A stretch of DNA of 63,589 nucleotides, filler included, from Squatina squatina (lineage: Eukaryota), in NCBI GenBank assembly GCA_031763465.1. It is 3 parts of 3 records of this genome, joined end to end, with 100 filler letters (N's around TTAATTAATTAA, not from the genome) between each part and the next. Parts side by side here need not be neighbours in the genome. Positions count along the whole stretch, not along the records: positions 1 to 30,560 come from JARFOE010000222.1; 2 more parts are not named here. One strand, given 5' to 3'. The translations under genes were made by a program, and so were the position numbers. Of the stretch, positions 1 to 63,589 are shown in pieces; position 1 is the stretch's first letter, and each line of letters begins with the position of its first letter. The notes under the pieces were generated by a model that did not search any database, was not told the origin of the DNA, and was given only the letters and a program-made list of their open reading frames with translations.

Positions 1-1
1 C

Positions 2-1039
2 TGGATCGATAGGAGCACATGGGCCATCATCATTGAAACCACCATCTACAATGCAAACGTTGACTTACTCTGTACCATCTCACTGATTTTGGAGACAGGC
101 CCTCTTGGTGTGGTCAGCAAGAAGTTGATGGTGAAACCCTTCTCCCTCAGGCTCTTTGAAAGGGATGAACTGAACTGGATCCTCATCAGTGTCCTCTTCA
201 TCCTCTTCTTCTTCATATTTGCCACAGATGAATGTAGGAAAATTAAACAAAAAGGTTATATCTACTTCCAGAAACTCAAAAACATTGCCAGCTTGGTGAT
301 GATAGTGCTACTGCTGGTGGCAATAGTCCTTTATGTGGCCAAGTTTGCATTGTCGCACAATATGTTAAGGTTCTACAAAAAGAATCCAACCACCTTCATT
401 GCTTTTCATGCTGTTTCCGCCTTGGATCAGCTACTCAGGTTCAATGTTACATTCCTAATTTTTGTCGCCATGCTGAAGTTGCTCAGCTACACACGGTTCC
501 TTTACGATGTGCGCTTAGCTCAAAAGGCCATTACGATAGCCTTTCCTGCTATCTGCTCCCTAGCTCTAATAATGGCAGTGTACTCCCTTATTTTTATGTC
601 ATTTGGCCACCTGCTCTTTGGTCAGTATGAAAACGGTTTCAATACCATGATCCATGCAGCACAGACCATTGTGTCTTACTACATAGGAAACTTTAAAAAC
701 ACAGAGTTTCCTTACAGCAGGGTTATTGGTGGCATCTACCTGGCATCCTTTCTCTTTGTTATGAATTGTATCCTGGTAAATCTCTTTGAATCAGTGGTCA
801 TTCTGTCCTATGGAGACGTGAGACAGTTCATCCATGAAAAGCCATCTGAGGAGGCAGAGGTGGCCAACTTTGGAGTGCAGGAATGCAGGCATCTCTGGTA
901 TGCATTGTGGAGAAAAACACCCCCAAAAGGTGGGAATGAGGTTCTGACAACTTTGTTTTATGGACGAGGTTCTGAAAGAACTTATGGGTTAAAGAGAAAG
1001 AAGGTGAAAGGGAAGAAGATGAACTACCTAGTTATCTGA
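2..1039 (+). CDS. PKDREJ: Polycystin family receptor for egg jelly-like protein, C-terminal channel domain (5'-partial, intronless here)
   Basis: The frame is open from position 2 (WIDRSTWAIIIETTIYNANVDLLCTISLILETGPLGVV...) through the listed 316-aa ORF. It has several TM helices, a polycystin pore region (GHLLFGQYENGFNTMIHAAQTIVSYYIG) and the end KKMNYLVI*, resembling the recalled PKDREJ C-terminus (GKKMVYLVV). No intron over >1 kb, as in PKDREJ. Confidence 0.85.
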   Translation, partial: WIDRSTWAIIIETTIYNANVDLLCTISLILETGPLGVVSKKLMVKPFSLRLFERDELNWILISVLFILFFFIFATDECRKIKQKGYIYFQKLKNIASLVMIVLLLVAIVLYVAKFALSHNMLRFYKKNPTTFIAFHAVSALDQLLRFNVTFLIFVAMLKLLSYTRFLYDVRLAQKAITIAFPAICSLALIMAVYSLIFMSFGHLLFGQYENGFNTMIHAAQTIVSYYIGNFKNTEFPYSRVIGGIYLASFLFVMNCILVNLFESVVILSYGDVRQFIHEKPSEEAEVANFGVQECRHLWYALWRKTPPKGGNEVLTTLFYGRGSERTYGLKRKKVKGKKMNYLVI

Positions 1040-1420
1040 TTACTCAGACCTACTGGCTAGGAATCTTCAAAAGGAATGTAACCCTAAAAGAGAAGGAAAG
1101 GCAGGCAGGGCATTGACTTTCAGTACANNNNNNNNNNNNNNNNNNNNNNNNNNNNNNNNNNNNNNNNNNNNNNNNNNNNNNNNNNNNNNNNNNNNNNNNN
1201 NNNNNNNNNNNNNNNNNNNNNNNNNNNAGGAGATCAGGTCTTCTTGAGTCAGATAAGGGTGGCATTCAATCTATTAAAGCAATCAGAACAAAAAAAAATT
1301 CTAAATTTCAATCAGGTTTCAATTTAGTTTCACAGAAAGAAAAATGGTGCATTACAGAATGCCATCCCATAAACCATAGTAAAATCTAGAATCCCATGAT
1401 TAAATAGATCTAAACATTAC

Positions 1421-1543
1421 CTGGTTGACTGCTGGTTTGTACTTCAGGTTCGGTTTATTTAGAATCCGCTCAATTTGTTCACGATTAAAGTTGGACACTC
1501 CTATAGCTTTAACCATTCCATTATCAACCAATTTTTCCATAGC
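1421..1543 (-). CDS. Aldo-keto reductase family 1B (aldose reductase-like) internal exon, 123 bp
   Basis: The minus strand reads cttcacag|[41 protein letters not shown]|gtaatg. Splice sites are canonical, phase 0-0. It matches the AKR1B exon-5 motif ([20 protein letters not shown]...). Not in the ORF track. Confidence 0.85.
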
Positions 1544-1988
1544 CTGTGAAGGAAAATGCTGCTGCTGCTAATGCATAATTCAATTAGATAATTAATGCTA
1601 GATTAAGACAAAGGCTATCCAGGATGCAGTGACATTCTTTCCATGTAATCAAAGTCAACAGATCAGCCTAGCAGGGAGGGAGACACTTAACAAAGTTAGA
1701 CATTTCAAAATGAGCTGCAAACACAAAAAACTAGACTCTTTCCACTTTAAAATACATCGACTCCAGATCTCTGCTGACAAATGAAGATGGCGGCTGCCAG
1801 TGCTCCGGCCCTCCCCTTTAAGAGGGCCCTTTTTTTCTGTTGCTGCAACCGACCAGCATGGCGGTTGCATCCCACAGGGAATTTCACANNNNNNNNNNNN
1901 NNNNNNNNNNNNNNNNNNNNNNNNNNNNNNNNNNNNNNNNNNNNNNNNNNNNNNNNNNNNNNNNNNNNNNNNNNNNNNNNNNNNNNNN

Positions 1989-4020
1989 GGACTGTGACCC
2001 CGGGTACGGGACTGTGACCCTAGGTACCCGAGTGCGACCCCGGATACGGGACTGTGACCCCGGGTACCTGAGTGTGATACCGGGTACGGGACTGTGACCC
2101 CGGGTGCACGAGTGCGGCCCCGGATACGGGACTGTGACCCCGGGTGCACAAGTGCGACCCCGGATACGGGACTGTGACCCCGGGTGCACGAGTGCAACCC
2201 CAGATATGGGACCGTGACCCCGGTATGGGTCTGTGACCCCGGGTACGGGACTGTGACCCCGGGTACGGGACTGTGACCCCGGGTACAGGACTGTGACCCC
2301 GGGTACGGGACTGTGACCCTAGGTACCCGAGTGCGACCCCGGATACGGGACTGTGACCCCGGGTGCACGAGTGCAACCCCGGATACGGGACCGTGACCCC
2401 GGTATGGGTCTGTGACCCCGGGTACGGGACTGTGACCCCGGGTACCCGAGTGTGATACCGGGTACAGGACTGTGACCCCAGGTACCCGAGTGAGACCCCG
2501 GGTATGGGACTGTGACCCCGGGTACCCGAGTGAGATACCGGGTACGGGACTGTGACCCCGGGTACGGGACTGTGACCCAGGGTGCACGAGTGCGACCCCG
2601 GATACGGGACTGTGACCCCCGGTGCACGAGTGCAACCCCGGACACGGGACCGTGACCCTGGGTACGGGACTGTGACCTCGGGTAGCCGAGTGCAACCCCG
2701 GACACGGGACCATGACCCCGGGTACGGGACTGTGACCCCGGGTACCCGAGTGCGCCCCCGGGTACGGGACTGTGACCCTGGGTAGCCGAGCGCGACCCCG
2801 GATACGGGACCGTGACCCCGGGTACCCGAGCACGCCCCTGGGTACGGGACTGTGACCCCGGGTACCCGAGTGCGGCCCTGGGTACGGGTCTGTGACCCCA
2901 GGTACCCGAGTTAGACCCCGGGTACGGGTCTGTGACCCCGGGTACGGGACTGTGACCCCGGGTACCCGAGCACGCCCCCGGGTACGGGACTGTGACCCCG
3001 GGTACCCGAGTGTGGCCCTGGGTACGGGTCTGTGACCCCAGGTACCCGAGTGAGACCCCAGGTACGGGACTGTGACCCCAGGTACCCGGGTGCGACCCCG
3101 GGTACGGGACTGTGACCCCGGGTACGGGACTGTGACCCCGGGTACCCGAGTGTGATACCGGGTACGGGACTGTGACTCCGGGTACCCGAGTGCGGCCCCG
3201 GGTACGGGACTGTGACCCCGGGTACCCGAGTGAGACCCCGGGTACGGGACTGTGACTCCGGGTACCCGAGTGCGGCCCCGGGTACGGGACTGTGACTCCG
3301 GGTACCCGAGTGCGGCCCCGGGTACGGGACTGTGACCCCGGGTACGGGACTGTGACCCCGGGTACGGGACTGTGACCCCGGGTACCCGAGTGTGATACCG
3401 GGTACAGGACTGTGACCCCGGGTACCCGAGTGCGGCCCCGGGTACGGGACTGTGACCCCGGGTATGGGACTGTGACTCCGGGTACCCGAGTGCGGCCCAG
3501 GGTACGGGACTGTGACCCCGGGTATGGGACTGTGACTCCGGGTACCCGAGTTCGGCCCCGGGTACTGGACTGTGACCCCGGGTGCACGAGTGCGACCCCA
3601 GCTACGGGACTGTGACGCCGGGTATATGGGTGCGACATCGGGTACGGGACTGTGACCCCAGGTACGGGACTGTGACCTCTGTGTCCGGGACTGTGACCCC
3701 CGGTATGGAACTGTGGTCCCGGGTCCGGGAGTATCACCCCCGGGTCTGGTACTGTGGCCCCCAGGTCCGGGAGTATCACCCCCGGGTCCGGGACTGTGAC
3801 CCCCGAGGTCCGGGATTATCACCCCCGGGTCCGGGACTGTGACCCCGGGTCTGGGACTGTGACCCCCGGGTCCGGGAATATCACCCCCGGGCTGTGACCC
3901 CCAGGTCCAGGAGTATCACCCCCAGGACCGGAACTATGACCCCCAAGTCCGGGACTGTGACCCTCGAGTCCGGGAGTGCGAACCCCGAGTCCGGGAATGT
4001 GACCCCCGGTACGGGAGTAT
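1989..4020. repeat. GC-rich tandem satellite: 20-bp units A (GGGTACGGGACTGTGACCCC) and B (GGGTACCCGAGTGCGGCCCC and variants), about 100 units
   Basis: Periodicity is directly visible. The array degenerates into ~21-bp GGGTCCGGGAGTATCACCCC-type units after ~3680. It explains all the Pro/Gly/Arg-rich ORFs between 1655 and 4187. Confidence 0.97.
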
Positions 4021-4664
4021 GTGGGGTGGCGGGGAGGGGGTGTCCTTGCCTGACACACTGCTAGTAGAAACTGCCCAGGAAGAAAATCCTTGCCCATGAG
4101 TTGTGAGTTGCTCTCATCAAAAGAATCAAAAGCAGCAGCTGGATATTCGCGGCGGCCAGTGGCATCAATGCACATTCTACTTCTCACTCCCTTTCAACAG
4201 GGCTTGTGCTTTTAATGGGGGATAATCGCTAAGGCTATAAATGCTGGCACAGCCTCGCTCTGTCGCAATCGCTCTTTCTCTTTATCATCAGTGAGATAAA
4301 TATCAGCAATACCCAGTAGAGCCTCTACATACAGAAAGTCGTGATTCTCAGGCAGGAGACTGTAGTCTACGACACGAGACGCCTGCTGATTATGAGGGAT
4401 TTGTTATCTGCCTGACTGTACCTCTCTGTGTAGCAGCCTTTTATATTTCGATATTTGCACGTGTTATACCAGGAGGTGCCAAGAAAGACAAACTTCATCA
4501 TATAGAAATGATATGATTATATGGCAAACACACAGTGAATTACTTGATGTGTAGTGACTGTTGGAGGGACAAATGAAAACATCTTCAGAAGATTAGGACA
4601 CAGGATGCAATGTTACAACTGATGTTCGCGTTAGAAAAAAAATGTAGAGTATTTTTATGTAATA

Positions 4665-4780
4665 TAAGAACAGAAAATGCTGGAAATACTCAACAGGTCA
4701 GGCAGCATCAGTGGATAACAAAACAATCAACATTTCAGGTGTGATTTCAGATTTCCAGCATCCACAATATTTTGTTTTTG
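4665..4780 (+). mobile_element. Short Penelope-related terminal-repeat remnant
   Basis: Reads aagaacagaaaatgctggaaatactcaacaggtcaggcagcatc...atttcagatttccagcatc. Related copies at 56643-56755 and, more degraded, at ~41200-41270, 41740-41840 and 42045-42145. Confidence 0.5.
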
Positions 4781-4802
4781 TATAAGTATTTTTATTTGCT
4801 AG

Positions 4803-4925
4803 GCCCTGGAAGCGTGTAAAGATGCTGGTTTGGTGAAGTCGATTGGTGTGTCAAATTTCAATCGCAGACAGTTGGAGCAGATCCTGAACAAACCAGGCCT
4901 GAAGTACAAGCCAGCAGTAAACCAG
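4803..4925 (+). CDS. AKR1D1: AKR1D1-like (delta4-3-ketosteroid 5-beta-reductase) exon, 123 bp
   Basis: ttgctag|[41 protein letters not shown]|gtactg. Canonical splice sites; the [11 protein letters not shown] motif is typical of AKR1D/1C. Splices in frame to 6576-6685. Confidence 0.82.
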
Positions 4926-4980
4926 GTACTGTCCAGTTACAACATGTAGTGTTATGGTGTTGTAGTCCTACTTATTCCAG

Positions 4981-6330
4981 CAGATTGAGTGACACCTTCA
5001 CCCTAAAGGAGGCCTTCCTGACTGGCTATACCTTCCACCACTTACCCCACAGTAGCGGTGTGCCTCTTATCACCAAATCACACCTTGGTCTGTTCCACTA
5101 CTCCTCTGGAACCTTCTCCTTTGAGCATCTCACCTTGCTCCATCCCTCTCACCACTCATTTAAAATCCTCAGTCTCTACCGCCCACCCAAGTTCCATGCC
5201 AATTTTTTCATCAACATATCTTCACTGCTTTCCTCCCTCAGCCTCTGCACCGAGTGACTTCTCATCCTCGATGATTTCAAACTCCATCTCAAGTCATCAT
5301 GTTCTCTCCCTCCTCTGAATTCACTACCCTCCTATCCTCCCTTAATCTCTCCCTCTATATAAACTCCCCTGTCCATATTGGCGACCACATCGTTGACCTT
5401 GCCATCTCATGACCTCGCTACTCCCATTGTGTCAATCACAGATAAGGCCATGTCTGATCAATTCCTTGTATCACTCTCCACCCACATCCCACTGCCCCCT
5501 CTCAACCTCACTTCCTTCTATGTCTGCCCCTGAAAAAACTCTCACCCAAATCACTTACAACTGCACTTTTTTAAATTCCCAACTGTCTAGCCTTTGGCCT
5601 GCCATTCAGCATGACACTTCTGCAGTGACCAATATGTTCAATCACACCCTCCTAGTCCCGATTAAAATCATTACACTTTCTCACCCTGGCCGTTCCTCCG
5701 GTACGGCCCTCATCTCCGCTCCCTTAAGTCAAAGGGACGCAGACTTGAACCAGACGGCAGACAACTGGTTTAGCCATTCACTGCCAGATCGGGCTGGCCA
5801 CATAAAGCATTATCAGGTCTTGTTTTCCTCTGCCAAAACTGCTCACTATTCCAGGATCAGCCTGGAATGCAAAAAAAAACCTCCATATTTTTTTCTCCAC
5901 TACAAACCATCATCTTAAACCCCTCTCCTGTGCCTCCTCCACCCCCAACAAGTGCAAGGAGCTCATGGACTCGTCTCTAAGATTGAGAGCATTCGATCAG
6001 CTGCCTCTGCCACCTCCCTCCCTCCCCCTAGTCCGCAGGGCCAAACTTCCCCTAAGGTTCCCCCTGCACTAGCCCTGAACTCACATCTTTCTCCAATTTG
6101 CCCGATCTCCCTCATGCCCTCACTGAGTTTTTCTTGTCCATGAGACCTGCCTCCTGCTCCCTTGACCCTATTCTTACCAAACTGCTGACCACCCAATTTC
6201 CGTTCCTAGCTCCCATGTTAGCTGATATTGTCAACGGTTCCCTTTCCTCAGATACTGTCCCCCCTACCCTTGAAATCTGCCACCATCACATGCTCCTCAA
6301 ACATTCCACCCTTGACACTCATGTCCTTGA
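4981..6330 (+). mobile_element. Degenerate L2-clade LINE ORF2 fragment (endonuclease to start of RT) in the AKR1D1 intron
   Basis: Frameshifted motifs SFEHLTLLHPSHHSFKILSLYRPP, LILDDF and MRPASCSLDPILTKLL...LADIVNGSLSSDTVP. Homologous to the copy at 53690-54433. Confidence 0.8.
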
Positions 6331-6400
6331 CTCCCTCCTCCCCGATTCCTGATTCCTTGACTCCCCCGCCCCGACTCCCCCCGTTCCCGAATCCTGCTAA

Positions 6401-6466
6401 GTCCTGGAGTGACTTGAACTCAATCTGGCCAGACTGGAGTGAGAGTGCTACCCACTGAGACAGACT
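6401..6466 (-). mobile_element. Isolated tRNA-derived SINE head (pol III A/B-box-like)
   Basis: The reverse complement reads agtctgtctcagtgggtagcactctcactccagtctggccagattgagttcaagtcactccaggac. A near-identical copy lies at 7351-7417. Confidence 0.6.
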
Positions 6467-6575
6467 GAAGGCCCTTTATACTGAGTGTAATCTACACAGA
6501 ATGATGCAAGGCCAATAACTGTGTCCCCTGCTCCAAATTACAAGAGGCTTTTTCTCTTTGTCTTTTTCTGCTCAG

Positions 6576-6685
6576 GTCGAATGTCATCCGTACTTTATTC
6601 AGCCTAAGTTAAAGGAATTTTGTGACTCCCATGGCATTGTCATTGTGGGCTACAGTCCCCTGGGAACCTGTCGTGACTCTCTCTG
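6576..6685 (+). CDS. AKR1D1: AKR1D1-like next exon, 110 bp
   Basis: tctttttctgctcag|[36 protein letters not shown](W)|gtaagc. Has the AKR motifs VECHPY and YSPLG; YF.QPKL resembles AKR1D1. Confidence 0.82.
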
Positions 6686-7282
6686 GTAAGCAGTTTTGTG
6701 GCTTTCTTCTCCCCTTCTCTCTGAGGTGCGCACTCCCTGCTGGGGTACAGTTCCATGGGCAACTTGCCCAACTGACCATTCTTCACGTTTGAAGACAGTG
6801 AGGCAGACTGAGGTCAGTCATTGTGCCTCAGCTACTGCAGTGGTTGAGATCAGATATCTTCACATGGATCTATATCCTAAGTCGGTTTGTTGGGTTGTAA
6901 ACTCAGCCCCCTTGACTCCGCAGGGTAGAGTCTGTGACCAGCAGCAATTGCTGAACAGCTGGGTAAGCACAAGCCTCTCTCCAGCTCAGCTATTCCAAGC
7001 CCACCTTAGTGAGGTTAACATTCTCTTGACCTTTGCATTGCTGAGGAGGTCACAGCTCAGCAATGTTCAAACCTTGTTGCTATAAAAATAGCTGCAGCTT
7101 TTAGATTGGGCAATTTATCTCTCTCACCGACAGCACTTAACCTCCACAGACACATTTCTTACCCAATGTGATGCCATACATGTGCAGTTTCCAACAGCAA
7201 GGACTAGATATAATCTGGGCCAGGAATATTGACTGATTATTCTCCTTCAGTAGCCAAGGGCACTGAGGCCAATTGTAATACC

Positions 7283-7788
7283 ATAGTTCCTCAGTGGGTA
7301 GCACTCATGCACCTAAATCAGAAGATCATGGGTTAAAGCCCCACTTCAGAGTCCTGGAGTGAGCTTGAACTCAATCTGGCCAGCATGGAGTGAGAGTGCT
7401 ACCCACTGAGACAGACTCCATGCCGACACTTCAGTACAGACCTGAAGGATTGTTGCACTGTCGGAGGTGCCGTCTTTCAGGGGAGATGTTAAACCGAGGC
7501 CACATCTACCCTCTCAAGTGAACATTAAAGATCCCATAGCACTAATTATAGAAGAGCAGGGGTGTTCTCCCTGGTGTCCTGCCCAACATTTATCCCAAAA
7601 CCAATATCACTAAAACAGATTACATGTTGATTTATCTCATTGCTGTTTATGGGAGCTTGCTGTGGCTGCTGCGTTTCATACATTACAACAGTGATTGCAG
7701 TTCAAAAATACTTAATGGGCTGTAAAGCATGTTGGGACATCCTGAGATCATCAAAGACATTATATAAATGTAAATCTTTCTTTTTTTC
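7283..7788 (+). mobile_element. SacSINE1/DeuSINE-type SINE, near full length, interrupted by an inverted SINE head
   Basis: tRNA-like head, then the Deu core ggaggtgccgtctttc...ttaaaccgaggc...aaagatcccatagcact...gaagagcagggg, then the tail ggctgtaaagc...tatataaatgtaaatctttc. Confidence 0.8.
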
Positions 7789-7854
7789 ACGTCCACTACC
7801 TTATGTGTATCACAGTTTTGCCTCAGAAAGGAGGGCCATCTCAAAACACAGCAC

Positions 7855-9653
7855 ATGGCTGCCAGAGCTGTTAGACTGGGCCTCCGGCAGATAGTGAGAG
7901 AACCAACACGAGAGAAAAACCTACTTGACCTCATCCTCACCAATCTACCTGTCGCAGATGCATCTGTCCATGAGTGCATTGGTAGCAGTGACCACCGTAT
8001 AGTCCTTGTGGAGATGAAGTCCCATCTTCACACAGAGGACATCCTCCATCATGTTGTGTACCACTACCATCGTGCTAAATGGGATAGATTCAGAACAGAC
8101 CTAACAGTTCAAAACTGGGCATCCATGAGGCACTGTGGGCCATCAGCAACAGTAGAATTGTATTCCATCACAATATGTAACCCCATGGCCCGGCATATCC
8201 CTCACTCTACCATTCCCATCAAGTCAGGGGACCAATACTGGTTCAATGAGAGGTGTAGAAGAGCATGCCAGGAGCGGCATCAGACGTACCTAAAAATGAA
8301 GTACCAACGTGGGGAAGCTGCAACACAGGACTACATGCATGCTAAATAGCGACGGCAGCATCCTACAGACAGAGCTAAGTGATCCCACAATCAACGGATC
8401 AGATCAAAGCTCTGCAGTCCTGCCACATCCAATCATGAATGGTGGTGGACAATTAAACAACCAACTCCATGAATATCCTCATCCTCAATGATGGTGGAAC
8501 CCAGCACACAGGTGGACAAGGCTGAAGCGTCTGCAACCATCTGCAGCCAAGTGCGAGTGGATGATCCATCTTGGCCTTCTCCTGAGGTTCCCACCATCAC
8601 AGAAGCCAGTCTTCAGCCAATTCGAATAACTCAATGTGATATCAAGAAATGGCTGAGTGCATTGGATACAGCAAAGGCTATGGTCCCTGGCAACATCCCA
8701 GCTGCAGTGAAGACTTGTGCTCCAGAACTAGCCGTGCCTCTAGCCAAGCTGTTCCAGTGCAGCTACAACATTAACATCTACCCGACAATGTGGAAAACTG
8801 CCCAGGTATGTCCTGTCCACAAAAAGCAGGACAAATCCAATCCAGGCAATTACCGCCCCATCAGTCTACTTTCAATCCTCAGCAAAGTGATGGAAGGTGT
8901 CGTCGACAGTGCTATCAAGCAGCACTTACTCACCAATGACCTTCTCACTGATGTGTAGTTTGGGTTCTGCCAGAACCTCTCGGCTTCAGACCTAATTACA
9001 GCATTGGTCCAAACATGGACAAAAGAGCTGAATTCCAGAAGTGAGGTGAGAGTGACTGCCCTTGACATCATTTGACTGAGTGTGACATCAAGGAGCCCTA
9101 GTAAAAATGAAATCAATGGGAATCAGGGGGGAAACTCTCCACTGGCTGGAGTCATACATAGCACAAAGGAAGATGGTTGTGGTTGTTGGAGGCCAATCAT
9201 CTCAGCCCAGGACATCACTGCAGGAGTTCCTCAGGACAGCGTCCTCGGCCCAACTATCTTCAGCTGCTTCATCAATGGCCTTCCCTCCATCATAAGGTCA
9301 GAAGTGGAGATGTTCACTGATGATTGCGCAGTGTTCAGTTCTATTTGCAATTTCTCAGAAAATGAAGCAATCCATACCCACATACAGCAAGACCTAGACA
9401 ACATTCAAGCTTGGGCTGATAAGTGGCAAGTAAAATTTGTGCCACACAAGTGCCAGGCAATGACTATCTCCAACAAGCGAGAGTCTGAACGCATCCACTT
9501 GACATTCAATGGCATTACCATCGTTGAATCCCCCATCACGAACATCCTGGGGGTCACCATTGACCAGAAACTTAAATGGACCAGCCACATAAATACTGTG
9601 GCTACAAGAGCAGGTCAGAGGCTGGGTATTCTGTGGCGAGTGTCTCACCTCCT
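7855..9653 (+). mobile_element. Degenerate CR1-group LINE ORF2 (endonuclease C-terminus plus reverse transcriptase)
   Basis: Motifs PTREKNLLDLILTN, SDHRIV, NYRPISLLSILSKVME, GVPQDSVLGP, MFTDD and ILGVTIDQKLKWTSHI are spread over three ORFs broken by stops and frameshifts. Confidence 0.9.
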
Positions 9654-9753
9654 NNNNNNNNNNNNNNNNNNNNNNNNNNNNNNNNNNNNNNNNNNNNNNN
9701 NNNNNNNNNNNNNNNNNNNNNNNNNNNNNNNNNNNNNNNNNNNNNNNNNNNNN

Positions 9754-10458
9754 GTACAGAATACACCGTAAAGATTGACCATAAAAGTATGAAATTCCCC
9801 GAGATAAGAAACAGCAAAATTATGGATTTTCTTTGGCTCTCCATCTCAGAGTCACTGCGACTCTCCCCACTCCTGTGACCTTGGAGTCTCCTGCGGGCTC
9901 TGCTGGCCACCAAGATGTGTCTGACTGTTAAAGCATTGAGCAGCAGAATGAGAAAAATTGGGACACATGGGGTGAGAACATAATGAAGGAACTCGATGGC
10001 TGCCCACTTTTGTGAGTACCGAACCCACGTTGTTACACGACAAAACCAGGGTTCATTCAGAAGCCAATATTGATTTGTTAATATATAATACCAATAAATG
10101 TTCTTTAAACAGCTAATCACAGACACAGTTCCTAGCACCATAGCTGTCATTTTTTCGGTGCAATATTTAGCTTTCAACTTCCAACAACAAATTGCCACAA
10201 AACGATCAAATGTGAAACTGACGGTGAACCAGACAGCACAGTCTGTGGCTGCATAAAGCAGGATAGCATGGATATTACACAAGGGGATTTTCTGCATGAA
10301 CCAAAACTGACGCCTGTAAATAATCGGAATATGCCTCAGTATCATATCGAGTATAATGACCAGTAGATCTGCTGCGGCCATGGCCACCAGGTAACGAGTG
10401 ACGCATTTGGAGAGTCCACACTTTCCCCGCGACAGGATCACAATCGTCAATAAATTAA
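9754..10458 (-). CDS. GPR139/GPR142-like class A GPCR, main coding exon (TM1 end to TM6; 3' end lost in gap)
   Basis: Acceptor ttccgttcctcacag| followed by (V)NLLTIVILSRGKCGLSKCVTRYLVAMAAADLLVII...VWFTVSFTFDRFVAIC...LILLLNALTVRHILVASRARRRL...SIILLFLISGNFILLW. The frame is intact up to the gap. Confidence 0.85.
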
Positions 10459-10824
10459 CTGTGAGGAACGGAAATAAACAGGGAAATTATACACCAGACT
10501 GCGATCAAAGTTAACAGTTTGACTGAGTAATTACTGAGCTTTGCCATTGTATTATTGTTTCCAATGATTTATTGAAATGATTGCAGCTGTGACAGTGTTT
10601 TCTTCTGGAGGTGGGGGTTGCCATTCGAAGAGGACAAACTTATATGGAAGTTAATAGACTAACACATGAGGAACAGCAGTTTGTCAGAGATCAGTTGAAG
10701 GTTGCTACTGAGCTGACAGTATTGTTCATGGTCCAGTGTAAAGAGATGAGTGTTGCAGCAAATAATGAAGATCTTAAGAGCTAAGCTTCAGTTTGGAAGG
10801 TAGACCTGAGCACAATTTCTGGAA

Positions 10825-11221
10825 TATCAGCCCAGATTCCTGCTCCTGATCATTAGGCAGTGATTCTGGCTCAGTCTGGGTGAATCAGTCCAGGTTTCGG
10901 CTCCTTATCATTACCAATTGGCCCTCAGTTGGATTGGGTATCATCCCAGGATCCAGATCACGTTAATTACCCAGTGACCCTCGGTTTGTACGGGGGGAAA
11001 GAGCCCAGGTTCTTGCTCATGACCATTACCGTGTGACCCTGGGTTAGTAAGGGGGAAACAGCCCAGGATCCAGCTCACGATAATTACCCAGTGACACTGG
11101 GTTAGTATGGGGGAAACAGCCCAGGTTTCAGCTCAGCATAATTACCCAGTGACCCTGGGTTAGTACGGGGGAAACAGCCCAGGTTCCAGTTCATGATCAG
11201 TACCCAGTGACACTGGGTTAA
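10825..11221. repeat. ~60-bp minisatellite (cagcccaggttccagctcatgatcattacccagtgaccctgggttagtacgggggaaa)
   Basis: About 6-7 copies, more homogeneous toward the gap at 11222. Confidence 0.88.
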
Positions 11222-11574
11222 NNNNNNNNNNNNNNNNNNNNNNNNNNNNNNNNNNNNNNNNNNNNNNNNNNNNNNNNNNNNNNNNNNNNNNNNNNNNNNN
11301 NNNNNNNNNNNNNNNNNNNNNTTCAACGGTGCTGTTTCTATAAAAGGCTATTAAATGTTGACAGTCGCTCAACAAACATGTCAGCATTTTCTTCAGTGTG
11401 CAAAAGGAGTTGCGGAAAGGTTAAAAATTGATATATTTATTCAGTATCTGAAAAGTTGAAATTATTATTGCAGCTGTTTTGTGAAAATGAAATCACTGAG
11501 AAGATGCAAACAGAGGCTGCAGACATGTAAGCACTATACCGTAACTACTAGACCAGCAGGGAACAGGAGCAGCA

Positions 11575-12163
11575 GTTTACGAGTCTGTATTAGTTTCAGG
11601 GGCGAAATCAGTTTGATGTTCTCTCAGAGTTTGAGGGGTTGCATTAGTTTGAGGGCCTGTATCAGTTTGAGGGTTTGTATTTGTTTGAGGGTCTGTAGTA
11701 ATTTGAGGAACTATGTTATTTTGAAGGTCAGTAGCAACTGAGGGTCTGTATTAGTTTGAGGGGCTATTTTCGTTTGAGTTGCTGTATTAGTTTGAGGTGC
11801 TGTATTAGTTTGATTGTCTACATGAATTAATGGGCTGCATTGATATGTGTCCCGGTATTAATTTGAAGGGCTACAATAGTTTGACGTTCTCTGTTAGTTT
11901 CAGGTGCGCTGCTAGATTGAGACACTGCACTCGTTTGAAACGTATATTAGTTTGAGGTGCTGAACGTGTTTGAGGAGCTGTATAATTTTTCGTTACTGTA
12001 TTTGTTTGAGTGAAGGTATCAGACGTGCTGTATTAGTTTGAGGAGCTGTGTTAGTAGGGGCATCTGTATTAATTTGAGGGCCTGTAGTACTTTAATGAGT
12101 TGGATTAATTTGAGTCACTGTATTAGTTTGAGGGGCTGTGTTAACTTCGGGTATGTATTAATT
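11575..12163. repeat. Degenerate 18-bp minisatellite (tgtattagtttgaggggc)
   Basis: Recurrent gtattagtttgagg motif at ~18-bp spacing, about 30 copies. Confidence 0.85.
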
Positions 12164-12263
12164 NNNNNNNNNNNNNNNNNNNNNNNNNNNNNNNNNNNNN
12201 NNNNNNNNNNNNNNNNNNNNNNNNNNNNNNNNNNNNNNNNNNNNNNNNNNNNNNNNNNNNNNN

Positions 12264-12510
12264 AGAACTACCAAAGGCGACATGAGGAAAAACATTTTTG
12301 CATGGCGAGTGGTTAGGATCTGGAAAGCACTGCCTGAAAGGGTGGTGGAAACAGATTCAATTGTGGCTTTCAAAAGGGAGTTAGATAAGCACCTCATGGA
12401 TAAACATGTGCAGGGCCATAGGGAAAGGGTGGGGGAGTGGGATTAGCTGAAGTGCTCTTGCACAGAGCTGGCACAGATTCGATGGCCGAATGGCCTCCTT
12501 CTGTGCTGAT
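12264..12510 (+). mobile_element. CR1-type LINE 3' end
   Basis: gagtggttaggatctggaaagcactgcctgaaagggtggtgg...ttcaaaagggagttagataagc...gatggccgaatggcctccttctgtgctg is a typical CR1 tail. Confidence 0.75.
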
Positions 12511-13256
12511 TCTAGGAGAGAAGAGTCTAGGAGGGGTAATGATAAAAGAAGTAAAAAGTGGAATTAGAATTGATGGGCTCAGGTCCAGAGCGGCAGCCAA
12601 AACACACACCTGAATGGCCACAGGGAAACAGGGACACAGGCCTGGATATGTGGCGATTATTAGGATACACATATCCTGGTAATAAATGGGGAATGGAGAG
12701 AAGACAAGAGAAGGGAGCCCAGAGTTAAAGTCCAGAAGCTTTTTGAGAGGTAGAGTATCGGAGGATGCACTGATGGAGGTATTTCTGTGGAAAGAAGATC
12801 CAGGAGGTGTGCAGGATCAATTGTGGTGAAGTTGGAAGTCACTATAAGATGAAGAAGTGGCGGAGAAATGTACTTCAGCCCAGGAATGTAAAACTCTAGA
12901 CAGGAACCAGACTGTCGCTGAAGCTGTAACACTTTTAAAAACCACATCCTGTTGGGTCCGCTCTTCTGGAGCAGAGTCGCTGCAGGTTGTGAATTGTTAC
13001 TTTAGGCCTCGAATCACTGCCCGTTTGTACCCACATTGATTTGTGCTGGCACCCTTCCTTGTCCAAGACCCTCTTCCCTAGATTCGCCTGCAGGTCTTAT
13101 CTGTGATGCCCAAATCTTGTTCCCACTGGAAAGGTAGAAAGGAGGAAAGGAATAAAAGAAAAGTCAGTCACAAATACAACACAATCAATGGAGAATCAGA
13201 ATAACAGAAATACCTCACCTACAACACACAGTAAAGGACAATCAAACCACTGCAAG

Positions 13257-13429
13257 TTGTCAGGACAGGAGCTCCAGCGCTCCCTCTGCAGGTAAATATT
13301 AGGATTGTCAGGACAGGAGCTCCAGCGCTCCCTCTGCAGGTAAATATTAGGATTGTCAGGACAGGAGCTCCAGCGCTCCCTCTGCAGGTAAATATTAGGA
13401 TTGTCAGGACAGGAGCTCCAGCGCTCCCT
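13257..13429. repeat. Perfect 48-bp tandem repeat, ~3.6 copies, running into a gap
   Basis: The unit ttgtcaggacaggagctccagcgctccctctgcaggtaaatattagga is repeated identically and gives the GSAGAPVLTILIFTCR repeat ORF. Confidence 0.93.
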
Positions 13430-13800
13430 NNNNNNNNNNNNNNNNNNNNNNNNNNNNNNNNNNNNNNNNNNNNNNNNNNNNNNNNNNNNNNNNNNNNNNN
13501 NNNNNNNNNNNNNNNNNNNNNNNNNNNNNCCAAGGCCCTGTATAATTGCAGCAAGACATCCCTGCTCCCGTACTTGAATCTGAGCTCAGTTAACTCCGCA
13601 CAGACTGGAGCTCAAACCATGATGGTCCTCGTCTGTCGGGTTGAGTTCCACACAGGACCAACTGAGCCATCAGGCGTGCTGTTATTAATGGTCTTCATGG
13701 GTGTTACACCTAATGGACGGGCAGCAGAGACTCTACCTGAACTGAAGAGCATTCAATTCTGCATGGACCATGGAACTGGTTTTGGCGGTCGTGCGCTTAC

Positions 13801-13870
13801 TATTTCTTCCACAGCGAGGGAAGTTTCCATATGTTGCTTTCTTAACATAGCCATTGTAGCCAGCCCCAAC
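13801..13870 (-). CDS. Candidate 70-bp internal exon of an unidentified gene
   Basis: Strong acceptor ttctttttctgcag| and donor |gtaagc. Open frames read LGLATMAMLRKQHMETSLAVEEI or VGAGYNGYVKKATYGNFPRCGRN. No family recognised. Confidence 0.3.
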
Positions 13871-14280
13871 CTGCAGAAAAAGAACATCATTTTTAAAATA
13901 AACTGGCACTGGCACATATAGCAATGACATCTGATAGCAACTGAATCCAACCCACTGCAGTTAAGGGCTGCCAGTAAATATACTGTCCAGGCAGAGGGGA
14001 TTCCTGTCTTTCTGGTATCTGGACAATCTATGAAGTTGCATAACGTAAGACAGACCATATGGTCATTCTCTAACAGAAAACATAGAATCAGGATAAAGGA
14101 GTAATTTTCAGGAGGGCAATCTGTAACTAGTAGGGTGCCACAGGGATCAGTGCTATTTATCAGTCGCTACTATTTACAATNNNNNNNNNNNNNNNNNNNN
14201 NNNNNNNNNNNNNNNNNNNNNNNNNNNNNNNNNNNNNNNNNNNNNNNNNNNNNNNNNNNNNNNNNNNNNNNNNNNNNNNN

Positions 14281-15062
14281 GTGTTGCTTCTGCCTAATCA
14301 TGTTGTGATTTTCCAAGTGCTCTAATATTATTTACTTCAAGTTCCTCACTCTCATTAGACCCTTGGTTCCCCAGAATTTCCAGTATGTTTTTTTGTCTCT
14401 CCTACTTTAAAGACATACAAAATATTTAAAGTCTCTGTCATTTCCTTATTCCCCATTAAAATTTCTCCCATCTCTGCCTCTAATGGACACGCATTTACTT
14501 TTGCTAATCTCTTCCTTTTTGCATATTGTAAAAACTTTTGCAATCTGTGTTTATTTTTCTTGCTAGTTTACTCTCGTCATCTATTTTCTCCCTCTTTATC
14601 AATTTCTTGCTCATCCTTTGCTGATTTTGAAACCCCTCCCAATCCTCAGGCTTACTACTCTTTGGCAACATTGTATGCCTCTTTCAATCTGGTACTATCC
14701 TTAACTTCTCTAGTTAGCCATCGCTGTACCTCTTCTCCAGTGGAGTTTTTTTTCCTCAAGGAATGTATATTTGTTGAGAATTGTGAATTATTTCTTTAAA
14801 TGTTTGTCAATACTTAACTACCATCGTGTTTTTAAAATCTAATTTCCCAAGCAACCTCTGCCAACTCGCCCCTCACACTTTGTATTCGGCTTTGTTTAAA
14901 TTTCAGATTCAACTATGTCATTCTCAAACTTCATATGAAGTTTATCATATAATGATCACTTTTCCCCAGAGGATCCTTTACTATAAGATTACTAATAACC
15001 CAGTCTCATTACATAATACCAGATTGAAAAAAGCCAATTCACTAGTTGGTTCCTTGACATAT
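14281..15062 (-). mobile_element. Degenerate CR1 LINE ORF2 fragment
   Basis: YAKRKRLAKVNACPLEAEMGEILMGNKEMTETLN linker. The endonuclease end (EPT...DLVL.NE) is seen near 15000-15060. Same family as 33939-34650. Confidence 0.7.
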
Positions 15063-17218
15063 TGTACGGGACAGACTGGATGGACCAATATATCTTAACC
15101 TGTCTGATTGTATTTTGTATTACTTTTGAAATGTAGTCATTGTTACATATGCAGTAGCCAAATTACTTGCAGCAAGGTCCCACATATAACCAATAATTGA
15201 ATGACCGAGTAATTTGTTTTTACTTTTCTGTGAACTTAGTTTAGATAGTGAATAAAGAAAATTTGCATTGCGTTATATAAGTGGAGAATTTTCATTGCTG
15301 TGCACATTTTCTTAATTTGTGTATTTAATTAGAATGTTTCTCAATGTGATTGCTACGAAAGAGTTTTGACTTGACTTTGGAAACCTGGGCTTAGTATTTT
15401 GATGATTGGATGGTTCTCCTGCCAGAGCTTGCAAATTTGACCCTGCAAATTTAGCAGTCCCGATGACACCGGAGGGCAGTAGCACTCTTGGCTTTCCAGT
15501 GTAGTCACTTTTATCATAGATAAATAACTAAGTACAATATAAACAAAAAATCCTCACAGTAATAATTGTTCTCTGAAGGGGTGTCTTTTACTTGTATACA
15601 AGCCTGGTTTATCTGATTTCCATGTGGAGTAGCCTGGATTTAAAAAAAAATAATCGCTGCCTGAAGTGCAGGTCGCCATCCTGAAGATTTCAACAGCGCA
15701 TTCTGCACTGCGCGTTTAACTCAATGACACCAAATGAAAGAATCATGCGGGATTCCTGGCCCAATCAAATGGAGCGGGTCAGTTAATGTCACTGATGACT
15801 CATTTTCAGTGCAGAGATTTAAAGCAGCCTTGCACACATTTCATTTGAAGGTGGCTATAGGAGTGTTCAAGGTGCTTNNNNNNNNNNNNNNNNNNNNNNN
15901 NNNNNNNNNNNNNNNNNNNNNNNNNNNNNNNNNNNNNNNNNNNNNNNNNNNNNNNNNNNNNNNNNNNNNNNNNNNNNACTGCCAATTTCAAGCTTGACAT
16001 GAGAGATCAGTCCAATGCCATGTCACAATCAGTTTCAAAAAGCAAAGTACAAAACTGAGCATGTCTACTGCAAAGTTGATGATGCATTCTGGCCCAAATA
16101 TCAAGCTGACAGGAAAATGTAACAAAATGTATGAACATAAAGACAAATACCAAAGTTTAAAATTTGAAATTCTGGAACAGTGAGTACAGTCAGCCTTTGG
16201 TTTTCCAGCATGGCAGCAATTAGGGTTGGTCAAAAGAATTGCGGCAGTCACTGACATCAATGACAAAGATGATCAAATAACTGTGTGCATGGCATCCTCT
16301 CCTGTCGTGAGAAATAAGACTCAGTGAGAAAATAGCCTCTCAATAAGAGTCAACCAGAAGATCAAACTGAACCTGAAATTATGAGACATGAATCCGAACA
16401 GAGACATCCAAGTTGTAAACAAAAGCCACCTGATTGATTGGGCTTATAGTCTATCTGTGCAATGATATAATTGTATAATAGTAATCCATATGTAGAGTAT
16501 TACATTTTGAATCGGTTTATGAAATAATTTCTGAAAGAACGGGCGGCGGACTGATTTGTTAAAGTTAAAGCCATCTATGATCAGAGATACAATCAATATA
16601 TAAGCTCCCTGTGTTCTGAGAACGAAGGAGGCATTTTGATGAAGCTTGATACATGCTCCAGACAGTCTACTGAGAGTTATTATTCAATAAGGTGACAAAC
16701 CTCTTCTCCTGGTTTCTTAAACTGTGATATAAACCAATGCTGCTGACTCCATATGACCATTTTGAGTCAAAGCAGTAGCATTGCCTTCAGTAGTCCAATG
16801 CTAAAGTGACTGAATACTGTGTAAAGTTTGGTCATCCACAGTCTTTGCTTGGCAGCTCTTTGGCTTTATTCCAAGGAAAACTAACTGATCACCGATTCAT
16901 AGACATCCATTATATCAACCTCCTTTTACTTGGGTTTGAATAGACTGATATTTAAACTCAGTTACACAATTAACTGCATCCCTCTTGAATACTCTGATTT
17001 AGCACTCTTCCACTTAAACATGAGAGGTACGTTAGACTTCTAATGGTGTGTTGGAAGAGAGGCACTTGTGGTCGTGCCCCTGGAGGACCAGCTCTAGGTA
17101 ATGAGTACACAGTGGTTGTGGAGGTGAGGCTCATGAAGCAGTTAGTGATATTGGTCTAATCATGGTCCCTGACGATAAAGCACCAGTTTTGAAAGTGTTT
17201 CTCTTGTGATTGATTTAG

Positions 17219-17350
17219 GGTGGATTGCTCTGGGAGGAGAGTCGCCAGTCTGGATGTTGATGGAGTCATTAAAGTGTGGGCATTCAACCCCACCATGCAG
17301 ACTAAGGCCACCATAATGTCCAAATCACAGCTGCTTTCCTTGGAGTGGGC
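17219..17350 (+). CDS. WDR91: WD repeat-containing protein 91 exon (3' end lost in gap)
   Basis: tgatttag|[45 protein letters not shown], nearly identical to the recalled WDR91 WD40 segment. Confidence 0.9.
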
Positions 17351-17450
17351 NNNNNNNNNNNNNNNNNNNNNNNNNNNNNNNNNNNNNNNNNNNNNNNNNN
17401 NNNNNNNNNNNNNNNNNNNNNNNNNNNNNNNNNNNNNNNNNNNNNNNNNN

Positions 17451-17990
17451 AGAATGCTACCAGATACTGCTGAGACAGTATCAGTGATCCAATCAATAGC
17501 AACTTTAGTAGCAGAAGCTAACCCAAGTATTGCCTCTATAATACCTTGACTTATAGCCTTAAGTCAATCTGGGGCTTGCCAAATATCATCCAATTCAATT
17601 TGCGACAGCAAGTGTTGTGTCCTTTTAATAGTATCCTCGACTGAGTAATTGGTAAGGTAAGAATCAGTTCCATGCCCTGTAACTGACTAAGAACTGTGCT
17701 AAATTTGCTAAATTTGATAGATGTATAGCTAATACTGGGGGCATAGGAATTCCTAGATCTAGAGGATTTACTGTATTGGAGAGTGTGTCCACAACAGGTG
17801 ACATCTCTGGAGGATGCTATCATCCAAGTGCGTTTGTTCAGCCCACAGTTGGAACATTTGGAAGCTGTAATGACTGCATAGGATCCATTCCCCAAAGAGA
17901 AATGTCACTAGTAATCTGGTCTAACTGATGTAGAGATGATCGGGCAGTTTGCCTTATCTGAACCTTTTCCACATTGCTTAAATTTTTCCC
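17451..17990 (-). mobile_element. env: Endogenous foamy-virus-like (spumaretroviral) env fragment, TM ectodomain, pseudogenised
   Basis: Reconstructed translation: EKFKQCGKGSDKANCPIISTSVRPDY**HFSLGNGSYAVITASKCSNCGLNKRTWMIASSRDVTCCGHTLQYSKSSRSRNSYAPSISYTSIKFSKFSTVLSQLQGMELILT/TNYSVEDTIKRTQHLLSQIELDDIWQAPD*LKAISQGIIEAILGLASATKVAIDWITDTVSAVSGSI. Colinear with recalled foamy virus Env (CGNSSDTSDCPV...LKNGSYLV...SCFG...KIKGIKIEVT...TPAWIQQL). Confidence 0.8.
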
Positions 17991-18090
17991 NNNNNNNNNN
18001 NNNNNNNNNNNNNNNNNNNNNNNNNNNNNNNNNNNNNNNNNNNNNNNNNNNNNNNNNNNNNNNNNNNNNNNNNNNNNNNNNNNNNNNNNN

Positions 18091-18320
18091 AGTTATGCTC
18101 TGAAATTATTGAACTCAATGCCGAGTCTGGAAGGCTGTAAAGTGCCTAATGGAAAGATGAGGTGCTCTTCCTCGAGCTTGCGTTGAGCTTCATTGGAACA
18201 GTGTATGAGGCCAAAGACAGAGAAATCAGAGTGGGAATGAAGTGGAGAATTGAAGTGACAGGCAACTGTAAGTTCAGGGTCACGCTTATGGACTGAATGG
18301 AAGTTTTCTGCAATGCATGT
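18091..18320 (-). mobile_element. Penelope-like element, GIY-YIG endonuclease C-terminal fragment
   Basis: The reverse strand reads approximately ENFHSVHKRDPELTVACHFNSPLHSHSDFSVFGLIHCSNEAQRKLEEEHLIFPLGTLQPSRLGIEFNNFR, a typical PLE endonuclease tail. Confidence 0.75.
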
Positions 18321-18419
18321 AGCGGGAACTGTTCTTTCCTTATAGTGACAGCCCTCACATTGTTGAGTGTGAAATTCACTGATGAAGGTAAATCACTGTT
18401 CTTTCCCAATCACCTGCAG

Positions 18420-18613
18420 AGACTTTCCACAGCTGAATGAGAAGAATGTGGAGAGCAATAACCAGATGGCGTTCGATACTGCCGAACGGGAGTTTGGAAT
18501 TTCCCCCATAATGACAGGGAAGGAGATGGCATCGGTGGGAGAACCAGACAAACTGAGCATGGTCATGTACCTGTCGCAGTTCTACGAAATGCTCAAGGAC
18601 ACGACCCCAGAGG
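18420..18613 (+). CDS. MICAL3: MICAL3 calponin-homology-domain exon, 194 bp
   Basis: cacctgcag|[66 protein letters not shown]|gtgagc. [26 protein letters not shown] matches recalled MICAL3. Confidence 0.87.
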
Positions 18614-21149
18614 GTGAGCAGATACCATACAGAGCAGATAGTTTTGTTAAGTTTACAGTGCCTATCTTTGCAGGCAGTGCACGATGAGGTGGTGTTTATA
18701 ACCCAGTGTTTGGTCACTGTGAGCTGTCAGTGTGGAGCTCTGCTGTTTCAATTGATGGGCAGGTTCAGAAGAACCAGCGCTCTGCTCAGTAATCCTTTTC
18801 TTTGACGTTCCTTGCCGAGTATCACAGGCTAAGGGAGAAAACTGATACCTCATGACACCGCTCATTCCTCTTGTCTAAGTGACGTAAGGAGATACACCCA
18901 ATTGTGAAATTTTACCAATGTATATGGGCCCTTGGTAACTACTAGAGGTGGTTAATGAGAACTGTTATCAGTGTTTCAGGACCCTTTGTAACTGGAGGGG
19001 GAGAAGGTACAGAAGAGATTTACTGGAATGGTTCCAGGGATGAATGATTACAATTACGTGGNNNNNNNNNNNNNNNNNNNNNNNNNNNNNNNNNNNNNNN
19101 NNNNNNNNNNNNNNNNNNNNNNNNNNNNNNNNNNNNNNNNNNNNNNNNNNNNNNNNNNNNNCAATTGGTGTGCTAAATAATTTTTTATCTGGAGTTTCAT
19201 GTGGTGTTGAATAAAAAATATTATGGACTCAATTCACAGATGAAGGGAAGGAAAGCACAGCACAAAAATTAATAAGTGTCTGCAGCAGGAAAACTCTGGA
19301 CACATAGACCCAGAAAATAAACGGTGGTGGAGGGGTGGGGTGCTGTATCCCAGTGAGAGAGGCAGGATGTACCCACCTGTATGCTCCACTGCTGACCCTC
19401 TTGATATTCATGATGTGGATTTTTGACGTCTTGTGCAGTGCCCCCAGCAGACGAGGTGGCATAAATGGTCAGCTGGGGGAATGCTGGAGCTCTTGCAAGA
19501 AACAAGAGACTGCACCCCAGCTACTTTTGTAAAGGAGCCACTTTTATGTTTAAAATGTCTTTTGGTTCTCTTGGATGTGCAGACTTCAAAACGGGGCTTG
19601 GTCATTAGGTGGACCCCACTCCTGCACCGACCACACACAATAGGTCCTAACAAAGGGCTGGAAATGGAAATTCCAGACTTCTGGAATCCCCACCCCTTCC
19701 ACATCACTGGCCTTGTAATAGAGAGGCGGTGGTCTGGACCCTTACAAAGTCTCGCAGGAACTCCCAGGCCAGAACCCCATGTATTCAGGTCCTGCCCTAT
19801 TCTCTGGCCGTGCCACCATATTCCTGCGAGATTACATCAGAAGTGATGAGAAAATTCAGCGCCATTATGTCTTTTCAGCCAGTATACAAGTTGAAAGGGC
19901 ACCGTTATTACTACACTAGTGTACCGTTACCCACCTTAAATATTCAGATCTTATTTGGGTCCTTTGAAAACCAGTCTGGATGGATTTTGTTGAAGCCTTA
20001 AGTGTCAACCCACTCAAATGCTGACACATTTGAAGTTCTTCCTAAAGTCCTATAACTATAAGCACTAGTGTATTCACTACTGGCAAATATTTTTACTGCA
20101 TAAAATTGATATTGTGTCAAAAATAAATAATACTAGTTGAGCTCCTGGGGCATTGGTCACAAAGAGTCAAGGCTAAATGTAGTCTTCAGATGAAGGGGGT
20201 TGGGAGCAGTGGTTCGAGGATGCGAGACAATTGAACTAGGATGCACAGATGTGATTTAATCCTATTTTAAAGACATATATTCCGTTCTTTTAAAAAAAAG
20301 TCACTACAAATTCAAGTTATAATCATTAAGAGTAATAGTGCATTGGACAGAAGGAGAGCCCCTACCCCCACCAAGCAGGCCGACACAGACAGAGGCCCAG
20401 AATAAGGTCTCCCAGCCCAGCCTGGCTCCACACTCTCCGCTCCCCGCAGTTAGTGGTGTTATGAGGACCTAGACGTATTATTGAAGCATGGCAAATATCA
20501 GAGCCCACGATGGGATGGCAGAGTCGGAGAGCAGGCTCTGCTCCTTCTGGGTCCGGGCCGGGCCAGGCTAAACCTCTACTTGTCCTCAGTCACTCCCAAT
20601 CATTGGTCCAATAAAAGGTTGATAGTTGTCACAGTAATGAAACAGCAGGTGTAGGGTAGATATAGCGATATACTGGAGTAATGATGGGTCTCAGTGTCTC
20701 CAGCACTCCACACAGAGCCACACACCACTCCAACACACAGGCGTTGCCAGTCCAACAGCCGCAATATTCTGGTGTGTTATCCACATCCAGTGAGGGTTCT
20801 CAGTCACCAGTCGCCACGCTCAGCATTCTTCGTCCTGGTACAGCGGCTCCTCCAGTTCCTGGCACTCCANNNNNNNNNNNNNNNNNNNNNNNNNNNNNNN
20901 NNNNNNNNNNNNNNNNNNNNNNNNNNNNNNNNNNNNNNNNNNNNNNNNNNNNNNNNNNNNNNNNNNNNNCGAGTGTGGAGTGGAGCAGAGGCCTGGGCCG
21001 AGAATGGAAACCCCGTGTATTATTTACTTCCCTGTCCCCTCCCCCAACCCCAGACAACTCCTGCCGTCAGCACCACTGCAGGAAGCCAAAGGGTTAAAGT
21101 CCTTCCTTTCACCCCCTTTCTATTGACGTTTGGAGACTGGCTGCAGCCC

Positions 21150-21960
21150 GGGGCTGGCCTCCCGATCCGTGCGTGTTCAATTCAATGGATCGCCAACTTA
21201 AACAAGTCCGGGAAATACTTTACAGGAGACAGCGAGAAAGGAAAGTGCAGCCCTCCCTCCGAGGCCGGGAAGTTGCACCATTCCCAGCCCACTTCCCTCG
21301 CCCTCCCTTCCTCTCCAGTTTCCATTGTGAGCACAGCTACCATCAAACAGCAAGCCAGCCAGATCAGTAACATTGTAGCGAGATCAGTAACATTGTGTCG
21401 AGACTTGCTGAAAATGCCAAGTATCCACAGTATTTGTGCGCCGGCCTGCAATAAGGAAGTGGATTAAAAGTCAGACAAATTTCAACTTTTCTCTCCAAGG
21501 ATGGAGTTGGTTTCACGCGGTTTCAAACTTTCTTTTTACCTTAATGTGTCGCTGGGCGAAAGCTTCAGACATGTCTGGGAAGTCAGGAGAGAGCTGCTCC
21601 ACTTCCCCCTCTGCCCGCTCTCCCTCTCTGTCTCTCCCTCTCCCTGGGAAGGGGAGCTCCCTTGGTCTCTGTGCGGGAGATTGCGGACAGAGTTAGTGAA
21701 GAGCCGGGCGAAGCACCGATCTGGCCGGCTGCTCGCTGCCCGATTCCTCCGGCTGTGAATCACATCCTTGACCTCTTCTCCTTCTTCCGGGAAGAGAAAG
21801 CGAAAGGCTCGCCGATCTCATTGTTGGTCACAAATTTGCAGCCAACCTTTGACGTGAATTCCCAGCAGCAACAAGCGGGTGGGAAGCGGACACCGCGTCT
21901 TAAAGGGGAACCGTAACCCGGAAACATCGTTCCGGCACCGAGAACGCACACAGTCGGTCC
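21150..21960. promoter_or_regulatory. CpG-island-like segment, candidate promoter or first exon
   Basis: Locally high CpG/GC compared with the flanks. ETS-like ccggaa motifs at ~21918-21935. Possible minus-strand donor (aag|gtaaaa) at ~21540. No recognisable coding product. Confidence 0.4.
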
Positions 21961-22019
21961 AGCTTTAAACCAGGCCACACAGTGGCAGAGCAAGGAGGGC
22001 CAGACACCAGCACAGGAAG

Positions 22020-22238
22020 GTCTCAAACACCCAGACAGAGAAGAAGGCCTCACACACACACACAGACACACATGAAGGCCTCTCTCTCACACACACACAG
22101 ACATACATGAAGGCCTCTCTCTCTCATACGCACACACACACACAGGAAGGCATCACACACAGAGACATACATGAAGGCCTCTCTCTCACACACACACACA
22201 GGAGGCCTCACACACACACAAATGCATACACACAGGAA
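22020..22238. repeat. (CA)/(CT)-rich compound minisatellite
   Basis: Repeated gaaggcctctctctcacacacacacagacatacat units. Confidence 0.9.
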
Positions 22239-22669
22239 NNNNNNNNNNNNNNNNNNNNNNNNNNNNNNNNNNNNNNNNNNNNNNNNNNNNNNNNNNNNNN
22301 NNNNNNNNNNNNNNNNNNNNNNNNNNNNNNNNNNNNNNAGGTCACCCAGTTCTAATTTATGGATGACAATTTTTAGCTCCTCTCACTCAGTACAGCTCTC
22401 ATGTCAGCCAAATTTACAAATAGTTGTGAAATAATGAGAATAGATGTATGAAACCGAAAAAGAAGCAAGGTTTTGAGGAAGGATGAGGGAAGAATAAACA
22501 AATGAGTCAAATACTGAAACCTCTGGAAGGTAGCACAAAATGATCAAGATTTATAATGTGAATAAATGAGCGTAAAAGGTGTTGAGGGGGAAGTTTTGTA
22601 AAGTAGCAGGTAAAACGTAAGATAAATATTGTATATTTTGGAAACGATTCTGCTATCTTCTGTAGGAGC

Positions 22670-22930
22670 TGTTAAACCAAAATTCTGTTTGGCTGTTCAG
22701 GTGGATGCAAAAGATTCCATGGCGTAATTTAAAGAAGAGCAGATGGTTCTACTGCATCCTGGCCAATATTCACCCTTTAACCAATACTGTCAAAAAAATG
22801 AACTGCCTATATATCTAATTTGTGTAATATTTGCTATTTGTGGGACCTGGCTGCCACATTTGCCTATAAAACAAGTGACTATATTTCAAAATGAATTCAT
22901 TGGCAGTGTCTTTGTGACATTCTTGAGTGC
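22670..22930 (+). mobile_element. Degenerate SacSINE1/DeuSINE fragment
   Basis: gttaaacc...caggtggatgcaaaagattccatggc...gaagagcag...tcctggccaatatt aligns to the Deu core of 7460-7780. Confidence 0.6.
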
Positions 22931-23029
22931 AAGTCCATTCGGATTTTAAAAATCGCTTTTCTTTGCTCTGAGGCCTGAATCTTTCAGTAACATGAAGTAT
23001 GCAATGCTTTTGCCTCAAGTCACCAATAG

Positions 23030-24066
23030 AATGACAGGACAGCTGATGCCCATTGCCTGTAATTCCTGCGCCATGTGGGAATTCCGGGACACTTCAGGTG
23101 CAGGAAGTGCCTCCAGCTGCTTGAGCTCCAGCTCAGAGTTTGAGCTTCAGGAATGGCTGGAATCACCGCAGGCTGAGAATTTACTGGATTGTATGTTCAG
23201 GAGGTGGTCACCTCACAGCCACACAGTGTTCGGACAGTAAGTGGGTGGTCATTCGTAGGGTAGGAAGAGGCTCTGGGAGTGTGGTGCTCACTAACCGGTT
23301 TTCAGTATTGAGGTGACCTTGAAGGAGTGGAGTCTGGAGCATGGCACCGTGGGGCAAATTATTGCACAAGAGGGCACAGCAAAGTGTAGGAATGCAGTGG
23401 CCATATAGATGATACAGTAGTCAGGAGGACAGACAGGCATGTCTGCTACCACATGCGGTATTGCTCCCTGGTGCCAGGATCAAGGACATTCCTAAGAGGG
23501 TGCAGGACATTTTGAAGCCAGAAGTCATGGGAGGGTGAAGGTGAACAGCCAGAAGTTGTGGTCCATGTGGGAACCAATGGCACAGGAAGGAACAGGGTTG
23601 AAGTCCCACAGACAGAGGTTCAGGAGCTAGGGAGGAAGTTTAAAAAGCAGGACCCCAAAGGTAGTAATCTCTGGATTACTCCAATGACACGCGCTGGTGA
23701 GGTATACAAATAGTGGGATAAGATGGTTTACCATGTGGCGGGAGAAATGGTACAGGAGGGAGTGCTTCAGATTTCTGGGGCATTGGGACCAGTTGTGGGA
23801 CAGGAAGGACCTGCTCAACTTGGAGGGTTGCACTTTGACTGAACTGGGAGCAATTTCCTCTTGGGGAGTTTAACGAGTGGAGTGGGAGGGGTTAAACTAA
23901 AGCGCAGGGGAAGGCACTGTGTGAAACATGAGAGAGGAGAAACAGGGTGCATAGAAGACTGGGAGGAAAAAAAATAGAACTAGAGTGAAGAATAGTTCAG
24001 AAATAGGAGGGATCAGACAGGAGACAAGTACAAGGCAGTAGTGCATGTATGTCAATGCATGCAGTG
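23030..24066 (+). mobile_element. CR1 LINE 5' part: degenerate ORF1 (Zn-finger plus SGNH esterase) and start of ORF2
   Basis: CNSCAMWE zinc-finger start; esterase blocks (L)PGARIKD, VVHVGTN, VVISGLL and (E)GLH; ORF2 start CMYVNA(R)S just before the gap. Confidence 0.75.
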
Positions 24067-24361
24067 NNNNNNNNNNNNNNNNNNNNNNNNNNNNNNNNNN
24101 NNNNNNNNNNNNNNNNNNNNNNNNNNNNNNNNNNNNNNNNNNNNNNNNNNNNNNNNNNNNNNNNNNCTGCGAGGAGCACAGAGATGTCTCTGACCCCACT
24201 TTATCACAACGCTAATCTTAACCATCTTATTCACATCCTTCCTTGAAAATGCAGGGTGCAAGGGATTTCTTGACAGAGTGCTGTGCGCATCAGTTCTGAC
24301 CGTGGTCCTGTTTTAAGCCGACAGCTTGACGGTACTTTCCATGAAAGGCAGTAATATGGGA

Positions 24362-24568
24362 CTAGCTGCTGTCCTTTGAGTCCTCCAAAAAAGATGTGGC
24401 AGTGTATGTTGTAGGTAGCCCTTGCCCAGCTGCTCTGACGCCCGGAGCCACTTGCCTGGTGCACCCGGTACAGATGTACTCCTCATTCTCTGCCATCTCA
24501 GAAGAGACACCCACACAGACCTGGTGGAACCATTCGTCACAGCCTCCATCGCACTGCACCCAGTCAAC
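24362..24568 (-). CDS. KDM5A: KDM5A last coding exon (second half of PHD3, with stop codon)
   Basis: gtgctgcag|[36 protein letters not shown]...FLEDSKDSS* matches the KDM5A PHD3 and C-terminus. Confidence 0.92.
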
Positions 24569-26171
24569 CTGCAGCACACAAACCCAGTAAATGTTACTCT
24601 CAAAAGACTTGGCTTTTCTGTCATACAACACACAAGTTGTGCTGCCCAATAATTTCAACAGGAAGCAAAACAACAACAGGAATGTAGTGCAGGCAGACTG
24701 TGTGCATGTTGCACGTGATGAAACGAATTGAAGAAACATGCTCACAGCAGATCTAACCCACTGTCACTTGCACCAAAAAGGACTTTTAAAATTGAGTCTG
24801 ATACGAACCAGGCTTTAAGAAATGTGTCACATGTCTAGTCCGCCATAAAAAAAAGCCATCACCTTCATCGTACATGTCAACCAACGGTGTTGCACAGGTC
24901 TGGGCTAGGCATCAGTGTTTGCCAACAACATTCAGTTCAGAATGATCCGCGCTCCCCTCAATGCGACTCCTATTGAGTCCCAATAGTAATGGAGTAATTC
25001 CAACCACTGTATACTGTGTTTACGATTCTTACAAGGCCAGGAGTTCCTGATGACTGTACGCAGTGCTTCATAAGCAGACGTCAGATAGGACATGAAAGAG
25101 AGCGCTGGAATGGATGGCAGTGAAGGGAAGAGGCAAAGGGATAGAAGTTGAAAGCATTGCTGGGGGTTGGGGGGCGAGTGGAAGAATATAGCTGCTTGAA
25201 TTGGAAGAGAGTCTCAGAGGGTGAGGAGGTGAATGGAGTACAATGTCTGTGAACTAGGTCCAGCAAAGGTAGAATACCTCTGTGAACTGAGGCAAAGTAG
25301 TTAGACGCAGGAATGTGACTGTGACAGTAACTATTGGGTAAATGATAGTGTGGTTAAGCTATTGAAAATAAAATCCACTGTTTTTCCTTTGAAGATAAAA
25401 AATTTAATAATTNNNNNNNNNNNNNNNNNNNNNNNNNNNNNNNNNNNNNNNNNNNNNNNNNNNNNNNNNNNNNNNNNNNNNNNNNNNNNNNNNNNNNNNN
25501 NNNNNNNNNNNNNNNNNNNNNNNNNNNNNNNNNNNNNNNNNNNNNNNNNNNNNNNNNNNNNNNNNNNNNNNNNNNNNNNNNNNNNNNNNNNNNNNNNNNN
25601 NNNNNNNNNNNNNNNNNNNNNNNNNNNNNNNNNNNNNNNNNNNNNNNNNNNNNNNNNNNNNNNNNNNNNNNNNNNNNNNNNNNNNNNNNNNNNNNNNNNN
25701 NNNNNNNNNNNNNNNNNNNNNNNNNNNNNNNNNNNNNNNNNNNNNNNNNNNNNNNNNNNNNNNNNNNNNNNNNNNNNNNNNNNNNNNNNNNNNNNNNNNN
25801 NNNNNNNNNNNNNNNNNNNNNNNNNNNNNNNNNNNNNNNNNNNNNNNNNNNNNNNNNNNNNNNNNNNNNNNAAATTAATATAAATAATTAGTTTTTCACC
25901 CATTAATAATCTACTCAAATATCAAGTTCACTAGATCTGAACAGACAAAAGTCCAATCGTGCTGTGACATGACCAACAAACATACTGCTCCCAGTTGTAA
26001 AAGGAGTCTAAGTAACAGACCAGTGTCTGTTTTAGTGAAGGTGCTTGATAAATTACTAAGACTGCTACAGGCAAGGAACTAAGCCACAGGCAGATTAAAG
26101 CACAATGTGACTTGCTCCTGGCTCTAACCAGCACTGGTTGCCACTGGTGCTGCAATATCGTAACTGCTCAC

Positions 26172-26345
26172 CTCTTCTCCACATGGCCGCTGACAGTTCA
26201 ACGCAGCACAAACAGCATTTTCATCCTCTGAGTCCTCTGCTGCAGACCAGTCCTCCCGAGCTGGTAAAATCACTTTCTTTTCTTTCTTCTTTTCTACCAT
26301 TCTCTCGCCACACTCTTTGGATTTCTCTTTTTTCTTCTTCTCTCT
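26172..26345 (-). CDS. KDM5A: KDM5A penultimate exon, 3' portion only (5' part replaced by foreign sequence)
   Basis: [58 protein letters not shown]|gtgagc splices in phase 0 to VDWVQC at 24568, completing PHD3. An in-frame TAG at 26348-26346 marks the break. Confidence 0.88.
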
Positions 26346-26364
26346 CTATCCCGTCTCATCCATT

Positions 26365-26564
26365 ATGGCTGCTTCCAAGGCGGAGTCTCAAAAGGTCTTT
26401 GAGAAACTCAAGACCAAACCCGCAAACAAGGCACGAGTTGCCCCTCCTTCCTTGAAAACAATACCTGCTAATTGCTTTGCGTTAGGCCTGCTTCGATTGC
26501 GGTACCAAGAATCCTACCTGGTCGTCGGTGCCTTTGGGTATTTACTTATGTCTGGACTGTTCGG
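26365..26564 (+). CDS. GLO3: Fungal-type ArfGAP (Glo3/ARFGAP2-3 family) 5' end; exons 26365-26430 and 26486-26564+
   Basis: MAASKAESQKVFEKLKTKPANK | 55-nt intron (gcacga...gctaat...ttag) | ACFDCGTKNPTWSSVPLGIYLCLDCS. It has the ArfGAP CxxC-x16-CxxC finger. Intron size, branch site and NPTWSSVP are ascomycete-like. Confidence 0.8.
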
Positions 26565-27569
26565 NNNNNNNNNNNNNNNNNNNNNNNNNNNNNNNNNNNN
26601 NNNNNNNNNNNNNNNNNNNNNNNNNNNNNNNNNNNNNNNNNNNNNNNNNNNNNNNNNNNNNNNNNNNNNNNNNNNNNNNNNNNNNNNNNNNNNNNNNNNN
26701 NNNNNNNNNNNNNNNNNNNNNNNNNNNNNNNNNNNNNNNNNNNNNNNNNNNNNNNNNNNNNNNNNNNNNNNNNNNNNNNNNNNNNNNNNNNNNNNNNNNN
26801 NNNNNNNNNNNNNNNNNNNNNNNNNNNNNNNNNNNNNNNNNNNNNNNNNNNNNNNNNNNNNNNNNNNNNNNNNNNNNNNNNNNNNNNNNNNNNNNNNNNN
26901 NNNNNNNNNNNNNNNNNNNNNNNNNNNNNNNNNNNNNNNNNNNNNNNNNNNNNNNNNNNNNNNNNNNNNNNNNNNNNNNNNNNNNNNNNNNNNNNNNNNN
27001 NNNNNNNNNNNNNNNNNNNNNNNNNNNNNNNNNNNNNNNNNNNNNNNNNNNNNNNNNNNNNNNNNNNNNNNNNNNNNNNNNNNNNNNNNNNNNNNNNNNN
27101 NNNNNNNNNNNNNNNNNNNNNNNNNNNNNNNNNNNNNNNNNNNNNNNNNNNNNNNNNNNNNNNNNNNNNNNNNNNNNNNNNNNNNNNNNNNNNNNNNNNN
27201 NNNNNNNNNNNNNNNNNNNNNNNNNNNNNNNNNNNNNNNNNNNNNNGGGTGGAAAAAGCTCCCAGACATTTCTTACTCCTGACTTCCTTTTTAAACTTGT
27301 GTCTCCTGGTATTTGAATGATTTCTCATAATAAACAATTTTCCTTGTTAATCTCAAAACCTTTAATCAGATGATCATGAAGCCCAACCTCCTTAAACTTG
27401 CCTTGTATATGGAGATATTTTACTGCCTGTGTCATACCCCTCAGAGGCTTGGCCAGAAACAACTTATTTCCACAGTGCGAAGATGATAAAGGACTGCCCA
27501 TCTTTCCTCTACAAGAAAGCTGAAGGGATAGAGAGAAAGGAAAATCAGGAAAAGGATCATAGGAGATAC

Positions 27570-27790
27570 CTCTAATATCTGCAGAAATCTGTCCTCAGCA
27601 GGAAGGTGTGTAGCCTGCAGTATTCTCCAAATGTGCTGTGTCTCATCTAGGGATACTTCCAGAAGATCTCCCACCATCATCAGCTCCTCCAGCTGAACCT
27701 TTGCGCTGTGTGACAACTCCAGGACAGGGGGCTCCAAGCTTCGCGGCACCAATGGCGTCTTACGGGGTTGTTTCCGAGGAGTTCCTGTAC
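27570..27790 (-). CDS. KDM5A: KDM5A internal exon, 221 bp
   Basis: ttctcccag|..[73 protein letters not shown]|gtatct. Confidence 0.92.
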
Positions 27791-28464
27791 CTGGGAGAAT
27801 ATATAAGTTAACAAGTGGTATCTGTCAACTATATAGTCAGTGAGCAGCATGTCAACCACGAAGGTTACTTTGATTTGATTTTAAAGATAACCTTGTAATA
27901 GCAATGAGCAATTGCATGTCTAAGCCATACTCGGATTAGAAACTGGACACTCCACCCCCCACAAGATCCTGCCCCCCGCCCAAATCTTTTCCCGGCACCT
28001 CGCTACTCCCGAGATCCGGCAGCCTATCCCACCCCCGAAGAATTGGCATAGTCAAGCCTATTATGGGTATGAATATGGGCAGCAGAAAGGCTTAGGTAGG
28101 GGCAGAGGTGATGTTATAGAGATGGAAATAGGCAGTCTCTGTGCTGGAGAGGATTCAGGGTTGGAATCTTGGTTCTGGTTGAACAGGGAACAGAAATTGC
28201 CAACAGTCTACTTCAGACTGAGACAGTGGCCGGTGCAAAGATAGAGTTTTTGCAGAGGCTGAAGATAATGGTTTCAGTCTTCACAATATTTAGCTGAAGA
28301 AACTATGGCTCACGTGACATTGGGCATCAGAGAAACAGTCTGACAACAGAGGCAGTGGAGGGGCNNNNNNNNNNNNNNNNNNNNNNNNNNNNNNNNNNNN
28401 NNNNNNNNNNNNNNNNNNNNNNNNNNNNNNNNNNNNNNNNNNNNNNNNNNNNNNNNNNNNNNNN

Positions 28465-28635
28465 AGCCCCCTAAGAATCTTATATGTTTCAATAAGATCT
28501 CCTCTCATTCTTCTAAACTCCAATGAGTAGAGTCCCAACCTTTCCTCATAGGATAATCCCTCCATACCGGGATTGTACCTTGTCGAATGCCTTCTGGAAA
28601 TCCAAATACAATACATCTACTGGTTCCCCTCTATC
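28465..28635 (-). mobile_element. CR1 RT fragments (internally deleted)
   Basis: VDVLYLDFQKAFDKV is joined directly to PGMEGLSYEERLGLYSLEFRRMRGDLIETYKILRG. Confidence 0.75.
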
Positions 28636-29293
28636 CAATCGAAGCTAACTGCATCACCCAAAATGCTGTGAAAAAAACTTCAACTGTAATTTTTGCCATT
28701 TGCAACTGATATTTTTAAGGTCTATTATTTTATGCATAGTAAAGTTTTTCAATTACCTTTTTCACAGCAACAAATATCTGCATCGAATTGTGTTCCCTGT
28801 ATTTTAATACCCTCAGTGTAGTTTTTGCTTGAAAGCCTCAGCCCTTCCCAAAACTCTGAACTTTGACTGGAAATGTTCCCTCAGTAGAACTGTTTAGAAC
28901 TTCCAAAAGTATCTCTGCATTCAGAGCATCTGCACTTGGTTCATCAACAAATTGTATCAGCTGGGCAATTTCTTCCATTGTTATACAATATGCTGATCAC
29001 TCAATGACTAAGAGCTCAAATTGAACCAAGACATGGCTAAGACCTGCAGACAAACTTAGTTACTATTGACACGATGTAACACATGAATTCACTGAGGTGT
29101 TGAGGTGAATGTATACAACTCAACATCCCAGTAGACTTGCTAATCTTGCAGATTCATTACACTAACTGACATGAATCACATTAAGTGCGTGCACTGGAAA
29201 GATAGGGGCTGGAGCCTGCAATTTACTAATCTCTATCGCTCATAGATGAAGCAGATTAAGGTTTGCTTTGCAGCAGTTATTCCCAATGCATCA

Positions 29294-29974
<681 letters not shown>

Positions 29975-30067
29975 TCACAAATGTTTCTGCATTAAGAACG
30001 TAATTAAACATCAGATAAATGAAGCATCTTGGCTGTCAATTCTAGTCACAAAAATAAATTAGTCTAC

Positions 30068-30225
30068 TGGGGACTCGGTGGTGCACTGGATCAACAGAAG
30101 GTCAATTCACCTCTGGGATATGGATATAAATCTGCACCACGTTGATGAGATGAAAGCTTCATCTTCCTGCAAATCTATAAAGTTCCTGCATAGAATGAGT
30201 CTGGTAGTCTCAACCCTGTTAGCCA
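30068..30225 (+). mobile_element. Degenerate tRNA-derived SINE with an LF-SINE-like 5' half
   Basis: ggggact...ttcacctctggg...aaatc...gaaag...gaatgagtctggtagtctca resembles the recalled LF-SINE consensus (GGGGACT...TTCACCTCTAGG...GAAATGAGTTGGTGGGTCTCA). Confidence 0.45.
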
Positions 30226-30560
30226 TAACTTGACACAGACTGCTATTTTTACTCAGTCCATAAAGACGGTTGGTGTGAGAAATGGGAATATTCCACTAGA
30301 TTGTTGAATAAGGGTTGAAGGAAAGAGGATAAACAGATATGGGAATAGTATAGGCAAGGAGGATTAGGACTACTGCTTACATGGTGGACAAACACCAAGA
30401 CGAACTGGTTGGGCCAAAAGCTTGTTTCCTTATTGCAATCAATTCAGTGTAATGAAATTCACACTGGTGCAGTAGGAGGGGCCTTTATGCGTTGAGCAAA
30501 ATAAATAGCGTTTTATTCTATAACTGCATCTGATCTGAAAGCATTGATGCTAACAGTGGG

Positions 30561-30660
30561 NNNNNNNNNNNNNNNNNNNNNNNNNNNNNNNNNNNNNNNN
30601 NNNNTTAATTAATTAANNNNNNNNNNNNNNNNNNNNNNNNNNNNNNNNNNNNNNNNNNNN
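30561..30660. other. Artificial scaffold linker N44-TTAATTAATTAA-N44
   Basis: A 12-mer with stop codons in all six frames, centred in a 100-bp gap. The identical construct occurs at 50982-51081. Confidence 0.95.
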
Positions 30661-33600
30661 ATATCACCAGAGCCTTGCATGAAGAAATCCAAATAAATAA
30701 ATGCACAGGCATTGCTGTAATGCAACAGGGTTAGGCCTCAAAGATTAATAATAAGCACAAAATCAACATTTTAATTAAGTATTCATCAAGTGCAAAGAAG
30801 TAAAAATTATTTTAATAAAAGAAAATAAATGACCAAATTATTATTATTTTGACCGAAATCCGGATTATCTCAAGCTGTTAAAACAAAGATTATTGATTTG
30901 TTCCAGTTGGGTGTTTTACCGTTATATGAAGCATACTGTGCTAAAAATGACAATAGGATTGGAGAAAGGCTGGCAGAGCTTTCTACAGTTTGAACCTTTT
31001 TGGTTTTGCTAATTCATTCCTAATTCTTCATTTCAGGATCACTGGAGTCTACCATGTAGAAGAAATAGGAACTATAAACCTAAATTACAGTCGATCAGAT
31101 TTTATTCACAGCTGAACTGCTAGACAAATTGCAGCTCATAAAATTTGCCATGGGTCACAAGACTGAGTAATTTCATTTTAATCAGTCTTATTTGAACCAG
31201 AAATAGAATTGTGCAGCTGACTGCATTGCCTAAATCCCTGCTATGCAGCAGAGTCGGGGGATGCTTTATGTGAGCAGCTTTAATACATCTTCTGGTATCG
31301 TGCAATTCTAATGAAGTGAGATGCTTTTTATAATTCAATAATTATAGTCCATATATGCACAGAAGATCAATGTATATGNNNNNNNNNNNNNNNNNNNNNN
31401 NNNNNNNNNNNNNNNNNNNNNNNNNNNNNNNNNNNNNNNNNNNNNNNNNNNNNNNNNNNNNNNNNNNNNNNNNNNNNNNNNNNNNNNNNNNNNNNNNNNN
31501 NNNNNNNNNNNNNNNNNNNNNNNNNNNNNNNNNNNNNNNNNNNNNNNNNNNNNNNNNNNNNNNNNNNNNNNNNNNNNNNNNNNNNNNNNNNNNNNNNNNN
31601 NNNNNNNNNNNNNNNNNNNNNNNNNNNNNNNNNNNNNNNNNNNNNNNNNNNNNNNNNNNNNNNNNNNNNNNNNNNNNNNNNNNNNNNNNNNNNNNNNNNN
31701 NNNNNNNNNNNNNNNNNNNNNNNNNNNNNNNNNNNNNNNNNNNNNNNNNNNNNGTAATCTTGAAAATCTAGGTTTCTTGTATAAAGACTGCTGATTATTA
31801 ATTCTAATCTTTACCTACCACTGTGATGAAAGCCATGTGCAAATCCTGCCTGTATCAAAGGATTGTTCTGGAGACAATGGATTAATCCTGCTTTTTTGCC
31901 GTAGCACTGATGAATACTTCTGGGTTCCAGCTACTCAGCCCACACATCTTTTCAAATAAAAAAAAAGCTCTGTTGAGAGCCTTTTTTGGACTTGACTATT
32001 CTTAAGAGATTGCTGTTCTATATTTATTTGAACTTAATATAATAACTAGGTTCATCTGGACTTAAACAGACACATGAAAATGCATATATATTCATTAAAA
32101 AAATAGGTTATACTGAGTATTAGTAATAAACTGGTATGAATATTTAAGTAGAAGTGCTTTAAAACACTATTCAAATCAGGACTGGAGTTGTTCCAACAAC
32201 ATGGGGAGTGCAGGCACAGGCTTAGTTTAAGTCCATCAATGCACTGATCTTTAAAGCTTTAATACCAAAGTGATTTATTAATTTTGCACCAGCTTTGAAT
32301 CCATAGCACATTTTGCTAGTGGTCCACCCTTAATGGTCACATGCACACCTTTTGGCAGAAGCTGATATTCCTACCGTATGTATTTTACCATTTCTTCCAT
32401 AGATTATCTGTAAGACTCAAAATAAGGCCAATGTTGAGCGCCTCATACAAAACATTACTTTCAATTGTTGCAATTTAAACAAAGGGCTTAAATCCAGGAA
32501 TTGGATGTGAATCCACCTCTTTGGACTTAGAGGCAAGAATGCTATCAGCTGACCAACATTGGATAGGCAAATGTCTTAGGGGTGAAGAAGGATCCCCAGT
32601 CTGAATGCTTACCTCACTGAAATTTATTTATGGTAGTGGAAAGATGATTGTAAAGGTCAAGGAAACTCTGTGCTAGGCAGATAGGTATAGATTCATAGGT
32701 TCCTCCCTGGCTTCTGATGGTTTTGTTTTAATATCTTGTTTATAAGACCATTCACTCCACAGAATAAGAACATAAGAATTAGGGGCAGGAGTAGGCCACA
32801 CGGCCCCTTGAACCTGCTTCACCATTCAATACGATCATGGCATGGGAATCTCTCCTTGCTGATCTCAAAGTGGCTGATTGCATCCAAGTTTAATATTTGT
32901 TTTCAACTTTTTATTGAGCATCAACTTATTTGGTAATCACAAAATGTTAACCAGATACACAGCCCGCCATATACAACCAAATAAACCAATTCTCAATTGG
33001 TTTGCCTACTTGGTACCACGACTAAGTCTGCACCTTTTTAGAATCAGGANNNNNNNNNNNNNNNNNNNNNNNNNNNNNNNNNNNNNNNNNNNNNNNNNNN
33101 NNNNNNNNNNNNNNNNNNNNNNNNNNNNNNNNNNNNNNNNNNNNNNNNNNNNNNNNNNNNNNNNNNNNNNNNNNNNNNNNNNNNNNNNNNNNNNNNNNNN
33201 NNNNNNNNNNNNNNNNNNNNNNNNNNNNNNNNNNNNNNNNNNNNNNNNNNNNNNNNNNNNNNNNNNNNNNNNNNNNNNNNNNNNNNNNNNNNNNNNNNNN
33301 NNNNNNNNNNNNNNNNNNNNNNNNNNNNNNNNNNNNNNNNNNNNNNNNNNNNNNNNNNNNNNNNNNNNNNNNNNNNNNNNNNNNNNNNNNNNNNNNNNNN
33401 NNNNNNNNNNNNNNNNNNNNNNNNNNNNNNNNNNNNNNNNNNNNNNNNNNNNNNNNNNNNNNNNNNNNNNNNNNNNNNNNNNNNNNNNNNNNNNNNNNNN
33501 NNNNNNNNNNNNNNNNNNNNNNNNNNNNNNNNNNNNNNNNNNNNNNNNNNNNNNNNNNNNNNNNNNNNNNNNNNNNNNNNNNNNNNNNNNNNNNNNNNNN

Positions 33601-33938
33601 NNNNNNNNNNNNNNNNNNNNNNNNNNNNNNNNNNNNNNNNNNNNNNNNNNNNNNNNNNNNNNNNNNNNNNNNNNNNNNNNNNNNNNNNNNNNNNNNNNNN
33701 NNNNNNNNNNNNNNNNNNNNNNNNNNNNNNNNNNNNNNNNNNNNNNNNNNNNNNNNNNNNNNNNNNNNNNNNNNNNNNNNNNNNNNNNNNNNNNNNNNNN
33801 NNNNNNNNNNNNNNNNNNNNNNNNNNNNNNNNNNNNNNNNNNNNNNNNNNNNNNNNNNNNNNNNNNNNNNNNNNNNNNNNNNNNNNNNNNNNNNNNNNNN
33901 NNNNNNNNNNNNNNNNNNNNNNNNNNNNNNNNNNNNNN

Positions 33939-34650
33939 GTAATTTCCTTTATTTAGATTTAGGACTCTCGTTTCTGATTCAACGACTTCACTTTCCATCT
34001 TCATGAAGAATTCTAGCATGTTATGATCACTCTTCCCTAAAGGACCCCTCACAAGCAGATTGTTGATTAACCCCTTCTCATTGCACAGTACCAAGTCTGG
34101 GATAGCCTGTTCCCGAGTTGGTTCCTCAATGTATCGGTCTAAAAAAACCCATCCCATACACACTCCAGGAATTCATCCTCCAGAGTATTATTGCTAATTT
34201 GGTTTGGCCAATCTATATGTAGATTAAAGTTACCCATGATTACTATTGTAATTCCCTTATTGCATCCCTAATTTCCTGTTTAATGCCATCCCCTACATTA
34301 CCTCTACTGTTTGGAGGCCTATAGACAACTCCCACCAGTGTTTTCTGTCCCTTGATGCTTCTTAGCTCGACCCAGACTGATTCTACATCTTGATTTTCTG
34401 AGCCAATGTCCTTTCTCACTATTGCACTGATTTCATCCTTTACTAGCAACGCCACCCCACCTCCTTTCCCTTTTTGCCTGTCCTTCCTAAATATCGAAGA
34501 CCCTTGGATATTCAGCTCCCAACCTTGGTCACTCTGCAGCCACGTCTCCGTAATCGCAACTATATCATACCCGTTTACATTTACTTGCACTGTTAATTCA
34601 TCGACCTTGTTGCAAATACTTCATGCATTAAGATACGATACTTTCAGACT
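33939..34650 (-). mobile_element. CR1 LINE ORF2 APE endonuclease region (relatively young)
   Basis: GYDIVAITETWLQ...IFRKDRQKGKGGGVALLVK...VGVVYRPP...EPTREQAIPDLVLCNE...LGKSDHNML. A CR1 3' tail on the same strand lies at ~32762-32840. Confidence 0.9.
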
Positions 34651-35989
34651 CATCTTTTTAACATTTTTAAGCATCTTTACTTTTTTTTTGTATTGAAGCA
34701 ATATTTAATTATTTCATTTGGATTACTAGACACTAGTGACACAGGCAATGGAGGAAACCACAACCCAGATCATTCTGTCTTCACAGAGAAAAAGCTATTG
34801 AGCATTGACACATACCCATGAGGGGAAATTTGGAAGAAATTTACATTAAAACCTGTAGCAGAGCAGACTTATTTTGAAAGCAACAGGATTTAGAAGGTTG
34901 TTCTCTTATGTTTGTACGGAAATGTTACTGTACAATCCACAGGGTTAATCGTCATAATCTATCTTTTTGACACACAAGTTCTATATTGCAGACTGCAGTT
35001 AACTTTTTGCTTGGCTAAGAATTGCTGAATGTATGAATTAGCCAACAAACACAGTTTGATTTGCTGTATATAATACATCACCTTAATGATTAAGTTATGC
35101 AAATGTAGTAATTAGTGCTTATATTTCTCTAAACACTTGATTAAAATGCTGGGGTAGCACTTTTGCCTTTAGCTACTAATTTGACGAGATTATCTGTGTT
35201 CATTTTATTGACTGAATTTCATTAATACAGCAATACAGCTTTTTTTCCCCTTTTACATGATATTCATTAGCATAATTCTATACACTAATGGTTGCTAAGA
35301 TAAAATGGCAGTAAAAAATGTTGCTTGCACCACAAGATGCAGCAGTCGTTAGTGCTCAGCATGTTCAAGGATGTTTTACAGTTGTTCCAGCTCCGTAATA
35401 GTCTGCTGTGCTGCAAAAATATAAATCATGATAGTTTCATTGAAACTTTTTCATGCTTCTTAAAGGACAACTCAACCTTAATATTAATCATGGCTGACAC
35501 TTATTCTTACTGTTATCTGTTACCTCCCTTTTTGTACCATGCTGCTGATGTTTAACTCTGTAGGATGACAAAATAGAACTGTGAGCTTGCCAAAACGTTC
35601 AGTATCGGTGGCCATAAGCTCCTCTATGTGTTATGTTCATCCCATGGGCAAAGCCATATAATCTTAGAATCATACAGCACAGAAAGAGGCCTTTTGGCCC
35701 ATTGTGNNNNNNNNNNNNNNNNNNNNNNNNNNNNNNNNNNNNNNNNNNNNNNNNNNNNNNNNNNNNNNNNNNNNNNNNNNNNNNNNNNNNNNNNNNNNNN
35801 NNNNNNNNNNNNNNNNNNNNNNNNNNNNNNNNNNNNNNNNNNNNNNNNNNNNNNNNNNNNNNNNNNNNNNNNNNNNNNNNNNNCATTACAAGGAAGACAA
35901 GCATTTACAGATGCAACCTGAAGCCATTGTGGCGTTACTTGGGCATGGCATAGATTTGTCAGAGAGCAGTGGCTAGGGAGGCTGAGCAC

Positions 35990-36310
35990 CAAGGTGTACT
36001 TACCTTAACTGCTCGAATTAAGTTAATTATCTTCTTTTGGCATTGAGATGGAGTCCTGTTCAGCCCATTGATTGCATGTACCTCCTGGGTGATCTTCTCA
36101 TAGAGTTCCCTCACCATCTGAAGTGCCATTCTTCGCCCCATTGGCATAAAAAGCTGTGCCCGCCACCCCCCCACGAGCCTCCACTAATGCCACCAGCAAC
36201 TCCAGGCCTCACTCAGTGAAGCGCCTGGCCCTCTGTGCCCGAGCTGCAGCTTCCAGACACCTCACAAAGCAGAAAGTTAGGCTGCACATTGCCTTTAAGG
36301 GCTGGAGTGG
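35990..36310 (-). mobile_element. PIF/Harbinger transposon Myb/SANT-like gene remnant
   Basis: RARRFTE*GLELLVALVEAR...ELYEKITQEVHAINGLNRTPSQCQKKIINL follows the Myb/SANT-like trihelix pattern (F..E...L...W..IA..VN....RT..QC.KK..DL) of the Harbinger second ORF. Confidence 0.65.
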
Positions 36311-36869
36311 GCTGAAAAGTGATTAGCACCAAATACATAGCTCCTGGAATTGGTCACGTTGAGAATGCTTTTCACTCTAAGAGCTGACCTGAATAACATC
36401 CCATTAAGCCCCATTAAAGCCACCACAGATTATTTTTTTAAAGAGACGAATGCCTCATCTCTTTGCAGGAATCTCAACCTGGTGCTAACAGATGGTTTTT
36501 TGCACCACCTAACACTGGCAATGTGGCGCTAACCAATTGGGACCCCTCCCTCTTGTACCTGCCAAAATATTGACTGAAAATAAAAGATGCAGTTTTGATA
36601 TGTTTACCCATTTTCTGGAATTCATCTGAATACCAGATGTACCGATCACTCTTTAAAAATAATGTTATATTCATATTTTAAATAATAACTTGTACATAAT
36701 GAATATCCAAAGCCTCGACTGAAAGATTGCTCTATACAAACCAGAAGTGTTACAGAGCTTGTTTATGTAATTCTAAAATGCAGTCTTGATATTTACAAAG
36801 AAGCACATGCTGAGGTGATGAAGTTGACTCCTGGATTCAAAGGAGGAGAAATTCAGATGCTTTGTGCTA

Positions 36870-37584
36870 CTGTTAGCACCTGCAGGAGGTTGGCAATGGG
36901 GTGCTAATTGGTTACTGACCGGACGCAGCGAATTCACCGATGCCTGTGAACTTCCCTGGTGATTTTGCACTGGAGCTAACACTTACTGCCTCGCCCTGTT
37001 GCGCCCCGTAGATCATGACATCCTCTGATGCGCAGCCCCCCGTTACTGTCCTGGATGTGCTATTCGCTCCTGTCCCCTGTAGCATCGCCAGGCATCAACA
37101 GCGACAGCTGCAGGAGGCGCTGCGACATTTAATGGCAGTGGTGGTCAGGTCGGTCAAACTTTATTACTCGTACCAATCTGGTGCCATCTGATTGCTTTTG
37201 ACCCCTGATTTCTGTACAATTTCTCAGCGCTCCACTCTACTTAGAGTGCTTGGGGCTGTAATGCACATTGGGCAGGTCCCACGGCGACACAGAGAGAGCA
37301 TCAAGAATGACTCAACCCAGCATTGGCCCCTCCCTTTAAGCGAGGAAGCAGCCTCTAAAGACGGCAGTGCTGCACTGAATATTGTTCAGTGCTCTGCCGC
37401 TAGTGCCCATCTCACACACTTCTGCACTCTAAGGGAAGTGGTACCGCTTGATTAAGTGTTCCAATTACCTCTAGGAGTGCTAACGCTGTCGTTCCAGTAG
37501 CAGAAAATCAATTTTGCCTGGCGATACTTTTGCAATTATTCAAAAGTTATCGCTCCAAATGGGGTGCTACGCAATTTCTAGCCC
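36870..37584 (-). mobile_element. Non-autonomous Harbinger-like DNA transposon end
   Basis: A CpG-rich block ends in aatttctagccc (reverse complement gggctagaaatt), matching the terminus ggcctagaaatt at 56012. Confidence 0.45.
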
Positions 37585-38124
37585 GAAATTATGGAGTTAA
37601 CACGGAGAGATGAGCACCACAGTGATTGTTGAAACAGTATCAGTGACATTGTTAAATTTCTCGCATGACCACAACGGTCTCAATGGCAATTAGGATTAAA
37701 TGTCTCTTTAACGTGTCAAAAATTAAATATGTTTTGAAAGAAAAATTATCATGATTAAATATTACCAGAAGTGTAAGCAATGTACTTTGGGAGCAATAAA
37801 CTTTCATTTTATGATCGGAATGACTAATAAGCTAATGGAAGGCCCTGGAAGAAAATGACACTGCAATGAATTTTTATGTAAGGATTCTATCTGTGCAGTC
37901 TTTCAGGTGTGTAATAACCACAAATTGAAGCTGCAAATGTTTAAATAGTCTGATAAACGGTTCACCAAACTTTCTAAAGGTTTGTGAATTGTTTTATTTA
38001 CCATATATGGATCATAAAACACATTAATCTGAGACTTTATGGCTACATGTTGAAACCCATATACATTCAGCAGATACTAGAATGAGAGCATTTGATAAAA
38101 TGAAAAACTCTGATGAGGCGTGAG

Positions 38125-38193
38125 TGGTCCTCTCCCTCCCAGAACCATGATAGGGTTTCCCTTGTCCTCACCTTCCACCCTATCGGCCTCCAC
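38125..38193 (+). mobile_element. Penelope-like element fragment
   Basis: PSQNHDRVSLVLTFHPIGLH matches the PLE RT-to-endonuclease linker motif (DRVPLVLTFHP). Confidence 0.6.
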
Positions 38194-40636
38194 NNNNNNN
38201 NNNNNNNNNNNNNNNNNNNNNNNNNNNNNNNNNNNNNNNNNNNNNNNNNNNNNNNNNNNNNNNNNNNNNNNNNNNNNNNNNNNNNNNNNNNNNAATCTGG
38301 TAAAATATGCGAGAAATTCTAATAACACTGCTAACTACATAATGAAGAGTAAATTGCTGCACCTCCATGGACACATCATTTGATATTGAGATTTTGTTTA
38401 ATACTTTCAAATATTGGTCCCTGTATACCACTGTGACATTAATTTGCCATTGCCTGCAGTGGTTCAGTGGTAAGAATAAATAAGTAGAGCTTGATTCCTT
38501 TTTGAGGTGTAAAGGGATTTGAAATAATATTAGCAGCCACAGCTGCTCGATGATTAGGCTAAACAGCAATATAACAAAGTATGAAATCTGGATTAAATCC
38601 AAATGTTCTCAGGGTGGAAACTTTCGATAGTCCCTAATCTAATCTAGCTAAGGTTTTCTCAGGAGTTAGGGTAAATATGTCACGATGTTGGTCTCTTAAC
38701 AATAGATTCAAAGACTGCTGGTAAGATGCACCAAAAATTATTCTGTCCTCAATATCCTACTTATAGTTTATGAATCAGTTTATGAATCACTGAGTCAGGA
38801 TTGGCTGCCTTAATAGTTATCACTTATTGGTCATTCTAAATTATCCTTCTTTTACCAGAAAGAAAGTAGTCGGTATAATCAATTTGTCCTAACTGCATTC
38901 ACTGTTGAAATACTGTGGATGGTACGTTGTAACTAGTCCAAAGTAATCTCACTGTTTATCCTGAAAATATTTGTATATGTTATGCATTATTTTATTAAAA
39001 TGGTGTAAGTTTGTTTGAGAAGGTCTTCAGAGAAAGATCTAGATAAGCGATGCATTGCGTTAAGAACAGAGAAGTAGCCTTGTCCAATGCCTTAGCTGGT
39101 AAGTGTACTGTCTACTGTAGAAGTGAGATTGGAATGCCCCATATTTTAGAAACATAGAAACATAGAAAATAGGTGCAGGNNNNNNNNNNNNNNNNNNNNN
39201 NNNNNNNNNNNNNNNNNNNNNNNNNNNNNNNNNNNNNNNNNNNNNNNNNNNNNNNNNNNNNNNNNNNNNNNNNNNNNNNCCAGAGGCAATTAATTCCTGC
39301 CGTAATGGCCCTAAATGGAAATAGAATCATGTTATGCTCAAAGAAAGCCCATCTGGAGCATAACATTCAACCTCTAGAGCCCTGTTTAGTCGATTGCTGA
39401 TGCAGTGAAGTGCCTACTTTTTCCTTTTAAAAGAAATTAGGTGCTATTAAATTCTGCTTCGAGGTGCTATTCTAAGTATGGTTTTAAGAGCTGTAAAATT
39501 GGATGCTGTTTGAGACTCATTATGGTCAAAACAAAAAAGAGAACTTTCTGAGCAACTTTTATACGAACTTACTCAGTGAAGGTAAGAGATGTAGTGGCTG
39601 ATAACTCAAGGGCAAATGTCCAAGGTCTACAATGCACCAGAGGTGCTCAGTATCCCCTATTGCAGATGGTGAATGGAGATGGAGCCAGGAGCCAATATAT
39701 AGAAATACATAGAAGTTGCAACATGCAATTAGGCCCAACCAGCTCGTGTTGCCATTTACTCTCCACACAAGAAAATAGCCTTCATGTATTTATCCACCAT
39801 ATTCCCATATCCTTCATCCCAAGTTGTACACTAGGATAATAAGGCTCCTAACTTTCACTAAATTAAGCATTTGCCCCATAATGTGACTGAACAACACCTC
39901 AGTCAGATAGCGCTCATTTGTAGCNNNNNNNNNNAAAGGGAGCTCTGTTTAGATTTGGGCACCATCACCTTTTTCCCCTGAACACCCCTGGGCTCCTTCG
40001 CTCAACGTCTAGTACACCTCACATCCCTCCATGCCTCTTGTCACTTGCCCCTAGCAGCCAGCCTTATCACAGCTGGCCCTCTCCTACCCCAACCCACCTC
40101 AATATTTTAAAATGACCATATTCTGCAATATTGTAATTTCAGCAGTAATAACATTTTAATAGTTCTGTGGATAAGTAAATGAAACCTTAACTTTTTTTTT
40201 TATTGCTGATTTTTAAAAACCCTTTTTTTTCTCGTGTTTTATTTCTGGCAACTAAAACTTGAAGTAGGGGAGCTTCGTTAAAATATGGTAAATTTGGAGA
40301 AAATGAGTGAAAATCAGTTTTATTTTGAACCACTGAACTCCAAGAAAATAAACAACGTTCTGACAATTGTAATTTTCAGTTCGGATACTACTTTTGTGGC
40401 CCTCAACAATGCCAAAAGTAATGTTCTGCAAAGGATCATAAACTGAGGACTGAGGAGTGGATAAGATCAGATCCTCTGCTAGCTCCCCACCAACTTGGAG
40501 AGTCCATCAGGACCCAGTGATTTGAGTTTTAATTTTTTCTTAACCATGTACTTTCCTATAGTTATAACAATTTTTCCACATCCTGCTCTTGTACACCTCA
40601 ATTCTCACTTCCCTCATCATTTGCAAAATATTTAAT

Positions 40637-40773
40637 GGCTTGGATTTTATGGGGCCTCTGACAGCATACACAATCGTAAATGCTGAGTGTCCCTGCAAGT
40701 TCCAAATTTCCACATGCGGGAAAACCCGGAACTTGCGATCTGTCAAGTTTATCCTTGACTGATCATACGCATC
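40637..40773 (+). mobile_element. MITE-like element end with an internal palindrome
   Basis: Starts ggcttggattttatgg. Contains the inverted repeat gcaagttcc (40695-40703) / ggaacttgc (40728-40736) enclosing tttcc-acatgc-gggaaa. Confidence 0.4.
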
Positions 40774-43700
40774 NNNNNNNNNNNNNNNNNNNNNNNNNNN
40801 NNNNNNNNNNNNNNNNNNNNNNNNNNNNNNNNNNNNNNNNNNNNNNNNNNNNNNNNNNNNNNNNNNNNNNNNNTGAATTAATGCCCTGCTTTGTAATGTA
40901 GGATTAATGGAAATGAGAACAGAGTGCACATTGTCATAATTCACTTCCACTAGGCATTTGTCGCATTTGTCCAACTGAGTTTAAAATCCATCTTCCGTAT
41001 CTAATGCTACTGGCACCAGATAAGTCCCACTGCACTGCACCAACACCACTACTAATGTTGCTCCCTGGTCCCAACTGACATTTTAACTTTTGTTTCCTAG
41101 TATCTCTCTTGCTGGATACCTTGCAGTGTATCCTAAATTTGCTCACAGAATATGCGGTAAAATGTTACTACGTTACAAATGGCAGTATTAGAACGTTGGA
41201 TATGCACAAGGAGTCCATCAGCATCTGAAAAGATAGTTTAATATTTTGCATAATGGATCCTTTGTCAGAACCATCAACACTCAGCACTTGTTAAAGTGAT
41301 GAAGGAGGTAAAGGATGATCTGAAACTGAGAACCAGGGCAGCTACAATGTAAGATTAAACCCATGCTGCTAGAGAAAGAATACATGCAATGGCTTATGAT
41401 AGAGAAGCTGGTTTGAACGGAATAGAGTTAGCAGTAATCAGAGGAGAATTGAATATCACAGATGTATTGGACCCAAAAGAGGAAAGGTGAAAGTTCAGTT
41501 GGAATCCACTGAGCACGAGCTGGAGCTGGAGGCAGAAATTGAGAAAAGAAATATGCCTGTAAAAATAGGATGGAGCAAATACACATTTACAAGCAAGAAG
41601 GGAAATGGACCAAAAAGACAAGCAAAAATTATGTTGGAAAGCGTACAAGAACTTTTCCAGACGTGGCATAATTAGAAGAGAACTGGCAGTGAATCAAAGA
41701 GCAGAGATAAAAAGAGAAATATGCAAATGTTAGATATCTTAAAAACAGAAAACACTCCAAATAAGTTGCAGGTCCATTAGTATCTGAAAAGATGAAAGAG
41801 AGTTTAACATTTTAGACAATAGACATTCTTTGTCAGAACACTTCGGATATGCATGCTCTTATTGGCTGGAAATTCATACATACAAATGGAAGAAGGCAAC
41901 AAAATTCTTTGCAGCTGTCTTGGCCTAGCAAGAATGGCAGTGAATAAGTTGGCACAGGTGGCTGTGCAGCTGGCAGAATTATGTGTTGTGGTGAGTTATT
42001 TCCTCAATAAACAGAAAATGAAACTTCCAATGCTGGATATAGAATAAAAACAGAAAATAATTGGAATATATAACAGATCTGTTCGCAGTTCAAAAGAAAA
42101 AAGGCAGTTTAATGTTTTAGTAAAGGTCATTTGTCAGAACTGAAAAGAGAACGCAGGCAAGAACCTTTACATGACTGATTAAAGCAAGAATGGGAGGGGA
42201 AACAAGAGCAAATGTTCAATGGCTAAATATGCTAAATACTGGTACAAAAAAGTAGCTATTGAGTTTAAAGATCTGTCAAAGTTTTTTTGGGAAGCTGTAC
42301 AGAGGTGCTGGATAATATATAAAGGTCATTTCAGTGGGGCATTTGAAAAGGTATTAGATATACGAACAAAGTCAATCAGATATAGCTCAACGGTCAAATG
42401 TGAAGGACATTTATTGGGAAAGTGTAGCAAGTACAGAGCTGAGGTCTATCAACTGTATCAATTTTAGATCTTAGCAATGGTGAAATTCAACTTCAACGGA
42501 GGCAAAAACAGATAGTAGTGGATCGGCCACCCATTATACACTCAGCTCCATCATCCTTTTATCCCACCATTTTCCATCTCCCACAAGATGAAAGCATACA
42601 TAAAAATGTAATTGCAGCTCTTAGTGATCAACCTGGCTTTACTTCAAAAACAACAACAACTTGCATTTATATGGCACCATTAATATAGTAAAAATGTCCC
42701 AATGTGCTTCACGTAATGTTATCAGACATNNNNNNNNNNNNNNNNNNNNNNNNNNNNNNNNNNNNNNNNNNNNNNNNNNNNNNNNNNNNNNNNNNNNNNN
42801 NNNNNNNNNNNNNNNNNNNNNNNNNNNNNCCCCCAACAGCTGAGTTTTAATGAGAGATCCAGTATTCGCTGTCAACATTTTAAAGTTTACTGTCGGGTTG
42901 CAAATTTATTTTAAGTGGTTTATAAATGTCACTTCATGAGGCGAAAGATAAAAGTATACTTAAGGGCAATGAACACTGTGAAGTTAGTTCATTTACATAA
43001 CCAATCTATGTGGAAATTAGGTATTTGAGAGAATATTTTTTCAGGTACAGTGTGAAATAGCCTAAGAGAAGATTGATCTCTGTGCCAGTATCTACTTTAT
43101 CAATTAAATATAAAATATTTGCTACTCTGTGCCTTAGAGTTATTCTCTGCCATAGTAATTTTTCTAAGTAGTTTACAGAGTTATTATAGGTAACAGGCCG
43201 GAAATACTGTGAGTCTGTGAATGATAGAGAAGCAGCGCGATCCTGCTTGCAGCACTGCGAGAATCATAACAACACAAACAGTGGCATCACCAAAACGGAA
43301 ATCATTTCTTCTCTTCCCAATGTGAAGGAATAAAACTCCAAGAGCAGAAAATAGTAGAGTAGAAAAGCAAAATCTAGATCACAAGCAATTGAATAGAAAG
43401 TGCTGAAACCAAAAAGAGCCTAAAACCAGTTGAGAAGTGGACTCAGGGACAAGTAATACTGGTTGAGGGGAAGACGAGAGGAAAGAAAAGCCATTACAAA
43501 AATAAATAGCAGAAGAACCTAAAATGAGAAGAACCTAAATGAAGGACTTTCAATCACTCTGCCCGACAGAAGCAGGACGGAATGAGAGTTAACATCCAAG
43601 CTCAAATTCCACTGTTTTCTTTGGCGGCTGAAGTGCTCGCCTCACTCTAGCAGGAGCCTTCTATGAATATCGAGATTACACTAAGTGTCATGGGAGCCTG

Positions 43701-43789
43701 GCAGTTACAAATTGGAAGCCCTGCTCAGTAAAATATGGCAGATATTCAGCAGAATCCTGACTCTAAACATGGGCGGATTCCCATTGATA

Positions 43790-43936
43790 GCCCCGCTGAG
43801 TAAAATCAATCCATTACCCATTGTAAGCCCCGCTCAGTAAAACCTGGCAATTACCCATTGGAAGCCCCGCTCAGTAAAACCTGACCATTACCCATTGGAA
43901 GCCCCGCTCAGTAAAACCAATCCATTGCAATTTGGA
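43790..43936. repeat. 37-bp tandem repeat, ~4 copies
   Basis: gccccgctcagtaaaacctggcaattacccattggaa recurs at ~43790, 43827, 43864 and 43901. Confidence 0.85.
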
Positions 43937-44573
43937 NNNNNNNNNNNNNNNNNNNNNNNNNNNNNNNNNNNNNNNNNNNNNNNNNNNNNNNNNNNNNNNN
44001 NNNNNNNNNNNNNNNNNNNNNNNNNNNNNNNNNNNNATTAAGGACAATGAAAACAAAGGCTCATGAAAGTTTCAATACAAAAACAAAACAAAGAAAATGA
44101 GCCAAAATTGCCCAAAAGCACTGTTTAAATCTCTGTAGCCATTAACTGACATCCTGCCTGAAGGTCTGTTGGGTAAAGTTTTGATCTTGGTGTCCAGGAC
44201 ATTCAGTGGGTGCAAAATAAAACAGATGTAACTGATATTCACCCAATTGTGTGGTCCATTATGCCCTATTGGGACCCAAAAATAGACACAAATCAAACCA
44301 GTTTTAGTGATTGCACCTCCTCCTCTAATTACTCAAATTGCTAAACACACTGCCAAATGTGAGGAAAAGAAATTAGCCAGGGATTTTATTTCTGAACATT
44401 ATTCAGTGAAAGCTGCTGGGAAAATACACATTTGTGGACATGAAAATACACATATGTTGCACCCACTTCCATAATGCAGCTGAGGTCAGGAGAGCAGAAG
44501 CCGCACTCCCTCCCTCCACCCTTCAGGACAAGTGTCCCATCATAAAGTCCATTATGTCTAAATACATGAATTA

Positions 44574-44930
44574 ACAACAACAATAACGTGTAGTTATATA
44601 GCACCTTTAATGCAATAAAACAGCCCAAGACGCTACACAAGAGTGTTATCAAATAAAATTTGACACCGAACCCCATAAGGAGATATTGTTGCAGTTTACC
44701 AAAAGTATGGTCAAAGAGGTAGGTTTTAAGAAACTTCTTAAAGGAAGAAAGAGAGGTACAGAGGCAAAGAGGTTTAGGGTGGAAATTCCAATGCTTTAGT
44801 GCCATGGCAGCTGAAGGCACGGCTGCCAGTGGTGAAGTGATTAAAATCAGGGATGCTCAAGAGGCCAGAATTGGAGGAGCACAGATATCTCAGAAGGTTG
44901 TAGGGCTGGAGGAGATTATGGAGATAAGGT
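44574..44930 (-). mobile_element. L2-type LINE 3' end
   Basis: aacaacaacaataac...ttatatagcacctttaatg...ggtcaaagaggtaggttttaag...gccagaattggaggagc. The same tail begins at 42650-42729. Confidence 0.65.
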
Positions 44931-47900
44931 TAGCAAATATTTGAACATCCTTGACTGTGTTGGAAAAAATAAATCAACACTACTGTGACTGTTGCAGTAT
45001 AACATCACAGCCAGGCGGGCACAATATCAGATGTGATGCCTGCCAGTTGGATGTCCTTCAGATAAGCTATAGCTTTCCAACCACATTTTAAAAATATTTT
45101 TAGCTGCTAATGCTGCTCATATTAAATATGTGGAGGCATGTTGTTGTGCTTTTGTTTGTTTTTTGCATTCATCGAGAAAAATAAGATCAGAGGGACACAG
45201 GGTTTTACCTCACTATCACTGACATTTTATTGCATTGCGAAAAATTCACTCATCAAAGGCCACAGCCTGACGATTCTAAGAGAGAATTTTGATGGAAATC
45301 AAGTCACTGAAGTATGAAATTATTAGTCCTTTGTTGAGTATGAATGTGGCAATCCTTGGAATCTAATCTGCAGTAAAAAGGTAGAAAATAGGCTCCTGAA
45401 GGTCAGGAGCAGCGGTAAAGATCAGGAGGAAGGAATAAATGCCTTGATTGAATATTTGGTGATGAGGGACAATTGGATGTCTGTGGAAAATAGATGGTTT
45501 AGATCATTCAAGTTAGTGAAATATCTTAGAAGTTTTCAGAATATCTGAAGACTCGTCATACACATGCTCCGATAGCTTTTATACTGGGATGCTGTAGTAG
45601 AATACTTACTCTCCAGAAATGAAATAGTTCACAGGAGCTGGTGTAAACCTACTTGTTCATTTAAATTCAATCAAATTTAAATTTAATCAATCTTAAATTG
45701 GATTTTGAAATTACAATAGATTCCATGATCCCATCAGTAGTGAAGAGAGAAAAATTGCTAGTCAATCATTTAAAAAAAATTTCTTTAACTTTATTAAGTC
45801 TCATTTACAACATATCAAAGGCTTAAAGCAGACTGGGTATGGGCACCCTTGCACTTCATGATCTAGCAGTCTGGGCATTTCACTTCAAGATATTACAACA
45901 TAACTAAAGTTAAGCAATATCTTTAAAGTAGCTTTTTCAAAGAGGAAGCACCTTCTTAATTCAATTTTAAGTAAAACAAAATGCCGCACTTGTTTGACAT
46001 CTTCTTTCCCTTGTTTCACTCCTCTCCATTTAGATAAGTACTACAATGTTGATCTTGTCAACCAAAAAGCGACGAATATGAAAAGCATAGCAAAGGACTT
46101 CTATGCATGCCATTAGCAGCCTTTGAAGAAAAATTCAAGCATCAACATAGTGTAAAAGGAAACCATTTTATTTTTCAATGAAAAAAATCAGAAGTATTCA
46201 ACAGTTGAATTAAAATATTTCAGACGTGGGAGGAAAATGCTTTACTTTAGGTGGGAGTTGCAGAAATCTAGTTGTCCCTCAAATAAATGACAAAATCATT
46301 CTGGTGGCGGCACACACAAACCCTTCACTTTATGTATAAGATGTAAATNNNNNNNNNNNNNNNNNNNNNNNNNNNNNNNNNNNNNNNNNNNNNNNNNNNN
46401 NNNNNNNNNNNNNNNNNNNNNNNNNNNNNNNNNNNNNNNNNNNNNNNNAACTCTGCTGTGGGTGGGAAGTCCTACAATAATTTTGACAGCAAATTTCCAT
46501 TCCCTAGATCACCAGCAGAAGTGTGGTAGCATGCATTTGCAGGAGGGATGAAAATGCTTGGTGGGGGAAAAGAGTGTCATTGTGAACTAAAGACAAGAAG
46601 GAGGAAGATGAGTGCCTATGTGGATGGGGAAAGGGGGGAAAGAGTGCTTCTGTGTCACTAGCCAATGAAACAATTATAAAACAAATTAATGATCTGATTT
46701 AGCAACAGAGTACCAATACATATCCACAACAGGCGACAATTTCTATGCAAGAAATGTGGAAAAATCACAGCAATTTTCCACAATCTTCCATTGCAGTAAC
46801 CAAATATTGAATATGCCTGCTATTTAAATTATGTTCTGCTGCACCATCACTATAAATATATGCTATCATAGGCCTATATTCGGTGATGTTTTTGGGTTGT
46901 TGGTTTTTTTGAAGCTCTTTGTTAGATTTTGCTAGTTTTCTAGTTTTCAAATCCTCTGGGATTTGGTTTCAAATTTAGACAAGATGAAAGCAATGGAGTC
47001 TATTTAGGGATACCAGGGGAACAACTGCAATGTTTTTTGTTTGACCCAGGAGCAATTGATGCTGATGGGCGCCAGTGTGTCACTCCCCAGCACTATAATG
47101 CTTCATGTTGATGAGCACAAAAAATGTTGTTTTTAAAGTCTCACTTGACAACATCAATTTAATGCTGGTTAAAATCACATCTAACTATTCGAGCACATCC
47201 ATAATCACACACTATATACAACATCAAATTACAACTAGAAGCAATGCTAATCACGCCCTGAATTTATCCTCTGATCTGTGTTAGTTCTACTGATCTTTCT
47301 CACATTTTATTTTCATTCCCTTTTATTACATCTAGCATACTCCAAATGTTACTTATTTTCCTTTGCATTTCTAATCGTTTATTTTGACAAGTTGATTGAC
47401 ATTGCATTAATTAACCTTGGTTTGAATCTATTATTCCATGTGAAAAAAATTCTAATCTCCAATCTCATTTGGGATTTGCTGTTTTTGTTTTTATTGTCTC
47501 TACTTCTTCTACTAGAACTTAAATAGACTTTCCTGCTTATGTCAATATTATCTATTTTCTTCAGCATTTTAGATGTTCTAAAAGCATCTGGTCATTGTGA
47601 GGCAGTCATTAATAAAGCAAATTGAGTACTGGAACTTTCTAAAGTGCATTAGATGACATGTCAGAATAACATATTGCATTTGTTGACAGTGACTTGTGCC
47701 AGTTACAGGGCAACTAGAAGCCCACATTAAGTAGGTGGGGGAGGATATTGGCAGCAGAACTACTCACAGCAAAAGTTGCTTTGCTCCTGATGAACCATGC
47801 TACCCTTTGCATCCATGATTGCTGACCCCATTGTGAACCCTGAACAGCAAAGGAGGGCTTTGGGCTGGAAGCCTGAAAGTCTATTTGCTGTTCCATATCC

Positions 47901-50384
47901 GCTACCTCCAACTGCAAGAAGAACATGCCACACAGCTTCAACATAATGGAGTAACTACAAAAGGAAATGGTTGTGCACAATGCTTGGAATTGTACTGCCC
48001 AGACGTTTGGCAAGTGCCCAACTGAGATTATGACCTCCCAAGAAATGTGTGCGAAAGTGAGGTGCATACTCACACTCACCTTGTTCCTTATACCAGGACA
48101 TGTCTTCCTCATTTTACAGGTGGCTGCAAGAAAACTGAATTATTGCATTGGCTTGGACACACCTGGCAACTGTGCTCTGACAGAATAGCACTGTACAGCT
48201 CAAATAAGCAAATACCCACTTAGGTGCAACTTCTACAGTAGGACCTCCAACCCTTCATATCAAGGGGAGAAGTGTTTCCCATATATCTTTACTGTCCTCC
48301 TGTGAATAATTCAGTAATTTCTCTGTCCTCGTCACAACTATGGTGAGCTGCAGCCCTTTAAGAGCTACTCTTCTGNNNNNNNNNNNNNNNNNNNNNNNNN
48401 NNNNNNNNNNNNNNNNNNNNNNNNNNNNNNNNNNNNNNNNNNNNNNNNNNNNNNNNNNNNNNNNNNNNNNNNNNNTAATCACCAAGTTTCTTTAATTTAT
48501 ATCCTGAGGGTACTGCAGAAGTCCATGACAGATAATATAAAATTAGTGCTAATCTAATCATCAGCAGGCATATGGGTTGCAATATAATCCTCCCTATTCC
48601 TCAACATAATGAGTATTTAAATTTTCTTATCACAAAACTGAAGCTATGTTCATTAAAAAAAAAGTTAGATGAAAATACATTTTGAAGACTTTTTTTTACA
48701 TTTGCCATGGAGCAGACATGAAATATGCAGGTATGGGGAATTAATAACAGGGTAATGCAAAATATTCAGATATGTGGAGTGAATGACAGGATAATCCAAA
48801 ACAAAGCAAATGATAAACTGAAGACATTATTTTCTTTGCTGATTCTAAACTATTTGATACTACCAATGTTTCACTTCACGCTGAAGAACTGCATGAGTGA
48901 ATAATATCGGTGAATGCATTTATTTTACATATATATTCAAAAGAAAGAAACACACAAATGCTTTGAACCCCAAAACTGTCAAATAGAAATATTTTCCACT
49001 AAATTGATAGCTTTCACAAATTGTTTCCCTCCCAATTACCTGTATTTTTCTGAAATCACTTAGTCCTGTTAGGATACATGTCCACAAGCAATGGCAACCC
49101 TCAACTATCTTCCTCAACCGCCCTTATCATTTGTGATCCGAGACTATCAGCAGACGATTTGGCTGTGGACAGCATTACAGCTAAAACTGATCCTGATCTC
49201 TGCTGCTGCACACACACATACTTTCTAACAGGAGTCNNNNNNNNNNNNNNNNNNNNNNNNNNNNNNNNNNNNNNNNNNNNNNNNNNNNNNNNNNNNNNNN
49301 NNNNNNNNNNNNNNNNNNNNNNNNNNNNNNNNNNNNATCCACAGAGTTTCCAATCAATATTGGGGAAGTTGAAGTCCCCCATGACTACTACTCTGTGACT
49401 CCTGCACCTTTCCTGAGATCAGGTAACTCAGACCAGGATTTGAAGCTACAACCTTATTCTCTGTATGGGTCAGTTTTTCACTGGCCCATTGCACCTAACA
49501 ACCAATCTCATGCTAAAGATTTCAGAATTTATTCAATAAATGCAATTTCCATAATCATTTATGCGTTTGTTTAACTTGAAGACAATCAACGTGTTAACTT
49601 TGCCAGTTGCATATTTGATTTAAAAAAATGAATATTTCAGCAGTTGTTGCTAACTTAAGCTCTTTGAGTCATAAATGCCAATATAATGTCAATACTGATA
49701 TGATAATATTTGATATGATGATTTGCTGTGAGAGTCATTCGGTAATCTCAGTCTGACAGTTGTGCGATACAACATGTCCCTGGTAGAAATAAGTGGTGGC
49801 TGTTATTGGCATTATGTCAGTACTTACTACTAACACTGTTATATTGGAAAATTCTGGCAATAAATAAATACATTAGCAAATAAATAAACTAAAAATAAGC
49901 GCAGTGAAGCACAAAATAAAGTAGTAAGCCAACATTTTCCTTCCTTCTCCTCACTTTCCCAGGTTTTAGAAGATTTTCGAAAGGCATTCATGTTACAGAA
50001 ACAATTGTCTAATTTCTCTGTTAACAGATCCATGAGTAGTGCATTCTTTATGAGAGGTGCTATTCAATCTGACAGTATTACATAAAAAGTCAACTCTACA
50101 AATACTTTAACTCCTTCACTGCTGAATAAAATCTGTGTAAGACTTGCAGGAACTGTTGTCCTGCAGCATGTTATTTTAAATTTGTTCTCAGGGTGATGGT
50201 AACAATGGCAAAGTAGCATTTATCGGCCATTCCTAACTTCCCTGACAGTGGTGGGTCTTCCCTTCAAGTTTTTGTGGTGATGGTGTTCCAACAGTGATAT
50301 CCACTCCCACAGAAAGGGAAAAATTAATGCCACTGTTTGCTGGGTAAAGCTGTGTTTATGTTTGGTTTTATATGTGAATATAGA

Positions 50385-50670
50385 GTGGAATTGGAGACCA
50401 GAGATAGATAAAATGGAGGGGAGACTGGCATTAAACAACATGGAGTAAGTAATACAGTGCTGGTTAAAATGGTGCAGGAAATCAGCAATAGATACAATGG
50501 AGTGTGAGACTGGCAGTAGATAAAGTGAGGAAATGGCATTAGATAAAATGGAGTGAGAAACCAGTGTTTAGTAAGGTGGGAGACAAGTATTAGTAAAAGT
50601 AGAGGAAGAAGGGCAGGAGACTGGCATAGGAAAAAATGGAGCAGGAGAATAAAATGAATTGGAAATGAGT
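50385..50670. repeat. Degenerate ~28-bp purine-rich tandem repeat
   Basis: Recurring gagactggcattagataaaatggagt-like units. Confidence 0.55.
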
Positions 50671-50981
50671 TCTGAAGTAATTGGAGAATGAGCACGTACC
50701 AATTGTATTTTCTGACTGTAATTGTGATCCTTTGTACAGTTGTACAGTTTCCTACTGGATAAAGTTGAGCTGAGGAACAATGATGTGTAAAGTAGAATGG
50801 GGGAAACGGTGCTGTAGAGAGTGCAAGCTGAATGCCCCTCTTATTGATAATATTTCTCAAAATTCTTTTATCACTTTTTTATTTGTTCTCGAGTTGTGGG
50901 TGATGTTTACAGGGCTGTATTTTCTGCCCATCCTTAGTTGCCCAGGGAAGCTGGTAGTAGGTCTTATCCTTGAACAATTGC

Positions 50982-51081
50982 NNNNNNNNNNNNNNNNNNN
51001 NNNNNNNNNNNNNNNNNNNNNNNNNTTAATTAATTAANNNNNNNNNNNNNNNNNNNNNNNNNNNNNNNNNNNNNNNNNNNN
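50982..51081. other. Artificial scaffold linker N44-TTAATTAATTAA-N44
   Basis: Same construct as 30561-30660; the 12-mer is at 51026-51037. Confidence 0.95.
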
Positions 51082-52217
51082 AGAAACAAAGGATAGGGTG
51101 TAAATGGAGAATGCAACAGTCGTCCCTTTTTCAAATGGAAATATGCATGTTCGGCCGTCCATTTACATTAAACCCATTGCATTGCAAAGCAGCTCTGTGC
51201 TGAAGGTATATCGATTTTCTCTGGGAGATAAAGGTCTGCATTTATATTACACAGTTTGTCCTTTGGCTGAAGGAAGTTAAGTGAACATTTACATAATTGC
51301 ATAATAATCATTTGGGCGCATTCGGTAAATCCATCAAACTCACATTTGCACCTGCAAACCTTTCAGTCTTCTGTCTCTCCTACCCTTGCTTCCCTGAGCA
51401 GTGATTACATAACTGAGTGTTATCAGATCTCGCCTAAATTAAATCAATAGCAAGCTCCGTGATTTCCTCCAGCACAAATTGATTGACACTGATGGACAGC
51501 TGCAGTGAGAGAGATGAAAACAAGCACCCTGGCAGATTGTACGTGGAGACGGAGACTTGATTTTTCATCCTCCACACCATTGTGTTGTCGATGACATTTT
51601 GTCTATATCTGTGTGGGAGAGAGGCAGACGGTGTATCAGCAGGGCAAGTGAGGAAGCAGGGATTGTCTGTGATTGAAGCGTCCCTGTGGGGCATGCGGTG
51701 TGTAAAAGGATAGGTCAGAGCAAACAAGCGAGGGTGTCTGTGACCTTACTGCATGGTCCCAGTAGTGAATCTCTTGTTGTCGAAACTGATGCTGCAGCAT
51801 AGCCTGATGACATTGTCTGATAGGAAAAGGGAAGGTCTACTATTGTGTGTATGATTTAATTTTGTTCAATATAGTTAGCTCATTTTTTTACAGTGAGCTT
51901 AAAAATAAAAGTTAGCACGCTGTAGAAAAGAAAGGATATTCAATCTGTTTTGATAACACTTAAGGGAATAGTGGTTGCATTACAGATGTATTATATCACT
52001 CCCAATTACATTTACGATACATTTTTTAAACACCAGTGTAAAATACTCTGAGAGACCTATCGATTTTATTTTCAGAGAAGTCAAGAATGAGTGGAGGCCA
52101 TTTGGCCCATCAAAGATCATGGGACTATAATCTCCACCAGAGTTCTCCCTCTTCCCTGCCACAATGTGGACAATCCTGCCCATTGACATTATTTTATCCA
52201 GGGTGTTGCCAGGACCG

Positions 52218-52240
52218 GAGAGAGAGAGAGAGAGAGAGAG
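52218..52240. repeat. (GA)n microsatellite
   Basis: About 11 GA units. Confidence 0.9.
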
Positions 52241-53689
52241 CCGAGGTGGAAATTCACCCTTTTTATTTCTTTTGAACCCTAACTCTCCCATTATAGTACC
52301 CAGGGGCAATTTGAACATCTTGGGGGAGGAAGAAGAAATTCAACTTGTGCTGGGCACAGCAGCAAAATGGACAGCAATGGGGTCTTACATCCAGTGACAT
52401 CAGCAAGAGACGCGCGNNNNNNNNNNNNNNNNNNNNNNNNNNNNNNNNNNNNNNNNNNNNNNNNNNNNNNNNNNNNNNNNNNNNNNNNNNNNNNNNNNNN
52501 NNNNNNNNNNNNNNNNCAGTTGCTGGTCTATTCTGGCAGTGAAAATGAGTGTTACGGGGGATTGCTGTCTTTACAGAATTCATTAAATCGTTGCTGGGAG
52601 CCATCTTTATGAACCACATTGTTCTTTACCACTTGCAATCAAGCAGATGATAAGATACAAGGCTAAGTTCAGGGCACATCTATAACCTGCTGTCATCAGA
52701 ATAACGGATTCCCTCTCAAAGCCTGGATAAGTGCTATAAGGTAACTGTTCCAATGCCCTGAAAGTACATTTTAAAAAATCACTTGCCCTTGCTGAATGAA
52801 TATGAGTATAAAGGCATATATGTTAATCCCAAACCATACGAGTATTTTGCCAACATTTGCAAACAGGCAGCCACTTGAATTAGCACAGTGGAATGACAAA
52901 ATGAGCATCAATTTTATTTTAACTAACCATTTAAAAGATGGAACCTCAAAAGCACGCATAACATGCGCGCTTGCCGAAGCTTAAATTATTCATTTTATGC
53001 ATTAGTGGACTTTCGAATTCCGCAAAAAGCTTGTGTTATTTTAAACGACAAGAAAGGCAATGAAGGACAAATTCTGGAGATCCAGTCANNNNNNNNNNNN
53101 NNNNNNNNNNNNNNNNNNNNNNNNNNNNNNNNNNNNNNNNNNNNNNNNNNNNNNNNNNNNNNNNNNNNNNNNNNNNNNNNNNNNNNNNACTCCTGCACCT
53201 ATTTTCTATGTTTCTATAAATAAAAGTTGTTGTTGTAATGAAAAATATTCTTTATCCTCATTATTTCAATTCCTGCTACAGGAGCCTTGTTGATTTTATT
53301 TGTATCCTTTCGTTCTGCACCCTCATTTCCAGTAAAATACCATTGGTTGAAACTGCTGTACGACAGATTGGTTTCACCTGAGCCAAAGAGCCTGTGGTAA
53401 GCAAGTTTAAGAGCAGATGTGCTTACATATGCTTCTTAGAATAAAGAAAACTGACGCACAAGGCCATATTCTGAGAATTGTGTGCAAGAATTATTGTAAT
53501 TCCGACTTGTGTACTGTGCGCTATTAAGTATGCATGAATCACTTTGTAATAGCTGGTTCGAGTTTGTTTTTTAATTCTCTGGTCTTTATGCTAATGAGTA
53601 TAATTAAACTGCTTTACCTCGGCTAAGGACTGTGAGTAATGAGCCAGACAGGCCTGAAGCCTAATGTTGATGAAAGTGGAACAGGATGA

Positions 53690-54433
53690 GTGAAAAGTAG
53701 ATTAGATCGGGGGGTCTAGGACTGAAGCCATGGATTGATCCCTGATATCTACCAAATGGATTGTTTGGGAATGGANNNNNNNNNNNNNNNNNNNNNNNNN
53801 NNNNNNNNNNNNNNNNNNNNNNNNNNNNNNNNNNNNNNNNNNNNNNNNNNNNNNNNNNNNNNNNNNNNNNNNNNNACGAGAATTTTAAATGAGAGATGAG
53901 AGGTGTGGAAAAAGCTGAAATGTTCAAAGGAGAAAAAAGTATCAGAGGAGTAGGGGGACAGACCAAGGTGTGATTTGGTGATAAGAGCCATACCACCACT
54001 CCGACAGTCTGGGCCAGGCGGGGAGGGTTCATTTAGGGGTAAGGTGTCATAATTCCTCAGCCAGGTTTCCGTCATGACCATGATGTTGATGCAATCATCC
54101 ATGATAAGCTCATGGATGGCAAGAACCTTGTTCACAAGTGAAGGACATTCCAGAGGGAGATTTGGAGAGGGACAGTGATGGTTGATCCACTGCCAGAATC
54201 CACGGGGTCAGCACTGGGAGAGGCGAGTTGGACGGAGAGGAGATTAGCATGATTATCTCCCAGCGGGCACACTGGGCAAGAAGGGCGGCGAGAGAGTAAG
54301 ATGGGACAGTTGGGGTTACTGCTCGTGAGGCCTCGATGGGCCCTTCAGAGGATGCCAAGAGAGGCACAGAGGGAAGGCTTATCTAAGAAGTCAAACCTGG
54401 GACAGCGGCAGGAGAGTAGGAAAGTCAAGGAAT
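53690..54433 (-). mobile_element. L2-clade LINE, 5' region and endonuclease start
   Basis: NKVLAIHELIMDDCINIMVMTETWL...SGGMALITKSHLGLSPYSSDTFFSFEHF. Same family as 4981-6330. Confidence 0.75.
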
Positions 54434-56011
54434 NNNNNNNNNNNNNNNNNNNNNNNNNNNNNNNNNNNNNNNNNNNNNNNNNNNNNNNNNNNNNNNNNNN
54501 NNNNNNNNNNNNNNNNNNNNNNNNNNNNNNNNNTTGTTTTTTTGTAAAATTGGAATGGAGAAGGTTAAAAGGAGATCTTGATACCTAGAATCTGGGAAGT
54601 ATTAGGCTACAGTTGTCCTACAGATATGGTCCCAGACCAGTATCTAGAGGGTGACACTCTGCAAGGGATGTCCAACTGCAGGACGCACTGATGGCAGAAC
54701 CACAGTTCACTGACAGTTGTCTCGAGGCATTTACAGAGCTGAAGTGAAAGGAAATAGATGCTGAGCAGGGGGAAGAAAAAGGAACTCAAAAAGTTAGGGT
54801 ACAGTCAGAGACTGTTCAAAGCAGGAGGGAGTTGGCACAGCAGAAGGGTTCGGCGAGAGAGTTCCAGAAGGCAGTCAGGTACAAAGGAGTCCTGCATGTG
54901 CGTGGTTAGGCATGAGCAGAACTCCACTTCCCGGCCACCTGACTTTTAGTGTTAAAAAACATTGGCGGGAGAGTCTGACTTCTAACATTTGGTGAATTGA
55001 ACAATAAGATTACAATGTTCCCGNNNNNNNNNNGAGATAAATACTATACCCCAGTGAGGGTAACTGAGAGAAATACTGTACCCCAGTGCAATGCTAGACC
55101 TCCTCACCCCTCCCAGCTTTAATGGGGTTGACTGTCAGATTGCCAATCTGACTGCTGGGTTGTTCCGCGACTGCCTCTCATTAAGGTGAACCTGGCAATA
55201 TAACTGCACCGAAAGGAACTTCACAAGCCAGGAGAGGATAGATAGCGATTCAAGGCAAATATGACACAAACATTTCCAGATCTGAGCTCCTCATAAGCTG
55301 ATTCATATGAAAAAGTCATCTTGCACTTGTTATGTCCAGGGCTTGTCCTGTCAAAGACTCCAGGATATCTGGGTTATTTCTCATGCAACGCTTCAATTGT
55401 TCGTGTTCTGCTGTAATTACTTTCCAGGCAGAATGTTTGACAGGTAAAAAGTTAATTGTCACCTTTGTGCTAGGACAATAGCACAGAGCGGGTCAAAGGC
55501 AGGGTTATATGAATAACTGTCTAGCCTGATGCATTCACATTACAAAATTGCTGAGGTTAATTAAAATAAGGAAACTGATGCCCGATCTTATTAAAAATTG
55601 TGAGCGTTCAATTACTTTTGGTATCACAACCTGCATGGCACAGTTTACATATATATAAAACCTTCTTAATTTAAACCCATTGACTGAGTCGAAGTATATT
55701 CTAGATGTCCAGAGATGGCATATTGTAACGTGATTTGCCTGTAATTATAGTTATGCTGAGGAATTTCAAGAACCGCACTTGAATATTCAACATTGATAAG
55801 TTAGTGAGGGCCCTGCGCTCTATGGATTGTTAACTCTTATATTTTTTTTCCAATTGAGTAACCTAAATGAAGGGCCTAGGCTCTACAGTGCAGCCTACCA
55901 CAAAGGTTGAAAAGTTTGCGAGAAATTGAGGCCAATGAAGATGTCATCGATGGGTGATACCAAGCTAGGCTTTTAAAAAGTCTCATGGATTACGTGATGA
56001 AGGAAATCTGT

Positions 56012-56530
56012 GGCCTAGAAATTCGATGCTGTAACGGCGGCCGTTAAGGCCAGTTTTGTAGAAAATATGGCGGTCACCTCGCTTCTGGTGCAGGAAAAGG
56101 TGGCCGCCATTTTGGTAAGAGCCACAGCGCTGCCGTTGACAGCGCTAGCCTCTCAGATTTAAATAAGCAGATCGTGACATCAGTTGGTGTGCAACCTCTG
56201 ATTTGAAGCCTGAATACGCACAGAAAAGTGTGCATGAAGCAGCCCTGCAGAGATGCTGTCAGCGCTTCTAAAAAGACACCCACATCTTTCAGGTAAGTCT
56301 GGATTTCAGGGAGTGCTGCTGGATGCTTGCAAGGCTTTGGATGGTAAAGGAAGGCCTCTGAGAAGACAGAAAATGCTGGAGAACACGGAAGGAAGGATGC
56401 AATCCAGACAGCCCCTTTCTGGCTGGGATATCCAGGGTGGAATCATCCGTCTGCGGTACCAGTGACCACAACCCCAGTTCCCCTTTCAACATTTGTCCCA
56501 CACCTTACCTTCCCTCAGTTACTGACCAAC
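56012..56530 (+). mobile_element. Non-autonomous Harbinger-like transposon end
   Basis: Terminus ggcctagaaatt followed by a CpG-rich subterminal region; shares its terminus with 37573-37584. Confidence 0.45.
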
Positions 56531-58819
56531 ACAGCATCCTCTTGGCCACAATGCTGAAATAAAAGCCACAAAGCAAACTTTCCAATCCAACCTTATCCAT
56601 ATATCCATCCAATATTACATCAAAACGTCAACNNNNNNNNNNCATCCATGGACAGAGAAACAGAGTTAAAGTTTCAAGTCAAGATGGTGCCTGAACTGCT
56701 GAGTATTTCCAGCATTTTATGGTGGCATTTCAGATTGCCAGCATCCGCAGTATCTGGGCTCTGAGAAAACGACTTGTTCACAGGCCTGGGGGACACATGA
56801 AGATGAAGCAGAGGCAGCAAAGAGGACAAACTGCTCACAGAGGGAAGAAGAGAAAGCAGAAGAGGAGGAGGGATATCTGGGAACAAATCATCTGTCTGTG
56901 GTGCCAGTGAACACAACACCATGTTTTTGTTCATTCATTGAACCCTACCCTTCAGAATAGATTGCTTGCTTGGTGGCTTAAAATGGCTCACTTCAAACTA
57001 GACTAAATAAATAACTAACAGGCATTGACAATTATTGGTATGGTGGCTAACATTGCTTTTGTTTTCTGTGCACGGTAGAATGAGATAAAATACAGCACAT
57101 TATTAATAGGTCTATGTACCCAATTTGAAACTCAAATTAACTGCTGATCTATCAAGTGTAACATAAAAATATGCCGCCTTCTTGCATTTTAATTACTTGT
57201 GAAACTATAATCAGTCAAACAATGTGAAATATCAATAAATAAAACTTCACGATGTTTCCTTTTAAAACAATATGGAAGGTTTTGTGAAATTTCCTAAGTG
57301 AATCATTTCTCTTAGTGTGCTTATAGCTGTATAAATGGAGCAAATAACTATTAGTGCAATCAAAATCTGATTATTTAGAGGGAAAACCTTTAAGATGGGA
57401 CTTTAATTTTTCATATTACATTTAAAAATGCACTGTACTTAAAGTACTAGACTACACAATGTGTTGTATAATTTAGTAACATTGCATTTGACAAAAGTGT
57501 TTCTGCATCATTTATGTTTGACTACACTCTAAGTGCTGACATGCTACTGTATTTATGAATAATGCAAAGTGCTTACAGGAATGGGCCTTTTAAATTCCAA
57601 CCATGTGCTGCATTCTCCCAGGCATAATGTTTTATTTTGCTGTATAAAGCTCGTGAAGAAATGTAATGTTCAGCAAAAAGCCTTGTATTTTCTGACATTT
57701 TACAAATAATCCGGGTCCCAGGTTTCCTTTCGAGAAATCATGATTATTAGCCTCGATGTTTAAAAATTGAAGAACCCTTTTCAGGGTTGTAGTGATGTAG
57801 TCAATCCAAGTCAATGGGAAACCTAAGCTTTCCCAGTTCTGTTTATCTTGATGAACTCTTCTGAGCATTAGCCAGATTTCTATTATGCCCAAAAAAGAAG
57901 ATTGGTACCACAGCAGTGCATTCCAATTGTATTTTCACACACTTGNNNNNNNNNNNNNNNNNNNNNNNNNNNNNNNNNNNNNNNNNNNNNNNNNNNNNNN
58001 NNNNNNNNNNNNNNNNNNNNNNNNNNNNNNNNNNNNNNNNNNNNNCAGAAAGCAGCAACAGCTTGCCACTCAGCCAAGCATTTATATTGCGGCAATGATG
58101 TCTGAACACAGTTGACCTCTCCCATACTATAAGTTGCTGATGTCTGTATCTTGGTATTTTCTTAGAAGCATTACTGAGAACCCATTTCAGCTTTACATAA
58201 CGTAATCCTTATGAATATTTAACTCGAGCTTTGTATATCTAACCATTCTGAGGGCTCCAAATGGCATAGTGTCCATATAAGGCCTTAATTTTAATTTAAA
58301 CCATCATGCGTTACAGAGTATGTGGTGTCAGGCCTGGCGTGTGACTTTTTCCAACCTTCAAACCGTCTGTAGTCAAATCTTCAATCCTTTGAAGCTCGCG
58401 GTTGCTTATTTATTTCAGTCATTTTTCTTTTTTATATGCATTTGCTACCAAAGTATTTTTAAAAAAAACCTCAGAAGTTTAATATGATAAGTATGTGTGT
58501 GTGTTGGTGCAAGCGCTGCAAATATTTGAAGGTCGATCACCGTCATCAGATAAAGCATCAAAGGAAAACTTTGTTCAAGTCTTAAATATGACGTGATGTC
58601 AAGAGAATGGATTCCTTTTTGAATTTAACGTTTAATGTCGAGGCAGTNNNNNNNNNNNNNNNNNNNNNNNNNNNNNNNNNNNNNNNNNNNNNNNNNNNNN
58701 NNNNNNNNNNNNNNNNNNNNNNNNNNNNNNNNNNNNNNNNNNNNNNNATAGCTCTTTGTCATGCGGCACGGACACAATGGGCCAAATGGCCTCCTTTTGT
58801 ACTGCAGATTTCTATGATT

Positions 58820-59145
58820 CCCAATATTCAATTGGAGAACACTTCTGCTCATCCAGAACTGGATGTCCGACAAGCAGTCTGACAATTTAGAGACCGTGGA
58901 GGGGTCAAGAGAGATGGTAGTGAGGCAGGGCTGGGTGTCATCAGCGGACATGTGGAAACTGACACTGTGTTTTCGGATGATGTCGCCAAGGGGCGAGATA
59001 TAGATGAGAAATAGGAGGGGCCAAGGATAGATCCTTGGGGATCAACGATCTTGGGGTGGGGGTGGGGTGTGGGTGAGTTATGGGGCTGGAGGAGATTACA
59101 GAGATCGGGAGAGGCGAGGCCATGGGAGGGTTTTGAAAACAATGT
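58820..59145 (-). mobile_element. L2 LINE RT fragment
   Basis: PQGSILGP...(Y)ADDTQ...LSDCLSDIQFWMSRSVLQLNIG. Confidence 0.8.
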
Positions 59146-62100
59146 ACCAGAATACAAAGGAGGAATTGCTCATCAACAGACATGCCCTTAATTTGTGCTT
59201 CAAAATACAAATGCCTTTTTACCAAAATTAAATGTAAGAACATTTTTTTTAATATCTAGAGAGGAGAAGGAGCTGAGGTTTGGTGTTTTATTTGCTTTCA
59301 TTATTCAGCTCTTTCGTGTCAGGTTCAGTTACTCTTCCAAACCAATCCCCTGGACGATGTCATCTGCTGCTGGAACAATACTATTTCTGGTTCATGTGGT
59401 CGGAGGTGAATGAATGTCCCAATTTTCTGACCCAAACCCATGTCTGAGAGGGCAGGTGAGACACTATGCCCAAGCCTTTGCCAATTACAAAATAAAAATC
59501 ACCAGGACCAGACAGGAGATAACAGAAACACATTAAAGCTAATAATTTTTTTTTCATCAATCTGTTTCTTACTGATAGCGAAAATCTCTCTTCAACACTG
59601 AAAGTCATATCTGCAGTCAGAGATCATTTCCACATGTTGTGAATAACCAGCATCTGCAAGAACTTTTTACTGCTTTTGCAGAACATGTGTTGACAACCTG
59701 CCAGATGAATTCAGTTTTACTGACGTGCATAAGCTTCATGAATCAAGTGACTCAGAGACTGCAGGCTAGCTCTTCTTCAGAGATGTGCCCAATCAACAAG
59801 CTGGTGCGAAGTAGCCTAGGAAATTAAATATTATAGTGGATATTGTGTCTGTGTGGTGCATTGCATGTCTCATGTGCATGTTTGTGTTACACATGTCTAC
59901 CTGTGCTGGTCTGTCGTGAATGTTTGGGTCTTGTGTGCGTGTGCACGCACAGGTTGGTGTCAGCAGACCCCCAGATTGATGAGATTCCAAACTGTCTCCT
60001 TAAATCCTGGCGATTTTTAGAGGCTAAATGGCACAGTAAAAATCCTGTAGGCACTTCCTCTGTCTCTTTAAGACACTGTGTTCGTACTGAACAACAAATT
60101 GACGTTTATTGTGAATCTACAACTGGGTTGGTCTCCACAGTCCTGTATAAACAGTGGGAACTTACTTTCTCTAGCTGTGTCTCCAAATTAAAAATTTATC
60201 CTCAGCTGCAACTCCCCTCATGACTGATATGAATCTTTTGCCATTTTCAGCTGATGAGAAACAGTGAGTCACTGCATTAGATAAAGTAATTTAACACCTG
60301 CCTACCTGTGAAGTGAATTATGACAGTCCTGCTATAAACCTTGAGTGGCCAGGTAATTTTGCTCTGAACAGAATGTGATCCTCCAAACACAATCTATGTC
60401 TCCATCTGTCCATCTTATCATGTCATATTGTCTACACAAACACACCCACACAGCATGGGCAGTTGTACGCTGATCTCGCACTGCTGTAATTAAAATTACT
60501 ATCCAAAGTCGCATCCATTGAAAATGTACTGTTAACCATTTGAATCCAGGATCGGCCTCAAGTAGTGTGACATCATTTTGTAAATGTGCTTTATCTATTT
60601 ATAGTAATTTCTCCTTTTATATAACTTAAGTATTCCTGGGCCATGCACCAACTCCATGCTCTGTGCTCTTTTGTGTTTGGGACTAAATCGCATTATTTGG
60701 GCACAGTAGTGGATTTAAGCAGGTAGCTTGGGCTAGCAACACTTTACTCTGCATCACGTACAATATCCGCCATCTGGGTTTCCACTCTATCGGAAGAAAA
60801 GTTCCGAATAGCGCAGAGACCAGAGACCTGCACACTATACAATGATATTAGTTTCTATTCTGACAAGCGCGGAATTTGTTTTATTCAAGGTCTATATTAA
60901 AGGGTATTTTTTTTAAAGCACAAAGTACCCGAAGAGCACGCTGAATCATCGGCTATTTGATGTAACTCTATTGCTTCTTCAATGCTAGGCTGCAGATAAG
61001 CTTCGCGTGTAAATGAATGCTAGCCAGGGCACAGTTGACAGCGATCCTTTGAACACACTTCTTCAAGACCTTGGCGCCTGCAATTCGAGAATGTAAAAGC
61101 AGGCACCATAATAAAATTATGACTTTAAAAAATGACTCGGGTAAAAGAATTTAAAATTGCATCACCGTAACAATTAGTCTTGATGAAGTGAATATTTCCC
61201 TTGACAAAAGGTTATTTCTGTAGTAAAGGACTTGGATGATATAAAATAGCATTCCAACAGTATGATATTGTCTCATTGGCAGAGGTTCCTATCTGGACAC
61301 TAGCTGGAGACTCGATCGTCATGTTACTTGAATCATGTACTCTGGTTTAAGTAACGTCGTTAAAATCAGAATGGCACCGGCGTTTGATCATGCGTTCTTC
61401 AGTCTGACAAACACGAATTTCTGGTTTGAATTTTGCAGATCAGCGCAGTCATGCTGATGCTTTCCATTTAAAACCCTCAGATTACTGATTGATTGGTGGA
61501 AGATTTTTGGGGGGCTAAATTATTGCACAGTTGCAGGGAAATGAAAGCTACCAAGCGAGACCCTGCCCACCAGCACCTACAGGTAACTGCACGGGAAATT
61601 GGACCTTTGCCCCTTACGGCTTTTGTCCTTATCTATTCCAATAGATGCTCATGCACCGAACATTAAACCGGGTTTCCAGTAATTTGGCGTCAATTAATCG
61701 CCGGGCAAGCAGTTTTCGCAGAAATAACCGGGCTCAAATAGAGTTAAATAGGGCCAGAATGGAGGATTACATATTTAACTAAAGTCAATGGGTTAATATT
61801 TGTTCACCCTCATTTTTATAGCGACGCACAATGAATATAATGTGTTTATCCGGTCAATTCATCAGGACTGATATAAAAATGTAGGTTTCCTAACTTATTG
61901 CTGAAGTTTTAAGCCTCACAATTTGTTTTGCATTTTTTATTTAAAGGAAGTGTTTAATAATAAACCGGAAGTACACCCAAATGTTCAGGGTCAGAAGCAT
62001 GTTAAATATTAAGCATCAGTTCTCACTACTTTCAATACAACTACTAGGCTTCTTATTTCTTCTGATATTCGATGGTGTCTTGCCATATTGTTTTCAGTTT

Positions 62101-63190
62101 CAGTGACTAAACGCACCCCCTTATGAGGTTTTCCCACCCAGTTGTCCTGCCTGGCGCTTTGTGCAACGTTACAGACCAAGTCTGTCTTTAACTTGTTTCT
62201 CCACGTTAACCCTTTTTACAGTTCTGCCGCAGTCTCTATTTGTTAGAAAACATCCACTTTATGGCTATCTCTGGCTTCTTTAATAATCGGGATCGACAGT
62301 AAACCAATATGGTGGGTAATTTGTGTTAAATCAGAGTTCAAGACGGAACATAACAAATTAGTTATATAGCAAAAACATATAACCGTAACAATCACGATCG
62401 GATAAATGGCTAGCACGTGGGAGCAGATCTCTGGCTTGTGGCATCTCTTTCTTTCGTCTAGAACCTCCTTCGATGAGCATGGGAACCACTCTCAAAAGAG
62501 GGATCGACCAGCCTAACCGTTCTTGCCTCCCCATCTGCACTAAAAAGCTCTCTATGTCCCTCTTTTATTCTCTTTGTTAGGGGTTGGTCTGGAATGGGAT
62601 ATTGACAGGCCTATTCGACCTATTCAGGTTTCTCTCAAAACTCATTAGCCAATAGGGCCTCGAGTTCTTTGTCTTGATTTTTGAACTAAAGCCCTCCCCC
62701 AGAAGGAGTCTCATGTCTTCAATTTTTGCTCCTCAATCAATTTCAACAATTTTTCCTTGTCCCGCAAAACCGGAGTCACCAAGTCTCAAAGACCCTTACC
62801 TTCAAGCCTGTTGTTGTAAATCCCTAAAATATGAAGCTTCTTGTCTCTTGATCTATAAATTACAGCTGATCATCTCAGTAAGCCCACTTTGGCAAACTGC
62901 TACATTCTGAAATGAATAACCAACATTAAAGTCAAAACCTTACCTTACAAAGACAGATATCACAGCTAGCAGGCTCATATCATGCTGTGAGGCCTCTCTG
63001 GGGAATTTGGAATTTCCTAATCTCGTTCATTAAAACACTGTCTCAAACCCAAATGCAGGTCTTGCTAGAAAAGCAAAATTTACAATCATTTAATCACCAT
63101 ATTAGCCACGTCACAATTTTATTCACATAACGATACACAATTTTGAGCACCACTGATTCCTAACCGCCTCCACCACAAAATGGGTCATAG

Positions 63191-63416
63191 GAAAGAAAGA
63201 CTTGCATTTATATTGTACCTTTCACAACCACTGGATGTCCCAAAGCGCTTTACAGCCAATGAAGTACTTTTGAAGTGTCGTCACTGTTGTATTGTCGGAA
63301 ACGTGGCCGCCAATTTGTGCACAGCAAGCTCCCACAAACAACAATGTGATAATGACCAGATAATCTGTTTTTGTTACGTTAATTGAGGGATAAATATTGG
63401 CCAGGACACTGGGGAC
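63191..63416 (-). mobile_element. SacSINE1/DeuSINE 3' half
   Basis: aaagaaagacttgcatttata...cccaaagcgctttacagccaatgaagtactttt...gagggataaatattggccaggacac is the reverse complement of the element at 7560-7780. Confidence 0.85.
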
Positions 63417-63589
63417 ACTTCAGTTGGCAAAGTATAAAATAATTAGTATGGGAGAAAGGAAGCAAAATGAGGAGTTTGTGTTAGACAGTGTGTTCATCAA
63501 AAGAGGTTCACGATAAATTAAGATGAGGAAGGCTATTCAGCTTATTGTAGTTCATACATGACAAAATCCACCATCACATGCATTCATAT

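Follow-up and report, generated by a model that had tools for sequence, protein, structure and literature searches.

The minus strand of positions 17451–17990 in the analysed DNA of Squatina squatina (63,589 nt in total, referred to as the window) bears a broken, non-coding piece of a foamy-type env gene. This piece is likely one of many copies in a shark genome going back to an old germ-line foamy virus, which probably spread within the genome. A germ-line state is supported by the three stop codons and one frameshift in the window copy as well as by the many copies found when DNA runs from three further organisms were examined.

Reading frames and homology of the env fragment

The env piece makes up a 540-nt contig (17451–17990, coding sense on the minus strand) flanked by 100 N on either side, confirming the location between two gaps described in the first-pass annotation. 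The gap at 17991–18090 conceals upstream env, that at 17351–17450 the remainder of env and whatever comes after, and contigs of relatives extend past both ends of the piece. Two minus-strand frames can be deduced which in total represent about 175 residues of the foamy Env TM subunit. The upstream frame (17656–17988) corresponds to foamy Env residues of about 776–884, i.e., the end of the Ig-fold domain II and the HRB segment, and retains four invariant cysteines as well as L-x-NGSY, while the downstream frame (17453–17655) corresponds to residues of about 885–949 with the alpha-C helix and the stretch preceding the membrane anchor. As read from the sequence, the upstream frame is interrupted by an adjacent stop pair (TAG and TGA, 17905–17910) and the downstream frame by a TGA codon (17564–17566); in between, the profile match leaves the upstream frame at residue 111 and resumes in another, placing a frameshift at approximately 17650–17660. 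The first-pass reading with stops at 17910–17905 and 17566–17564 and a frameshift near 17655 is borne out by these observations. The window copy is too broken to make Env and has no protein function. Its CpG observed/expected ratio is 0.18, compared to values between 0.22 and 0.36 in exogenous foamy env, which is depleted too.

The identity as foamy-type Env TM, proposed previously from motif spacing, is upheld by Pfam, PDB and profile searches and by extension of the match across the frameshift. With stops treated as X, the upstream 113 residues match profile positions 772–879 of the Pfam family Foamy_virus_ENV (PF03408) at 40.4 bits (E 1.1e-10), hence passing the curated cut-off of 27 bits. 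A better match to a cellular protein or another Env family was looked for in Pfam at E ≤ 10, and the upstream frame did not hit any other viral envelope family, the sole additional match being a zinc finger at E 0.7, attributable to chance. Likewise, PF00523 (fusion glycoprotein F0), by which a Lokiretrovirus or F-type Env would be recognized, did not match the 113-residue part searched at E ≤ 10. All three PDB sequence matches at E ≤ 10 are foamy Envs (8RM1, 8RM0 and 8OZH). Moreover, a profile built by us from 34 foamy Envs matches one out of 240 window reading frames at 41.6 bits, with the next best at 0.9, no second foamy Env piece was found in these 240 frames, and the window contains no second copy.

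When searched alone, the downstream 72 residues gave no match in Pfam, PDB or BLAST, and in an ungapped test at the expected place, which is a weak one, 92 of 1000 shuffles reached the score of this frame. Reading through the break as X, however, extends the profile match from 776–884 to 776–949 and increases the score from 43.0 to 58.4 bits, a gain of about 15 bits which was attained by none of 500 shuffled tails (maximum 51.2 bits) nor by either alternative frame (41.8 and 42.2 bits, respectively).

Of the columns invariant in the 34 foamy Envs, 12/37 are retained in the env piece, including 4/4 cysteines, and both the PDB alignment and our profile show motif spacing nearly without gaps compared to foamy Env. 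The spacings given in the first-pass annotation, counted by eye, agree with chimpanzee foamy Env, with CG-x7-CP followed by 17 residues to NGSY, a proline 17 residues past the C-x-G glycine and a glycine a further 21 residues on. Identity to 14 reference foamy Envs amounts to only 17–24%, whereas the references are mutually at least 46% identical. In a tree of the query and these 14 out of 34 references, picked for diversity, the branch of the env piece has a length of 2.97 versus at most 0.57 for the reference tips; since this 15-row tree is unrooted, has no outgroup and shows deep-node support of only 27–58, it documents a long branch but cannot place the piece. With a structural model (pLDDT 62), foamy Env takes ranks 1–3 in searches of both PDB (best E 0.029; RSV F comes fourth at E 3.0) and BFVD (best E 2.4e-4), these matches being weak and not independent of the foamy alignment supplied to the model.

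Protein searches with the upstream piece for relatives of 199–2000 aa, a weak test, yielded 0/25 candidates at E ≤ 1, and in a metagenome scan with the env piece 534 pattern matches were obtained, none of which was confirmed. Two matches among 1.84 billion representatives were composed of 6 and 11 stretches, respectively, to the Cys-rich start and were taken as chance.

Host and genomic surroundings

A shark as host, as annotated, is corroborated by the window's GPCR piece, for which 120/120 of the best matches listed are from sharks, among them the genera Heterodontus, Heptranchias, Pristiophorus, Scyliorhinus and Mustelus. The direct neighbours of the env piece are host exons, namely a WD40 piece at 17214–17350 and a calponin-homology (CH) piece at about 18440–18600. 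On the minus strand of these two flanking pieces, no retroviral Pfam family was detected, and the 540-nt contig does not bear gag, pol, LTR or an accessory gene. As no gag, pol or LTR is linked, the virus behind the env piece is one that we infer, and the term spumaretrovirus is based on Env. The earlier assignment to a fossil spumaretrovirus therefore holds for the foamy-type Env, while pol and gag are unlinked. Judged by its sequence and on the Env criterion, 17451–17990 is an endogenous foamy virus; membership based on Pol lies outside the 540-nt contig, as do the LTR-gag-pol-env-accessory layout, the leader peptide and its Trp pair, the two furin sites and the internal promoter.

The WD40 piece is cut where DNA and RNA contigs of relatives continue. 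Hence, sequence is missing within the gap and it was the scaffolder that placed env here, making its position beside WDR and CH-domain genes uncertain. The whole window consists of 42 short pieces with a median of 1.1 kb, and most of the spacers between them are exactly 100 N long. Exons of unrelated genes adjoin each other, such as PKD/REJ-like (2–1039), GPR139-like (9755–10486) and KDM5-like sequences (24362–29974), and by eye also aldo-keto-reductase-like (about 4800–4920) and ArfGAP-like ones (about 26486). The window resembles a fragmentary assembly that was scaffolded along a reference, and its gene neighbourhood is unreliable. Besides, a tandem-like repeat of 68% GC at 1989–3915 gives rise to long spurious ORFs in three frames of the minus strand, and decayed LINE-like endonuclease/RT frames are visible by eye at 7774–9653, 5000–6350 and 33939–34700.

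Copies in relatives and mode of spread

Copies were compared in public sequencing runs of relatives, with one run each of organisms A, B, C and D and none of the window's own reads. In no public run were as many as half of the env piece's words present; runs with a small share (20/24 runs listed) derive from seven organisms, of which E, F and G share 2/49 env words, and none of the listed runs is on record as RNA. The host gene in A–C is about 86–95% alike to the window, which makes these organisms likely related elasmobranchs. In their DNA runs, 69, 22 and 129 env contigs, respectively, were found with 30/30 bins covered and summed depths of up to 382, 81 and 407, whereas the adjacent host piece is represented in the same runs by only 2, 4 and 4 contigs, with one contig at each place, at depths of up to 27, 9 and 12. 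Although contig depth does not give an exact copy number, this disparity demonstrates that the env element is multi-copy in A, B and C. The further copies that the first-pass annotation suggested looking for are thus abundant in these runs and lacking elsewhere in the window. The variant copies in the three DNA runs are 84–91% alike and carry their own indels. At two of the stop codons most contigs of the relatives lack the window letter, and length differences at the frame break are seen in many of them, indicating that those breaks are likely the window copy's own; the third stop lies outside the best 40 of 219 difference rows.

In the RNA-like run X13 of organism D, the WDR exon is covered at a depth of 171 while the intron is uncovered, as expected of spliced RNA. 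Two contigs of the env family (window 17488–17950) are present in this run at a depth of 6–7, about 4% of that of the host exon, which is a weak sign of low transcription of the family in organism D, either by read-through or on its own.

For the 8 longest pieces of each DNA run, the divergence of env from the window amounts to 11.6% in A, 9.0% in B and 15.6% in C and that of the alignable host piece, exon included, to 10.4, 10.7 and 10.2%, respectively, figures that are censored at 80% likeness and derive from overlapping pieces. From this similarity, the env family appears to be about as old as the hosts' split. The best 40 of the 219 difference rows represent 39 distinct sites, of which 37 are left after excluding two inside stops. 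Among these 37, 14 are private to the window, whereas the remaining 23 are close to fixation in one or two of the relatives but missing from the rest, implying that copies multiplied separately in each host line. Only 9/23 of these relative-specific sites are third codon positions, a small and selected count in which sites of organism B rest on 1–5 contigs and those of D on one. Between exogenous simian foamy viruses, third positions account for 82–86% in the matching region at 7–10% divergence (Fisher p < 0.001 versus 9/23) and for 68% at 19% divergence (Fisher p 0.015). The low third-position excess favours copying within the genome from relaxed templates over reinfection. A foamy virus, its provirus presumably equipped with foamy gag and pol, would have entered the germ line of sharks at an early time, and within each host the copies would have multiplied inside the genome after env had lost constraint. 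With slight preference, we consider that this multiplication proceeded by intragenomic copying or duplication and not by repeated infection.

The same identity might come with another history, in which one infectious foamy lineage entered several shark lineages separately after their split. The copies are indeed structured by host, with several sites uniting the window, B and D versus A and C; env of organism B (9.0%) is closer to the window than its alignable intron (13.2%), and env of A is more distant (11.6%) even though the host piece of A aligns most fully (22/30 bins). These values, however, stem from overlapping pieces censored at 80% likeness, and the host-diagnostic sites show little of the third-position excess (9/23) that characterizes infectious foamy viruses. 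Moreover, over equal time the divergence of an exogenous retrovirus should greatly exceed that of host introns, which also counts against separate entries. We therefore regard this history as rather unlikely. Even less probable is a foamy-type env on a non-foamy retrovirus, i.e., an env-swapped recombinant or a shark ERV of the snakehead-like/class III or loki-like type that has an F-type envelope. Such a carrier could be accommodated by the common fold of foamy Env and paramyxo-/pneumovirus F (PMC11468914) and by the env piece not being linked to pol, but a PF00523 match at E ≤ 10 is missing here while loki Env matches this family at 2.2e-7 (PMC7947760), the motifs align with those of foamy Env almost without gaps, and no look-alike by DNA words occurs in the other windows compared, the latter excluding close relatives only.

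Co-option as a functional shark env gene, with the window copy being a pseudogene or mis-assembled, has a precedent in the foamy env co-opted in geckos (PMC6955096). It would also agree with the two family contigs at depth 6–7 in run X13, where the WDR exon but not the intron is covered, and with the window letter at two stop codons mostly missing from the relatives' contigs. An intact single-copy ORF under purifying selection, however, is not what we observed, as four breaks, multiple copies and 9/23 third positions were found. Each species possesses many variant copies bearing their own indels, RNA depth is about 4% of that of the host exon (171), and neither a relative of 199–2000 aa among the 25 candidates (a weak test) nor a shark protein among the 34 Env matches, in a search limited by shared words, turned up. 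Accordingly, co-option is judged highly improbable. As to chance match, contamination or assembly artefact, the isolation of the env piece, flanked by gaps as one of the window's 42 pieces, might raise suspicion, but the Pfam E value of 1.1e-10 and the presence of the env family in sequencing runs that four studies produced from four further organisms render such an origin practically negligible, and a laboratory foamy vector is ruled out by the four coding breaks and 17–24% identity. The old germ-line foamy virus with subsequent spread within the host genomes hence is the reading we prefer.

Comparison with known foamy elements

According to its title, a recent report (Wang, Chen, Cui 2023, J Virol 97:e0181622, PMC9972966) presents an endogenous foamy virus from cartilaginous fish that roots to the foamy viruses of the other vertebrates. 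The env piece fits the description in this title, on which the likening is based. The published work reportedly covers sharks and rays, with canonical foamy motifs kept. In our literature search for a shark foamy Env, no description was found, but the 2023 report was outside its reach, so that absence from print is unproven.

The coelacanth element CoeEFV was identified by its pfam03408 match, the criterion of Han and Worobey 2012 (PMC3386198). Its Env (Dataset S4 therein) has CGK and SLGNGSY in common with the window and, by eye, the same two TM sequons are absent. Counting by hand over about 145 gap-trimmed columns of the available sequences resulted in about 45 identities between window and CoeEFV versus about 37 between window and a sloth element, so by eye the window env appears slightly nearer the coelacanth element. 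CoeEFV differs, however, in showing about 30% identity, in residing in another host class and in being a near-complete provirus versus one 540-nt piece here.

Mammalian Env gp130 (8RM0, 8RM1, 8OZH and the 34 proteins) is collinear with the env piece over 776–949 and has the cysteines, NGSY, HRB and the alpha-C pattern in common with it. When numbered as in the structure of gorilla foamy Env, where HRB is assigned to 845–884 and alpha-C to 886–902 (PMC11468914), the piece comprises the domain II end, HRB, alpha-C and the stretch before the membrane anchor in collinear order. By homology, the intact protein would be a fusion subunit of class I resembling foamy gp48, and the part preserved here would form the domain II end and the HRB/alpha-C arm zipping along the central coiled coil, as described for foamy Env, in which HRB unwraps before zipping (PMC11468914). 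Of the TM sequons, the middle one is kept (Asn 808) while the first and third are absent (no Asn at 782 and 833); by order, counted by eye, the missing ones are N13 and N15, reported as essential in prototype foamy virus (PMC7828637). Decay of the window copy could alternatively account for their absence. The piece thus differs from mammalian Env in lacking N13 and N15 and in its 17–24% identity, and it falls outside the mammalian foamy genera with their at least 46% identity and both sequons. Two full-length foamy Envs from Logan contigs (P0157 and P0158, 981 and 983 aa) show 49 and 45% identity, respectively, to chimpanzee SFV over residues 640–988 and group together (support 81); P0158 is the sole member of its cluster and may represent an undescribed foamy virus.

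Among fish elements, the teleost foamy-like env is described as having no detectable homology to foamy Env (PMC5210030), only pol is shown for elephant-shark CmiFLERV (PMC5512871), and catshark ERV-Spuma.0-Sca, with an env CDS of 1326 nt, groups with teleost elements (PMC10699275), pfam03408 being mentioned nowhere in two supplements of the latter paper. All of these have fish hosts and foamy-related pol, and, going by these sources, the window piece differs from them by its foamy-type Env. Further related work is available (PMC8922424, PMC12386078, PMC10581153, bioRxiv 2023.10.17.562709).

The possibility of a new lineage raised in the first-pass annotation is thus narrowed, as a cartilaginous-fish foamy virus was already published in 2023, going by its title, and the piece is one of many copies, though probably a new member. 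Most likely, it represents a new host record or a sub-lineage of the published shark foamy viruses, whereas an undescribed env-bearing true foamy lineage, common to several shark lineages and with the deepest-branching foamy Env, seems doubtful. The case for a marine origin of retroviruses more than 450 million years ago rests mainly on foamy viruses (PMC5512871), and in the fish elements described up to 2017, env was presented as undetectable or without foamy homology (PMC5512871, PMC5210030). The 2023 report, judging from its title, probably removes most of the surprise in this respect, while host range, age and the TM glycan pattern may remain of interest. If the undescribed lineage were real, insertion sites common to several sharks would give a direct minimum age of foamy Env in these hosts, roughly that of their split, and, together with the coelacanth element, the shark piece would mean that two TM glycans which mammalian foamy viruses need were dispensable for the fusion protein of the foamy ancestor.
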